The position numbers and the translations under genes were made by a program. Below the pieces are notes generated by a model. That model ran no database searches, was not told the DNA's origin, and worked only from the letters and a program-made list of their open reading frames with translations. From positions 1,240,001 to 1,304,000 of the forward strand of contig ML996688.1 of the NCBI GenBank assembly GCA_010356995.1: a DNA stretch of 64,000 nt, written 5' to 3'. Below are positions 1-64,000 of the stretch, piece by piece. Position 1 is the stretch's first letter. Every line of letters begins with the position of its first letter. The stretch comes from Trichodelitschia bisporula. Taxonomy: Eukaryota.

Positions 1-2113
1 GAGGGTTGGCTTGCGGTTGACAGCACCTACCCTACGTCCGGACGCAGCAATGGCGCCAGTCCGCTGGCTCATGTTGGCGCTGTCTTTTTCACGGGCAGCA
101 ATGGAGACCTCGAGAACCTCAGTCAAGAAGCGATTGGACGATGCCCTGAGAACTTCCAAATGCTCGTCAGGAACAGTGTCCCGATTCTTCTCAATGAAGC
201 CATCAGACTCGTAGGTGACGTCGATAGCATAATGGCAGACAGTGAAGGACGACTTGCCAAAGCGCGGCTTCTTGTAGAACTTCTGCTTGTCTCCGGCAAA
301 GTTGTGGTGCAACTTGTTGACGAATTGCTCGTCGGATCCCATGGGCAGGCGAGACTCTTCATCGAGCAAGGCAAGAACACCCATCTTGCCTTCGATGAGA
401 TCAATACAAGGCTGGTTGTCGGAGAAGTCGATGAATGTCCAGTCAATCTGTTCGCGTAGATATTCCTCCTGTTCGAGCTTGAAAACGTGCTGATTGAATT
501 CCTGCTGCAGCTTCTCATTGGCGTAGTTGATGCAAAACTGCTCGAACGAGTTCTTGGCGAAATGCTCGAAGCCATAGATATCAAGAACGCCAATGAAGGA
601 GTGTGCATGACTCAAGACTTCGTCGGTGGCAAGGCTGCTGTTGATCACATCCACAAGCCAGTCAAAGAGACTGGAGTAAATGTACTTGGCGACGGAATCC
701 CGTACCACTATAGCCTGCTGCTGGGTGAGGTTAGACATGATTTTTTCGCCACGCGTAACCAGCTGTTTCTTGACCGTCCATTTGGCGAAGTCGCTTGCAT
801 CGATTCCAAGCAACTGGCAGGCTTTCACCAACGATGGCTCGTTGGCAGGAAGGACAGAATCCGTGCGGGTTGCTGTGATCTTGATATTGCCCATGTGGAG
901 AAGAGCAGCCAGGAGACGGAATATCTGTGATTGCTTTTCCGAAGGAACTCCAATTGTGGTGAGGGAAACCCGAGTGGCATCAAATTCAGCCTTATCATCA
1001 ACACCGTCGATGACGGGCGCGCTACCCTGGTTGAGGTAGCTGAATTCGGTTACCGGCATCAGGCCCAGTTCCTCCCGCTCTGCATCGGTAGCGCCGGCAA
1101 CGAGCTGGTAGAAGATGTGGTAATTGCGTTCCTTCAGGGGTTGAAAGACTAATCTCGACCGCTCCAACAGGTATGTCCGGATCTTCGCTCCGATGATGTC
1201 CGTGTTCTTGTTGAACATAATCTCGATGTACTTGCCAAATCGGGAGGAGTTGTCGTTACGGGTTGTTTTCGCGTTACCGAACGCTTCCATGATGGGATTC
1301 GTCGCCAGGATCTGCCTTTCTGTATCACTCATCCCCTCCGCCTTGCCTACCGACCGTTTGCCAGGGTGATCGGGGGACTCTCGCGTGGCGAAGTAGCGCA
1401 TGATGTACTTTGCGCTAACGGTTTTTCCAGCACCGGACTCACCGGAGACAACAATGGTCTGGTTACGGTCATCGCGAAGCATGTCGCTAGATTAATGGTC
1501 AGTCTCTGTGATTCCGGCAGGGGTTGGAGGAACCTACGAAAAGGCTTCCTCCGCAATTGCAAACAGATGTGGTGCTTGCGATGACCGATGCTTCCCGGCG
1601 TACACCTGGACCATTCCAGGCACGTACAAGGAGTCCACCTTTGCAAAAGGGTTGGTAGCTATGAGGACAATGCCAGAGTATGTATAGATCTCCTTCTGAG
1701 CATAGCGGAGCTTGATTGCCTGCAGGACTACATGTGGCGTAAGCTTCCGTCTCCAACCATTGCACGGTTAGAGTACATACCGGCAGGCTCGTTGAGATGC
1801 GAAAGGTTGGTCAGATCATCGCTGGCTTCCAACATGGTCGGGTTCATCAGCGGTGGAAGGGAGTTGGTCCGGTCCTTTTCGAGGGTCGCTAGGTCGGTGG
1901 TGATGGTTTTCGACTGCAGGATCATTCAGTTAGTCTTGCTCGTCTGCAGAAGGCCATGCGATAAGGCGTAGACAATACCTCTCCGTTAACCAGCTCGAAC
2001 AGCAATGTGACCTTGTCGCCCTCCACGACTTTATCGACGACCTCCGAGGCCACCCAGCCCTCGGTCGCATCCGGCTGCCACGCCTTCGTCCCGACATCAT
2101 AGAAATGCGACAT
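1..2113 (-). CDS. MYO2: Class V myosin heavy chain, 5' part (runs off the window)
   Basis: Exons 2113-1979, 1913-1781, 1727-<1 with GT..AG introns. Motifs: DDLTNLSHLNEPAVLQAIKLRY, P-loop GESGAGKT, switch NDNSSRFGKY. N-terminus MSHFYDVGTKAWQPDATEGW is typical of fungal myosin V. Confidence 0.95.
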
Positions 2114-3230
2114 GGTGTTGCGCGGATGAAGAAGGTGTCGTAAAGCTCCTTCTCAACAAGAAGCACGTAGCCACAACGGCGGACTGGCTGAAAAGCCGCA
2201 GGGGGGGGAGGAATGAACGCCAAACTCCGTCGCTAGAAGGCAAGAACCGAAACAGCGAGTCTACAGAGCATATGGACGAGGCTCAGCCGTCGACTCTGAC
2301 TGAGAAGGAGAGTAAGTTGTGCTTGTCGCGCAGCGCAAAAAAAATTGGACGAGGGGGGGTGCGATTTGGGACTTATGAAGAATCGCTCGGGGGCGTTGGT
2401 TGTTCTCGTGGAAGAGTCAAGTTGGCGATTGGGTCTTCACAGGAGCCAGAAGCACGTTAGACCTGCAAACGTGCAGGGATGTCCACCGCTGCACGCCGCA
2501 AGGGCCTGGCTTTTTGCTGGGGATGGATGGGGAGGATGTGCGGCGTGCCTGGGGCTCACTGACTGCACGCCCCCTTTTGACGCGTCTGCGAGGAAAACAC
2601 GCATTTGCCCGCCCAGTCGGTCCGCTGGCCAACATACGAGTACCTATTCAGTTTCGAAGATCCTCAGATGTCATTACCCTCCCCCGATACATATAGTTTC
2701 ATCTTTTGTCTCCACAAGCCTTCCGACTTCGAGCCTCAACGGACACATATGTCAGCCGCGGCAAACGAGTACCGATAGTCTACGTGGTGCTTGATTGCCC
2801 CCAGGCGCTCGTCTCCCTTAGTCCTGTTGGATGTACCTCAAGACGTCGATCCTCGAGTCTGAAACTACCACATGCACTTGATGTCTTGCCGCCAGCAGTT
2901 TGCGGGGAACCCACAGAATTATCTGCAGCTTTCGGTTTCGAATCTCTCCCCGCTGATGCCCGGCTCTGCCTCCGCAACTTATGCGGGGTGTTGGCCCCTG
3001 AGGTCTGAGCGAGGCGCAATGGACCGACATAAACTAGGCTGGCGGACTTGCACAACATATCCGCAGCAGCAGCAGCAAAGGAGAGCATCACACACACAGC
3101 ACATTTGCGGAATCGTGCGGCGGCATCTGCAATAATCCATGTCCATGGACATGTTTAATGACGGCTCATCACCCCTGCGGCCCTGCAGTCGGATAGAAAA
3201 CGGCATCCACGTCCGTTTGCTTTCCCCTCT

Positions 3231-4343
3231 TCACGATGTGAAGTACTCCCTCGCCATTCTTTCGGCTACAACGCCAGCGCCTCCCACCGCAACCATGACC
3301 CAGGTCCACGGGTTCCCCAAAGCATATAGCCCAGGCCAGAAGCTGTTCTTATGGTCCCTCCGCTTTTCCAGTTGGACGAACTTGGCTGTATTGCGAGTCT
3401 TGTAGTTCCGTCCTTGGTGCAAATAGTTCCTCTTGTCGCCGCTGACATACCTTAGGAAGACATAGTTTGCTAGCGGACCCACCACGGCAAATGGGTGCAA
3501 TTGCCCGCTGCTATAGAGCAATGTCGAGAAGGAGAGATGCATCAGTGCGTCCCCGAGGTAGCTGACAGCATTTAGATTTTACCGATGCCATGGCTACGGC
3601 ACTCACTTTGGGTGACGGACGATGCTCCAAACCCCATCTCTCTTGAGACTGGCTTTCTTGTCATGGTGCTCCAGTTGAAAATCCGCCAGGACTTCCATCA
3701 CAAACCCTACGCAAAAGAGACTGATTCCAACCCCCTGTATCAGCCTTGCGTACTCTGGATTTACCGGCACAGCATCCGTCGCACCCAATCTCAACGCCAG
3801 AGTCAGTGGCACAGTAGCCAAAGTCCGGAATATCGCCTCTGGCAAGAAGACTCTCAAGAATGCGTGGTTCCAAAATTTATCTTCCTGCTTGAGAAGTCCA
3901 TAGTGGTGGTCCTCTTTGCCACGCCGTATGCTCCGTGATACTTCTCGATAGAACAGCCTTGTACCCCAGAGAGTGTGCCCTCCGAGTAGAAGTCGCTCAT
4001 TCCAGGTCAGTGTTCCCAACGCCCTAGTAAAGGGCATGCCGTTTTTAGCCATCCGGTGCCCGACGGCGCTCCACCAGACATCCACCACCTGGCCCGCGGG
4101 CCAAAGCCAATCTTTCAGTTCCACGCGATCCGAAGCGCGAGCTGCGATATAGGTGATCAATGAAAGACCTGACTGAATCCCGAACGAAGGTAAAAGAGTG
4201 GACTTCAACAGGCCGACGTCCCCGGCGTCCAAGGGAATCGGTGCCGACTTGTTTAGACTGGCATGGAGGTGAGGGTGCTCATGCGGGGCGAATCGCTTGA
4301 TGGCGCCGGGCGTAGCTGCGTCCAGTAATTCGGAAAGGGACAT
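3231..4343 (-). CDS. DUF1295 / steroid 5-alpha-reductase-like membrane protein (2 exons)
   Basis: Motifs RVELKDWLWPAGQV, WGTRLFYR, EVLADFQL, and GVWSIVRHPN|YLGDAL joined across an intron near 3560-3607. Likely start MSLSELLD at 4343. Confidence 0.8.
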
Positions 4344-4578
4344 TGTCGCGCGTGGGAAGTTGTCCTCGAAGTAAAGACGCCATTTTGGCGATTTACTACC
4401 GTGATACTCTTGAGAGCTATGAGTGTTGAAAGTTTGGTTCTCACTACACAAGCGATGACGTTTGCAAGCATCGCGGAGGTTTTGCGGAAGTCCGTGCGCC
4501 GGACCCACCAGTTGAGTATGGAATGCAAACCTCCGCGAAAGCCTCCGCAATCATGACAGCACCGGTACTTCTAGAACC

Positions 4579-5658
4579 ATGAACCTCCTCCGAATACGAC
4601 CCGCTGTGAGCCACTGTCGCCCATTGAACAGGAGTCGGCGCCTTTTCAGCGCCGCAGCTCCTTTGCGCCAGCTTGATTTGGCCTTTGACTACTATGAGCC
4701 AGAGAAGTGCAAACAAGATCCCGCGGCCTGCAATGCTCCTATAATTTTCCTCCACGGCTTGTTCGGCTCGCGGAAGAACAATCGGAGCATAAGTAAGTAA
4801 GAGCTACCTTGTACCCTATGCTCCACTCAATTGAGTCTCACATTGCACCAGAGTCCTCTCGCGAGACCTAAGTCGGCCCGTGTACTGCGTCGTATGCGCC
4901 CTCCCCAACACTGCGAATCTCCCTCAACTCACAAGCCCCGCTTAGGATCTCCGCAACCATGGCGACTCCCCACACGATCCGGTCCATGACTATGACCACC
5001 TCGCCAAGGACGTTGAGAACTTCATTGACGTTCACAAGCTGAAGGATGTCACTCTCATCGGTCATTCTATGGGCGCAAAGACAGCCATGGCCGTCGCGCT
5101 GCGGTCGCCCAACAAAGTCGCAAACCTGATACCTGTAGACAATGCGCCTGTGGATGCTTCACTGCGTAGCGATTTTTCCACATATGTGCGGGGCATGCGC
5201 AAGGTGGAGGAGGCGAATGTGAACAAGCAGAGCGAGGCGGACGAGATTCTTCAGCCATACGTGAAGGTGCGGCGCCCGGATAGCATACATCCGGTAGCTA
5301 AGCTAACTGGTTTCTCTGATAGGAACTCCCAGTCCGGCAGTTTCTACTCACAAACCTAATCCGTCCGAAAGGCTCGCCGCATTTGGCTTGGCGGATACCG
5401 TTGAAATACCTTGCGCCTTCTCTGGACCTCATGGGCGACTTTCCGTTCAAGGATCCCGACCAGGTGCGGTATGAAAAGCCCACTCTCATGATCCGGGGAA
5501 TGAAGAGTCCATACGTGGCGGACGAAATGCTTCCCATCGTCGGCCGCTTCTTCCCGCGTTTCGAGTTGGTCGACATCGATGCGGGGCACTGGGTCATCAG
5601 TGAGAATCCAGAGGCGTTTAGGCGAGCTGTGGTGGACTTTTTGCAAGACAAGGCCTAA
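4579..5658 (+). CDS. Mitochondrial alpha/beta hydrolase (ABHD11-like), multi-exon
   Basis: IFLHGLFGSRKN, DLRNHGDS, nucleophile GHSMG, and DAGHWV catalytic His. Arg-rich presequence-like N-terminus. Confidence 0.9.
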
Positions 5659-6022
5659 GATACAAGGGGCCGCGCGAGTTGCACATAGGTGTAGACATAG
5701 ACTAAATATCAACATGCATGAGCAACACCTCCCACGCTATTTTCGCTACCATACCGCCTGGGTGCAACCGTGGTGCGCCTCCTAGAGGGCTCAGGTCATG
5801 TGCTCCTTAAGATGATCGCTTTCAGCACTCAGACAGATCGCATTTAAGCGTAATGAAACCAGGCTCGCAGATTTTCAGATAACCCGAGTTCAATTGAAAC
5901 CATCATGATGCATGACATTGGAGGCCCCATGCCTAACTGCACTTGATTTTCGGCAAAACCTAACACCAGCATATGCCCATAAGTGACAGCAAACCCGAGA
6001 ACCTCCCCATCGCCGTTGACCC

Positions 6023-6892
6023 TTAAACAGTCTCCAACACCGTCTCCTTGAACTCCCGCTCAACCTTCTGGCCCGACTCGTCGGTGGTCGACTCGCCATG
6101 GAGGTTGAGGAGCGCACCAAGGTCAAACTTCGGCTGCTTGAGCAACTTCAGCTTGCGGATGTGGACCTGAACGACATTAGCTTAGATGCTATAACTCAAA
6201 GAGAAAACCTACGTTCTGAAGGGGGTAGATCCCCTGGCAGGTCTTCTCAATCTCGCGGCCGATCATCTCGGGGATGAGCTTGGCGACGAACTGCGTCAGG
6301 GTGGAGGTGGTGGCCTCGCGGGTCATGATGTCCGTCATCTTCTTGCGGATCGCACGGATCTGAGAGCTGGCGGCGTAGGTGGTCTTCTTGATCTGGTTGG
6401 GGCGGCGCTTCGTGAAGGCAATGCAGAAAACGCGAACGAGGTAGTCATCAGTGGTCTTGCAGGTGACGTTGGCCTCGATCAGGGTCTGCCATTTCCGGAC
6501 GAGCGAGCGCAGCTTGTCGGATGTGAAGTCGAGCCCGTGGAAGTTGGTAAGGCAGTTCTTGCCCTGAACCTCGTCCACGCGGAGCTTAACCTTACGGAAG
6601 GCGTGGTCCTCGTCCTTCTGCAGATCCGCAAGCGACACCTCGAATATCCGACCCTTAAGGGCGTCGTTGGCGTTCTTCAGACCAGTGGTCCGGTTGACGA
6701 GGGTCTTGCCGACACTGCATGGCTGGTCAATACTCGATCGCAATGAATTGAAGGACGATGAGAAACTCACTCGCGAGTGCCGAACGTCGACGGCGCCTTG
6801 ACTGAGTACCAGTCCTTCTTCTGGAACGGGTCCGTCCGCTTCTTCAGGCCCTTCTTGCCCTTTGACAGGCGCTTGTTCTTCCCGACAGCCAT
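6023..6892 (-). CDS. RPS1: 40S ribosomal protein S1 (eS1/S3a), 3 exons
   Basis: [49 protein letters not shown], and C-terminal VLETV*. Confidence 0.98.
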
Positions 6893-8624
6893 GATTGCGA
6901 CGCTGTTGGTGAGGTTGTCCGGCGCAGTCGTGGAGTGGGTTTGTGAACTCAAGTTTTGGCGAGTTTGAGTGCGGGCTACGGCTCGCTAGCTCGGCCTATC
7001 GCGGCGCAGGGTTTTTCCGTGCCAAGGGACTAAGACCTTCCACAAACTCGCGCGCCAAGTCTCAATTCCACTGCCCCGCAACGTCTTGTAAACCTCCTTT
7101 GGTGCATTTACTAGCAGCAGAGTGACGTTAACCTTATCCGACTCTTCATTCCCGATAGTCTAGGCTCGGTACCAATCTTTTGCTCATGCTGTCTCGCGGC
7201 ATCTCGACGCAGGGGAAAGGGCTGCTTACCCGCTATTCCCAACGACCCTAGAACTACTTCTTACCCTCTTACCGATCTCGATTCCACGACATCATTGACT
7301 TTCACGAAGAATCGCATTTGACGGTAGGTATTACGTTTATTCCAACACAGTGCTTCCCTGGCTCTTCTTGCCCCGAACACTGGTCAGCAGGCCATTGTCG
7401 AAGTAACACTGGTCGTTGCTGAGAGGGCTCGGTTGCTCATCTACGCCCTGCCCTGCGGGTGTAACCCATTCGCACGAAAATGCCTTATCGAGGAGAGAGC
7501 TTTCCCGAAGTATGTTTGACCACGATTCGAGCATGTCTCCGAGCCGGTTTCGTTTGATCAAATTCTGGGACAAACGTGCAGTATCGATCATGGTAGCATC
7601 CTGAGTGCTCTCTACGGCCTCACGGATCCTGTTGCTAGTGGAGATACAGCACATGCAATCACATCTAAGTCACTAAATTTTGCCGGTTCAATCGCACATC
7701 AAAGCAGGGAGCGAGCCTCAATCAGCCTCGAAGAAGTTGGGATAGGTGTCACGACATGAGACCATTCGGGAGTGAAGGGGGACAGGAGCAAAGGGTTTGA
7801 CGATTCTACATGGAGATCCGACAGCTGGTTCCTGAACTTTGATGCTATGAACCCGAGGATCGAGTGCACTAACTGCATGCTAATGGACTTTTTTTGGCCG
7901 GGTATGGGAAAGATGATCGATGATCCCCCGCAAGCATGTCGCGTCACACTTTTCTTAGCAGATGATTGGAATGCACGCGCTTCACCGTAGGTTCATGCTT
8001 TGTATTTCCTATTTGCCATAGGCCTGAAGTCCCACGTTCAAAACGTATCTGCGGCCTTTGCCTCCACGCCACCCCCAAGGTGCACCTCCGGAGAACACGT
8101 CCGATGGTTACGTTGTACATGACAACACCGTGGACCAACTCCCGAACGCCATGCTCGCTGGGGCATCCCCCGCGGCCATACCCACCCACGGCAAGCACGA
8201 GCGCCGAGCTTCCTCGGTCGCACGGTGCCGCACGTTCCCCCACCAAAAAAAAAAAGCTGACACCTATTTCTTTTGGATCATGTACCGAACTTTCAACTCT
8301 TGGACACCTTAAATTCCAAACGCCGGAGATGACGTGGGCGGCGGGGGGCGGCCTGGTTTGGCCACGAGGCTCGATGTGAGTGGCTAAGGCTCTAGCGTGG
8401 CGGCACCGCCGCAAGCTGGTGGGAGCTTCGCTCGCTGGTTACCGCAACCTCAAGACCGCTACTTTCGCGAACAGCCGGGTCGCCGATGGCTCGGTTCGCC
8501 TTGCGCTTCGGGGAGAGAATAATGTGGAGTGGCGAGGAGCGGAGTGAAGACGTGATTTTGCACTTTATATCGTCGTTGATTACTGTTTCCAGGGGTTCGT
8601 CGGTCTGGTGCTCTCATCGGCCAT

Positions 8625-9132
8625 TCACGTTTTGATTTCTTGACGCTGCTCGCGCTCAGCCTCCTCCTCGTACTGCTGGAAGTACTTCTCGTAATCGGGA
8701 AACGAGATGTATCCATCGGTGTCTAGCCGCTCGTTAGCCTCGCACCGAGATGATCAAACAGTGGCAACACGTACTGCGTTGAGAGTGGCCAGTCCAGCAC
8801 CGCGCTACTTCATACCCGTCGCTGTACCGCCGCTCCATAGGAGCCGGCACGGCGGGGAAGCGGCACTCATCGATGCTCCGTGTGCTTGACGGAGAATGCA
8901 CGGGGGTTGATGGTCTGGAGCCTCGCCTTGGCGTCGTGGGCCCCGAAGCGACCTTCGCCAAAAGAGCGGTGGCTCGCGCAGACGCACTCGAAGTGCCTTC
9001 ATGCTTCGTGGCGCAGGAGTTGTGCGTGCTGACGGACGGTGGCGTGACGGTTGAGGGCGTAAGGGAGAGGCAACGGGAAACGCTGGGGCGGCGTTGCTTG
9101 GGAGGCTGTTGGGAGGGGGCGCGGAGGAACAT
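8625..9132 (-). CDS. Small Ser/Pro-rich hypothetical protein, 2 exons
   Basis: ATG at 9132. A ~52-nt intron (GTACGT..GCTAAC..TAG) joins ...HSQR to NTDGYISFPDYEKYFQQYEEEAEREQRQEIKT*. Upstream CT-rich leader and a TATA run at ~9419-9430. Confidence 0.55.
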
Positions 9133-11252
9133 GTTGACAGAGGAGATTAGATATGGTGTTGATGTGATGATAACGACGTGTGCGAACAATTCTGGCGATT
9201 GGACTGCTCTAGGACTCGGGGAGACGATGGGCAGTTATACTCGGGAGGGCGCCGGTGGAGCTGTGGAATGACCTCAAGGTAACGTCGACGTGGAATATAT
9301 TTCGTAGGGCTTGGAGGTGCCAGGTACAAGGGGGCGGGAGATCGGCTGTGGAGAGAACCAAGATAGAGGGGTGGAGAGGAGCAAGGCAGGTTAGGGTAGA
9401 GAGGGGGGCGGGCCGGATGATATATATAAATCAAAAGTAATTGACCGCAAAGACTGAGTGGTTTTTAAGCCGGACGGATGATCCAAGACCACGTCAATAG
9501 GTAATACGAACGAAGCAGGTCTGACGAAGCTAGAACTATATCATCGCAGAAGAACGGGGAAGAAGGAGGGGGGCGCTAGGTGGTAAGAGGTGAGCCCCCT
9601 CATCAGTGGTAAGTGAGCAGGCTGCATCTATCGATGTCTGTCAGCCCCACGCGTCCGGGATCCCTTCGAACAGCAGCAACCTTCCCACCCCAAATCCTGT
9701 CCCCATTCCCTGATTTTCCGCCTCCCCCGGACTGCTTGCCGGATGAGGGAGGGCAAATGCGTGCGTGAGCCTGCGTGCGACTGCGGGGTACTCTTGCTCT
9801 TGTTGGTGAGCGCGCGTCGTGGGTGGCGACTGTCTCCATAACGACCCGGCAAGCCGACATGCAGCCACGCCAGAGCCCGTCCAGGTTGCCAGACCACCGG
9901 CATTTTGGGTGCATGCTACAGTATGCGTCGTGGACGGTGCAGTAGTAAATGCCTGGGCAACTGGCAGGCGGACAACTGCGGGGTGCGTGGCGGACGGCTA
10001 CTAGGCTTTCGTAGGCGGGCCGTTGTCCATCCACTGAACTTTTCGCGTGGACACGTTTGGTGCCGCTTCAGCCAAGGACGTCTCAGAGCGCCGAATTGGA
10101 TGGGCGGGGCCTCGCGCTTCGGTCTTCGGCGCAAGACGCGAAAACGGGGTATGGGGGGGAGACTCTCCTCTGAAGAAGCTGTGCGTGTTTGAGTTGCGCT
10201 GTTTTGGCGTTGCGTGGGAGGACTTCGATGCGGGGGAGGGAGCAAAACAAACTCGGTCCGTTTGCCCAGTGGGAAGTCACACGTTGTCCGTCGCTCCAAC
10301 GACATCTCTCGTCTGTGCGGTGGACCTCTGTTGACGCTTTCCACTGTGGGTGCTATTGGAAGGCGAGGCAGTCATCGCTGGCACTGGACGGGCAACTGCT
10401 GGCATCGGCACTGGACAGCCAGCTAGGTGCGAAGCGCGCGAGGTCACTGCGACACCACTACGTATCTAGCTCGCCAGCTAGACTGCTTCCCCTTCCAGGT
10501 TCCCCTCAACTCCACTCTGGTCGCGATTCCTCTCGACCATAAAGCGTTGGGGCCAACACAGCCTGGCCCTGACGCATTGAACCACTCGAGTCCTAAGGCC
10601 GGGATGATCGACGCGATAGAGAGTCCAGACAAGAGTGCTACGGTAGAACTAGACAGCCGTTGAATGTGCTTCGCCATGACCAGCGATCTCACAATAATCC
10701 TCCGAAATGGAGGGTTGCCCTCCCGTGTTGATCCCCCGTGCCCCCCTCCTTTCCTTTCCCCTCCCCCACGGATATCCGGTGCGCACTGCCAGCGTAAAGG
10801 GTGGGAGTTGCTCACGAGAGGACGAAGAGACTTATTCGGCTGGTTTCGGACGACTGATATGCAGACACGTCGAGGTACAATCTTAAGCCTTTGGACTGAA
10901 ATCGCGACAGAAAGGCGCCAACGCTGACGGGAAGGCAGCCACCAGCACTTCATCCTAGAAACGAGACTTCTCGACGAACGGGCTTATCAACCAACCCTCC
11001 AAACATCTTCTATTGGGAGGCAAGAACAAGGTTTAAACTACCCCTCATATTCCCGGCAGGCCGTAACTGGGCTGATGGGAGCGGCCCGCGTCCGGGACAA
11101 GCCGCCATCTATGCAGCGTCCACCACTTTTTGGCCAACATACCTAAAAGGATCCCAAAAGCAACAATTATCCACCTCGTCACGAGAGCAAAAGGTCTCGC
11201 AAGCCCATTCGTGATTTTGTGGGTGTTCACTAACACCACCTAACCGTCTGTC

Positions 11253-13149
11253 TCAGTGCTGAGTGGGGAAAGAAATGTCAGCGTGGGAGCGGTGCCAATG
11301 GAATCGCGGGGAACTCACGTCAACATCATCCCATGCCCTTCCTTGGACATTCTCCAGCTCGTCCATACTCATAATCTTCCCCGTGGTGACTGCGAAAAAA
11401 GGTCATTCGTCAGTCACGCCAAAAAAAAAGCGACAGCGAGGATTGGAAGAGAAGTGCTTACAGTAGCCTGCATGGATCTTCGCATCAATCTCCACTCTGC
11501 TGTCTTCTGGAATCAGCTCATCTGGGATAGGAACCCGCTCGTGAATTGGGATGCCCTGCTCAACAATAGCGTCGTGCTTCATGTTGGACATGCTTAGCAT
11601 CCGGTCAATCTTCGTGATGCCCAGCCAGTGCAGAATGTCAGGCATAAGTGCTTGGAAGCGCATATCCTTGACCCCGGCAATGTTTTCCGTTCTCTTGAAG
11701 TACTCGCTCGCTTTGTCTGTGCCGCGTTTCCGCGCATTGTACACGAGATACTTAGTCACTTCGCCAAGTGCGCGACCCTCCTTGCGGAAGTAGATGACGA
11801 CGCCACTGCCGCCCTTTTGTGCTTCTTTCACGGCTTCTTCGACACCGAAAATGAGGTAGGGTCTGCATGTACAGATATCGGATCCGAACACGTCGCTACC
11901 ATTGCATTCGTCGTGCACGCGGAGCGCCAGGCGCACGCTGGCGTCGGACATCTTTGCGGGGTCGCCAAACACATAGACCGTGAGTCCTCCAATGGGCGGC
12001 AGGAAAAGTTTGATGTCCCCACGAGTGATCAACTCAGGGTACGATCCACCAGTCTCTTCAAAGAGGCTACGCCGCAAAGTCCCCTCATCTGCATTCCAGT
12101 CAGCACGTGGTCAGCGGAATTCCGGATCTAGGCTTACCAATTCCGAAGCGCTCTGCGACACCGGGCAGATACCATACAGGCTCAACAGCGATCTTGGTTA
12201 CGGAAAGCTCTCCCTGGTCATTTAAACAGATCCTGCCGTCCGGCACAAGGCGGCCGGTCTTCACGCTATTCTCCAGCTCCGGCAGCTTCATGTGGGCTTT
12301 GGTGATGGCAATAGTTGGCCGGACCTCAATTCCCTCCTTCGAGATGAAGTCCTTGTACAACCAGGGGGCTAGATGCCCGTACGGATCCATGGCTACGATT
12401 TTCTTCGGGTCTCCCCATTGTGGAAATGGTCCGATCTTCGCAGCTGGCTCGGTGTTGGTAAAGTCAGGCTTGTGGTCGGCGTCCAGGTCCTTGCTGGCTA
12501 CGGCCAGGGCGTGATAGATCGCATATGATCCACCATGTGCACCAATTGCTTTCGAATGTTAGATGCGAGCAAATCATAGCTGATTGAGGGGTTACTGCAT
12601 ACCATTTCTCCGCCTAATAGTGCTCCGGTGTCGGGACACCACCACAGGCCCTCTTGCGATGGCATCTTTGTGGCCCCAGTTCATTGGCAGCGGATCGACG
12701 CCAGCCTGGCCCGGATAAGAAGTCAAGATGATCTTGGAGGTGACCGAAGGCCTCCGAGGAGAGACATCGACAGCAGCTGGTACGGCTTCGTATTGGTCGC
12801 TGACCTTTTTGACGCTCTCGGCCTGCTTAGATTCGATGGCGTTTGTGACACTTTTTTGCGGAGTGGTCGGAGTGTTGCCAGTCCTCGATGCCAGTGGGCT
12901 TGCAGCAGCTGCTTCCGGTGTGAATAAGTCATTATGCAACGGCAGTCCGAGCTGTCGTCTGGTCTGGATATATAACGACTCACCATTCTCTGCGACCTCA
13001 TGCACTTGCTTCACGCTGGCGAGGATGTTAACCCGACCATTGATCTCATCAATGGCAGATGCGAGGTGCGAGTTTTCCTGTTGCAAGACTTTGAGGCCTT
13101 CGAGGATTTCACTAAGCACGCCCGATATGTTGTCACTGGAAGTTGCCAT
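11253..13149 (-). CDS. URC1: URC1/Urg1-type GTP cyclohydrolase II family protein (uracil catabolism), 5 exons
   Basis: RRRNAIGAHGGSY N-terminal domain, RVHDECNGSDVFGSDICTCRPYL, YFRKEGRALGEVTKYLVYNARKR, DMRFQALMPD. The last exon encodes only His plus stop. Confidence 0.92.
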
Positions 13150-13735
13150 GTTGGAGATGCGATTCGCCGTCCTCTGGAGCTACAATGTAAGAGAGAGATG
13201 AGCCGCGTAGCTTTGCTACGTTACCAATAGGTATGGGTTGGATTTAGAAGGGATGTAGGATAAGTCTAAAACGTGTGAGGACAGGAAAGGACACGGATTT
13301 GAGTCTAACGAGGTCTGGAGAGAAGCGGGGGATATCAGATAGTCATACAAACAAAGATAACGGGAGAAGGAAACCACAGACAACGATGAGCGACGGTGTG
13401 AAGGGCTAACTAGATATAGCAGGCGCGACGAGGAGAAAGACAGTCCGTCTCGTTTGACTGATGCGGCTCCTGCGTGTCTGATATGTACCCGTGTGTACCT
13501 GCGGAGCCGTAGTAGCCAACAGCGTACGTAAGAATGTCCACCGGCACACCGATCCAGCAAGGAAACGCACAAAGCTGTCAACTCGAGTAAGTCCATCCGT
13601 TTGCCTGGCTGACCTTCACCCGCATCTCAAAGAAACCGGCGACACCAATCACTGGCGAGAACAAAGGGTCACCGGCTGCAACACGTGAAAAGGCGGTGGA
13701 GCATGGAGATACAGCAGTCCGGAGCTGGGGGTAGG

Positions 13736-13755
13736 CGGGGCTATTGAGCCGGGTT
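13736..13755. promoter_or_regulatory. CGG-N10-CCG(GGTT) candidate Zn2Cys6 site upstream of URC1
   Basis: CGGGGCTATTGAGCCGGGTT; same architecture and orientation as 16108-16127 upstream of the UPRTase gene. Confidence 0.4.
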
Positions 13756-14203
13756 GAATTGCGGAGACGCTGGGAGCGGCGAAGGACGACGGATTGCGGA
13801 TTACGGACAATCGGTAGATGAGGCAACATAATGACTGCAGGTATCAACCCCTGCTTTTTACATCTGCACGAACAGCACCGTAATACGAATTCTTTGTCGT
13901 TATAGTTGGATTTGGCTGGATTCCATCGCCTTCAGGCTATATGAAAAGATCGTGGCCATCTCCTTTGCCAAAATGCTAGCACAGGTCAGTCATGATTTAT
14001 TTTGGAGGGATAAAGAGATGTGGCCCACCAGTCTCCGCCTGGCAGGGGTCTCGAGCCGGGTCGTCCGCGCCACAGGAAGTCGTCGCCATCCCCGCAACGC
14101 CAAACCACAGCTTAACAACTTCGCCAACTTGCTTTCACAATACCCCGACATATACTTGACTGCACACGTTCTATCCTGCTAAAACTACTGCACGTCTGCC
14201 GTT

Positions 14204-14733
14204 ATGGGTAAACGGAAGAAGTCCAGTGGCCCGAAGCCCGGTGGGAAGAAGGTGAGCCTGGCTTTGTATGCGAACGCAGTGCATCACGCTAACTGCTCTG
14301 CAGCGCGAAGCACTCCCTACGACGTTCCAATGCTTGTTCTGCAATGTTGACAATTCTGTCACCGTGAAGATCGATAAGAAAGGCGGCATCGGCAAGCTCA
14401 GCTGTAGTGCCTGCGGCCAAACCTTCACAGCTCTCTCGAACTGTAAGAGCCTCCCAGAAGCCGATTGCCAGCGGTGCAGCTTCGCTGACAATACTACAAA
14501 CAGACCTTACAGCTCCGGTCGACATATATTCAGAATGGGTTGATGCTTGCGAGCAAGTCGCCAGCAAGGGCGCTGAGGAGACCTTGCGCCCGGATATGGC
14601 GCAGCGGAAGCGCAACTCTGGCAACATGGCTTCTGCTAGTCATGGAGGTGACGCTCGTGAGATGGCCGATTTTATTCTCGAGGATGAGATGGAGGGCCTC
14701 GACAGCGAAGGCGAGGGTGGTTACGAGGACTGA
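14204..14733 (+). CDS. ELF1: Transcription elongation factor Elf1, 3 exons
   Basis: MGKRKKSS, FQCLFCN...LSCSACGQTF zinc ribbon, APVDIYSEWVDACE, acidic tail. Confidence 0.95.
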
Positions 14734-14965
14734 AGAGTCAGGCGTACATTGTGGCTATGTATTATCCGGGCATGTTGGAGATCACGACTGGAGGGTATAT
14801 GCGGCGGGGCGTTAAGGGTCTGTCATGGGGAATCTCCCTATTTTCATGGAAAGTCTCCAATCGCGTTTTCCGTGGTGAGGAATCTCGTTCATCGGCCGTT
14901 TTCTCACCTGATGACATGGCGCTACATAAGCTGTTGGTTTACCCAAGATCAGCGCACAACTAGAA

Positions 14966-15849
<884 letters not shown>

Positions 15850-16107
15850 TGATGCTTGTTTACGGTAGAGTGTCGCGTGCCGGTAAATGGGTTATGTACC
15901 TAGCCGACGGGTGGGGCTTGTGAAGTACTTTACAAGGAGTGGTGGGAGTGAGGCGGCGTTTTAAGTGTTTGGAAATGGGTAGGGTAGACGTTCAGTAGCT
16001 CTTACATAAAGTCGCTCACTGGGATATGCATATCGATATCAACGGCCCTCGCCTAGCAAGACGCCTGATCGACTTTTTTTAAAGGCCGAAAATTAGGAAC
16101 GGTCCTA

Positions 16108-16127
16108 CGGAGTACCCACACCGGGTT
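16108..16127. promoter_or_regulatory. CGG-N10-CCG(GGTT) candidate Zn2Cys6 site upstream of UPRTase
   Basis: CGGAGTACCCACACCGGGTT, ~260 bp upstream of the ATG at 15849. Confidence 0.4.
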
Positions 16128-17117
16128 CGGGTCCGGGCCGTGGGGATGCACGTTCTTTAGTGCCACGCTTTGCTCAGCCTCGACTTCCTCACATGGGCAA
16201 ATGTCATCCCAGCAGCAGGTGGTTGCACGTTAAAAGATGCAGCAAACGGGGGGGGGTTTGGGCAGAGCGAGGTTGTGACTGGTCCACTCGGTGTGCGAGA
16301 TGCAATCTTTACTGGGCCCTCTGGGGAGCTCTCTTACGGTAACTTCAAAAAGAGGGGCTCGTGAGGGGTAAGCGCCTGGCAAACACAAGGGGTTACGCGC
16401 ATCCGTTCAACCAACCCACAGGACCACAAGGACAAAGACTGCCCAGGGTCTGGGTTCCCCCGCCTTTGGCCTTATCGGCCTTGTCACCTTTGTTCAAGAA
16501 TCCAAGGCCAGTGTGGAGTAGTACGTCGTACGGAGTACGGTACATCGTAGAGGGGGTGCACGGCGTGTTACTGTGCACACTTGTGGTACAGAACCCCACA
16601 CAAAATAATCTGGCCAATGATACAAGCTTTGCACTGTTTCGCCACAGCCCAGCCACAATCAAGGCATCTGCAGGTAAGTTGCGCCTCAGCCGGTGAAAGG
16701 ATGATGACAAGCTGCCTGGTTGCAACAACACCAGAAACCCCCAGGGTCAACGGCAAACAACAGTCCATCTAACTCCGCCATGCATTCTGCCATGTCAACG
16801 CGAAATATCCAAGAAGCAACTGGTATATAGAGACGTAATCGCCCCATCTCTTTACTCTACCGGCGGCGTTGTTACTGCTCCGATCAAGTGAGCAATCCGC
16901 CCCTCGGCCAATCCGCAACTTTTGCACTGGCCCTCTTGGCCGTGCTTCATTCATCCTTCGCCACTCCCGCAACCGCGCAGGGACCTCCACATTCCTGCGC
17001 CGACCTTCAATGGTACTCCAACCCTCCACGCAAACAACCTCCACCATCGTATAGCCACGTTTCACACCACACCCTTCACGCTGATCACGGCAACACATCC
17101 CCCCGACACTGCGCCAA

Positions 17118-19960
17118 ATGGCAACATACTCGTACGGCATGTCCACCCAGCGCCGGAAAATCACGACCTACGGGAAGGCGTCGCGCACCACCCAGTACAG
17201 CCTACTGCCAAATGAGCCATCTCCCGAGAAGGCAACGCCTGCTTCGCGAACCTGGAGAGCCGGATTGACGAAGTCCGTTGCCGGTGGCACCTCGCAGTCC
17301 ACGCGACCGAGCTCCGGCAAGCTTGTCCGTCCCGCATCTAGCCGCCCCGCCGCCGAAATGGACGTCTTCGACGTACCCTCTGATGACGACACGGCCGTCA
17401 AGCGCCCTCCAGTCCGCGTCACTCGCAGTGTCAGCCGCCAACCCGAGACCCCGCGACCGAAGACCGCCATAGCCGTGTCCAAAAACAAGGGCGCGCTTGC
17501 TGTGGAGGAGACGTCGTCGACACAATCTGCGGAGACAATAGCCAAGCGCAAGGCAGAGGAAGTGAGAGGTTCCTCCAAGCAGGAAGCGGTGCGCAAAAGA
17601 GCTAAAACGGCGCATGTGGAAGCGAAGGTCGATCTGATCGCTACGAAGGTCACTGCGAAGAAGGTCACTGCGGCGAAGGCCACTGCGACGAAGGTCGCTG
17701 CGACGATGCAAACCGAGGCCTCGGTATGCACATCATCTCACCCCAATGTCAAGCGGCCCGCCGATGCGCAAACTTCCACTGTGGACGAACCCGTCAAGAA
17801 ATCGCGTCGCATTGGTGCTACGCCGAATCCGCCTCCCACTACCAGCAAGGGAGTCTCGGCGCCAGCGGCCCTCGCTCGCATGGTCACCAAGCGTGACAGT
17901 CCGCGGAAGGGCACAGCGCGGCGTGTTGCGGTTGGGCCGCCCACGCCTTCCACCCCGCCACCAGCCTCTGGCGATGACATTCTCCTGGAAACTCCGATAC
18001 GAAACACCTCTTCTTCTCCAAAGGCTCCTCGATCGGCTGCTGTCACGCCCCGACAGAAACAAATGTGGGAGAAGCTCTTTGACGACGCCACCGATGGCCC
18101 TAAAGAATGGTCTGCTGGACCATTGGACTCGGCTCCGGTTCCGGCTCCCCGTAACCTGCGTCGTTCCCAATCTGAGGTCGCCTTCCCGCAGAAGAAACGT
18201 GTGCGGCTTGTTGAATCACTAAAGGCAACCGCCGATGTCATCGAAGAGGAGGGGGAATTTTCCTCTGATGAATCTGCAGCGGAGAACTCGCCCGCGAAGT
18301 CCAATGCCGTCATGGACCGCAGTTCTGTGGACCTCCAAGACTCACAGCAGCTCACAAACTCTCAGACTCCAGTGTTCAAGTCAGCGACCACGAAGATCAC
18401 ATATGGTCAGCAGCGCACCTATCTCGAGGACAAGAGCGAGGATGTCTTCCTGAATCTGCTCACCCAAGACATCACGAATGATTCTCAGCGGTTGATCCCA
18501 GAAGATGAACCGGAAGAAGAAAGTCAAGGCCAACCGAAGAGCGTCCATGACCTCAGGGCCGCTGGTTCAAGGAAGCGACTTCTTGACGGCCTGGAGGCGC
18601 TTATCTCCGAAGTTGAGGGGCAAGGAATGAGCTCCATGTCAAGCCGGTGCAGCGCCATGATCGAACTCATCACGAAGCTCAGAGAGCCAGACGCCCTTAC
18701 CTGTTTCTTCGACCACGGTTTGGACCGGTCCTTCGTCCGAAGCTGCAAAGAGCCCTCGGAGATCGCCTTGAACTGCCTTGCGGCCTTTGCCTTCAGCGTT
18801 ATCATTCACGGCGGAGCTAACCTGATGGTTCTTCAGAGCATACAGAAGTCTGACTGGTTTCAAAACGCCTTGACATTGCTGCCTTTTGAACAAGATATGT
18901 CAAAACTCTTCAAGGAGCGCCGGTTCAATATGTCAAGGATTGCGCTCTCCTCGTTTGTCGAACTGCAGGCAACCATTCTGGGCTCTGACATCTGGGCCGA
19001 CGGGAAGCCGAAAGCTGTGTCTCCACGCGCTATCGTACTCCGGACGCTAGATCAGCTTGTACGGCGGATGCGTGAGCTTGGTAGTCGCGATACCATTTTC
19101 GACGACAAACCCATAACTGCTCTTCTGTCCGTTGCCGAGTCGCAGCTCAAGAAGGATGACGATCCGCTAATTTTCGAATTGGTTCTGTCGATTCTGGAGT
19201 CCAATTCTCTGGCGACCCAGATTCCGAAGAAACCCTCTACGTCGTCCATTGGCCATCTCACTTCGATCAGTGGCATCTTGTCGACATTCTTCTCCCGGCC
19301 GCGCACGGAGGCCAGAAGGGTGGAATCGCTGAGCTTGCGACTCTGCCTAAATCTGACAAATAACAATCCCCGTGCGTGCGAAATATTCGCCACTCCTGCG
19401 CTCACCAAACCGCTTCTTAATTCCATCAACGAGATGTTCGCCTCCCTCGACTCAAGCCTCGACAGTCAGGAGCACACGAAGACCCTGGATCAGCTTGTCC
19501 TCACGCTGGGAGCCATGATCAATCTCGCCGAGTTCAGTGAGCTCGCCCGCCTTTCCTTGGTGAAAGGAGATTGCGCTCCGCTTGATCGAGCCGTTAGACT
19601 GTTCCTTGCGAGCCTGGAACGTGCCGAGCAGGTATTTTGCGTCTGCGTCACCCACTTTCCAGAAGCTAACCGTTGCAGGCCGATTCGATGGAGGCATCTC
19701 AGACCAATGTGGCTTACGGCTACCTGGCCGTCTTCCTTGGAAACCTGTGCCAGAACAAGCAAGTTCGGGCCCGTGTTCGTGTCTTACTTCCCGGGCAAGG
19801 TTTGGATTCACTTATTTCGGCGGTTGATGAGTTCATTAAGATCAACCAAAAGGCGGCGAAGGAAATGCTCAATGGACAAGAGGGGAATGAGGTGTACACG
19901 AAGTACACGAACCGTCTGCTGGAGGTTGTTGAGAGGCTGCGATGGGTGCGAGATTCCTGA
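17118..19960 (+). CDS. WAPL: Wings-apart-like (WAPL/Wpl1/Rad61) cohesin release factor, 2 exons (intron 19632-19678)
   Basis: Long disordered N-terminus, KITYGQQRTYL, PKSVHDLRAAG start of the WAPL domain, LRLCLNLTNNN, LGAMINLAE, YGYLAVFLGNLC. Confidence 0.85.
17645..17704 (+). repeat. 4 x 15-bp coding tandem repeat (GAAGGTCACTGCGRN)
   Basis: Encodes KVTAK-KVTAA-KATAT-KVAAT inside WAPL. Confidence 0.9.
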
Positions 19961-20313
19961 GTAATTGAATCATTGACCTTTGCGGCGTTGGGCTTCGGCA
20001 CGACTTATGATAGATACCCATAGTGTTTGAACTAGCGGAATGTAAGGGCTTTTTACGTAGGCATTTTGAGGTGTCAAGCGATATGCTGGCTCCGGCAATG
20101 CTCTCTGGTACATACAGGCAAGACGACTGTCTGCTTCTTAGCTTTGCAATTTACTTGTAGTGATACTGCTAGAACTAGTGTCGGCAAACAGGTGGGCTCC
20201 AATGAGCACCAGCTGCTGTGTAAGATGGGGCTGCCTACATGGCAAGCTGTCAACATGTCGCATCAAATGGCGAGCTTTAAGCAGCTGAGATGCAGGTTCA
20301 CTAACTTCGCGGC

Positions 20314-20835
20314 TCACTCATGCCCTTCTAACACACCAAGAGCTTGCAAAACTCTGGATCTTCTTCTGTTATCAGGCTGTTGAGCATCCTGATTCCGCAC
20401 GATCGAGTCGATGGCAGTTCCACAGTCCCGCCTGATCTCGGCATAACTCAGCGTCAGGAATTTCGGGTTGATGAGGAAGTATACGGTTCCAGACAGGGGC
20501 ACCGCGTCTTTAGTGAGGGGGGTGCCAGTCGTACGATTAAGGTTTCGAGCCGCCAACTCCTCACCAAACGCGTCCCTCAGTCTTCGAACGTTGTGATGTC
20601 GAACCGTAGGTTTTAACTTCAGCCTGTTGGGGGTGATGACGTGCCACCAGACGCCCTCTTGTGGACGAGCATTCCATCGGCGTCGGACTTCGATGGAGCG
20701 CGGGTGGGATGCAGCGGTGATGATCAGGCGGCCAGTTGCGCCTATGAGGTACTTCCGTTTGTAGAACTGATATGAGAAGGAAGCATAGGTACCCCGGAGG
20801 GTCGGAATAAGACCGTCGCTAGTTCTTAGATCCAT
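20314..20835 (-). CDS. Hypothetical basic protein with an RnpA (bacterial RNase P protein)-like C-terminal half; true start may lie upstream (20934)
   Basis: GVWWHVIT..KPTVRHHNVRRLRDAF...LSGTVYFLINPKFLTLSYAEIRRDC parallels the RnpA pattern RLGxSVSKK..AVxRNRxKRRLREAF...LxGxDhVVhARKxAxxLSYAEL. CDS likely; RnpA identity is inference. Confidence 0.65.
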   Translation of the reverse strand: MDLRTSDGLIPTLRGTYASFSYQFYKRKYLIGATGRLIITAASHPRSIEVRRRWNARPQEGVWWHVITPNRLKLKPTVRHHNVRRLRDAFGEELAARNLNRTTGTPLTKDAVPLSGTVYFLINPKFLTLSYAEIRRDCGTAIDSIVRNQDAQQPDNRRRSRVLQALGVLEGHE

Positions 20836-21320
20836 GGCGTAGCGGGCAGACGTCGGGATTGAGGAGGGCAAGGGGGCCCAGAATGTCCTGAGGATTGTCC
20901 GGGTGGTTGGGCGCCGCGACGGGTATATTCACATGGAATTTTATGGAGGCCTAGGAGGTGCTGCTAGAAATTGGGGGCCTGCCAAGTCTGCACTTGAATG
21001 GTACGTAGGCCTAGCGCCACCGAATAATTCATAGCCGACCTGCTTACTCGTTTTGCGGACGGGAGCGGTCACGACCTTTTAAGATGCCCTGGGCCACTAT
21101 TATTTCAGACCTTAGTCACACCCCCACAGCCGGGGAAAGTGACGGCCCGTGGCCGTGGCGGGTGAGGGTCCTCCCAGGCTAGAGCCGATTTGCCCCGCCG
21201 CTGAACGCATTCCCACTCATATTTAACAACTCCACCACCAAACCCTTTGGTCAAACAAAGGCTCCTCTTTACCCCAAAACCGCATCACCTACAGAATCGA
21301 ACCTTTTCCAAAGATCTACT

Positions 21321-21939
21321 ATGCCTAAGAACAAGGGCAAGGTATGTTTGTCCTCGACCACGTCCCTTGCATTTGCGCGCGCATCTGCTGACGAGGGGTA
21401 ATGTAGGGTGGTAAGAATCGCCGTCGCGGCAAGAACGAGAACGACAACGAGAAGCGTGAGCTTGTGTTCAAAGAAGATGGCCAAGGTACGTTACTGGTCG
21501 CCAGCGGTGCATCTCACAGAGCGCTGACCGCCGTACAGAATACGCGCAAGTGATCAAGATGCTGGGCAACGGCCGCCTGGAGGCGAAGTGCTTCGATGGT
21601 CCTACACGCCTCGCCCACATACGTGGCAAGCTTCGTAAGAAGGTGTGGATCAACCAAGGCGACATCATCCTGCTGTACGTTTATCGCTCTCCCTGAAACA
21701 CGGTCAAGCTCGCCACTAACGAACCCAGGTCGCTTCGCGAGTACCAAGATGGCAAGGGCGATGTCCTCATGAAGTACTCCGCCGACGAGGCTCGCTCTCT
21801 CAAGGCCTACGGTGAGCTTCCCGAGACGGCGAAGATCAACGAGACCGATACCTATGCGGACGAGACGAACGAGGGCATTGGCTTCGAGTTCGACGAGGAC
21901 CGTAGTGACTCTTCAGAGGTCGAGATCGACGATATCTAG
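21321..21939 (+). CDS. TIF11: Translation initiation factor eIF1A, 4 exons
   Basis: [50 protein letters not shown], acidic tail ending EIDDI*. Confidence 0.98.
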
Positions 21940-23371
21940 TCGAGGGGCCACACGACGCGTTGCTTGGAGGATGGAAACCCTACTGGACGATCTTTCGCGG
22001 TGGTGCCGCGTATTGCATATCAAGCTCTCGGTCTTTGGCCGCAGACACGTTACGAATGGGGAGGTTTAGCGGGGGAGTTGCGGTTGTTCGGGAGGGCGTA
22101 CATGGTGCCGTTTTGCCATCTGGCGGGTATCAAAAGTCGTCAGCTTTCGGCGACAGTGTAGCGCATCCGCAAAATTGAGCTAGAGTTCCTGGTTCGAGGA
22201 CCTGAAAGTCTTTTGAGTCTGTGATTCCGTATCCATGGTCAAACCAACCACCATCGAGTTACTCCAGGGCAATCATATCCTGGCACATCAGCCAGAAACC
22301 AGTTCAACATCCCATGTCCGATTCTGTATGGTGCCTCAAGATTTGAAGCATATCGCCTATATATAGAAATACAGGCAAAGGCAGCCTATCGGTATCTCTG
22401 CTACCTAGCCGCTTAGACACCATGAATTATCAATCAATCCCCACACCACATCCCAATAAGTTGGGGAACTTGTAGGGGTAGGATGCCCACAGGAGCTGGC
22501 TCGCGTCAACTTTCCATACCCCTCAGGATTGCAGGACTGAGGATCCCCAAGCACCGATGACGGATGCATCTATACACGCTAGACTTCTGATTATGCAGAC
22601 TGCTCGCATTTCAAAGGAGACTCATCCGCATTAAGGTTTAACGACCGGAAGAAAAGACGGGTGGGATAGGAAAAGGCGGTTACGACAGCAAATCAAAATT
22701 CTCTAAACACAAGTTCTGTGTCACCGACGTCGTTCCTTTACCGTTGCTCCCCTTGGCCTCGCGGCTGAGCTTCAAGTTGAAGGCAGCCCGAACTCATTCC
22801 CCGCACGAGGTGCAGCGTCGTATGCGGCTTCGTAAATTGCCGACCAGAGGCGCGACTCAGAACCCCGAAAGCTGTGGAAATTATAGGAAGCTTGCTCCGA
22901 AAATTCCCTTCAGCTCGGTTCGTGGCGGCGACGAGGAGAAGGAGGGATGGGTTACTATGGTAGGCATGCACATGCACATGTTGGTTAGAACTAGTACCCC
23001 GCTTGGTTGGAGGGGGAGAGCCGGCATTACATCAGGCGCGCCGCCCCCAGTAGTCGAAGGGGAGGTCATGAAAAGAAAGCTCTGGCTTTAAGCTCCCCCT
23101 CTCACCCTTCCTTTAGCAATCCCCGTAATGACACTGCACCTTTGCGCTTTGGCTTGTTAGAGTTCTTTGATCGTTCCCTCTGATTGCTTTTCTGTATCTC
23201 TCACAGGCCTTTCGCCAAATCGCCGGAAATCTACCGCTTAAGATCAAAAATCCGTGACGCGCAACCAGTACCAGTCCATCCCTCACAGCGTCGCGCTATT
23301 CCGCCTGTCCCGGTGAACCGCGCCGAACTGCTCATAAACCCCAAACTGTGTCTCCGAATCGAGAAGTCGCC

Positions 23372-24091
23372 ATGCCTTCAGCTCCCAAGCAGCGGAAAAT
23401 CGCCTTGGTTGGGAGCCGCTCAGTTGGTATGTCACAAACTCCTACCCATGCCCGGTGCGCCCTGCTGACCACGGGCCAGGCAAATCGTCCCTCACGGTGC
23501 AATTCGTCGATGGCCACTTCGTTGAAAGCTACTACCCCACGATCGAGAATACGTTCAGCAAGGTCATTCGCCTCAAGGGTCAGGATTATACGACGGAGAT
23601 CATAGACACAGCTGGCCAGGTACAGCATCAAGACCTGAGGCAGGAAGCCTACATGGTGCTAACTGCTGCCCCAGGACGAGTACAGCATCCTGAACTCGAA
23701 ACATTTCATCGGCATTCATGGATACATGCTGGTCTACTCTGTCGCGTCCAGACAGTCGTTTGACATGGTTCGCATCATCAGAGACAAGATCCTCAACCAT
23801 CTGGTGCGTCTGGTTCCTGTGATACCGCGCGACGAATGCTCACATATGCAGGGAACCGATTGGGTTCCAATGGTGATTGTAGGCAATAAGTCTGACCTCC
23901 GCCCTGAGCAGCGCCAGATCGACAAAGACGAAGGAAAGGCTCTCGGAGAGGAGTTCAAGTGCTCCTGGACCGAAGCTAGCGCGCGTTACGACACCAATGT
24001 TACCAAAGCCTTTGAACTGATGATATCTGAGATTGAGAAATCGCAGAATCCTAGCGAACCGGCCGGGGGGAACAAGTGCGCGGTCATGTAA
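23372..24091 (+). CDS. RHB1: Rheb small GTPase, 4 exons
   Basis: G1 GSRSVGKS with the Rheb-specific Arg, effector ESYYPTIEN, DTAGQDEYS, NKSD, CAAX box CAVM. Confidence 0.97.
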
Positions 24092-25503
24092 TGCCGACTT
24101 GTCAGTTCGGTGAGTTGACGAGCGGGGAAGGTCGGTTGTACGAGTAACCTTTGGTTGGTCTTGTTTCACGGCCTGGATCATGTGTAATGACCTACTGAGA
24201 TTATAACGAGGTTTTCTGTCCATTTAGACGCCAGTCCGGGAGTCCATCAAGCTGAAGAGATACCATATACTTGCTTCTGGCCGCTGAATCGAAGAGAGTT
24301 GCAGGCTTGCTTTTCAACGAAGACTATATCGGCTCAGTTGCGCGATACCTAGCTCAAAAGCCGTTCCCCTCCGACCAACATTTTCTGCCTTAGGTGTGGG
24401 GTTGACAACCGTGTTCGGCTATGAAGAGGATATGAGGAGATTGTAGCTTGAGAATGGGTAGCCTGTGCACCTGTTGATGACCCATTCGATGCGGAAAGGT
24501 TAATGATTGAGAGCACATAGATAGTTAACTAATAGCAGATTCAACTGGAGATCCGTATCACAAGCAACCAGCAGCGAGAGGACAAATTAGGAAATGGATT
24601 ATATATGAAGGCTGCTAGAGAGCCAAGCGATGAAGTACCGTCCTACTGGGCGGCCGTACCCGGAGGCCGGATGCGATCATCGAGGCTTATGGTCAGCCTT
24701 CGATCAGTGTTCGATGGATATTCGACGGCATCGCTTGCCCCAGGGGTGTCATGCATCGCGCCAATTTGGGTCATTCACGTAGTGCCCCTGCGGAAACATC
24801 CATGCTCTGATCACCGATCAATGGGGTAGGCAATTAATCTCCGAAGTACAAGCCGTGCACATATCCACCTTCTGCATTAAACTTGAAGTTTAATGGGAAC
24901 TACTGCTTCGTTGATCAGAGCGAAACGATTCAGCAGAGGAGTTCACTACCCCCAGAGACCCTCCACGTGCACGTACGGAGGTACGTAGTAGGTCAGCTGT
25001 TCGTGGTAGATCGGGAGGAGCGGAGGTGGGGGGAGCCGCTAGCCTGTATCAGAAAATCATCACCAACCGCACCTGGTTATATCAGTCGCAGCTCCAAAGC
25101 TCATGGAATTTGGAGTCGGAATATTGTGAACCGGGTGAAGGTCTCCGCTACAGTATGAGCATGTGCTTACAGGACGGTAGATGATCGGAGCTGACGCCAG
25201 ACGCCAGACGCCACTGCCACTGCTTACTAGCCGGGGGCCCAGAACGCCGCGCAGGATTGGCGTGAAAGGGAGGCGCGCTGAGCGCCTCTCATGCAGCCCT
25301 GCCCGGGTGGGTTAGTTCTACTGTACAGTCCAAGTGTTCACAAGCTTGCGCGGTTGCGCGTCACTTCACCCTTATAACCCCTTCCTTCACTTGTTTCTGC
25401 CCCGCGTGCATAGCCGACTATGGGACTTACGCAGCGCTTCTAGCACCATTCAATCGCTCTCGAGCTACGCACACTCGCCTGACGTCGTCCATTTGACTGC
25501 GGG

Positions 25504-27231
25504 ATGCCTTCCATCGCAACATGGGCCGGCACTGCCTCCATAAAGGGCTCATCAGAGTCCACCCGCATGGCGCTGTTGACTCTCAGTCTCATTGGTATCC
25601 AGTGGGTTCTCTGGTCTCGATGTACTCCTCTACTAACTTCTGGCTTAGATTCACCTGGGGAATCGAGATGACATACTGCACGCCGTACCTCCTCAAACTC
25701 GGACTGACGAAGAGCAAAGTGTCGCTCGTTTGGATCGCCGGCCCAATTTCTGGCCTCATAATGCAACCGATCGTAGGAGTAATTGCGGATAGGTCGACAT
25801 CACCCTGGGGTCGTCGGCGGCCGTTCATGGTAGTGGGTACGGTAATCGTCAGCATATGTTTGCTCATACTCGGCTGGACTTCCGAGATCGTGGGAGTCTT
25901 TGTCTCGGACCCAGATATGAAACGCTCAGCTACAATTGCCCTTGCTGTCCTCAGCATCTACGGCGTAGACTTTGCGATCAATGCTGTTCAAGCGTCGACC
26001 CGGAGTCTTGTGGTGGATACTCTCCCCATACCGAAGCAGCAACTAGGGTCCGCATGGGCGAGCCGAATGGTTTCGATTGGAGGACTGATCGGATACGCTG
26101 CTGGCGCCATGGATCTGAGCCAGATATTTGGCACCTCGATCGGCGACTCGCAATTCAAGCAGCTTACCGTCGTCGCGGCTGTAACCATTTGCGCCACGGT
26201 CGGTACAACGTGCTGGGCCGTATCCGAGAGAGTGCTCGTATCTAGCGGAAGGGGCCAGGATGAGAGTATTGGCGCCATGGCCACGTTTTCTCAGATCATG
26301 ACGACGGCTTTGCATTTACCAGACCGAATTGCAGCCATTTGCTGGATCCAGTTCTGGTGCTGGATCGGGTGGTTCCCATTCCTGTTCTACAGCACGACCT
26401 GGATCGGAGAGGTGTACCTTCGTTACAATGCCCCTGCTGATGCCAGAGACCACGCGGATTCCTTGGGACAGATCGGGCGAGTTGGCAGCTTATCGCTCAT
26501 TGTCTTCTCCCTCGTCACTTTCGCAGGTTCTGTCATGCTCCCGTGGGTCATTGAGACGCCCACTGAGGAAACTCCTGATTTTACGCCCCGCCCGCCAGCC
26601 AGCATTGCACCATTCCTCGCGGAACTCCAGAAGTACAAGCCTCGACTCATCACGGCGTGGTCCTACTCACACATCATATTTGCTGGTTCAATGGTATCAG
26701 CACCCTTTGTCACGTCTTTGCGCTCGGCCACAACCATCATTGCCATGTGCGGCATGTAAGTTACCCCTGTGTCCTCACCATTCTGTCTAACTTCACAGAC
26801 CTTGGGCGCTTGCATGCTGGGCACCTTTCACCTTCATGGGCATGGAGATCAACAGACTCAACTCCGGTACAGACCAGAACCGTACTCGCAAGAGCCGCGG
26901 CTCGATGGAGATGAATAGCACTCAGAGCGCCGCTCTTCTGTCGCACCCGGACAATGAATCAAAGGACTCCAGCAGCGACCTTGCTGGAGTCTATCTCGGG
27001 ATCCTCAATCTCTACACTACGTTGCCCCAGTTTATCGGAACATTCATATCTTGGATGGTCTTTTCAATCCTCGAGCCGGGCAAGAGCCCAGAACTGGCGA
27101 AGGAGGCACATCCAGACGAACATCACTCGAAAGATGGACCTAACGCAATTGCCGTATGCCTGTTTATTGGCGCGGTAGCGGCACTGGTCGCTGCATACGC
27201 AACCAATCGACTCGATCGGATCTCGCGCTAA
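25504..27231 (+). CDS. SUT1-like sucrose/alpha-glucoside permease (GPH family), 3 exons
   Basis: MPSIATWAGTASIKG..GIQ|FTWGIEMTYCTPYL, WIAGPISGLIMQPIVG, WGRRRPF, WIGWFPFLFYSTTWIGE, GILNLYTTLPQF. Confidence 0.92.
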
Positions 27232-28117
27232 GATATGTGGATTTGACGATCTAGTTAGAATTGATGGTCTCTTTCTGACGATTGCTTTTTGTGCAGGGCA
27301 AAGTTGTCGAAGTGTGCGTTTTTGGTCGGTGGGGTTGCGGTTCCTTAGGATTCGCTCGAAGGCGAAGGAAAAGACGGTGAGCGACTCGTTCCGCACTAAA
27401 GGGTAATACACACAATTGTTTGAGCAGAGCGGAGTAAGGTGCTAGTTGTAGAATCGGATTTCCGGCGGCTCAAATATTGCTTCCAAAGCGTGCGATTAAT
27501 CTCGGAGAAAGGGGCAGCTGGCTGGTTGGGAGTTTTGATACCCATGGCATTGCCATTACATTTCCTATTCTAGCAATCTACAGAGACACACAGTGATAGT
27601 CAAACTCTTAAATAACATTGATGGTGAACAAACCAGCACTTGCCAGGTGGCTAGACCGATGCATAAAGATGCGCTGAAAAGTGAGCGGTGATGCTGCTGC
27701 GGGGAGAATATAGTTGGCGAAGGGATTGCAAATAAAATTTGTAAAAGGCAAATCAAAGTCCAGGAACAGGCAAATAATGATGGTGAGTACTTCACTAGAC
27801 TAGAATCTACAAAGCGGCTGTTACTTAGGACGGAGAAAGGGAAGCCGGTGGCCGCAAAGGTCGAAAGGCCTAAGAAGAATCGCTTTCGTGGACCTTGGCC
27901 TGTGCGCAGTTTTGTCCACTGCTAAGACCAAGACTTGCAGGGGGGTTGTGGTGAGTGGCGTTTGCGAGGACCGGTTGAAAAAGCGAAACCTCGATTTCTT
28001 AGCACCAACACTCTTCCACTACTGACTACCCCCTCACTCTCGACACAAACCCCCCTCTCTCTCTCCTACATACACAAACACGTCGGCACTTTGTCAAAGT
28101 CGTCCTCAGCAGAGATC

Positions 28118-29545
28118 ATGGCCGAACCTATTCGCAACAAGAAACTCGATCTCACTGCCCCGTAAGTCGATTTACCCCACATGATCGCATATGAATCCTG
28201 GGCGCTCGTTACTCACCTGTTTGCAAAGTACGCCTCAGAACACTCCGCTGAACGCTGCGCCCATCTCGTCGCGTGCGCAGCAGCCCGGGTTGTCGAGTCT
28301 TAAAGAAGGTTGGTACTTCCCATATCGAGTTGCTTCAAGATGGCCACTGACGGTTTTTACCCCGCACAGAGGACTTTGACAAGGCAGCGGCCGCTGGTCT
28401 GTTGGCCTCGAATCCAGCTCTGATCAACATGATGCAGGCTAAGCTTGGTTCTCTCATCGGGCGTCCTTCAGGCTACATCGAGGCATTGCCTCCTCAGGTT
28501 CGCAAGCGCGTCACTGGGCTGAAGGGCGTCCAAAAGGAGCATGCACGCCTTGAGGCCGAGTTTCAGGAAGAGGTGCTTGAACTGGAGAAGAAGTATTTCA
28601 AGAAGTTCACGCCTCTTTATGAGAAACGTGCTCGTATCGTCAACGGTCTCGAGGAACCGACTGAAGACGAAGTTTCTGCAGGTCAACAGAAGGATGAGGA
28701 GGGTGAACCCAAGATTCAAGAGTTGGAGGATACTCCCGCCGAGGATGCTTCAGAGCTGGCTCCTAAGGGCGTCCCAGAGTTCTGGCTGTCATCAATGAAG
28801 AACCAGATCTCGCTCGCCGAGATGATCACCGATCGGGATGAGGAAGCCCTCCAACATCTGGCAGACATTCGCATGGAGTACCTTGACAAGCCTGGCTTTA
28901 AGTTGATCTTCGAGTTTACCGAGAATGAGTTCTTCACCAACAAGACTCTCACCAAGACCTACTTCTACCAGGAGGAGAACGGTTATGGTGGTGATTTCAT
29001 CTACGATCATGCTGAGGGCCAGTCCATCGACTGGAAGTCTGGCAAAGATCTTACCGTTCGCATCGAGAACAAGAAGCAACGGAATAAGAGTAAGTCAACT
29101 GTTAGCGAGTGATGGCCAGCCACTAACCAGAGTCTAGATACCAAGCAGACGCGCATTGTCAAGAAGACCGTCCCTTGCGAATCTTTCTTTAACTTCTTCG
29201 CACCCCCCAAGCCGCCGGCCGGAGAGGACGACACCTCTTCCGACATCGAGGAGCGCCTGGAGTTGGACTACCAACTTGGCGAAGACATCAAGGAGAAGCT
29301 TATCCCGCGTGCCATCGATTGGTTCACCGGCGAAGCCCTCCAGTTTGAGCAATTCGACGAGCTCGATGAAGGCGAGTTTGAAGACGAGGATGATGAGGAG
29401 GATGACTTCTCCGAAGATCGTGACGAGGATGAAGAGGAGTCAGATGAAGAGGTATGTGACATCTCCCTTCCGGGGCCTAGAACTAATTCAACAGGATGAC
29501 CCGTCGAAACCCAAGCAAGAGGCTGCTGAGTGCAAGCAGAGCTAG
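28118..29545 (+). CDS. NAP1: Nucleosome assembly protein 1, multi-exon
   Basis: [47 protein letters not shown], acidic tail, C-terminal ECKQS. Confidence 0.97.
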
Positions 29546-31255
29546 GCGGCTGTGACACAATGTACGATCAATCCCATATTTACTTTGTTTTGCCCCATTC
29601 ATCCGCGTTTCTCAACCGCTCTCTATTACGTTTTGATCGTCTGTCCAATAATACTGACTGTTTAGCGGACTTGAATGGTTTGACGGAAAGGCGTTGCGGT
29701 TCATCGATGTTCATGATCTTCAGAAGACATACGAATCCGTAGTTTCTTAGATTCAGTACTAATATACGAGGGTTCCGTATGATGAAGCCAATGTGATGTA
29801 AGAAATGAAGACATCTGACGTTGATGTGCGAGCTCGGCATACATATAGTGGGAACTCGGGGATCTCATGTACTATATATTCATCTCACTTGCCCGAAGCC
29901 TATTCGCCAGCGAAATAGCGGGAAGCATTAGTACAGTTCTTACGAGAAGCTTGCAGTTGTTCGAGTAGTTGCTTCCCAGCCAGCCGTTTTCTGCCCAGTG
30001 ATACAGGGTACAAGCTTGTCGGCGGATTGGTTGAGCCGAAGCTTCTGCCAGTCAACATCCCCCAGTTATCCGACGAAGCCGCCGGGCTCTTAAATCCGTC
30101 CCCGTGGGATGCGGGGTTATGCGGGTTTGCGGGTTGGAGGAACGGCGGGCATGCTCTACATTGATGAATGCTTGCGAGGCTTTTGGGTCGAATACGCATG
30201 GCAAGTCTGAGCCAAGACGAATCGCGATGCTTACAAGAGATGCTCTTGAGGATATGATGCCCATTGTCTGCAGGGAAGCCGTACTAAACAGCCGCTTACA
30301 TGCAGGCGTCGAGGGATACAGTCTGCAGAGCTAGACATGGCCACCCCATAAGTAAGGTTAGAAGTCAAAGCTGTAACTGGCACTGGCGCAAGGAAAGGGT
30401 TGCCGTGGATAACCGCCCGTGCGGGATACATAAAGAGGGAATTGAGGTAAGTGGCGGGGCATGGTGGGGAAGAAGCTGCGACGAGGGAAAATGCCTTGAA
30501 AGTGTTGATGCTTGATAAAAATGCCTGGCGGCTTACTGATGCGACCATCATGGCCGACCCTCCGCCTCAGTCATCAGGGTGGGTAGTGGATATCTCTCAC
30601 AGGTGTATTTAGAGGGACTGCGGAGTACGGAGTAGCCAGTCATTATCCCTAAGTCCGTGTGAAGAAACGGCATTTCCTCCCCTCTTCCTCTATTTGCTTC
30701 TCTCTTCATTCAAAGGCTGTCTGGGAAGGTCGTCTACAGTATCCCCCCAGAGTCTCGAGTCACAGCTGCCCCTCCATTTTGCTTCTTCCTCATCGCTTCT
30801 CTGACGCCACAAGAAGAAAGGTCTCTGGCCTATTTCGTCTGAGCTTAAAACCGCCCGCACCCCACATTGCCCCTCCACGCTGCATTTCGTAACGTCACAA
30901 GGACCCTAGGGGAGCTCAACACAAGTTGCAGCACGGCAAGTCTCCACCCCCAAAAACTGCTACCTACCCGCCGTGCCCGCCGTGCCCGCATCGACTCAGA
31001 CCCCACTTCACATTTCCCACCGCCACCGGGCACCGCAGCTGCACTTCACTACACTACAGTAATCACCATCGCCCCCGCCCCCCTCTTTACCTTCTGCTTC
31101 CCGCAAACCCACTTCGCCTTTCAACACTCAATTCCACTACCGGGAGCTCCCGCCTTTCGGTATCTAGTAGCTGCGAAACTCGTGCCCTCACACCGCCCAA
31201 TCGGCTTCTGTTCTTACCTTCTGTTCCCAATTACCCCTCCTTCTGCGTGGGCGCC

Positions 31256-33252
31256 ATGGCTGGCTCCAGCACCTTCATCTCGCCCGATGTCGAGCATACC
31301 CCTGGGTAAGTCTCCCTATTCTCGCAGTATCTTCTTTACTATTTGTGCCCTTCTTTGGATCGCGAAACTGGATTGCGAACTGCCGTCATGTTTTGCGACT
31401 GGGGGTTCGCGCATACGTCATGATCCCATCTGTGAGGTGCAGTGGTGGTGTCCGAGCTCACTAACTTCTCGGGGGCGTCTTTAGCAACGTGGAGCTAAAG
31501 GACAACACTGTGATCATAGTGTTAGGCGCCTCTGGAGACCTGGCGAAGAAGAAGACAGTAAGTCCATGTAGCATCCACTTAGCCCACTACTAACGCGAAT
31601 AACAGTTCCCTGCCCTATTCGGCCTCGTACGTCCCGCGCCGTGCCCATTGGCACATTAGACTGACTGCTATAAAGTTCCGCAACGGTTTCCTTCCCAAAG
31701 ATGTCCATATCGTTGGGTATGCCCGTACGAAGATGGACCATACGGAATACCTTAAGCGGGTCAAGTCATATATCAAGACGCCAACCAAGGACATGGAGGA
31801 GCAGCTAGGGAAGTTCTGCTCTCTCTGCACCTATATCGCTGGGCAGTACGATCAGGATGAGTCCTTTATCAACCTCACAAACCACCTCGAGAAGTTGGAG
31901 GGAGACCGGAAAGAGAATCATCGCATCTTCTACATGGCGCTCCCTCCCAGCGTCTTCATCACCGTCTCGCAGCACCTGAAGCGGAACTGTTATCCTAATA
32001 ATGGCATTTCCCGCGTCATTGTACGTGAGTCGACGCCTTGCCTGCAGCTGCTGACAGGTTTTAGGTTGAAAAGCCCTTCGGTAAAGACTTGAAGAGCGCG
32101 CGTGAGCTGCAGCGAGCTCTTGCTCCGGACTGGAAGGAAGACGAAATCTACCGAATCGACCATTACCTCGGAAAGGAGATGGTAAAGAACCTCCTTATTC
32201 TGCGGTTTGGCAACGAATTCTTTGGCGCTACGTGGAACAGAAACCACATCGACAATGTTCAGATTTCCTTCAAGGAGCCTTTTGGAACGGAGGGCCGTGG
32301 CGGCTACTTCGACGAATTTGGCATCATTCGGGATGTCATGCAAAATCGTGGGTCAATTGCTTCTCGGAGTATCCGTGTCTAACCATGTGTAGACTTGCTC
32401 CAGATCCTGACACTTTTATGTATGGAACGGCCTCTTTCTTTCTCGCCTGAAGATATTCGGGATGAGAAGGTGAGGGTCCTCCGTGCTATGCCTGCCATTG
32501 AGCCCAAGAACGTCATCATTGGGCAGTACGGCAGATCGTTGGACGGCAGCAAGCCCGCTTACAAAGATGACGATTCTGTTCCAAAGGAGTCGCGGTGTCC
32601 CACTTTCGCATCCATGGTCGCCTACATCAAGAATGAGCGGTGGGACGGCGTGCCTTTCATCCTGAAGGCCGGCAAAGGTGAGACCCAAACATATTCTTAA
32701 TGTTGAAGCTAACTTTCCAGCTCTGAACGAGCAGAAGACCGAGGTCCGCATCCAGTTTAAGGATGTGACGTCGGGTATCTTTAAGGATATTCCCCGGAAC
32801 GAGCTGGTGATTCGTGTGCAGCCTAACGAGTCCGTCTACATCAAAATGAACTCCAAGCTCCCCGGTCTCTCCATGCAGACGGTTGTGACGGAGCTTGACC
32901 TGACATATCGACGCCGCTTCTCCGACTTGAAGATTCCGGAGGCCTATGAGAGTCTCATCTTGGACGCCTTGAAGGGCGACCATTCCAACTTTGTCCGCGA
33001 CGACGAACTTGATGCCAGCTGGAGGATTTTCACTCCGCTGCTCCACTACCTTGACGAGAACAAGGAGATCCATCCCATGGAATATCCCTACGGTAAGCAA
33101 GTCAACCTGTGATTCAACATACGCTGACCCCTCTAGGCTCTCGTGGCCCTGCTGTGCTGGACGATTTCACCGCGTCGTACGGCTACAAGTTCAGCGATGC
33201 CGCTAACTACCAGTGGCCGGTTACCTCGGCGGCTCCACCGGAGAAGCTCTAA
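31256..33252 (+). CDS. ZWF1: Glucose-6-phosphate 1-dehydrogenase, multi-exon
   Basis: [64 protein letters not shown]. Confidence 0.98.
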
Positions 33253-33620
33253 GGGACGGATCCTGAGTTATCCCCTTCTCGGCTGGTGCGACGCGCGCGC
33301 CACCAGAGTAACGAGCTGATGGTTTTGATGAGATCACGCCGCTTTATGTCAGTGAAGTGGGAAAGGTAGATAAGGAAAGTCAAATGATCACACGGCTCGC
33401 TCCCCTCTACGCAGGCAATAGACGATATGGTTCCGGACTAGGAATAGGGTTTCATTATCACGATGGAAGCGTAAACAGGGGGGGTCAAATAGCCGTCTGA
33501 GTTCAAGTCTTTGCCTTTTTCATTATGATGATCTTTGTTTCCACGCGAGAAAAGCTTTCCTGACCAAACCATTCTATGCCTGTGGGACTGTGAGTTGAAA
33601 CGATACCTCTGCTCACTACT

Positions 33621-35016
33621 CTACCACAACCACCCTACCCGCCGAACAAGGAAGCTGAGTCCCCCAAGCAAGGCCGAAACACCGGTAAAGGTTATGAGGG
33701 GCCCATATCCCGTCCCGTACGCCATGCCACCCTCACCGATCCATGGCTTTCCCCTCACCAATGCTTCGCTCAGTGGTCCACTCACTACGTTCCCAACACC
33801 TCTCCCAAACGCTAAAAACCCAAACACTATGCCACTGTCGGCCTCGTGGTGCTTACGCTGCACATCTTTGATGATTCCCGTCCATGTACTGCTGAAGCTC
33901 CCGGCGAACAGCCCATATACGACGCAGAAGATGTACAGCACCCCCAAATTTGTCGCCAGGCCCCACAACACAAACACACCAACAGTAGCCCCAACCGTCG
34001 AAACTAAGATACATGTAGTAACATGCCAGCGATCGATCATGCCTCCCATTACAATGCACCCAAACACACTCGCAATGTTAACCGCAATGACAGTCAGTGC
34101 AGCACGTACGCCCCCAACGCCCAACCCCTCGCTCGCATAGGTGGGCAGATAAATAGCGGGCATGAAGTAACCGAGCGACTCGAGGATATTACAGGCCTGC
34201 AGCACGATAAAGCTGGGGGAGAGCATGAAGCGCAAATCGAAGAGGGGGCCGCTGGAATGCTGGCGCGGCTGGGCCTGTGTGAGTGGCACGCGGGGCTTGA
34301 CGAAAGTGGAAAGAGGGAGGGTGAGGATACTAAGCGCGATGGCCCATATGCGAAGGGTGGTGCGGAAGCCGTAGCGTGCGAGAAGGGCCTGGAGGACGAG
34401 GGGAAGGACGACGCCGGCGACACCGGTGCCAGCCCACATGAAGCCGAAGGCCATGCCGCGCTTTTTGATGAACCATTCATTGACGAAGAGGATGGTTGGC
34501 GAATAGGCGATGCTGCCGCCGATGGCGTATAGAATGCCTTGGGTGAGGATTAGGTGCGTCACATTTTGACTGAAGGAGGATAGGACGAGGGCGGTGGCCA
34601 TGATGACGATGCCGATTACGACGGCTGGGCGGCGAAGGCGGGGCCATTTTTGGAGAGAGGCGAAGACGAAGGGTGCATCGAGGTACATGATTCCCTTTCA
34701 CGATTAGTGATCGTTGGATTCGGTGCGATGGAGAGCATACCATGCCACATGTGCCGATGACGGCAATGTTCTTTGAGCCAGCGAAGAGAGGATTCGAGCT
34801 GTAGTGCTCCTGGAAAATACCAAAAGTGTATGGGAACCCCCAGATGGTGGCTTCAAACATGAAGCAGGCTATCAAAAAGAGCCATGCGTCTTTGCCGCCA
34901 TCTGGAGGCGGAACCGGCCGCCCTGTAATATGAGCCGGTTCGAAGTTGTCTTCAGCGAAGACAACTTCACGATGCCCGTCAACGGCGGTGAGCTCGACAG
35001 AGCTTTCGTTGCGCAT
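33621..35016 (-). CDS. MFS monocarboxylate-transporter-like protein (Mch family), 2 exons
   Basis: PPPDGGKDAWLFL, FGIFQEHY, EWFIKKRGMAFG, LGYFMPAIYLPTYA, GRGVGNVVSGPL; hydrophobic multi-TM profile. Confidence 0.92.
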
Positions 35017-35520
35017 TTGATCGGAGGGTGTTTGGCGGGACTGATTGAATCAATCGCAAAGGTTAAAGCTGCTGAATAGGTCGAAAATGACTTGGGACAG
35101 CCTCATAGTTAAACTCTTTTATCTCATCGCCACCCCCCTTGTCATATGCTGACTTGCGCCCTACATGTCGATCAGCGCTAGTATAGTGCACTAGCATCCT
35201 TCAGATCGCTTAGACAGGCATTCTTTTCCATGAGCCCTACCGTACATAGTACTGTGGACCCCATTTCGGTCATGGTCCAGACTTTAACGTCAAGATTTCA
35301 TGAACTTCATAGTGGGTCGCGCCTATCGTCGGATCAGCGAGGAGTCTTCGAAAGCCTGGATCACACTTCGTTTCTGGAGCTCAGTTGAAAAATATGGTCA
35401 GATTGGTACAGGTCGTAGAGCTGAGGTGGGCATGCCGTGTGGAGTGAACCATTCTAAGCTAAAAAGGCTGCTCGCGGAAACGCTGACCCGTTCAAAGCAG
35501 ATACCGCTACATCCTGACAC

Positions 35521-37687
35521 CTACAACAGACTCTTGACTCCGGCAGCCCGTGACTTCAGCTGATCCCAATCGCACCTCTTGTACAAGACATATCCCTCTC
35601 CATCTATTTCAGGGTTCGGGTGTCCGAGTATCGCCGGCCACCAGTACAACATGTCGTTGCCCGCTTCTCGCGCATCCTCAACGTCCTTGTCCTCGCCATA
35701 AACCAGCGTCGGATCGATCCCCTCTCGCTTCAGGGGAGTCTTATTCTGCTTGTTGTTATGCATCGGTCTTGCCCCCGGCTGCAAGCGCAGAAACACCGGC
35801 ACCGCATACTTCGGCAGATGCTTCTGTGCGTGGGCCAATAGACCATCAAAGAAAGCAGCCGTCGGCTGCATGCCCGCACCGAGGTGAATGGCGGCACACC
35901 CCGCCCGTCCGTCATGCCCAGGAATCTCGACCCCGTACACGATGGCCTCCGCTACGCCTTCAAACTGTCCCAGCACTTGAGCCACCTCGGCTGTGGCCAC
36001 GTTCTCGCTCTTCCACCGGAACGTGTCACCCAGGCGGTCGAGGAAGAACCAGCGCCCGTCGTTGTCGCGACGCAACGCATCTCCAGTGCGGTACCATATG
36101 TCACCCTTTCGGAAGAGATTCCGGGTGAACTTCTTGTCCGTTGCTTCTGGGTTATTCCAGTATCCCGGGAACGCCTCTGGACTGTCCACCTGCACAATGA
36201 TCTCGCCACCTTCGTCAAGCGTCTTTCGGCGCCCAAATCCAGTTTTCGGATCGCGGTACAGCTCACCGGTATCGTGGTCAATCTCGCCAGCAACATAGTA
36301 GTCGCGATATTTCCAGCGCAGTATCGCACCGTGGTGGCCGACGCATGCTTGGAAAAACGGGCCTGCCAAGTTAGTCATGGAAGAATACAAGGCGGGAGTC
36401 TCGCCTCGGCACACGTTCAGTAGCACCAGCATGCCCTCAGTGCTGTTAAAAAACTCGGCTACCGTGTCAATTCCAAACCGTTCCTGGAATCGCTTCCACA
36501 CATCCGGTCGGAGGCCATTCCCGAACATGACAGTGACCTTGTGGTCCTTATCGCGTGGTGAAGGTGGCGCCGAGAGCAGGTACCGCGCGGTCTCGCCAAC
36601 GTACACAAATGCTGTGGAACCAGAATCACGAATGTCATGCCAGAAGCGACTGGTGCTGTACCGTTTGCCGATGCACAGCGTAACCCCGGTCAGCATACAC
36701 GTTATGGCTACTGTTCCGCCCGTGCCATGATACATGGGCATACAGTCGTAGTAACGGCTGCCATTCGGCCCAGGGACGATGCCGAAGTTGTTGGCACGAG
36801 GACTTGCGAGAAAGTGACCGCGAGTGGTGTGAAAAGCTACGGCTTTAGGTTGCCCGGTGGAGCCGCTGTACAAGTTAGGCTTATCACCCATACTGTAAAG
36901 AAGACTGACCTGGTGTAGATCAGAGCGAATGGAAAGGTTGTGGGAAGCTTGCTCCGAAGAGAATCTGGAGGCCGAATGGGTTCAAGGGAATTGATGTGAG
37001 CCTTCGTTGCAGCATCCAGAACTATGATTTTGACACCCAGCGCCTCCAGCTCGTCTCTCACTTCTTCAATGCGAGCCTGCACCTCCGGCTCCCAGTCGAC
37101 GATGATGCTCTTCGCGCCGCTCAACTTGATGCAGTGCATCAAGGCGTCTCCCCCAAGATGGTGATTGAGCATTGCGGGGGCTGATGCAATGGCCCAAAGG
37201 CCGAGCAACGAAAATATGAATTCGGCCGAATTGGTGAGGTAGAAGGAGGACAGCTCGCGGGGCTTGATCCCCTGTGAGAGGAAGAATTGAGCATAGCGGA
37301 GCACCTGGTCGTACGCTGCAGACCATGTGTAGCTCCCCTCGCGAGACCAGATGCAAAGTTCATTGGGGTAAGATGCAAGGCGCTTCGCGGTGTCTTCGAA
37401 GCGGTAAAAGAGGCTCATGCGATCAGTCTTGACTAGAAGAGTTTAGGAGAGCACGGTCAGATGGATTCAGGACGCACTCATTTGGGCGAGAGTCTCTTCA
37501 TTCTCCTTGAATATCTTGACACTGTTGATGTCCTTGGTGATGTGGAATTTGGCATTGAGGTAAGCTGCTGCAGCTGTCGCGCCTGCTGCAGCGGCCGCAG
37601 CGGTTACTTTGGAGAGTCAGCAAGCTGCCCATCACAACAAGCTCCGACAGAGAAAGAAAGGCAAGAAAGGGGCATACCTAGAGGCAT
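35521..37687 (-). CDS. Fatty-acid transport protein / very-long-chain acyl-CoA synthetase (FATP/Fat1-like), 5 exons
   Basis: MPL|VTAAAAAAGATAAAAYLNAKF, LIYTSGSTGQPKA AMP-binding motif, GNGLRPDVW, EFFNSTEG, RTGDALR..FLDRLGDTFRWKSENV, GHDGRAGCA. Confidence 0.93.
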
Positions 37688-38996
37688 TGTGCTTGCTTCT
37701 TCCGAAGGACACAAGTTTTGAGGTGGTGAGTGCGCGCGCCAGCTTCGTGCGTTCGTTCACACGCGCGATGTCTGAAATAAGAGGGACAACAACCCAACGG
37801 CGGACTGCTCAGATCTGCAAGAAAAACAAACACATCATAGCATCAACGAACTCCTTTTGGAGCGCAGGCATACATGGCCGGTTGTAACTTTGACAACTTA
37901 ACCTCGGAACAAGGTCAACCTGTCACAGCAACTGCGTCGCAGGACAGCTGCCCCTCCAACGGCATCCCAAACCCCGCGCTAATCGAGCTGCACATCCCAG
38001 TTCGGTAGAGCCTCACGGGAGTCGGAAGCAGCGGTTACTGGCTCATGGGGAACGAGGAACCTGTCCTTATTCTGGGGGTAATGCCGGGGACCAAGGAAGG
38101 CTCAGGGCAGGTTGAAGAAGTGGTTGTTGACTTCTGCCCCAAGATTGGCTTAGGCCCATACCTGTAACTTTCCTTCGGACTCGAATTGGCTAAAGCTGCA
38201 GCTTGGACCAGGAGACCTTCCATCGCACTAACTTCCTGCCGAACCGTCAACCGCCGCCGGACCCCTCACCGACCCACTTCGTCAAGAGCCACATTCGACG
38301 TCAACGGTCAGTACATAGTACGCCCTAGAACTAAATGCCTTCTTTGCATGAAGCTGCAGTCCAGCTGCCGGTGTAGACTAGGTAAGCAGGCAGCTGGCAG
38401 CTGGTGCCTGCTAGCTCAAAACATCGCGACCCATCTGGTCGACTGAACATTCTCACTGGGCAGTACTGTGGAGAAAGTATGTAGTGATTCAACTCTCGAA
38501 AGCAACAGCCTACCCTGATAGAAGGGTGATCTGATTTTCCGCCATAACGCATCTGAACTAGGCTGGCGGTGAGATGCTGGCCGTTCAAGCCGTCATTTGG
38601 TCAGTGGCCAATGGAGTCTGCAGGCCCAATATCTCGGCCGAGGATATCTTCATATTTGGCGTGCAGGGATATTCGACTAGAACTACATCCCGTAACATTC
38701 TGGACTCTTAGGATGCCCATCTCGGCGTAGAGATAGACCGTGCAGAAATTGAGGGGCTCAGCTGCTGTTGGAGGATCCAACGCTTGTCGAATACCCAGGG
38801 AGACATTCAGTCAATCCCGCAGGACATGCAACATCATGCACGGGACAGAATGCGGCAGTGCAGTAATGGTCGATGAGGCTGCTGTAGGTGCCATGTGGTC
38901 ATTAGATGCTCGTCGCGATCTATAACTTGTGAGATATATTGAGCAATGTCAAAAATGGTTCAAAAGGTAGATATGTAATGATATCCAATTGAACTC

Positions 38997-39025
38997 TTGA
39001 GGTTGAGGTTGAGGTTGAGGTTGAG
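38997..39025 (+). repeat. (TTGAGG)n hexamer microsatellite, ~5 units
   Basis: ttgaggttgaggttgaggttgaggttgag. Confidence 0.85.
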
Positions 39026-40420
39026 CTTTCATAAGGCCTGAAAGGCTGAGGCGGAGTTTGACGTTTTGTTAGGGTCGCCTAATGACGTACCTCAACTGGG
39101 GGCACTCGTGTTAAGGGTTTGCATTACGGTAGGAACCTGAAAAGTCAGTGGGCGCATCATGCAACTAAAAACAGTCTTGGTATTTGGAAGATGAAGCTCC
39201 GAGGGAGATCGCGAAGCAAAAGGGCAGCTGAACATGAAAGTCTCCTCCCTTTGTCATCAAGCCCACAGCAATCTCCAAAATTGGCAGGATACCAGCAAGG
39301 TACTATTTCGAGGCCAAATTATTAGAGACAGCGTCTACGGAGTAACAAGGCAGCTGGTCGAAGATTTGCGCAGCTGGCGGCATATTCGGAGTTCAAGTCT
39401 TGACCTTGAAGCAAGGAACTGGCCATGAATGATGATTTCCTGTGTACTGTCAGCACTTGCAGACTTGACTGTTTGTAGGATGCGGAGCGGAAACATTCTG
39501 TGCTCGAAAGTAAAAGCACGGCTATGTAAATGCCCCAAATTGCATATTGAACGGTTCCTGAGCATTGCAGAAGTCCATGTTGGATTGCAGTGCCCACGCA
39601 AGTGGCAGCACGTATCTATATATAGAAGATCACGTGTAATGGTCGGAGCGGGGTTAAGCTCGTCGTTCGCGCCCATTGTAGTCTAGTGCTCCCGGAATAC
39701 CCTCGCTCAGTGGATCCTCCGCTCATCAGCACCAGCCACTGATGGCGCCTTGAAACGTCGTGTTTTCCCCGAGATAGAATCGTTCTCCATTTTCCCCGCC
39801 GCAGTTCTTCCAATCGTCGTCTGGAAGTGAAGACGTGCCTTGCAGATCCAATCCTCCCGCTGCGTCCCGTCGACCGACGTCCAAGCCTCAAGCACGTCTC
39901 CACTTGCGGTCGTTGATGAGCAGAGCCTCATTCGTCGTGGACAACCTCACTCCATCTCCACCACCGCGGCCCTATGCTTCGCGTTATCGCCAGAGTCTAT
40001 CTATTTTTTCTCCGAGTCCTCCAAAAGCCCATAGGGAATGCTCCGCGCAAGGCCGTGGCTGCATCATGACGACGACCGGCAACCCGGAATCTCCAGCTAG
40101 GGCGTCTAGCTTCATCAACCACCGTCCAGTACTCTTTCGTACTGCCAGCACTCTCCCAAATGGCTCATCGCTTGATTTCAAGTGCCTATGGGAGTTATCG
40201 GTGTGATGACCTGTAGTCTGGACATCGCGATTTGCAGTGTAGGCAGAAGCCGCTCGCTCGCTGCCTTCCCCACACCGGAACCCTTGTCTTCAGCCTTTCG
40301 ATGCATGACGCCCAACTTTGCGTCGCTTGCGTCTGCTTTCTCGCCCTTTGAGGGCCTTGACAGACTTGGCATTTTGTATCACAAACCGAACCTCTCTGTA
40401 TCGTTTCTCGATGTTTGCCA

Positions 40421-40472
40421 CGCGATCACAAAGGTGGGAAATGCGCGACCACAAAGGTGGGAAAGGCGCGAC
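40421..40472 (+). repeat. 23-bp tandem duplication (~2.3 copies)
   Basis: CGCGATCACAAAGGTGGGAAATG / CGCGACCACAAAGGTGGGAAAGG / CGCGAC. Confidence 0.85.
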
Positions 40473-40986
40473 TAGGCACTTCGGCCTTTCTGTAAGGCCC
40501 TGAGTCACGAGAAGTAAGACTATCCAGCTCACAGCGTATCGTCAACTTCATTCGCTACCTTGCCCCGGTTCCTCGAAGGACTCTACCATGAGCTCAGGGT
40601 GCAGTTGTCCTTTTGCCTGGAGCTACGCTGCGAGTTACGCTCCTCAAGAAGCATATAAAATGCTCCCTGGATATCGCGTCTCGCCACGATTGAACTACCA
40701 TTCTTGCTTGTTCGGGCATCTGCTGCTTTGTTCATCAATTCTGCGCCACAGATTTCTTGCCTTGAAGGTGGCTGTGATCTGACTCGTCCTGCCTCACTAG
40801 CCACAGCCTTGCCCACCAACAATAGCGCCAGTCAAGTATAGTCTGTGAGCATTGCAATGTGTGAACGCTTATCATCAGGCGTTTAAAGAATCACTCAATC
40901 CGTTCTAATTCAGATCAGGTCAGATCATCCCGTCCCGTCCTGTCCCATCGCGTGTCGAACGTCAGCATCAGGCTCCAAGCTTCGTC

Positions 40987-41716
40987 ATGACTGACCCAGG
41001 AACCATTTCGGAGGTAAGCAACTACTTCACAATTGTACAAGCCAAACTGTTCAGACAGCGGGGGTGGCTTGCCTTCTGTGCTCATCGATGAAACCAGACT
41101 CACAAGGCTCAGTGGATTCACGCGTTGCGAACTCATCGAATAAACACCATCACAGACCTCCGGCGTGTGGAAAAGATCTTCGCTTCGATCGGTACTTCGG
41201 ATGTAACTGAGCCTATGACGACAGCCTGTAAGAAGTTCTATTATGTCAACAAGTTCAGTGCTGATACCGTGGATCAGGGTCCTACTATGTCAATTCACAC
41301 ACGCTGTTGACTGAGCTCCGGAGTTTGACAAGAAACTATCCGTTTAGGTGATTACTCCGCAATCGTTCTTGACGCGGGCTAACCGTTTAGCTCGGAATGC
41401 GTTGAGGAAGCAAAGCGGCGGGTTTATAGTGACCCTTCAAGCAACAGGAGTTGGAATCTCTGCTGGCTTGTGCTCAACAAGATCAGATCAGAGTTAGTCT
41501 TCTTTCCTATCTGGTTCATTTCTGACCGTTCCAACCAGTCAACTTATCCCATACTACGCTCACTATCAAGCAAGTGCCCCCGCCATGTGGGGCCACCGCG
41601 TAGCAACGCCTGACGAGGTCTCCAAGCTCACTGCCGCGTTCGTTGCCGAGTGGAATTGGGCTGTCGACCAGATGCTCCGCCACTGGGAAAGGCCGCCTAT
41701 TGGTAGAGGAGCCTGA
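40987..41716 (+). CDS. Five-exon hypothetical protein (~168 aa) missed by the ORF track
   Basis: Exons 40987-41013, 41098-41227, 41278-41347, 41391-41492, 41539-41716. All four introns are GT..AG with branch-point-like motifs, and the phases are consistent, giving a Trp-rich helical protein. Confidence 0.8.
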
Positions 41717-44700
41717 GTTTCATTGCTGCCTTCAAGTTCACTGATTTTGTTCTCTTCCTGATTTTGTAGATGCGCCAGAAGGAGTCGAAAACGGGGAACT
41801 GGTGTTCAGGGCATACTACGGGCACTCGGAGAAGCCGGGCGTTTGGAGATCGGCGTACCTCTGTCGTTACTGCTGCTGTTTTGTTTTGTCCTTCTTTTCG
41901 AAGTTTTGGTTTCTCACGCTTATTCTTACTCATTGCGCGGGTATATGTAATGTTCACTAAGCGAAATATTGCTCAGCCGAAAGTATTTCCCGAGTTGTTA
42001 TCGTGTGTTGCTGTTATCAAGCCTGTGCGTTTAGAAATAGCGCTGACGGTTTGTGTACATCCAGGGTGTTCTTGAAGTCGACACTTTGGACAAAGTCAGG
42101 CTAATCGGCAAGACGGTGCTCAACTCCGATACTGGGTAAGTCAACCCCCGATTTTGTGGCCTCCACTATTGCACCGCCGCATGCGACAGGGACTTAGGTA
42201 ACACTGAAAACGTAGGCGAGCCTACGCTGTACGGCAGACACTGAATCCGAGTTCCTGCAGCAGTCTCGAGCCATGTGGACACAGGCGTGATGTAGACCTG
42301 GACCCGGTGCCCAACACCAGTACTGGTGTGCCCCTTAACCACATGTTTCCGTCTGGACTCTGCAGCATCAGCATTGAGATCCATCGTCTTCCTTCCGACC
42401 TCGCTGAGCTCCCGCTGTAAGGCCACCCTCCACGTTGCCACCGCAGTGTACCACTTCAACATATGCAATATCCAGCTCATACGCCCAATCCCGATACCTC
42501 GCCCCAGCTCATCACTTTTGGGAGAGATTCTAGCACTACCCCATAGGTCTATAAGCCTATCGCTTAGACAAGAAGTGTAGGTTCACTAAACAACTTCTCG
42601 CCCAACCTTCAACGTCTCCGCGGACCTGCCTTGGGGGCCCACACTCACGCATAAGCCCCCGATCTATCCCACCTGTGCAACCTCAAAATACCTCGGACAT
42701 CGCACGCCCGCCCCATACAAAAAGGATGCCGACCGCAAGGCCAAACGACGAATATCCGCGCGTTCCAGATCCCTGCTGTACTACAGTAGGTTGGTGACGA
42801 GGGAAATAAAGGCGCGGCAACACCATTAGCGGCAACTTGCTTTGGAAGACGGACGCAATGTGGCTCGGAAGCTGGCATACATATCAACCTGTCGTGGTTC
42901 CATCCATTCGCGTGTTCACTCAGCGGGTACCCAAACAACAGCTTGGATTGAGTGAGCTGCAGTTGAGGTTGGCGATTCTGCTACATCGGACGTGCATGAT
43001 GCCCTGGGCGGTCTGGACAGACTGGCGCTGCAATTGCGAGAAAATAATTATCGTCACAAAATACTACGCGGTGTCCATGCTCGATCGCGAGGGGTCGGCC
43101 ATCATACTGGCCGGGGTGATGTCATCGCCAGGGTGCGAGCCCTATCCCCACAGTTCGTGCAGCGAGGCTGGCATTGTCGAGGACGAGAAGCGCGACCAGA
43201 ACTCGCGGTGCAGCTCGCAGCAAGGCCCACTTCCTGTAACCCGCCCCACGGATATCGAGACGCCTACGAGCCCCACTCCGTGCATGCAGATAGAGTATTT
43301 TCCGTTGAGTCTGAATCTTTATTCCCGAAATACATTTGCGCGCTTGCGCCGTAGTGGAGAACCCGCACAGCCACCCAGAGCTTGGCCGCGCCTCACCCCG
43401 CCCCATACACCGCCACTCCCGCGGTCCAGACTGCCCAAGTGGGCCCCACTATGGCGCTAATGGGTAAGCGCGAGATTATCGCAATCCGCGCGGTGGACGG
43501 CACGCCTTACGCCCTGTAGGTGTTTGACCGACCCGCAGGCAGTGAGAAATGGGCGGCAGCCTGGAGTTGCTGGTAGGCTTGGTTATCATGACGATGTACT
43601 TTGCGGCCTTTTATGGTGCTCAGGGCGCCGAATGCTGTCATTTTGAACAAGGCTAGGCGACATCGCGAGCGCTGGTGGGAAGGAGGTGTGCCAGTTGTTC
43701 TTTCCGGGCTCATCCGACAAGGCTGGAAGGTGCTTTCCTGTTTGATCTTGCTAGAAAAATCAATTTCGAGTCGCGCACTTGCGGTTTTCTCAACCTACAT
43801 CCGTAGTTGTGAAGCTTTCAAGTGACTTTTTCCTCTTTACCGCTATCTGAGCCTTCCATCTCGCACATCAGCCTGATCATGGCAGGCTGCGTGCAGTGGA
43901 GATGGGCCGGCAAACGTGAAATCCTGAGGGAACACCTTGGCGCAAATGACTGAACACAGCTTGAAACCTTACCCATCCAACCTCATCTCCGCTTTATTCC
44001 CACCTTCAGTCACTACTGAAGGACATTTCAGGCCATCACGTGTGACTTTGACCCGGGTCATGTCTGCTGGATCAAGAGCAGCCCGTTCCTGATTATGAGG
44101 TATGTGTAAATGAGACCAAGGCTTCAATCCCAAGGCTAACTTAACAGGATTCACACTCAGAACCTCCGGTAAACATCCAAACGACTCATTGTCACTCGTA
44201 GCTTCCACGGGACCTTTGGCGGCCTACTTCAGCTTTTCTCATACCTCAGCGACGTAGGAGAAAACCCGAGTCTTTATGCAAACCATAATAACAGGTTAAC
44301 GAACTGGAGTAGCTCCTGGAAGTGCAAATTATCTTCCGTTTCGCCTTAGCAAGCTTGGGAAGATCAAGATGACTATGGCGGGAAAGCAAGCGATGCTAGA
44401 CACCCTGCTGAGTCCGAGGTGGCCGCTGTACCTATTCCTCCTTCTTGCTGCATATGCCGAAATCGTACGGGCATCTTGACTCTAGTCTTGCTTCAAGTAA
44501 TGAGCTGCTATGAGGTCCAGAGCCTTCCGGCTCTCTAAAAGCTTTCAGAAGTGGATGTGGGAGGGATGTCCCTTCCTAACGTTGTGGGCAGCTCCATCAA
44601 ACGTCCATGACGTCATCATTAAGGACCTTATGGCCTTCTTGACCCTTTTCCATTAATATCTGCGCAACGTAGATAGATCGCTGACCCAAAGTATCCCGGA

Positions 44701-47700
44701 GATGTGCCTCGGATTTACTTCATTCACTACAGCCTCCCACGCTCAAAATCCCGAAAACAAGCAATGACGTGTTGTCGCCTTGGAGTCGCATCCGCACCAT
44801 TCTCCCGGGTCCGCCCAACCCCGATCCACCAACCACGCCGCCTCATAAACGATAAGACATTCCTAACGCAGTGCCGATTAAACCTTATCTTAAAATCCCA
44901 CTGCATCAAACCTGAACTCAAAAATCCCTGCGCCATCAAAACCTCCCAAACTGATGAGTACGGTATCCCTTGCTCCCCACCATCCTACGCGCAGCCCACA
45001 GCCCTACCCGCACCCGCGCGCCAAACGCCCCACAAACGCCGCCACGAACCCGCAAGCGCGGACGCCAGCCTTGCCGCAGTGCCAAGTCTCTGCCGCCCCT
45101 GAACCCCACCACGCCCGACGCGCGCACGTCGCTGGGCCGCAACGGCAGCGCAGAACCTCGGCCCTCGACTGATCCTGCGTTTATTCTAATGCGTTTCATT
45201 GCTAGTCTCCCTTGGCCCCATGTATGCAAGGCGCGTGGGGTTCCGGCCGTACGCCACGTTGGCGGGGCGCGAGGCGTGGTGCCTATGGCGGGCGGGGGGG
45301 CTTCGATGAGATCGGGATCGGGGTGGGGGTGTGGACTGGGTGTGAGTTGTCGTTGTTGGCGGGCGATTCTCGCGGCGTGGGGCAGCGCGGCGCTTGGTGG
45401 GGATTGACTTGCACTCGGCTAAGGTTCGTTGAGGGCAAGGGACGTGATGCGCACGGCCGATGTAGAGCAGGGGCGATGGCGATGCAATGTCCGCTAGCGG
45501 TGCGATGAGCTGAGACTGATATTTCCACACAATATCTAGTATTGAGGTCATGTAGATGGGGGCACGGACTCAGGCATGAATGCGGGCGGCGGGCGCACAC
45601 ACATCGGCGCGCATAAATCGGGAAGACACGCGGGCGGGCCAGGCGGTGCGGAGGAAGGAACGAGCTTAAGGGGGTAAAGGGGAAAGGACTTTGTTTTGGA
45701 GACAGGTGTCCTTTCGTCCTCTACGCCCGACAGTGCGGGCGGCAAGGCTTCGCAGATCCAAGTTCCCGGTGTGATGTTGGGCATCATCTGCGCCTTCCGG
45801 GCCTAAGGAACCAACAGTACTCCCGGGCGAAGCGACGGGTGTACCTGTCTGTTACTGCTGTCGCGTGCCAATGTTGGGTGGCAAGCATGGGGCTTCACTT
45901 TTTCTTCTTCACAATTTTCAGCTTGCTTCGGTGTAGCTCGCGTTTACTGCTCTGAACGCCCCGGGGCTGTTGCTCACCAATGAGTTTACCAGGGAGGGCT
46001 CGTCCCGTTCCGCAACGGCAAGTGTCCGATCTGCGGGAGCCATATTCGGGTGACAGGGAAAATCAAAGCAGAGGTGTCGACATGACTGCCGGCTGCCAGG
46101 AGTGTCGAACAGCAAACACCTGATAATCTGTCAACATAGCCCAGGCATCGGTTTATCCCGTACTACGGATCATATTGCTCATACTGTCCCCACACTCTAT
46201 CCTCGGAAACTGACACGGCAATCCCAAAAGAGATTATGGAGACATCTCCGGTCGTACTTTCCCCGAAATGTGGGTTTCAATGTGGCAAACGCCTTGGAAT
46301 TGACCCAGGGCAAGATGGGGTGCAGCTCAAATCTCAGCTACACGCGCGGATTGCTGAAAATTTGAGCCCCTAGGGCCATGAAGAACGACTTGAGAGGTCG
46401 ACGGCGAGCAGTCGGCCAGTATCCCAACCTCAATCGGGAGTCCCGCCGCCTCTTTCTATTCTCCTATTCGCCGTTCACCGTACAACCCCAGCGATCTTTA
46501 CAGGAATCTGGCCCGAGCTCGACGAAGTGTTGTGACTGGGGCAACCTTTCAGAGCCAGGGCAGCTTTTGCCCAGGGATTCGCCTCCTCCAGAGGATTGGG
46601 TGTATCTTCACCGCTCGGGCGGTTGCGCCATCAACCGTCGACCCTAGTGCTTAGCATCTGTTGTCTGATGGCCAGCCGCTGATGGCTATGATTAGCTGAA
46701 AGCAGTGCTGCGAATCAAAGCCTTTAACGGTGTCGTACTCGTGATTGACTGGCAGTCTCCGCCACCCAGTGGAAGCATGCCTTCATTATGCACTGCCTTT
46801 CCCCACAGGTGGGCTCGGCTCTGCAAGTCATTCTTGCCAAAAGGCTGAAAACCCGTCCCCTCTGGCTCGCTTCCCAACATCGCACAGATGGCCTGGTCGT
46901 GTAAGGGCGGTCACTGAGATCCCGAGACTGCTGACAAACTTGGAGATAACCGGTCTTTGCGTCGCATCACTGACGAGAGGAGTACTTGGTCCGAAGCATC
47001 AGCTTGTGGCTTTGTCCTGACCGCCCATCTGTGCCACTCAAAACCGGAGGTCTGATGACCTCGGGGTACCCTGTAGAGAGATAATGCTAAGCAATGAAAC
47101 ACGCAACAGACAAAAGCAGCGAATTGCAGACACGATGCCAACTTGCCTCTGGCTTCACCGGCCTCCCGCTGCCGCTATCACGCACCAGCTGGTTTGCCCG
47201 CACCCTCGAGCTACCACCAGTGCCGCCTGTGATGAAGGTCAAGAAATCCATTGCTATAGCCTCATTCGCGCTCCGCACCTCGTCACTCTGCAGGCTGACA
47301 AGCCTCTCCTGACCGGAAGCTTCGGCTAAGAGACCCACTTTAGCAAGGTATCACGAGTCCTAAATTGTTGTCAAATGGCCAGTTGAAGACGCAACTTTGG
47401 TACCGCTGTTTCACGATGACTGCACACCCTCGACTGCCTCCGGTCCGGGGAGTCTGCAGTCTTGCTACATAGGCGGTGCGGGATGTGTCCCGTCCTTCCT
47501 CCTGCAATGTACCCTGGGGGTCTGTAGGCGTTCCGAGCTCGAGAAAGCATGACAGTGAAGGGCCGGAATCGCTGCTCATCAATCGAGCACCATATTTGGT
47601 CCCCGCTAACGCACGCGGTGTGATTCCGGGAGCTGGCAGAGCAATTATCCACGTTTGACGGGCCACAAGTGATCTCAAGGAGCGTTGGGTGCAGTGAGAT

Positions 47701-50700
47701 TGGTCTGCGATCTTCAGTGGAAAGTGAGGGAATGGCGCCTGACTGCTAGACCATGGGCCCTGGAAGTAAGGTTTTGTCAGTGAGGGGATTGCCATTCGCC
47801 AATTTGAATGTCTCTCATCTTTTGGGCAGGACTGAGGCCGGGCGGCCGTCAATGTTATGTTTTGAAAGCGTGGGATGGCCAATGTTTGGTGTTTCGGGCG
47901 GGGAAGGCCATTGCGTCAGTCTTCGGCAAACGGGGAAGGAGTGATCGTGAGACCCATGAATTGCTCCGAGCAAAGTATTTTCATACAACAGCATTCCAGT
48001 CGGTGCAAACCTGTTCTCAGGATTAGCAGGAAAGGCATGAAGAGGTCATATACTCAAGAGTCAAGTCAGAGCCAATGGCAAATAAGCCAGTAGATCGCAA
48101 GTGCCTTCCCCCAATCCGTTTGCCCCAGCGTAGTAGTGATGCTCGGCCTACAAGTTGCAAACCGTCCCAGCCCATCAGATCAGTAACTTCGTTAGATTAA
48201 GGTTAGGGCAGAGATTAGTAGTACAGCAACCGCAGCCGACTCCATCATATCAGACTCTGGAATCTAGAAAATTTCCCGATAACCATGGGTCCGTTACAAC
48301 GTCAAGATACCACCCCCCGTGAGTACCGGCTGCTTAATACCCGTCCCCTCCTCCAAAACAACAAATGGGAAACATCCACCTCTCGACATGCCCAAGTGAC
48401 TAATATTCTCGAGACCTTACCGTCGACTCGTAAATCGTGCGCACGGTAGGGTTGCTGTTCGTAACACCCCTGCCTCCGATTGACCGCTCACCAAACCCAC
48501 GGCGTTACGTGGCCAAAGGAGATCCGGGGCTAGACTGTAACGTGTGGAGCTCGAGCTGAGAGCATGTCCGCTGCTGCACAGCAAAGATAGAGCCGTCCGG
48601 TTGTTAGTGCGGTTGGGCCTCGCCGCTTCCAAAGGGCCTGTCCCGGGCCTCTCAGGGCAAACGACTAGGTTCCGCACCTCCTATCGAGCACAGTATCAGC
48701 TCGGGTGTGCTTCCAACACCCCGCGCGGGAAACAAGCGGCATATGAGCCTGAAATCGGATGCCACTGCCCAATGGGATGAGGACCGAAGCCGCGAAGTAC
48801 CCACAGCTAGGGTCATTTGGCCATCAGAAGTCAAGTCTAGGCGGTATGCTGAAGAAATGACAAGTCCTCATTCGCCAAACCCGCGGTTGACTTTTAATCT
48901 AGCGCGGTGCCACCCCATAGAGAGAAGGCGGGTCGCCATTACCGACAGCTTCGTCCATCTCACTCTCGAATTCTCCGCGGGGAAGGGGGCCGCGAACAGC
49001 ATGGTGATACGTCTGCAGTATTCAGTGGCGGAAGGTAGCCACCTGAAGCCCATATTTTATCCTCATGAGGAAATTCCTTCCACCCCCACCCCCACTTCCC
49101 CGTCTCCTTCGAAATCGGTCTCCAGAGTAATCGTGCTCCGCCCCGGTTATCGGGACGAGCAAGACTTGACCACCCGTGTCGCCCTGCATAACCCTCGCTG
49201 ACGACGATCGGTTCGAGAACCTTGCTAATTCCCGCCTTGGGTCCAGACTCCAATCAAAAAGGACGCATGGAACGAGGGGAGGAAGCATCTCCTCACGGGG
49301 ACAGAAGCAGAATAACGGAGGAGCGAGGCCACCGGTCTCGCAAAAGGACCCACGCAGGCCTAGAAGCAAGAATCCCGGTTGTTCGGCAGGAGTACGCGGC
49401 TGCGCATATGCTTCAAGGTGAACAAGGAGGCCGAACGACGAATGCGCGAGCGTTTTTGAAGTCTTCAGGAGAATCCAGCTCCGGTGGGAGACGTTGTCCC
49501 GAAGCCAAACCCTATGCGGCGCCATCCGGGCGACGGTGGCGATGAAAACGGGATGCAACATACGTGCGCAATCGGGGGCGAGAAGAGAGACCGTGGAGTC
49601 CGGTGTTTCGAACAAGCTTGCGACCTCGGATGGAGAGTAGTTTAACGGGCCGAATTCGCAAGCCTCGCAAACTGTTACTCTTCAGGGACCTAGAACTAGA
49701 CCATGGATTGACGTGGGAGATATGCGTTGGTGACGTTTCCTGCGCAGTCTAAACTCAGCAAATCTGAACATTTCCTAAAGCGGAGTCTGTTGTAACTGAG
49801 CATGCTGAGCCGCGCCCTCACATAAAAACGGGAGATAGACGCTGAGAAAGGGCATGGTGGCCACATCCATGTTGGCAAGGCGAGTAAGGACTGGATGGTA
49901 AGGCCCGAAGCCGGCGCCTGTGTTGATATGGAGAGCTCGTGGAGCCGCGCCGCCGCACAGTTTAATCCAAGGACCCTTCTGATTCCCCGAACGATCAACG
50001 GAGACGTCGAACTGTCCAATGCCCTGCAGCCGGGCTAGATCGGCAGCTATTGGGGTATCATGGCACGGAGCTTCTTCCTAAGTCGCAGAGGGGCCGCGTT
50101 GCATCGTCGATGGCTGTTCGCGCAATTGTGAGGTGCATTTGTTGAATGCACATCCTGTAGCGCCGAAGTGGAAGGGAGTTAGGGGGCCTTTTGCAAAATT
50201 TCCATCTTCAGAGAAGCCTCACAAACCGTGAGGCTGTTGACGCAGGGTCGGGTAGAACCCAAGGGTCACTGATCGGCGGGGATATACCAAGCAGCAGGGC
50301 CCGCGACGGCCGAATGGATGCAAAATGAAGGTAGCCGAAGTGCCAAGCCGTCCCCAGTGACGAAGTGTGAGGCTGCAGCTGGGTTTGGGCACTTGCCGCT
50401 CACGCCGCTCTGGAGTCGCCTTACCGTACGCATATAGTAGAATTTGTTTTCTTTCTCTCTCGCACAGTTCTGGGGTGGCGCCAGAACGACTCTGTAGAGT
50501 TTGTGACGAAATCCATCAAGACGGATATGTGCCTTGTGCGGATGGTCACTGTGATAAGCTTGTATGAGAGGCGCGAATCACATTATTGCCGCGGCAAGTT
50601 TCTTTGACAGACTGGAGTTAGCAAAGCGTCTTTATGCTCTACCACCGAGGGGGAGGAAACAAACAAATAAATGTAGAACCTGTAAGTTGAGGAGTTATCA

Positions 50701-51999
50701 GAGGGGCTAGAAATTCTAATTGATTCTGTGTAACAAGAGCATGCAATAAAATTCGGGGTGAGAGTTGGGTGGTGGTCATCGGAGGCCACCATTGAAAGTT
50801 GCAAAGCATGTGCAAGGTTCAAGGGGGGAGAGGCATAGGACGGAGCCCTTCACATCCGCAGGAGCTGTTGTGGTCTACGAGTAGTCGAAGAGTCCTGTCG
50901 TTCATGGATGTGGCATACATACGGGCACCATACTCGATCTTACGGGGCCTCGCAGAAGGTCAAAGGGCGGGGTAGAGTAGACGAAGACGACGACGAGAAG
51001 GAACCCCTGCACGGAGGTGGGCGGAGGATTACGAGTAGGGAGACCTATGAGGTTTGAAAGTCGGCGGGAATTGCCTTTCCTTGGTTGCCACTGGTGTATG
51101 TCCATCGGAGAGATCTAGCAGTAGGACAAGGATGAACGATGCGCAGCTTTTCTGTTGGGGGCTTGATGATTGATCAAAAGATGCCTTCACAACTGTCTAC
51201 AGTTGAGAATCGGAGGAGACGGATTGGGGAGAATTGAAGAAGAGAGAATTAATAAGGATATTGGAATGGGGCGAAATGATGGAAGATAGATTCAGCCTAT
51301 GCAATTCCTTTCAGCGCCTTCTTCACCCTCTTTGCCTTCTTCGCCCTTTCTGCTCTCTGCTTCCTGGCCATTCATGCCTTCTCTCTGACCTAATGCTGTT
51401 TATGTTTGGGGCAATAAATGCCGGGGAACAGGTAAAGGCTATGATAGGGACATTTAGCACCGCAAACGGTCTGCTTTTCCTTGAGTTGATCATCCGTAGC
51501 GTGAATAATGCTGTCGCTGTCGACGACAGTACTGTACCTTCCACAGTTCCCTACTCGATGCTTCTGATGAACGTACGCATGTACGCATGTGATATGGAGG
51601 CTTTGCCGAGTTTTCGCGTGGCGTGTAGCTTTTTACCGGCGTGCCTAGAAGCTGCAACGTCCGACGAGAGATGTGGTTGGCTGGGTTATGGGCAAAATAA
51701 TGGAGATGTCAAGGAGACAGAGAGCGCGAGGGTGATGACGTGAGTAGTACCCTGTTGATCCGGTGATGGTACAGAGAGTCGGTACGGTAAAAGAAAGCGA
51801 TATGTAGTTAGAGTACTAGGTACAGGTACCTCAGACAGTACTGGAAGTACTGTTCTAATTGATGTTGTCACACTGATGTTGCCCATATTTCGCAAAGCAA
51901 TGGGCTAACTGTGTCGTAAATTCCACCGTACGTAGTACTTGGGAAGGGGCCCTCTTAGAAAACCTTCGGTTCTCACCTCCTACCATTCCTATTAATGAC

Positions 52000-52112
52000 C
52001 TCTCTCTGTGTACCACCTCTCCTACCTCTCCTCTCTCTCACTCACACACACACTCACACCACACACTCCCTCTCTCTTTTTTTTCTCTCTTACACCAAAA
52101 GATCTTCTCTCC
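52000..52112 (+). repeat. CT/CA low-complexity tract, probable core promoter region of the cryptochrome gene
   Basis: ctctctctcactcacacacacactcacacc...tctctcttttttttctctct. Confidence 0.6.
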
Positions 52113-52971
52113 TCCACATGAACAGGCTCTAGAAGCCCGCAGGGCTTCCTCTCCAAAAGAAACCAAGGCATCTCCGCCTCGAATAGGGACGTACCTTCTT
52201 CAGCCTGCATACACACAGCAAGCACGAAACACCCCCAATTATGGATACCATGAAGTCGCCCCATCTCTACCCAACCAAGCCCTGCAGCGTGCTGCTGGAA
52301 GCAGAGCACCTCCACGCACTCGACATACAGCAAGCCATAGCACCCTTTCCACACCCCCTCTCAACTTTCACATCCAATATGCATTCGGTATCCTGGGCGG
52401 CAAAGCCTCTCCCCGGTGCGGGACTTGAGCAGGAAATCTGCTCGCTGCCCTTCAATCGACCGCCACCCTCTCCACCCTCTCCACCACTAATGCCAAATCA
52501 TCCATCGCAATTGCTCGCCCTTTCAAGCTCTAAATATCCTCCACAAATCCTACAGCATCGGCGATGTTTTAACTCCATCTCACCTTGCTTGCCTGTGTTG
52601 CTATTGCTATTTATTTCAAGTCCCCCACCCTCAGCCCACCTCTCACCGGCTTCTTGAAACAATGTCTTCCCTCCCCCGAACCCGCCAACCTTTAGTCTGG
52701 TAATCCATTTCCAGATCTTCAACCTCCAAACCTCTGATCATTGCTGGTCAACTCGCCGCTTTCCACATTCCCGCCTTCTTAGTCCCATTATTCCGACTAT
52801 CTCCGTCTCATTCCTTTGCCGCTGTTTGACCCGAAAGACGTCATTTCCTTCGCTCTAAATCACATATATCTCATTGCACATGATTCCACCTCTGCAATCG
52901 TTTATTTGCACCCAAGTACTTCTACCTCACCACGGGTCAGCATCGTCTCAGTATTCGTCTTCGCCTTCACA

Positions 52972-55480
52972 ATGTCACCAAAAGTCTTGATATGTCTTCA
53001 TCGTCGGGACCTTCGCCTCTCCGACAATCCGATTTACCACGAAGTAAACATGCTTCAAGGTTCACCGGACTGCCAATTCACCCACATATTGCCGATGTAT
53101 GTCTTCCCCGCGCAGCAAATTGAGGTCTCGGGCTTTGTGCCTGAAGAGGCATCGGATGAGGCCAAGAGTCCGTATCCCCCAGCACAGAGTCAGGTGGCCA
53201 AGTTCTGGCGCTGCGGGCCGCATCGCGCCAAATTCATCGCCGAGAGCGTATGGGATCTCAGAGGAAGCCTCGAGCGTGTGGGCAGCGGTCTGGAAATACG
53301 CGTGGGAACAATATCCGACGTTGTCCAGGGGTTGCTTGAGTTCTATGCCCCTAACGCCGGCAAAGGGAAAGATCCGGTTGGCAGGAACGGAACGCTGACT
53401 GGGCTGTGGATGACTGAAGATGAGACATGGGAGGAGAAGCAAGAGGAGGCGGACGTGCGTCGTATTCTCGAAGAGCAGGGCATCCCGTTTCGTCTCTTCA
53501 GGGATGATAAGTTCTTTCTCCATGAGTACGATCGAGTGCCCTTTTTCTTATCTATTGCGTTTGAATCTTCTAACATGTTTCAGTGACGATTTGAAGTTTG
53601 AGTTCATCTCGGAACTACCCGATGTCTTCACTACGTTCCGTAAGTCTCTCGAGCCGCTTCGGGACCAGCCACGGCCTCCTCTCCCTAAACCAGCTCATCT
53701 ACCGCCTCTACCACCTGCCACGTTTACTCCTCCCCAAGGGCCACCGTTCGTCATTCCATCAACCCTTGATGGACTTGTCAAGGCTCTTCACAGGCCGCTT
53801 TCCGCCTCCCACTTTCCATCAGCATCCATTTCGCTGCCGAAGCCTCCAACATGGCCTCCAACTGTCACACCAGCGATAGCGAGCAGCACCCCTTCTGCAA
53901 CCTACTCGTTTCAACCTCAACAACTATTGGGCGGTGAGACGGCAGCACATGCTCGAGTCGACCACCTCCTCACGACTGGAGCGGTAGCCAGCTACAACGA
54001 GACACGAAACGGCCTTCTTGGACAGGACTTTAGCACCAAGCTATCGGCCTGGCTGGCGCAGGGATGCATTACCGCACGTCAGGTGCACGGTGCGATGCTG
54101 GCGTTTGAGAATGGTGCAAATGATGAAGAGGTGCTCAAGGTGCTGCCCTCTTTAAGTAAAGAGGGTATAGCAAGACGATGGGCGACCGCCCCGGGCTGGG
54201 CCAAGGGGAGCGAAAACGATGGATCAGCGGCTGTACGCTTTGAGTTGCTCTGGAGGGACTATATGCGCCTTTGTGCGCGGAAGTTTGGCGCGAGATTATT
54301 CTCATTGCAGGGTCTGAGGGGTGGAGGAGCTACGAGAATGTGGAGGTTGCTGGATGATGAAGGGAAACCTCTCGAGCTGGTAAGCGAGTCAGCGCCGGAG
54401 ACTTTAGCGACAGCAACTACATCAAAGGAGCCGACAACAACGTCACTGAAAACGCCAACATCGGATTCTGCTTCCAAAACTCAGTCAAGGGGCGAATCTG
54501 CGGTACAAACCGACAGTGCTCCCGAACCCGTCGACACCCAGTCCCAATCCCTTGCACCCGCACCCGCACCCGGGCCCAGCGCGACCGAATTTTCTGTTCG
54601 GGAAATCATGACGCGCTTCTGCTCCGGCCGCACGGGAATGGGTCTAATCGACGCCTCAGCCCGCGAGCTGTTTCTCACGGGGTACACGTCTAACCGTGCG
54701 CGTCAGAATGCGGCGTCCTTCCTGACGAAGCAGATGGGCGTGGACTGGCGTCTCGGAGCCGAGTGGTACGAGTGCATGCTCGTCGACTACGACTGTGCGA
54801 ACAACTGGGGCAACTGGCAGTACGTCGCGGGGGTGGGCAACGATCCCCGCGAGGGTCGTGTCTTCAACCCCGTCAAGCAGGGCCTCGAGTACGATCCGCG
54901 CGGCGATTACGTGCGCTTCTGGGTGTGGGAGTTGCGAGGCGTGGATGTCGGGGGGGCAGTGGCCCCACGGACCGCGCCCTCGGGTCCCGCACCCTCGTCT
55001 TCTTCCGCCGGAGTGGCAGGGCGCGCGGACGACCCGCCGCGTCAGACCCCTCCCGGCGACGGTGAAAAGCTCATGGGCGTGTTTCAGGCGTGGCGGCTAC
55101 CGGAGGAGGAGAAGAGGCGACTTGGCTTGCGCGGTGAGGATTGGGTTGAGCGCCCGCTCGTTCCGATCAAGTTCTCGGTCGGTCGGAAGCCAAGACCTGG
55201 AGGTGGCACGGGGCGCGCCGCAGCGGTGAACTGGCCTGCGGCATCTGGAGGTGGAGCGGTGGGGGGTGGGGTCAGTGGTGCGCCTAGTGGACCGAGTGCC
55301 GGGAGAGGAGGGTTTCGTGGCCGGGGACGTGGGAGGGGGAGGGGCAGAGGTCCTTCGCGGGGACGTGGGAGGGGTGGATCGCGGGGCGGTGGCGTGGGTG
55401 GCGGTGTGGGCGGTCTGAATGGTACGGGCGTTGGGTCTGGGCCGGGCGGCGCGGGGAGTTCAACTGCTGCCGGTATCTGA
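52972..55480 (+). CDS. cry: Cryptochrome DASH (photolyase/cryptochrome family) with Gly/RGG tail, intron 53526-53583
   Basis: RRDLRLSDNP, FWRCGPHRAKFIAESVWDLR, LPDVFTTFRK, YNETRNGLLGQDFSTKLSAWLAQG, FELLWRDY, TGYTSNRARQN, DWRLGAEWYE..DYD..NWGNWQYVAGVGNDPR, FNPVKQ. Confidence 0.95.
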
Positions 55481-58416
55481 GGCTGAGGCTGAGGCTGGAG
55501 TGAAGAGTTTTTGCGGGGATTATTCTCGGGTAGGGCTCGCGTGACCCTAGCAAACGCGTGGGGTTAGCCTTGCTCGTGCCAGCGGGCTGGTAGGTTTGGA
55601 CGTTGGGTAGTGAAGTATCAAGGATCTGCGTTCCTGTGGGCTGGGACGGGGGCGACTGATTGCGCCGCGGGCTGGCTGGAGTTTCTTTTCTTTCGCGAAT
55701 GACATCTAGACTTGGGGCTTGGGCATTTGGGCAGGGACACTGTGGGAAGTAGTGGCGCTCATTATAATTTAGGGATTCGGTGTGTAGGAACTGGGCTTTT
55801 AATGGGATTGGTAAGTTGCGTTTTCCTTCATATGTCGAAGAAAGGTTCACCGCATGCTCTCTTCATCTTCTCCCAATGGTGGTACGCGTTCAAGACGTGG
55901 TCGGATGTCAGGCAGAATAGACAGGTATCGTAAGAGGGAAGATTATTTGACTGTTTTGGGGGGCATCGCGTTCTAATTGATGGACATGAATGTCAGAAAC
56001 GGCTGCCCAGCATGTGGAAAAAAACGAAAGTGTGCGTGAAGCCATACGGACGAATGGCACATGAAAAGAGGGGCTCAATCCTGCGCGGTCTGGCAGCTGG
56101 TTAGCGATCTGGCCGCATCCCGATCGCCTCGACCACTCGGGGACTCAGGTGAGCTATTTCCGGCTGGTACCTATCAGGCATGCGGCCACGCCTGCGGCCT
56201 GACGTCAAGAGATATCTGCACGAAGTTGGCGGCCACGACAAACGTGTACCAGTCCTGGCGTTTCCGCGCGGCGTGGCGCACCGATTCGGAGATGGCTGCG
56301 CGGATATTTGATTGGTCCATGAACGTTTGGGCGCATCGGGTTGGTTGAGAGGGAACCGAAGGCGTCGCACGCCATCGGCGTGGCGCATGGGCGGTCTGTG
56401 TTACTGTGGGTTGCGTGGCGTCGCGGCTCGGAAGCTTCGAAGCGAGTGAAGCTTAAGTCACAAGATCAACAAGAAGAAGTGCGATGGGCATGAATCGGTG
56501 CTTATCGGTCGTTTGAAGCAACGGCAATGGCGGAGGGCCCGTTACTCCTTCTCCTCCAAGACCTTCGCGGAGCTGCCGCTGTGGCAACAACCTCGTGTCC
56601 CTCCTCCACTCCCGGCATCCGCACAACCCCGCCAATTGCGCGCGGCACGGCGTGGGTGTTTGCGGCTGCTCGGCTGCTCCCAGGGAAGCGCGGCGTCGGC
56701 GCGCGTGGTTGAGATCTCTGGTACCCGTACCGCTGAGCTCACGAGGGAGGAGGATACGCGAATGCGGGTGGTGCGGAGTGCGGAGATAATGGCCTAATTG
56801 GGAGGGTAAGATCCGAGGACGTACCAACTTATTGTGGGGAGATGCGAGAGGGTGGGGGACAGATGAGAAGGGAAGTGGCGACTGCCGGTTGGGTTGTGCA
56901 GTCTGTACCTACGTAGTTGCATCTCGGTGTGGGAGGATGGTCTGGCACGGTGTAGCGCATGCCTCTTGCTGGTGCGGTGAGAAGCGAAGGGGGGGTGAGG
57001 AGGGGGTTGTGGAGTCCGGGGGGGGAAGCGCGGAGAGGTGGCGGATGAGTACGTTACTGTACAGTAATGGCTGCAGGTCGTCAGTTGCCGTAGTGGCCGT
57101 ATGTACTTACAGTACCTTGTTGAATCTGTCTTGCTGTATATAAGGTGTTCCTTTACAGTACCTAGTGCGCTTCGATTATCGATGGATGAGAGGAACGCAC
57201 CTCTTGCATTCACCTTGTGCCTTCCGCTTTGGGACTAGCCCATACTCAGCCTTTTCACGGCCTGAGAGCAGCCTGAGATCAGGTACTACCGAGCTGGATC
57301 CCAAAAGGCTCTAACGCTCTTGAAGCTATTGGAAAGTGAGGCGTTTTTTTCCCATGAGTTCAGGTATAACCAGAGGCCAATATAGCCTCAGCGTTGCCTT
57401 TGGCGTTAGGGAGAGGCAGTCGGCATCGCGCATCATGCCTAGCACGCCGTGCACGCCTAGCACGATGCCAGGTAAACCTGGAGACTTCGGCCCTGTCTCG
57501 GAGCAAAAATGGTCCGGGCCGGAGTCTACTCCGTATTTGAGTCCCGATGTCGAACTGCGCCTTCCTCAGTACCGAATCATTTGCTACCTTGGCTACCTCG
57601 AACAAGGTAAACTAGCCCAACGGGGTAATTAAACAGGCGATCCCCTTCCTACCCCTCTTCGGGCTTCCGTGGCCGTCTCCGCGCCATTCCGTCCAACGGG
57701 AAGAGTCAGCAACGCACCGCACTTCAACCCCCACCCCACAAGCCATCTCAGCGCGAAGAGCGATAAATTTCTCCTGACAGAAACCTCTTTAGCTGTGAAA
57801 TTCCTTCATCTCGTCTTGAACGCTTCATCGCCCATCACTATCACCATCTCATCGTGAGCTCTGCGTGATTAGGTTGCATACTATACAATACACAGTAGCT
57901 TACCGCGGTACGCTGGTCGGTTAAAGTTCGTCGAATCGTCGATCGCGCGGAGACTGCAGCGGATCAAACGTCGTTCCACCTCGTCTGACGCACGGGGACA
58001 CCGATACCACCCCCCCCCGTCTGCCTCTCAACCACTCTCTATTACCTTTCCTTTCCATCGGACCCTTCACCGTCGTCTCTCTTCTCCCTCTTGTCCACTT
58101 GTCGCAACAACAAACTACGGTAACAACGACCCGACGTCACCGCCTGTGTCGCCCGTTGCTTGTCGCCTACCGTATCGCCTGTCCTCTCTTCCGCAGCCCA
58201 CCTTAACCTTACTCGTATCCTCTACCCCACCCCGCTCTCGTCCTTCCTTTCCTAGCGCCCGTCTGCAAGCCGTGTAGCACGACATCTTCCCATTCGTCCC
58301 ACCTTGTGTTCGTTACATCTTTCCTGCCCTCAGCCACTGCGCGGTTTGCGGGTAGTCGGCGGCTACCTAGCAACCCCAATCCCCACTACTATCCGGGAAA
58401 CCGGTGCGAGAAAGTG

Positions 58417-58469
58417 AGGGAAGAGAGAGAAAGAGAAAGATAGAGGAAGATAGAGAAAGATAGAGAAAG
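58417..58469 (+). repeat. GA-rich tract with three 10-bp-periodic AGATAG units
   Basis: aaagatagaggaagatagagaaagatagagaaag. Confidence 0.75.
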
Positions 58470-58924
58470 TCGGTCAAAAAACGCTACTGTATACGCTCTG
58501 GTACGCGCATACTCTTCAGAACGTCCCTTTGCGATCATCGACATTTGTCTCGTCCGCCAGCTCCGCATGTTTTTGTGTCCCCTCTGAGCGCAAACAAACA
58601 AAAGGTCGGCTAAATCGCGTTGGTCCGCTTGGTACGCCATCTCGAACCCTCATCCCCGAACCAATGAATTGGCATGGTTTCCTTTGGTGAAGAGGAAAAA
58701 AAGGCCTAACTACTACTGTAGTCGAAAGAAGTAGATCTCTTCAGCGCCAGAAAGAAAAGCTTGGCCTCGACGACCCCGCGACAGCAGTCCCCGCTGGGGA
58801 TAAGAGACAACATTCAATCCACCTGCGTCCGTTCTCTATCACATACCCAACCGCTTCTCTCTAAGACCCAACTGAAACAAATCGATCCAGCACGCCGTCG
58901 CCATTACTGGCACGAGAGCGTCTG

Positions 58925-61900
58925 ATGACCGTCGTTGGGCTGGTCGATGTCCTCAGCCAAGATGCCTTGGCCCTTCACTCACCCACCTCCGATCATGACA
59001 TCTCAGCCCTCCACCTATGCGCATCGCGTAACGTGACCAAATCAACCATGAGCACCGTCTCTCTCTATGAATTCCTGAGCATCGACTGGCGCCCCGCTTT
59101 CGTGTTGTTACGGGCAGAAAAGCACTCGTCAGATTTCGACCCTCCTGTCCAGCACACGGACCTCACCATTGAGTATTCCAACCCCGCCCTACTCAATGCA
59201 TCCGGCCTGCTTGACGTGGTACGCTCCGAGCTCGATGCGGGGCCGTTCCGGAAATGGGCCTTATCCGGCCTGCGCTCGACGTTTACGGTTGCTTCTTACT
59301 TGTGGACTGCCTGCGCCCTGGACGACCGTTGGACCATAGTTAGCGGCACAGCGCTCGAGTCCAAAGACTGTGACAGTGCTGGCATCCTGCTAGTTGAGCC
59401 ACCTCCCACCGATGCACCATCATGTTCTTTCGACCTGCAGACGGCGCCCCACGGTAAATTAGCTCCACGGCTACTAGACCGTCCGTTGCGCCACTCATCA
59501 TCGCAAATCCTCGCGCACAAGGTCCTTGAGCACGTGCCGTTGCGCCACTTCGATCCAAACGCTTACCCGGCCGCGCACGATAAAGATGCGGGAGTCGTGC
59601 TCCCAATCCTCAGTTCGCTGGAGGTCGAACGTGTGGAGGTCCACAAGGCCAGCGTTACGTCCACGCCGCATAAGGGAGGCCACCATGACTGGACGGGCCT
59701 CGAGGAGCCTCTGCATCTATCGAAGCACGTGGAATTGGCTCGAAAACTAGACTGGAGCCGTACACCCCTTGGTCCGAGGACGATGTGGAGTGAGCGGTTG
59801 CGTATGGCGGCGAACATGGTCATGGCGGATACACATGCCGCAGTTCTATTCTGGGGCGATGAGGGAGTTATGATTTATAACGAGCTGTACATACCGTTGA
59901 TTGAGGTAAGGTTCTCCCGTCTAGAATAGGGGTTGTTACTAACGGTTTAGGCATATCATCCTCAGTGCCTAGGGAGTAGCGTCTTCTCGTCTTTGAAAGA
60001 ATTCAAGGACCGAATCTCCCCTATCTTTGGGCATGGCCGTTGTACAGGGGAGACGGTCCACCAAGAAGATGTTCCGATGTTCCTGACGAGGAACGGTAAG
60101 CTGGAAGAATGCTTCTTCAGCATTAAGCTCATGCCCATACTGGGAGAAAACGGAACTGTTGTGGGGCACTATGAGACAATTAATGAGACGACGATGAAGA
60201 TCGTCACGGACCGAAGGTATGTTTCAAGCCCTACTTGGAATATAAGCTCACATTCTAGGCTCGCTACCTTTATCGAAACTGGCGTCAGCACGGCCATGGC
60301 CCGCTCACTCGACGACTTCTGGCGTTTGGGCATGCAGTCCCTGAAAGCTAATGACAAGGACATGCCCTTCGCACTCATCTATGGCATAGAGGACAAAGGT
60401 TGTACCACACCCATGCCTATGACGTGTGCGAGCACCAATCTTGCTGGCCGAGCTGCTGTCCTAAAGAGTTGCCTTGGTGTTCCTATCGACCATCCCGCCG
60501 CACCGCAACGGTTGTGCCTCGAGCTGGACACCGAGGGATACGCACCATTCTTCAGGCGAGCTGTTCGGAGCGGACAGTTAGTGGTGTTGCATATTGAGGA
60601 TGGTAGTCTGCCACATCACCTGGTCGAAGGACTACCAAGCGGAGGCCGTGGATTCGGAGACCAGTGCAGCAGCGTCGCCATCTCCGCCATCACCCCTACG
60701 GGCAGCTCGAAAGTAGTTGGTTTCTTCGTTGTCGGGTTTAATCCACGCCAACCGGTCGATGCTGCAGCGGTATCCTTCGTCCAAGCTACCAGCAGGCTGC
60801 TCGCCACGTCTATGGCATCGGTGGTGCTGATGGAAGAGGAGGTCGGCAAGCGCCAGGCCATGATCGAGCAATCTGCAGTTGTGCAGGCCGACATGGCGAA
60901 GCAACTCCGCGTTCACCAGCAATTGGCGGAGGTTCAAGAACGGCGACTTCAGCGCTTTGCCGAGCGCGCCGACGTAGGCATCTTCATCGCCGACGCACTG
61001 GGTAATTTCACGTACCACAACGAGAAGTATGTTGATATCATAACCCCGGACGACCCCATCGACGCCAAACCAGATGCCAACATCATTTCAGCGTGGTGCC
61101 ATGTCGTCTGTGGAGATGACCGGCGTACCTGTGAAAACGCCTGGGAGACGCTCACCGTTAGCAAGGAGCCTGTTTCCTTCGAGCTCCGGCTCAACCATGC
61201 CTGGGACGTGAGACAGGAGAAGCGGCGCAAGTCAAATTCCGAATTCGCTCCGCCGGCCGATGATGAGGAGCATAACGTCTGGGTGCTCTGCTCCATGTAT
61301 CCAGAAGTGGACGCGGATGGCAAGCTAAAAGAGATTGTTGGCTGCGCTATTGACATCAGCCGACTGAAGTGGGCCGAACGTGTGGAGCGTCAGCGGACGG
61401 TGGATGCTCTGCAGGCGAAGCACCACCTCGAGAACTTCATCGATACCTTTAGCCACGAAATGCGTAATCCGCTGAGCGCCATAACGCACAGCGCCGACGG
61501 TCTCTTTAGCACCGCCCAGCGAATCTTCACCACCTATCCATCCAAGGATCATGTACCGCGCGAACGCCGCGAGCTGATAGACTCCGTCCTCGAGGCCGCA
61601 GAGGACATCATTCAGTGTGCCACCCACCAACGGCGCATCGTCGATGACGTGCTCACCGTGTCCAAACTTGAATCGAATTTGCTCACCATCATGCCAACCG
61701 AAATGCAACCCGAGTCGGATCTGCGCCACATTTTGCGCATGTTTGACGGCGAAGTTCGGGCTGCTGACGTCAAGGTCGAGTTTACCGTTGAACCCGCCTA
61801 CCGCGCCCTATTCGTTGACTGGCTTGTGCTGGACCGTGCACGTATCCTCCAGGTGTTCGTGAATCTTCTCACCAACGCGTTGCGCTCTACGCGCTTTAAC

Positions 61901-63031
61901 TGCGATTCCGATCGCCGCATTTCAGTTAAACTGACAGCCTCAATTGAAGAGCCGGCACCCGAATCTTACGGTGTGAGCTTCATCCCAGCCTCTACGAACC
62001 CTGGCGAGCCCCCCATTGATCCAACCACTGGCCAGGAGTGGGGGTTGGGTGAAACCGTCTACCTCATTGTCACTCTGCACGACTCAGGACGGGGTCTTGC
62101 GCCAGAAGAGAAAGAACTGCTCTTCGCACGCCTCTCGGGATCGACGAAGTCCCCGCGATCCCATGTCCAATACGGCGGCAACGGCCTCGGGCTCTTCATC
62201 TCACGCCGCTTGACGGAGATGCAGGGCGGAGCCGTGGGCTTCGCCTCCCGCGACGACGCCGGTGGAAACACATTCGCGTTCTATGTGCGCGCGCGCCGCC
62301 GGCAGGGGTCGGAGCACTCACTGTCCTCTCCGCCATTGACGCCCCCCACCGTCCCTCTCCGGCACCCAACGTGGTCGCATAAGGCACGAGAGAGCGTCCA
62401 CGCGGGCGCATCAGAGATTTCACCGGGCCTGGCGGAGATCGGCGACGTGGCGCAATTGATTCGGCGACCGTCGAATTCTAACATCCATGTACTGCTTGTG
62501 GAGGACAACCTGGTGAACCAGCGTGTACTGGCGAAGCAGCTGCGGAAGCTGGGGTGCGAGGTCAACGTTGCGAACCACGGAGTGGAGGCGCTACGACACC
62601 TGAGGGCGACAAAATTCTGGACTGCTGCGGAGGAGAGCGGCCCGGGGTCTGACGAGAGAGAACAAGACAGTGCGAGCAAGATAGCGGCGATGTCGATGAA
62701 AAGTGCGCCGAACCCGACTGATCTCTCCGTCGTGCTGATGGACTGGGAAATGCCGGTTATGGATGGTATCACGTGCGTCAAAAAGATTCGCGAGATGCAG
62801 GGCCTCGGCGAGTTGTCGGGGCATGTGCCCGTTATTGCGGTGACGGCGAATGCAAGGGGAGAGCAGCTAGATATGGCGCTCGAGGCTGGGATGGTGGGTT
62901 ACTTCCTTCTCTTTTCGGGAACAGAGGTTTATGGTTTTTTTCGGCAGGACGACGTCATCACCAAGCCCTTCCGGATGCCAGATCTCATGGCGCGGATCAA
63001 AGGCCTGCTGGACAAGATCGCCACGAGATAG
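58925..63031 (+). CDS. Hybrid sensor histidine kinase/response regulator (PAS/GAF-like, HisKA, HATPase, REC); start 58925 or 59048
   Basis: DWSRTPLGP..LFWG..IYN sensor domain, H-box FSHEMRNPLSAI, N-box NLLTNA, DSGRG, GLGLFISR, receiver LLVEDN..DWEMPVMDG..KPF. Introns 59906-59950, 60217-60258, 62894-62947. Confidence 0.95.
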
Positions 63032-63656
63032 GTTGGGGAAAGTTAAGGAGATTTTGACTCATGTATTGGGTCTGGTAAAAGCGATGACCTAGAGGTGAAT
63101 CTTCGGCTTTCGTTGATCGGTACATTCGCTAACTGTCGCAGGGCGATGTGTTTCCCGCGGCGCTGTTGCACGCTCGCTCGTGTAGTGCGACTCTTCTCGG
63201 CTGTGCCGCATGATGTTTGCGTTCCATATGAAGCGAAGACCTTTTCATTATTCGAGAGTATGATATCCAAGAGAAAGGTACGGAAGCTAGTGATGGAGCA
63301 ACCTGGGCGTCATGATTTTGGTATAGGATACGCCTCTGAGAGGCTTCGGACTAAGGAAAGAATTGGAGGGCGCAAAGGGTTTAAAGTACAGCTCTTTTTT
63401 TTAGTGTGATTTGTACGTCATGGACTGCCGAGGCAATGGCTGCGGTGAACTGCACGGGACGGCACGCCTCCGGCTAGGTGGCAGAATGAAGGGAAGCTGG
63501 TTCCGTGAGAGAGGTCGAACCAAAGAATCGTCTCACAATGACCGGCATTCCGCAAAAACAACTGTCCAGTCTTGAATCCCTATTTTTATCCCAAATGATG
63601 CACGCCTGAGGTAACCCAACTAGACTAGACGGAGAACTCACCGCAGCTCGCTCCCA

Positions 63657-64000
63657 TCACCCAACCCAGAGCTTCTCCTCGTCGGCTTTCGACGGGATAA
63701 CACGGTCACACCAGGCACACCAGCTCCTCACCTCACCTCTATTCTCCCGCTCTAGGCTCTTCATGTTCTCGCCTTCGTCCTGATACCTCATGGCTTCGGC
63801 CCCGACATATATGAGCTTCTTCGTCTTGCGCTTCACCAGTCCCCCAACGCCAACCATCTCTTGTACGTCAAATCCCGTGTGCCCCGAATTTGCAGTAATA
63901 GCGCAATCCATCTCCTTCTCAACAACCCGCGCCGCAAAACACGCATCGCATCGCCCGCACTCAACGCCCTCCATCCCTTCGCCAATACCTGTCCCCAGCC
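63657..64000 (-). CDS. 3' end of a fungal hypothetical protein with Cys-rich motifs (partial)
   Basis: MEGVECGR..C.AARVVEKEMDC and LERE..GEVRSWCAWCDRVIPS; open frame to the window edge. Confidence 0.65.
   Translation of the reverse strand, partial: LGTGIGEGMEGVECGRCDACFAARVVEKEMDCAITANSGHTGFDVQEMVGVGGLVKRKTKKLIYVGAEAMRYQDEGENMKSLERENRGEVRSWCAWCDRVIPSKADEEKLWVG

Follow-up and report, generated by a model that had tools for sequence, protein, structure and literature searches.

In the 64-kb stretch of Trichodelitschia bisporula DNA analysed here (the window), a minus-strand open reading frame (ORF) of 522 nt, encoding 173 aa, lies exactly at positions 20314-20835. It is located in the 1.35-kb gap that separates two plus-strand genes, those of a WAPL homologue and of eIF1A (Table 1). 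The computed mass and pI of the product, 19.9 kDa and 10.8, confirm the basic protein of about 173 aa that a preliminary description of this DNA had placed here.

Transcript contigs were available from two public runs (X1 and X2, from one sample of one study), which are labelled 'RNA?' and not on record as RNA, and which give no basis for ranking expression. These contigs cover positions 20305-20992 with zero joints within the coding sequence, and the GT..AG introns of both plus-strand neighbours are spliced out in them. Moreover, one X1 contig carries the joint 20233>20305, whose ends CT..AC (cut +1) correspond to GT..AG on the minus strand and delimit a 71-nt intron in the 3'UTR. From the contig cover and this joint we conclude that the ORF is transcribed from the minus strand, with one coding exon and a 3'UTR intron. 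The gene is real and transcribed, and its position between the WAPL and eIF1A genes, together with the spliced 3'UTR intron, supports a nuclear location, as had been claimed. Rfam (gathering thresholds) and ARAGORN gave no match anywhere in the window.

Table 1. Position and strand of the genes at the locus and of the predicted elements of the RnpA-like protein (positions in the window; residues of the 173-aa product).
Feature	Position	Strand	Basis
WAPL (wings apart-like) cohesin-release factor homologue	17118-19964	+	PF07814, E 1.7e-72
3'UTR intron, 71 nt, starting 8 nt past the stop codon of the RnpA-like gene	20235..20305	-	X1 contig joint
Coding sequence of the protein with predicted RnpA fold, single exon, 173 aa	20314..20835	-	ORF list, transcript contigs, 94 homologues
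Predicted long C-terminal domain helix, residues 131-152, placed on the last RnpA helix	20380..20445	-	AlphaFold model, hhalign
Predicted strand TVYFLIN, residues 116-122	20470..20490	-	AlphaFold model
Predicted Arg-rich helix, residues 76-96, TVRHHNVRRLRDAF..., putative counterpart of the RnpA RNR helix	20548..20610	-	hhalign, HMM alignments
Predicted strand VWWHVI, residues 62-67, the GLWW motif of the family	20635..20652	-	AlphaFold model, hhalign
Family-specific insert, predicted helices 33-40 and 47-56, with the HP(L) motif (H44, P45)	20668..20739	-	AlphaFold model
Predicted strand 1, residues 20-26; F20 in 57/93 members	20758..20778	-	AlphaFold model, column counts
Transcribed 5' leader with uORF	20836..20992	-	contig ends 20949 (X2), 20992 (X1)
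eIF1A	21302-22012	+	PF01176, E 1.5e-18

Some details of the neighbouring genes were also recorded. The WAPL homologue has a long N-terminal half rich in Ser, Pro, Lys and Ala, and its gene contains a 47-nt intron (19628-19674) confirmed in contigs from both runs. Three short introns of the eIF1A gene, at about 21340-21404, 21484-21536 and 21675-21728, are likewise confirmed by contigs. The WAPL and RnpA-like genes are convergent and the 3' ends of their transcripts probably overlap, because one contig continues from one gene into the other. The eIF1A and RnpA-like genes are divergent, and roughly 300 nt separate their outermost contig ends.

A family of uncharacterised Dothideomycete proteins

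A phmmer search of 1.84 billion representatives with the query protein returned 94 proteins at E ≤ 1e-3, 9 of these at E ≤ 1e-10. The nearest relative is only 34% identical to the query, which indicates that the family is fast-evolving, and the 90%-identity cluster of the query has a single member. In a word-indexed protein search the query retrieved itself only, and the alignment used as query retrieved 4 proteins. When 30 of the 94 relatives were looked up, 13 proved to be named records from ten species (Patellaria atrata, Bimuria novae-zelandiae, Lophiotrema nucula, Phyllosticta capitalensis, Corynespora cassiicola, Venturia effusa, Venturia inaequalis, Microthyrium microscopicum, Tothia fuscella and Verruconis gallopava), the others coming from metagenome or run assemblies. 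We take these ten species all to be Dothideomycetes. Every one of the 13 named records is labelled 'hypothetical protein' or 'uncharacterized protein', and a search of the full-text literature, most subscription journals lying outside its coverage, turned up no account of a fungal RnpA homologue; to this extent the protein is indeed uncharacterised, as had been suggested.

The alignment used throughout (A1) contains 93 sequences, one relative, P0016, having been left out as repetitive. P0016 is a protein of 456 aa in which query residues 11-31 are matched seven times and to which many spurious Pfam rows are attached; its match to the query is probably a low-complexity artefact. In A1, G116 is invariant (93/93), and L62, W63, R79, R84, R85, A89, L94, G98 and G104 are nearly so. 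The conserved motifs include the GLWW motif (L62 in 85, W63 in 86 and W64 in 79 of the 93 members), the Arg-rich helix (R79 88/93, R84 84/93, R85 88/93, R87 77/93, with Trp at position 81 in 58/93) and, in the insert, H44 (60/93) and P45 (63/93). Furthermore, all 84 members that start with Met have a pI above 9.9.

Predicted structure and comparison with known folds

With the 93-sequence alignment, AlphaFold returned a model with a pLDDT of 89.3 and a pTM of 0.78, whereas the single-sequence model (pLDDT 30.4) was of no use. The model contains strands at residues 20-26, 62-67 and 116-122, and helices at residues 33-40, 47-56, 76-96, 124-128, 131-152 and 156-165. The order strand-helix-strand-helix that had been read from the sequence is recovered in the model as strand 62-67, helix 76-96, strand 116-122 and helix 131-152.

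Foldseek gave no match to the PDB at E ≤ 0.001; RNase P protein entries fill nine of its first 12 listed rows, with E-values of 0.1-0.9 and TM-scores by target of 0.43-0.56. Counted among these nine rows is 4JG4, which we take to be the B. subtilis P protein, its title being silent on this point. In a structural re-comparison over the Foldseek list, RNase P protein occupies the top nine rows (Z 8.7-6.7), followed by EF-G (5.5). VIA-align was run against 48,161 representative PDB chains, and its top three matches are all three RnpA representatives, the RNase P proteins of T. maritima (1NZ0, Z 8.6, rmsd 3.1, 94 residues), S. aureus (6OV1, Z 7.9) and E. coli (2LJP, Z 6.9), superposed over 92-94 residues with rmsd 2.9-3.5; a best Z of 7-8 is commonplace when a model lacks a clear Foldseek match. 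In this wide search the next family follows closely, the lowest RnpA row having Z 6.9 versus 6.4-6.3 for RNase W and the RNase E 5' sensor, after which come EF-G domain IV, GHMP kinases, RNase PH and Lon. The training of AlphaFold included RnpA structures. In the ESM Atlas, whose own model of the query protein was used, the TM-score to a bacterial RnpA cluster is 0.55, and of the 30 named clusters that are nearest by features, 29 carry PF00825. A combination of AlphaFold and Foldseek had been proposed as a check of the RnpA assignment: the RnpA fold is indeed the nearest, as VIA-align ranks it, but Foldseek itself yields nothing at its significance threshold.

The superposition extends over the whole domain, model residues 7-149, and places only 92-97 of the 173 residues on RnpA chains of 109-119. 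The likeness to RnpA that had been seen in the C-terminal 95 aa or so is thus borne out, but its extent is not, since it reaches almost to the N-terminus. According to the model the protein has an RnpA-like fold, an S5-domain-2-like α-β sandwich with the crossover strand - RNR helix - strand; the handedness of this crossover is implied by the superposition, with an rmsd of about 3 Å over 92-97 residues. The other S5-domain-2-like folds (RNase E 5' sensor and RNase W, EF-G domain IV, RNase PH, GHMP kinases, Lon) belong to the same fold class, at Z 6.4 to 4. They differ from RnpA in this comparison by their lower Z, by being domains of larger proteins, by having no Arg-rich helix in register and by giving no sequence signal.

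Sequence comparison with bacterial RnpA

Searched alone, the query finds no Pfam family at E ≤ 10, gives one chance-level row against NCBIfam (E 0.21) and has no match among PDB sequences. The family profile searched against PDB sequences at E ≤ 1 gave two chance-level rows only, MxiI and PE25, and therefore offers no structural context for any complex. Scanning the relatives against Pfam gave a different picture, as PF00825 (Ribonuclease_P) matches 8 of the 94 at E ≤ 1. P0010, which is found with E 3.1e-10 from the query, reaches 22.9 bits over profile positions 31-108 of 109, where the gathering cut-off is 22.3 bits; it is the only one of the 94 relatives above this cut-off, with P0009 just under it at 22.0 bits. 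The six weaker matches are short, five of them at profile positions 47-76, which is the RNR helix, and one at the C-terminal helix. No other Pfam family recurs in more than three relatives, the matches of P0016 aside. As the query has no match and its relatives do, its link to PF00825 is transitive, through the family. The comparison with Pfam Ribonuclease_P that had been suggested is accordingly answered in the negative for the query and in the positive for one relative.

For profile comparisons, a set of bacterial RnpA sequences was assembled from proteobacterial genomes. PF00825 was matched in all 61 genomes sampled, the loci from the best 30 were used, and 29 RnpA domains were cut from these 30 loci, one being missed by the E. 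coli seed. Alignment of the family core with the 29 RnpA domains by hhalign covers 69 columns and the elements strand-helix-strand-helix with P 0.0034, but with a probability of only 9.4. With the unedited alignment P is 0.0056, and against the single E. coli RnpA the match is weak (probability 2.4). The family HMM was also searched against the six-frame ORFs of the 30 loci, 544 in all with a lower length limit of 70 aa. Ranks 1-4 among these 544 bacterial ORFs are all RnpA (hypergeometric p 7.6e-6); six RnpA ORFs are within the best 10, and 15 are within the best 30 (p 2e-13). Over the whole ranking the Mann-Whitney p is 4e-15, and 8e-15 versus length-matched decoys. In the reverse direction, 8 of the 93 family cores reach 5 bits or more on the proteobacterial RnpA HMM, with a maximum of 16.7, versus 0/93 for reversed sequences (maximum 2.3) and 0/93 for shuffled ones (maximum 2.8), the differences from these controls having p-values of 2.5e-9 and 1.1e-7, respectively. 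The query itself scores -2.1 bits on this HMM. At the level of sequence, these comparisons exceed what chance would give and support a distant relationship of the family to PF00825.

The putative counterpart of the RNR helix

The RNR motif lies in the second helix of RnpA, with the consensus A-V-x-R-N-R-x-K-R-x-x-R-E. By hhalign, the VWWHVI strand of the query falls on the RnpA strand that precedes this helix, and in the register given by hhalign and the HMM alignments the query segment T-V-R79-H-H-N-V-R84-R85-L-R87-D-A-F falls on the bacterial A-V-x-R-N-R-I-K-R-x-x-R-E-x-F. R79 is aligned with the first Arg of RNR, and R84 and R87 with conserved arginines of RnpA, in line with the Arg spacing that the preliminary description had recognised. 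Its further observation that the N-R of the motif is replaced by H-H holds in the same register, where H80-H81 take the places of the Asn and the second Arg. The RNR consensus is not retained in the family, these two residues being H-H in the query and S-W in most relatives. Two helix types can be distinguished in A1, R-S-W (for example in Patellaria, Bimuria and Corynespora) and R-H-H (in Venturia, Tothia, Verruconis and the query); the helix of Microthyrium (R-Q-Y-H) is close to the latter. As Venturia, Microthyrium, Tothia and Verruconis have an RHH-type helix, the replacement of NR by HH is a subfamily trait.

Discussion

Bacterial RnpA (the C5 or P protein; PF00825; structures 1NZ0, 1A6F, 6D1R and 2LJP, and the holoenzyme 3Q1Q) is, like the protein studied here, small and very basic. 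The fold predicted for the family (Z 8.7-6.7, 92-97 residues), the order of its elements and three arginines of the RNR helix in register are further points of likeness. In contrast to bacterial RnpA, which has about 110-120 aa, the query has 173 aa, the additions being a C-terminal tail, a long loop that follows the Arg-rich helix, and two helices between strand 1 and the GLWW strand. It also differs from bacterial RnpA in having R-H-H for RNR, no PF00825 match, and a eukaryotic nuclear gene with an intron. We regard the family as RnpA-derived, but it departs from RnpA in two features, the Pfam score of the query and the RNR consensus; its RnpA ancestry is well supported and, in our judgement, very probable.

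Nuclear RnpA genes have precedents in eukaryotes. They are described in the prasinophyte alga Ostreococcus tauri (PMC4919922) and the jakobid Andalucia godoyi (PMC7050145), both of which have organelle genomes that encode P RNA; these proteins keep a recognisable RnpA domain, whereas the fungal family is far more diverged. The O. tauri protein is reported to be active together with organellar P RNAs in vitro and to rescue an E. coli rnpA ts mutant (PMC4919922). A different solution is found in S. cerevisiae, where Rpm2 has the role that we propose here, that of a nuclear-encoded partner of the mtDNA-encoded RNase P RNA. Rpm2 is described as a PPR protein (PMC6097661) and has no sequence or fold relation to the query. 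As far as the consulted parts of the literature go, PRORP is missing from fungi (PMC10941002), and no protein of an RNA-based organellar RNase P has been identified other than Rpm2, which is restricted to budding yeasts (PMC3790967). The latter source further states that the mitochondrial RNase P of A. nidulans comprises seven polypeptides of 16-55 kDa that were never identified, and it gives the Neurospora enzyme as unknown (PMC3790967). Given the lack of PRORP, the restriction of Rpm2 to budding yeasts and the nuclear RnpA precedents, an RnpA-derived protein of roughly 20 kDa is an obvious candidate cofactor. A mitochondrial RNase P role of the family protein is plausible to us, with the doubts weighing slightly more than the confidence.

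In the explanation that we favour, the family protein would be imported into mitochondria, where its conserved Arg-rich helix (R79, R84, R85, R87) would bind the RNase P RNA encoded by mtDNA (rnpB), the putative partner, and the protein would thus act as cofactor in the 5' maturation of mitochondrial pre-tRNAs. Co-evolution with a degenerate fungal P RNA would then account for the extra helices and for the changes to the RNR motif, which reads R-H-H in the query and R-S-W in most members. Taken as a whole, the explanation of an RnpA-derived nuclear protein serving as mitochondrial RNase P cofactor stands, in our estimate, evenly balanced between being right and wrong.

The main rival is a descendant of RnpA that no longer serves RNase P, and that as a basic RNA-binding protein would have another job, such as mitoribosome assembly, stabilisation or translation of mitochondrial transcripts, or a nuclear or nucleolar RNA process. 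We hold this to be unlikely, though it deserves serious consideration: the Asn and second Arg of RNR are replaced family-wide, the family has strongly conserved motifs of its own (HPL, GLWW) and two inserted helices foreign to RnpA, and the N-terminus of the query is not presequence-like. C. cassiicola also has a member, and rnpB goes unmentioned in two reports on its mitogenome. On the other hand, three arginines of the helix that binds P RNA are in register and kept in 77-88 of the 93 members. The family profile, moreover, finds none of the chains in solved structures; as fungal mitoribosomes are among the structures in the PDB, this argues against a stable mitoribosomal protein. Finally, fungi cannot do without a protein for mitochondrial RNase P, and budding yeasts are the only fungi for which one is known in the text consulted (PMC3790967).

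The likeness might instead be one of analogy, an unrelated S5-domain-2-like protein having an Arg-rich helix without RnpA ancestry. Many S5-domain-2-like proteins are found at Z 4-6.4 (RNase E 5' sensor, EF-G domain IV, GHMP kinases, RNase PH, Lon), the statistics of the sequence and fold searches are weak (hhalign probability 9.4, Foldseek E of at least 0.1), and Arg-rich helices could attract each other in profile searches. Yet RnpA came first in three separate structure searches and in the ESM Atlas structure search, P0010 passes the curated PF00825 cut-off over positions 31-108 and so beyond the helix alone, the hhalign match spans four elements over 69 columns, and reversed or shuffled sequences of equal composition never reach 5 bits, so that we consider analogy improbable. 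Far less probable still is the idea that the frame is open by chance, within intergenic or UTR sequence, and yields no functional protein: the ORF does sit in a 1.35-kb gap between two well-known genes and is alone in its 90%-identity cluster, but it has 94 homologues with motifs conserved across Dothideomycete orders, a confident fold prediction and transcript contigs with a minus-strand intron. The homologues, the confident model and the transcript contigs rule out a UTR artefact.

The presence of rnpB in Dothideomycete mitochondria bears on the partner proposed in our preferred explanation. Bipolaris (Dothideomycetes) mtDNAs have rnpB. For Corynespora cassiicola, which has the family member P0026, the word 'rnpB' is absent from the main text of two published mitogenome studies; one of these annotated its mitogenomes (56 analysed) with MFannot and MITOS2. 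The family may therefore not track rnpB, although it is possible that rnpB is present in C. cassiicola and unreported. For Venturia, the literature searched yielded no usable report of rnpB in mitogenomes.

Outside the Dothideomycetes, the ESM Atlas contains fungal clusters with PF00825: two of the 29 clusters counted above are fungal, one from Basidiomycota (18% of members) and one from Zoopagomycota (82%). As some fungal proteins carry automatic PF00825 labels, databases partly 'know' the wider family. A domain recognisable in 82% of the Zoopagomycota cluster and unrecognisable in Dothideomycetes would fit co-evolution with the RNA. Zygomycete mtDNAs known at the time all had rnpB, mostly near the universal consensus (PMC3790967). 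It is tempting to suppose that the present family and the Basidiomycota and Zoopagomycota clusters together are the missing mitochondrial RNase P protein of fungi other than budding yeasts, inherited from the mitochondrial ancestor and co-evolved with degenerating P RNAs (RNR to RSW or RHH), but we offer this as a speculation that is rather unlikely to hold in full. If it were true, persistence of the protein where rnpB is unannotated would point to a cryptic RNA subunit or to a new RNA-independent role. More generally, a conserved nuclear protein of roughly 20 kDa with a predicted RnpA fold provides a concrete candidate for the fungal mitochondrial RNase P outside budding yeasts. Nuclear-encoded RnpA would extend from prasinophyte algae and jakobids to fungi, and the family would be a natural case of change in the RNR helix as the partner RNA degenerates.

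Import into mitochondria can be considered in the light of the N-termini. A net charge of at least +2 over residues 1-20 is shared by 69 of the 84 members that start with Met, and 50 of the 84 lack acidic residues in this stretch. The first 20 residues of the query have a net charge of 0, with Asp at positions 2 and 7, and do not resemble a presequence. If the wider proposal were true, a mitochondrial isoform of the query gene might start at a non-AUG codon in the in-frame leader.

The transcribed 5' leader contains a minimal uORF, ATG-TGA (20929-20934, minus strand). Immediately after it, 31 in-frame codons (20836-20928, minus strand; IYPSRRPTTRTILRTFWAPLPSSIPTSARYA) lead up to the annotated ATG. 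With 5 Arg, 9 Ser/Thr and zero Asp/Glu this stretch resembles a presequence, which makes a non-AUG-initiated mitochondrial isoform conceivable, although the chance of zero Asp/Glu in 31 random codons is estimated at about 0.1 and the pattern could easily have arisen by chance.
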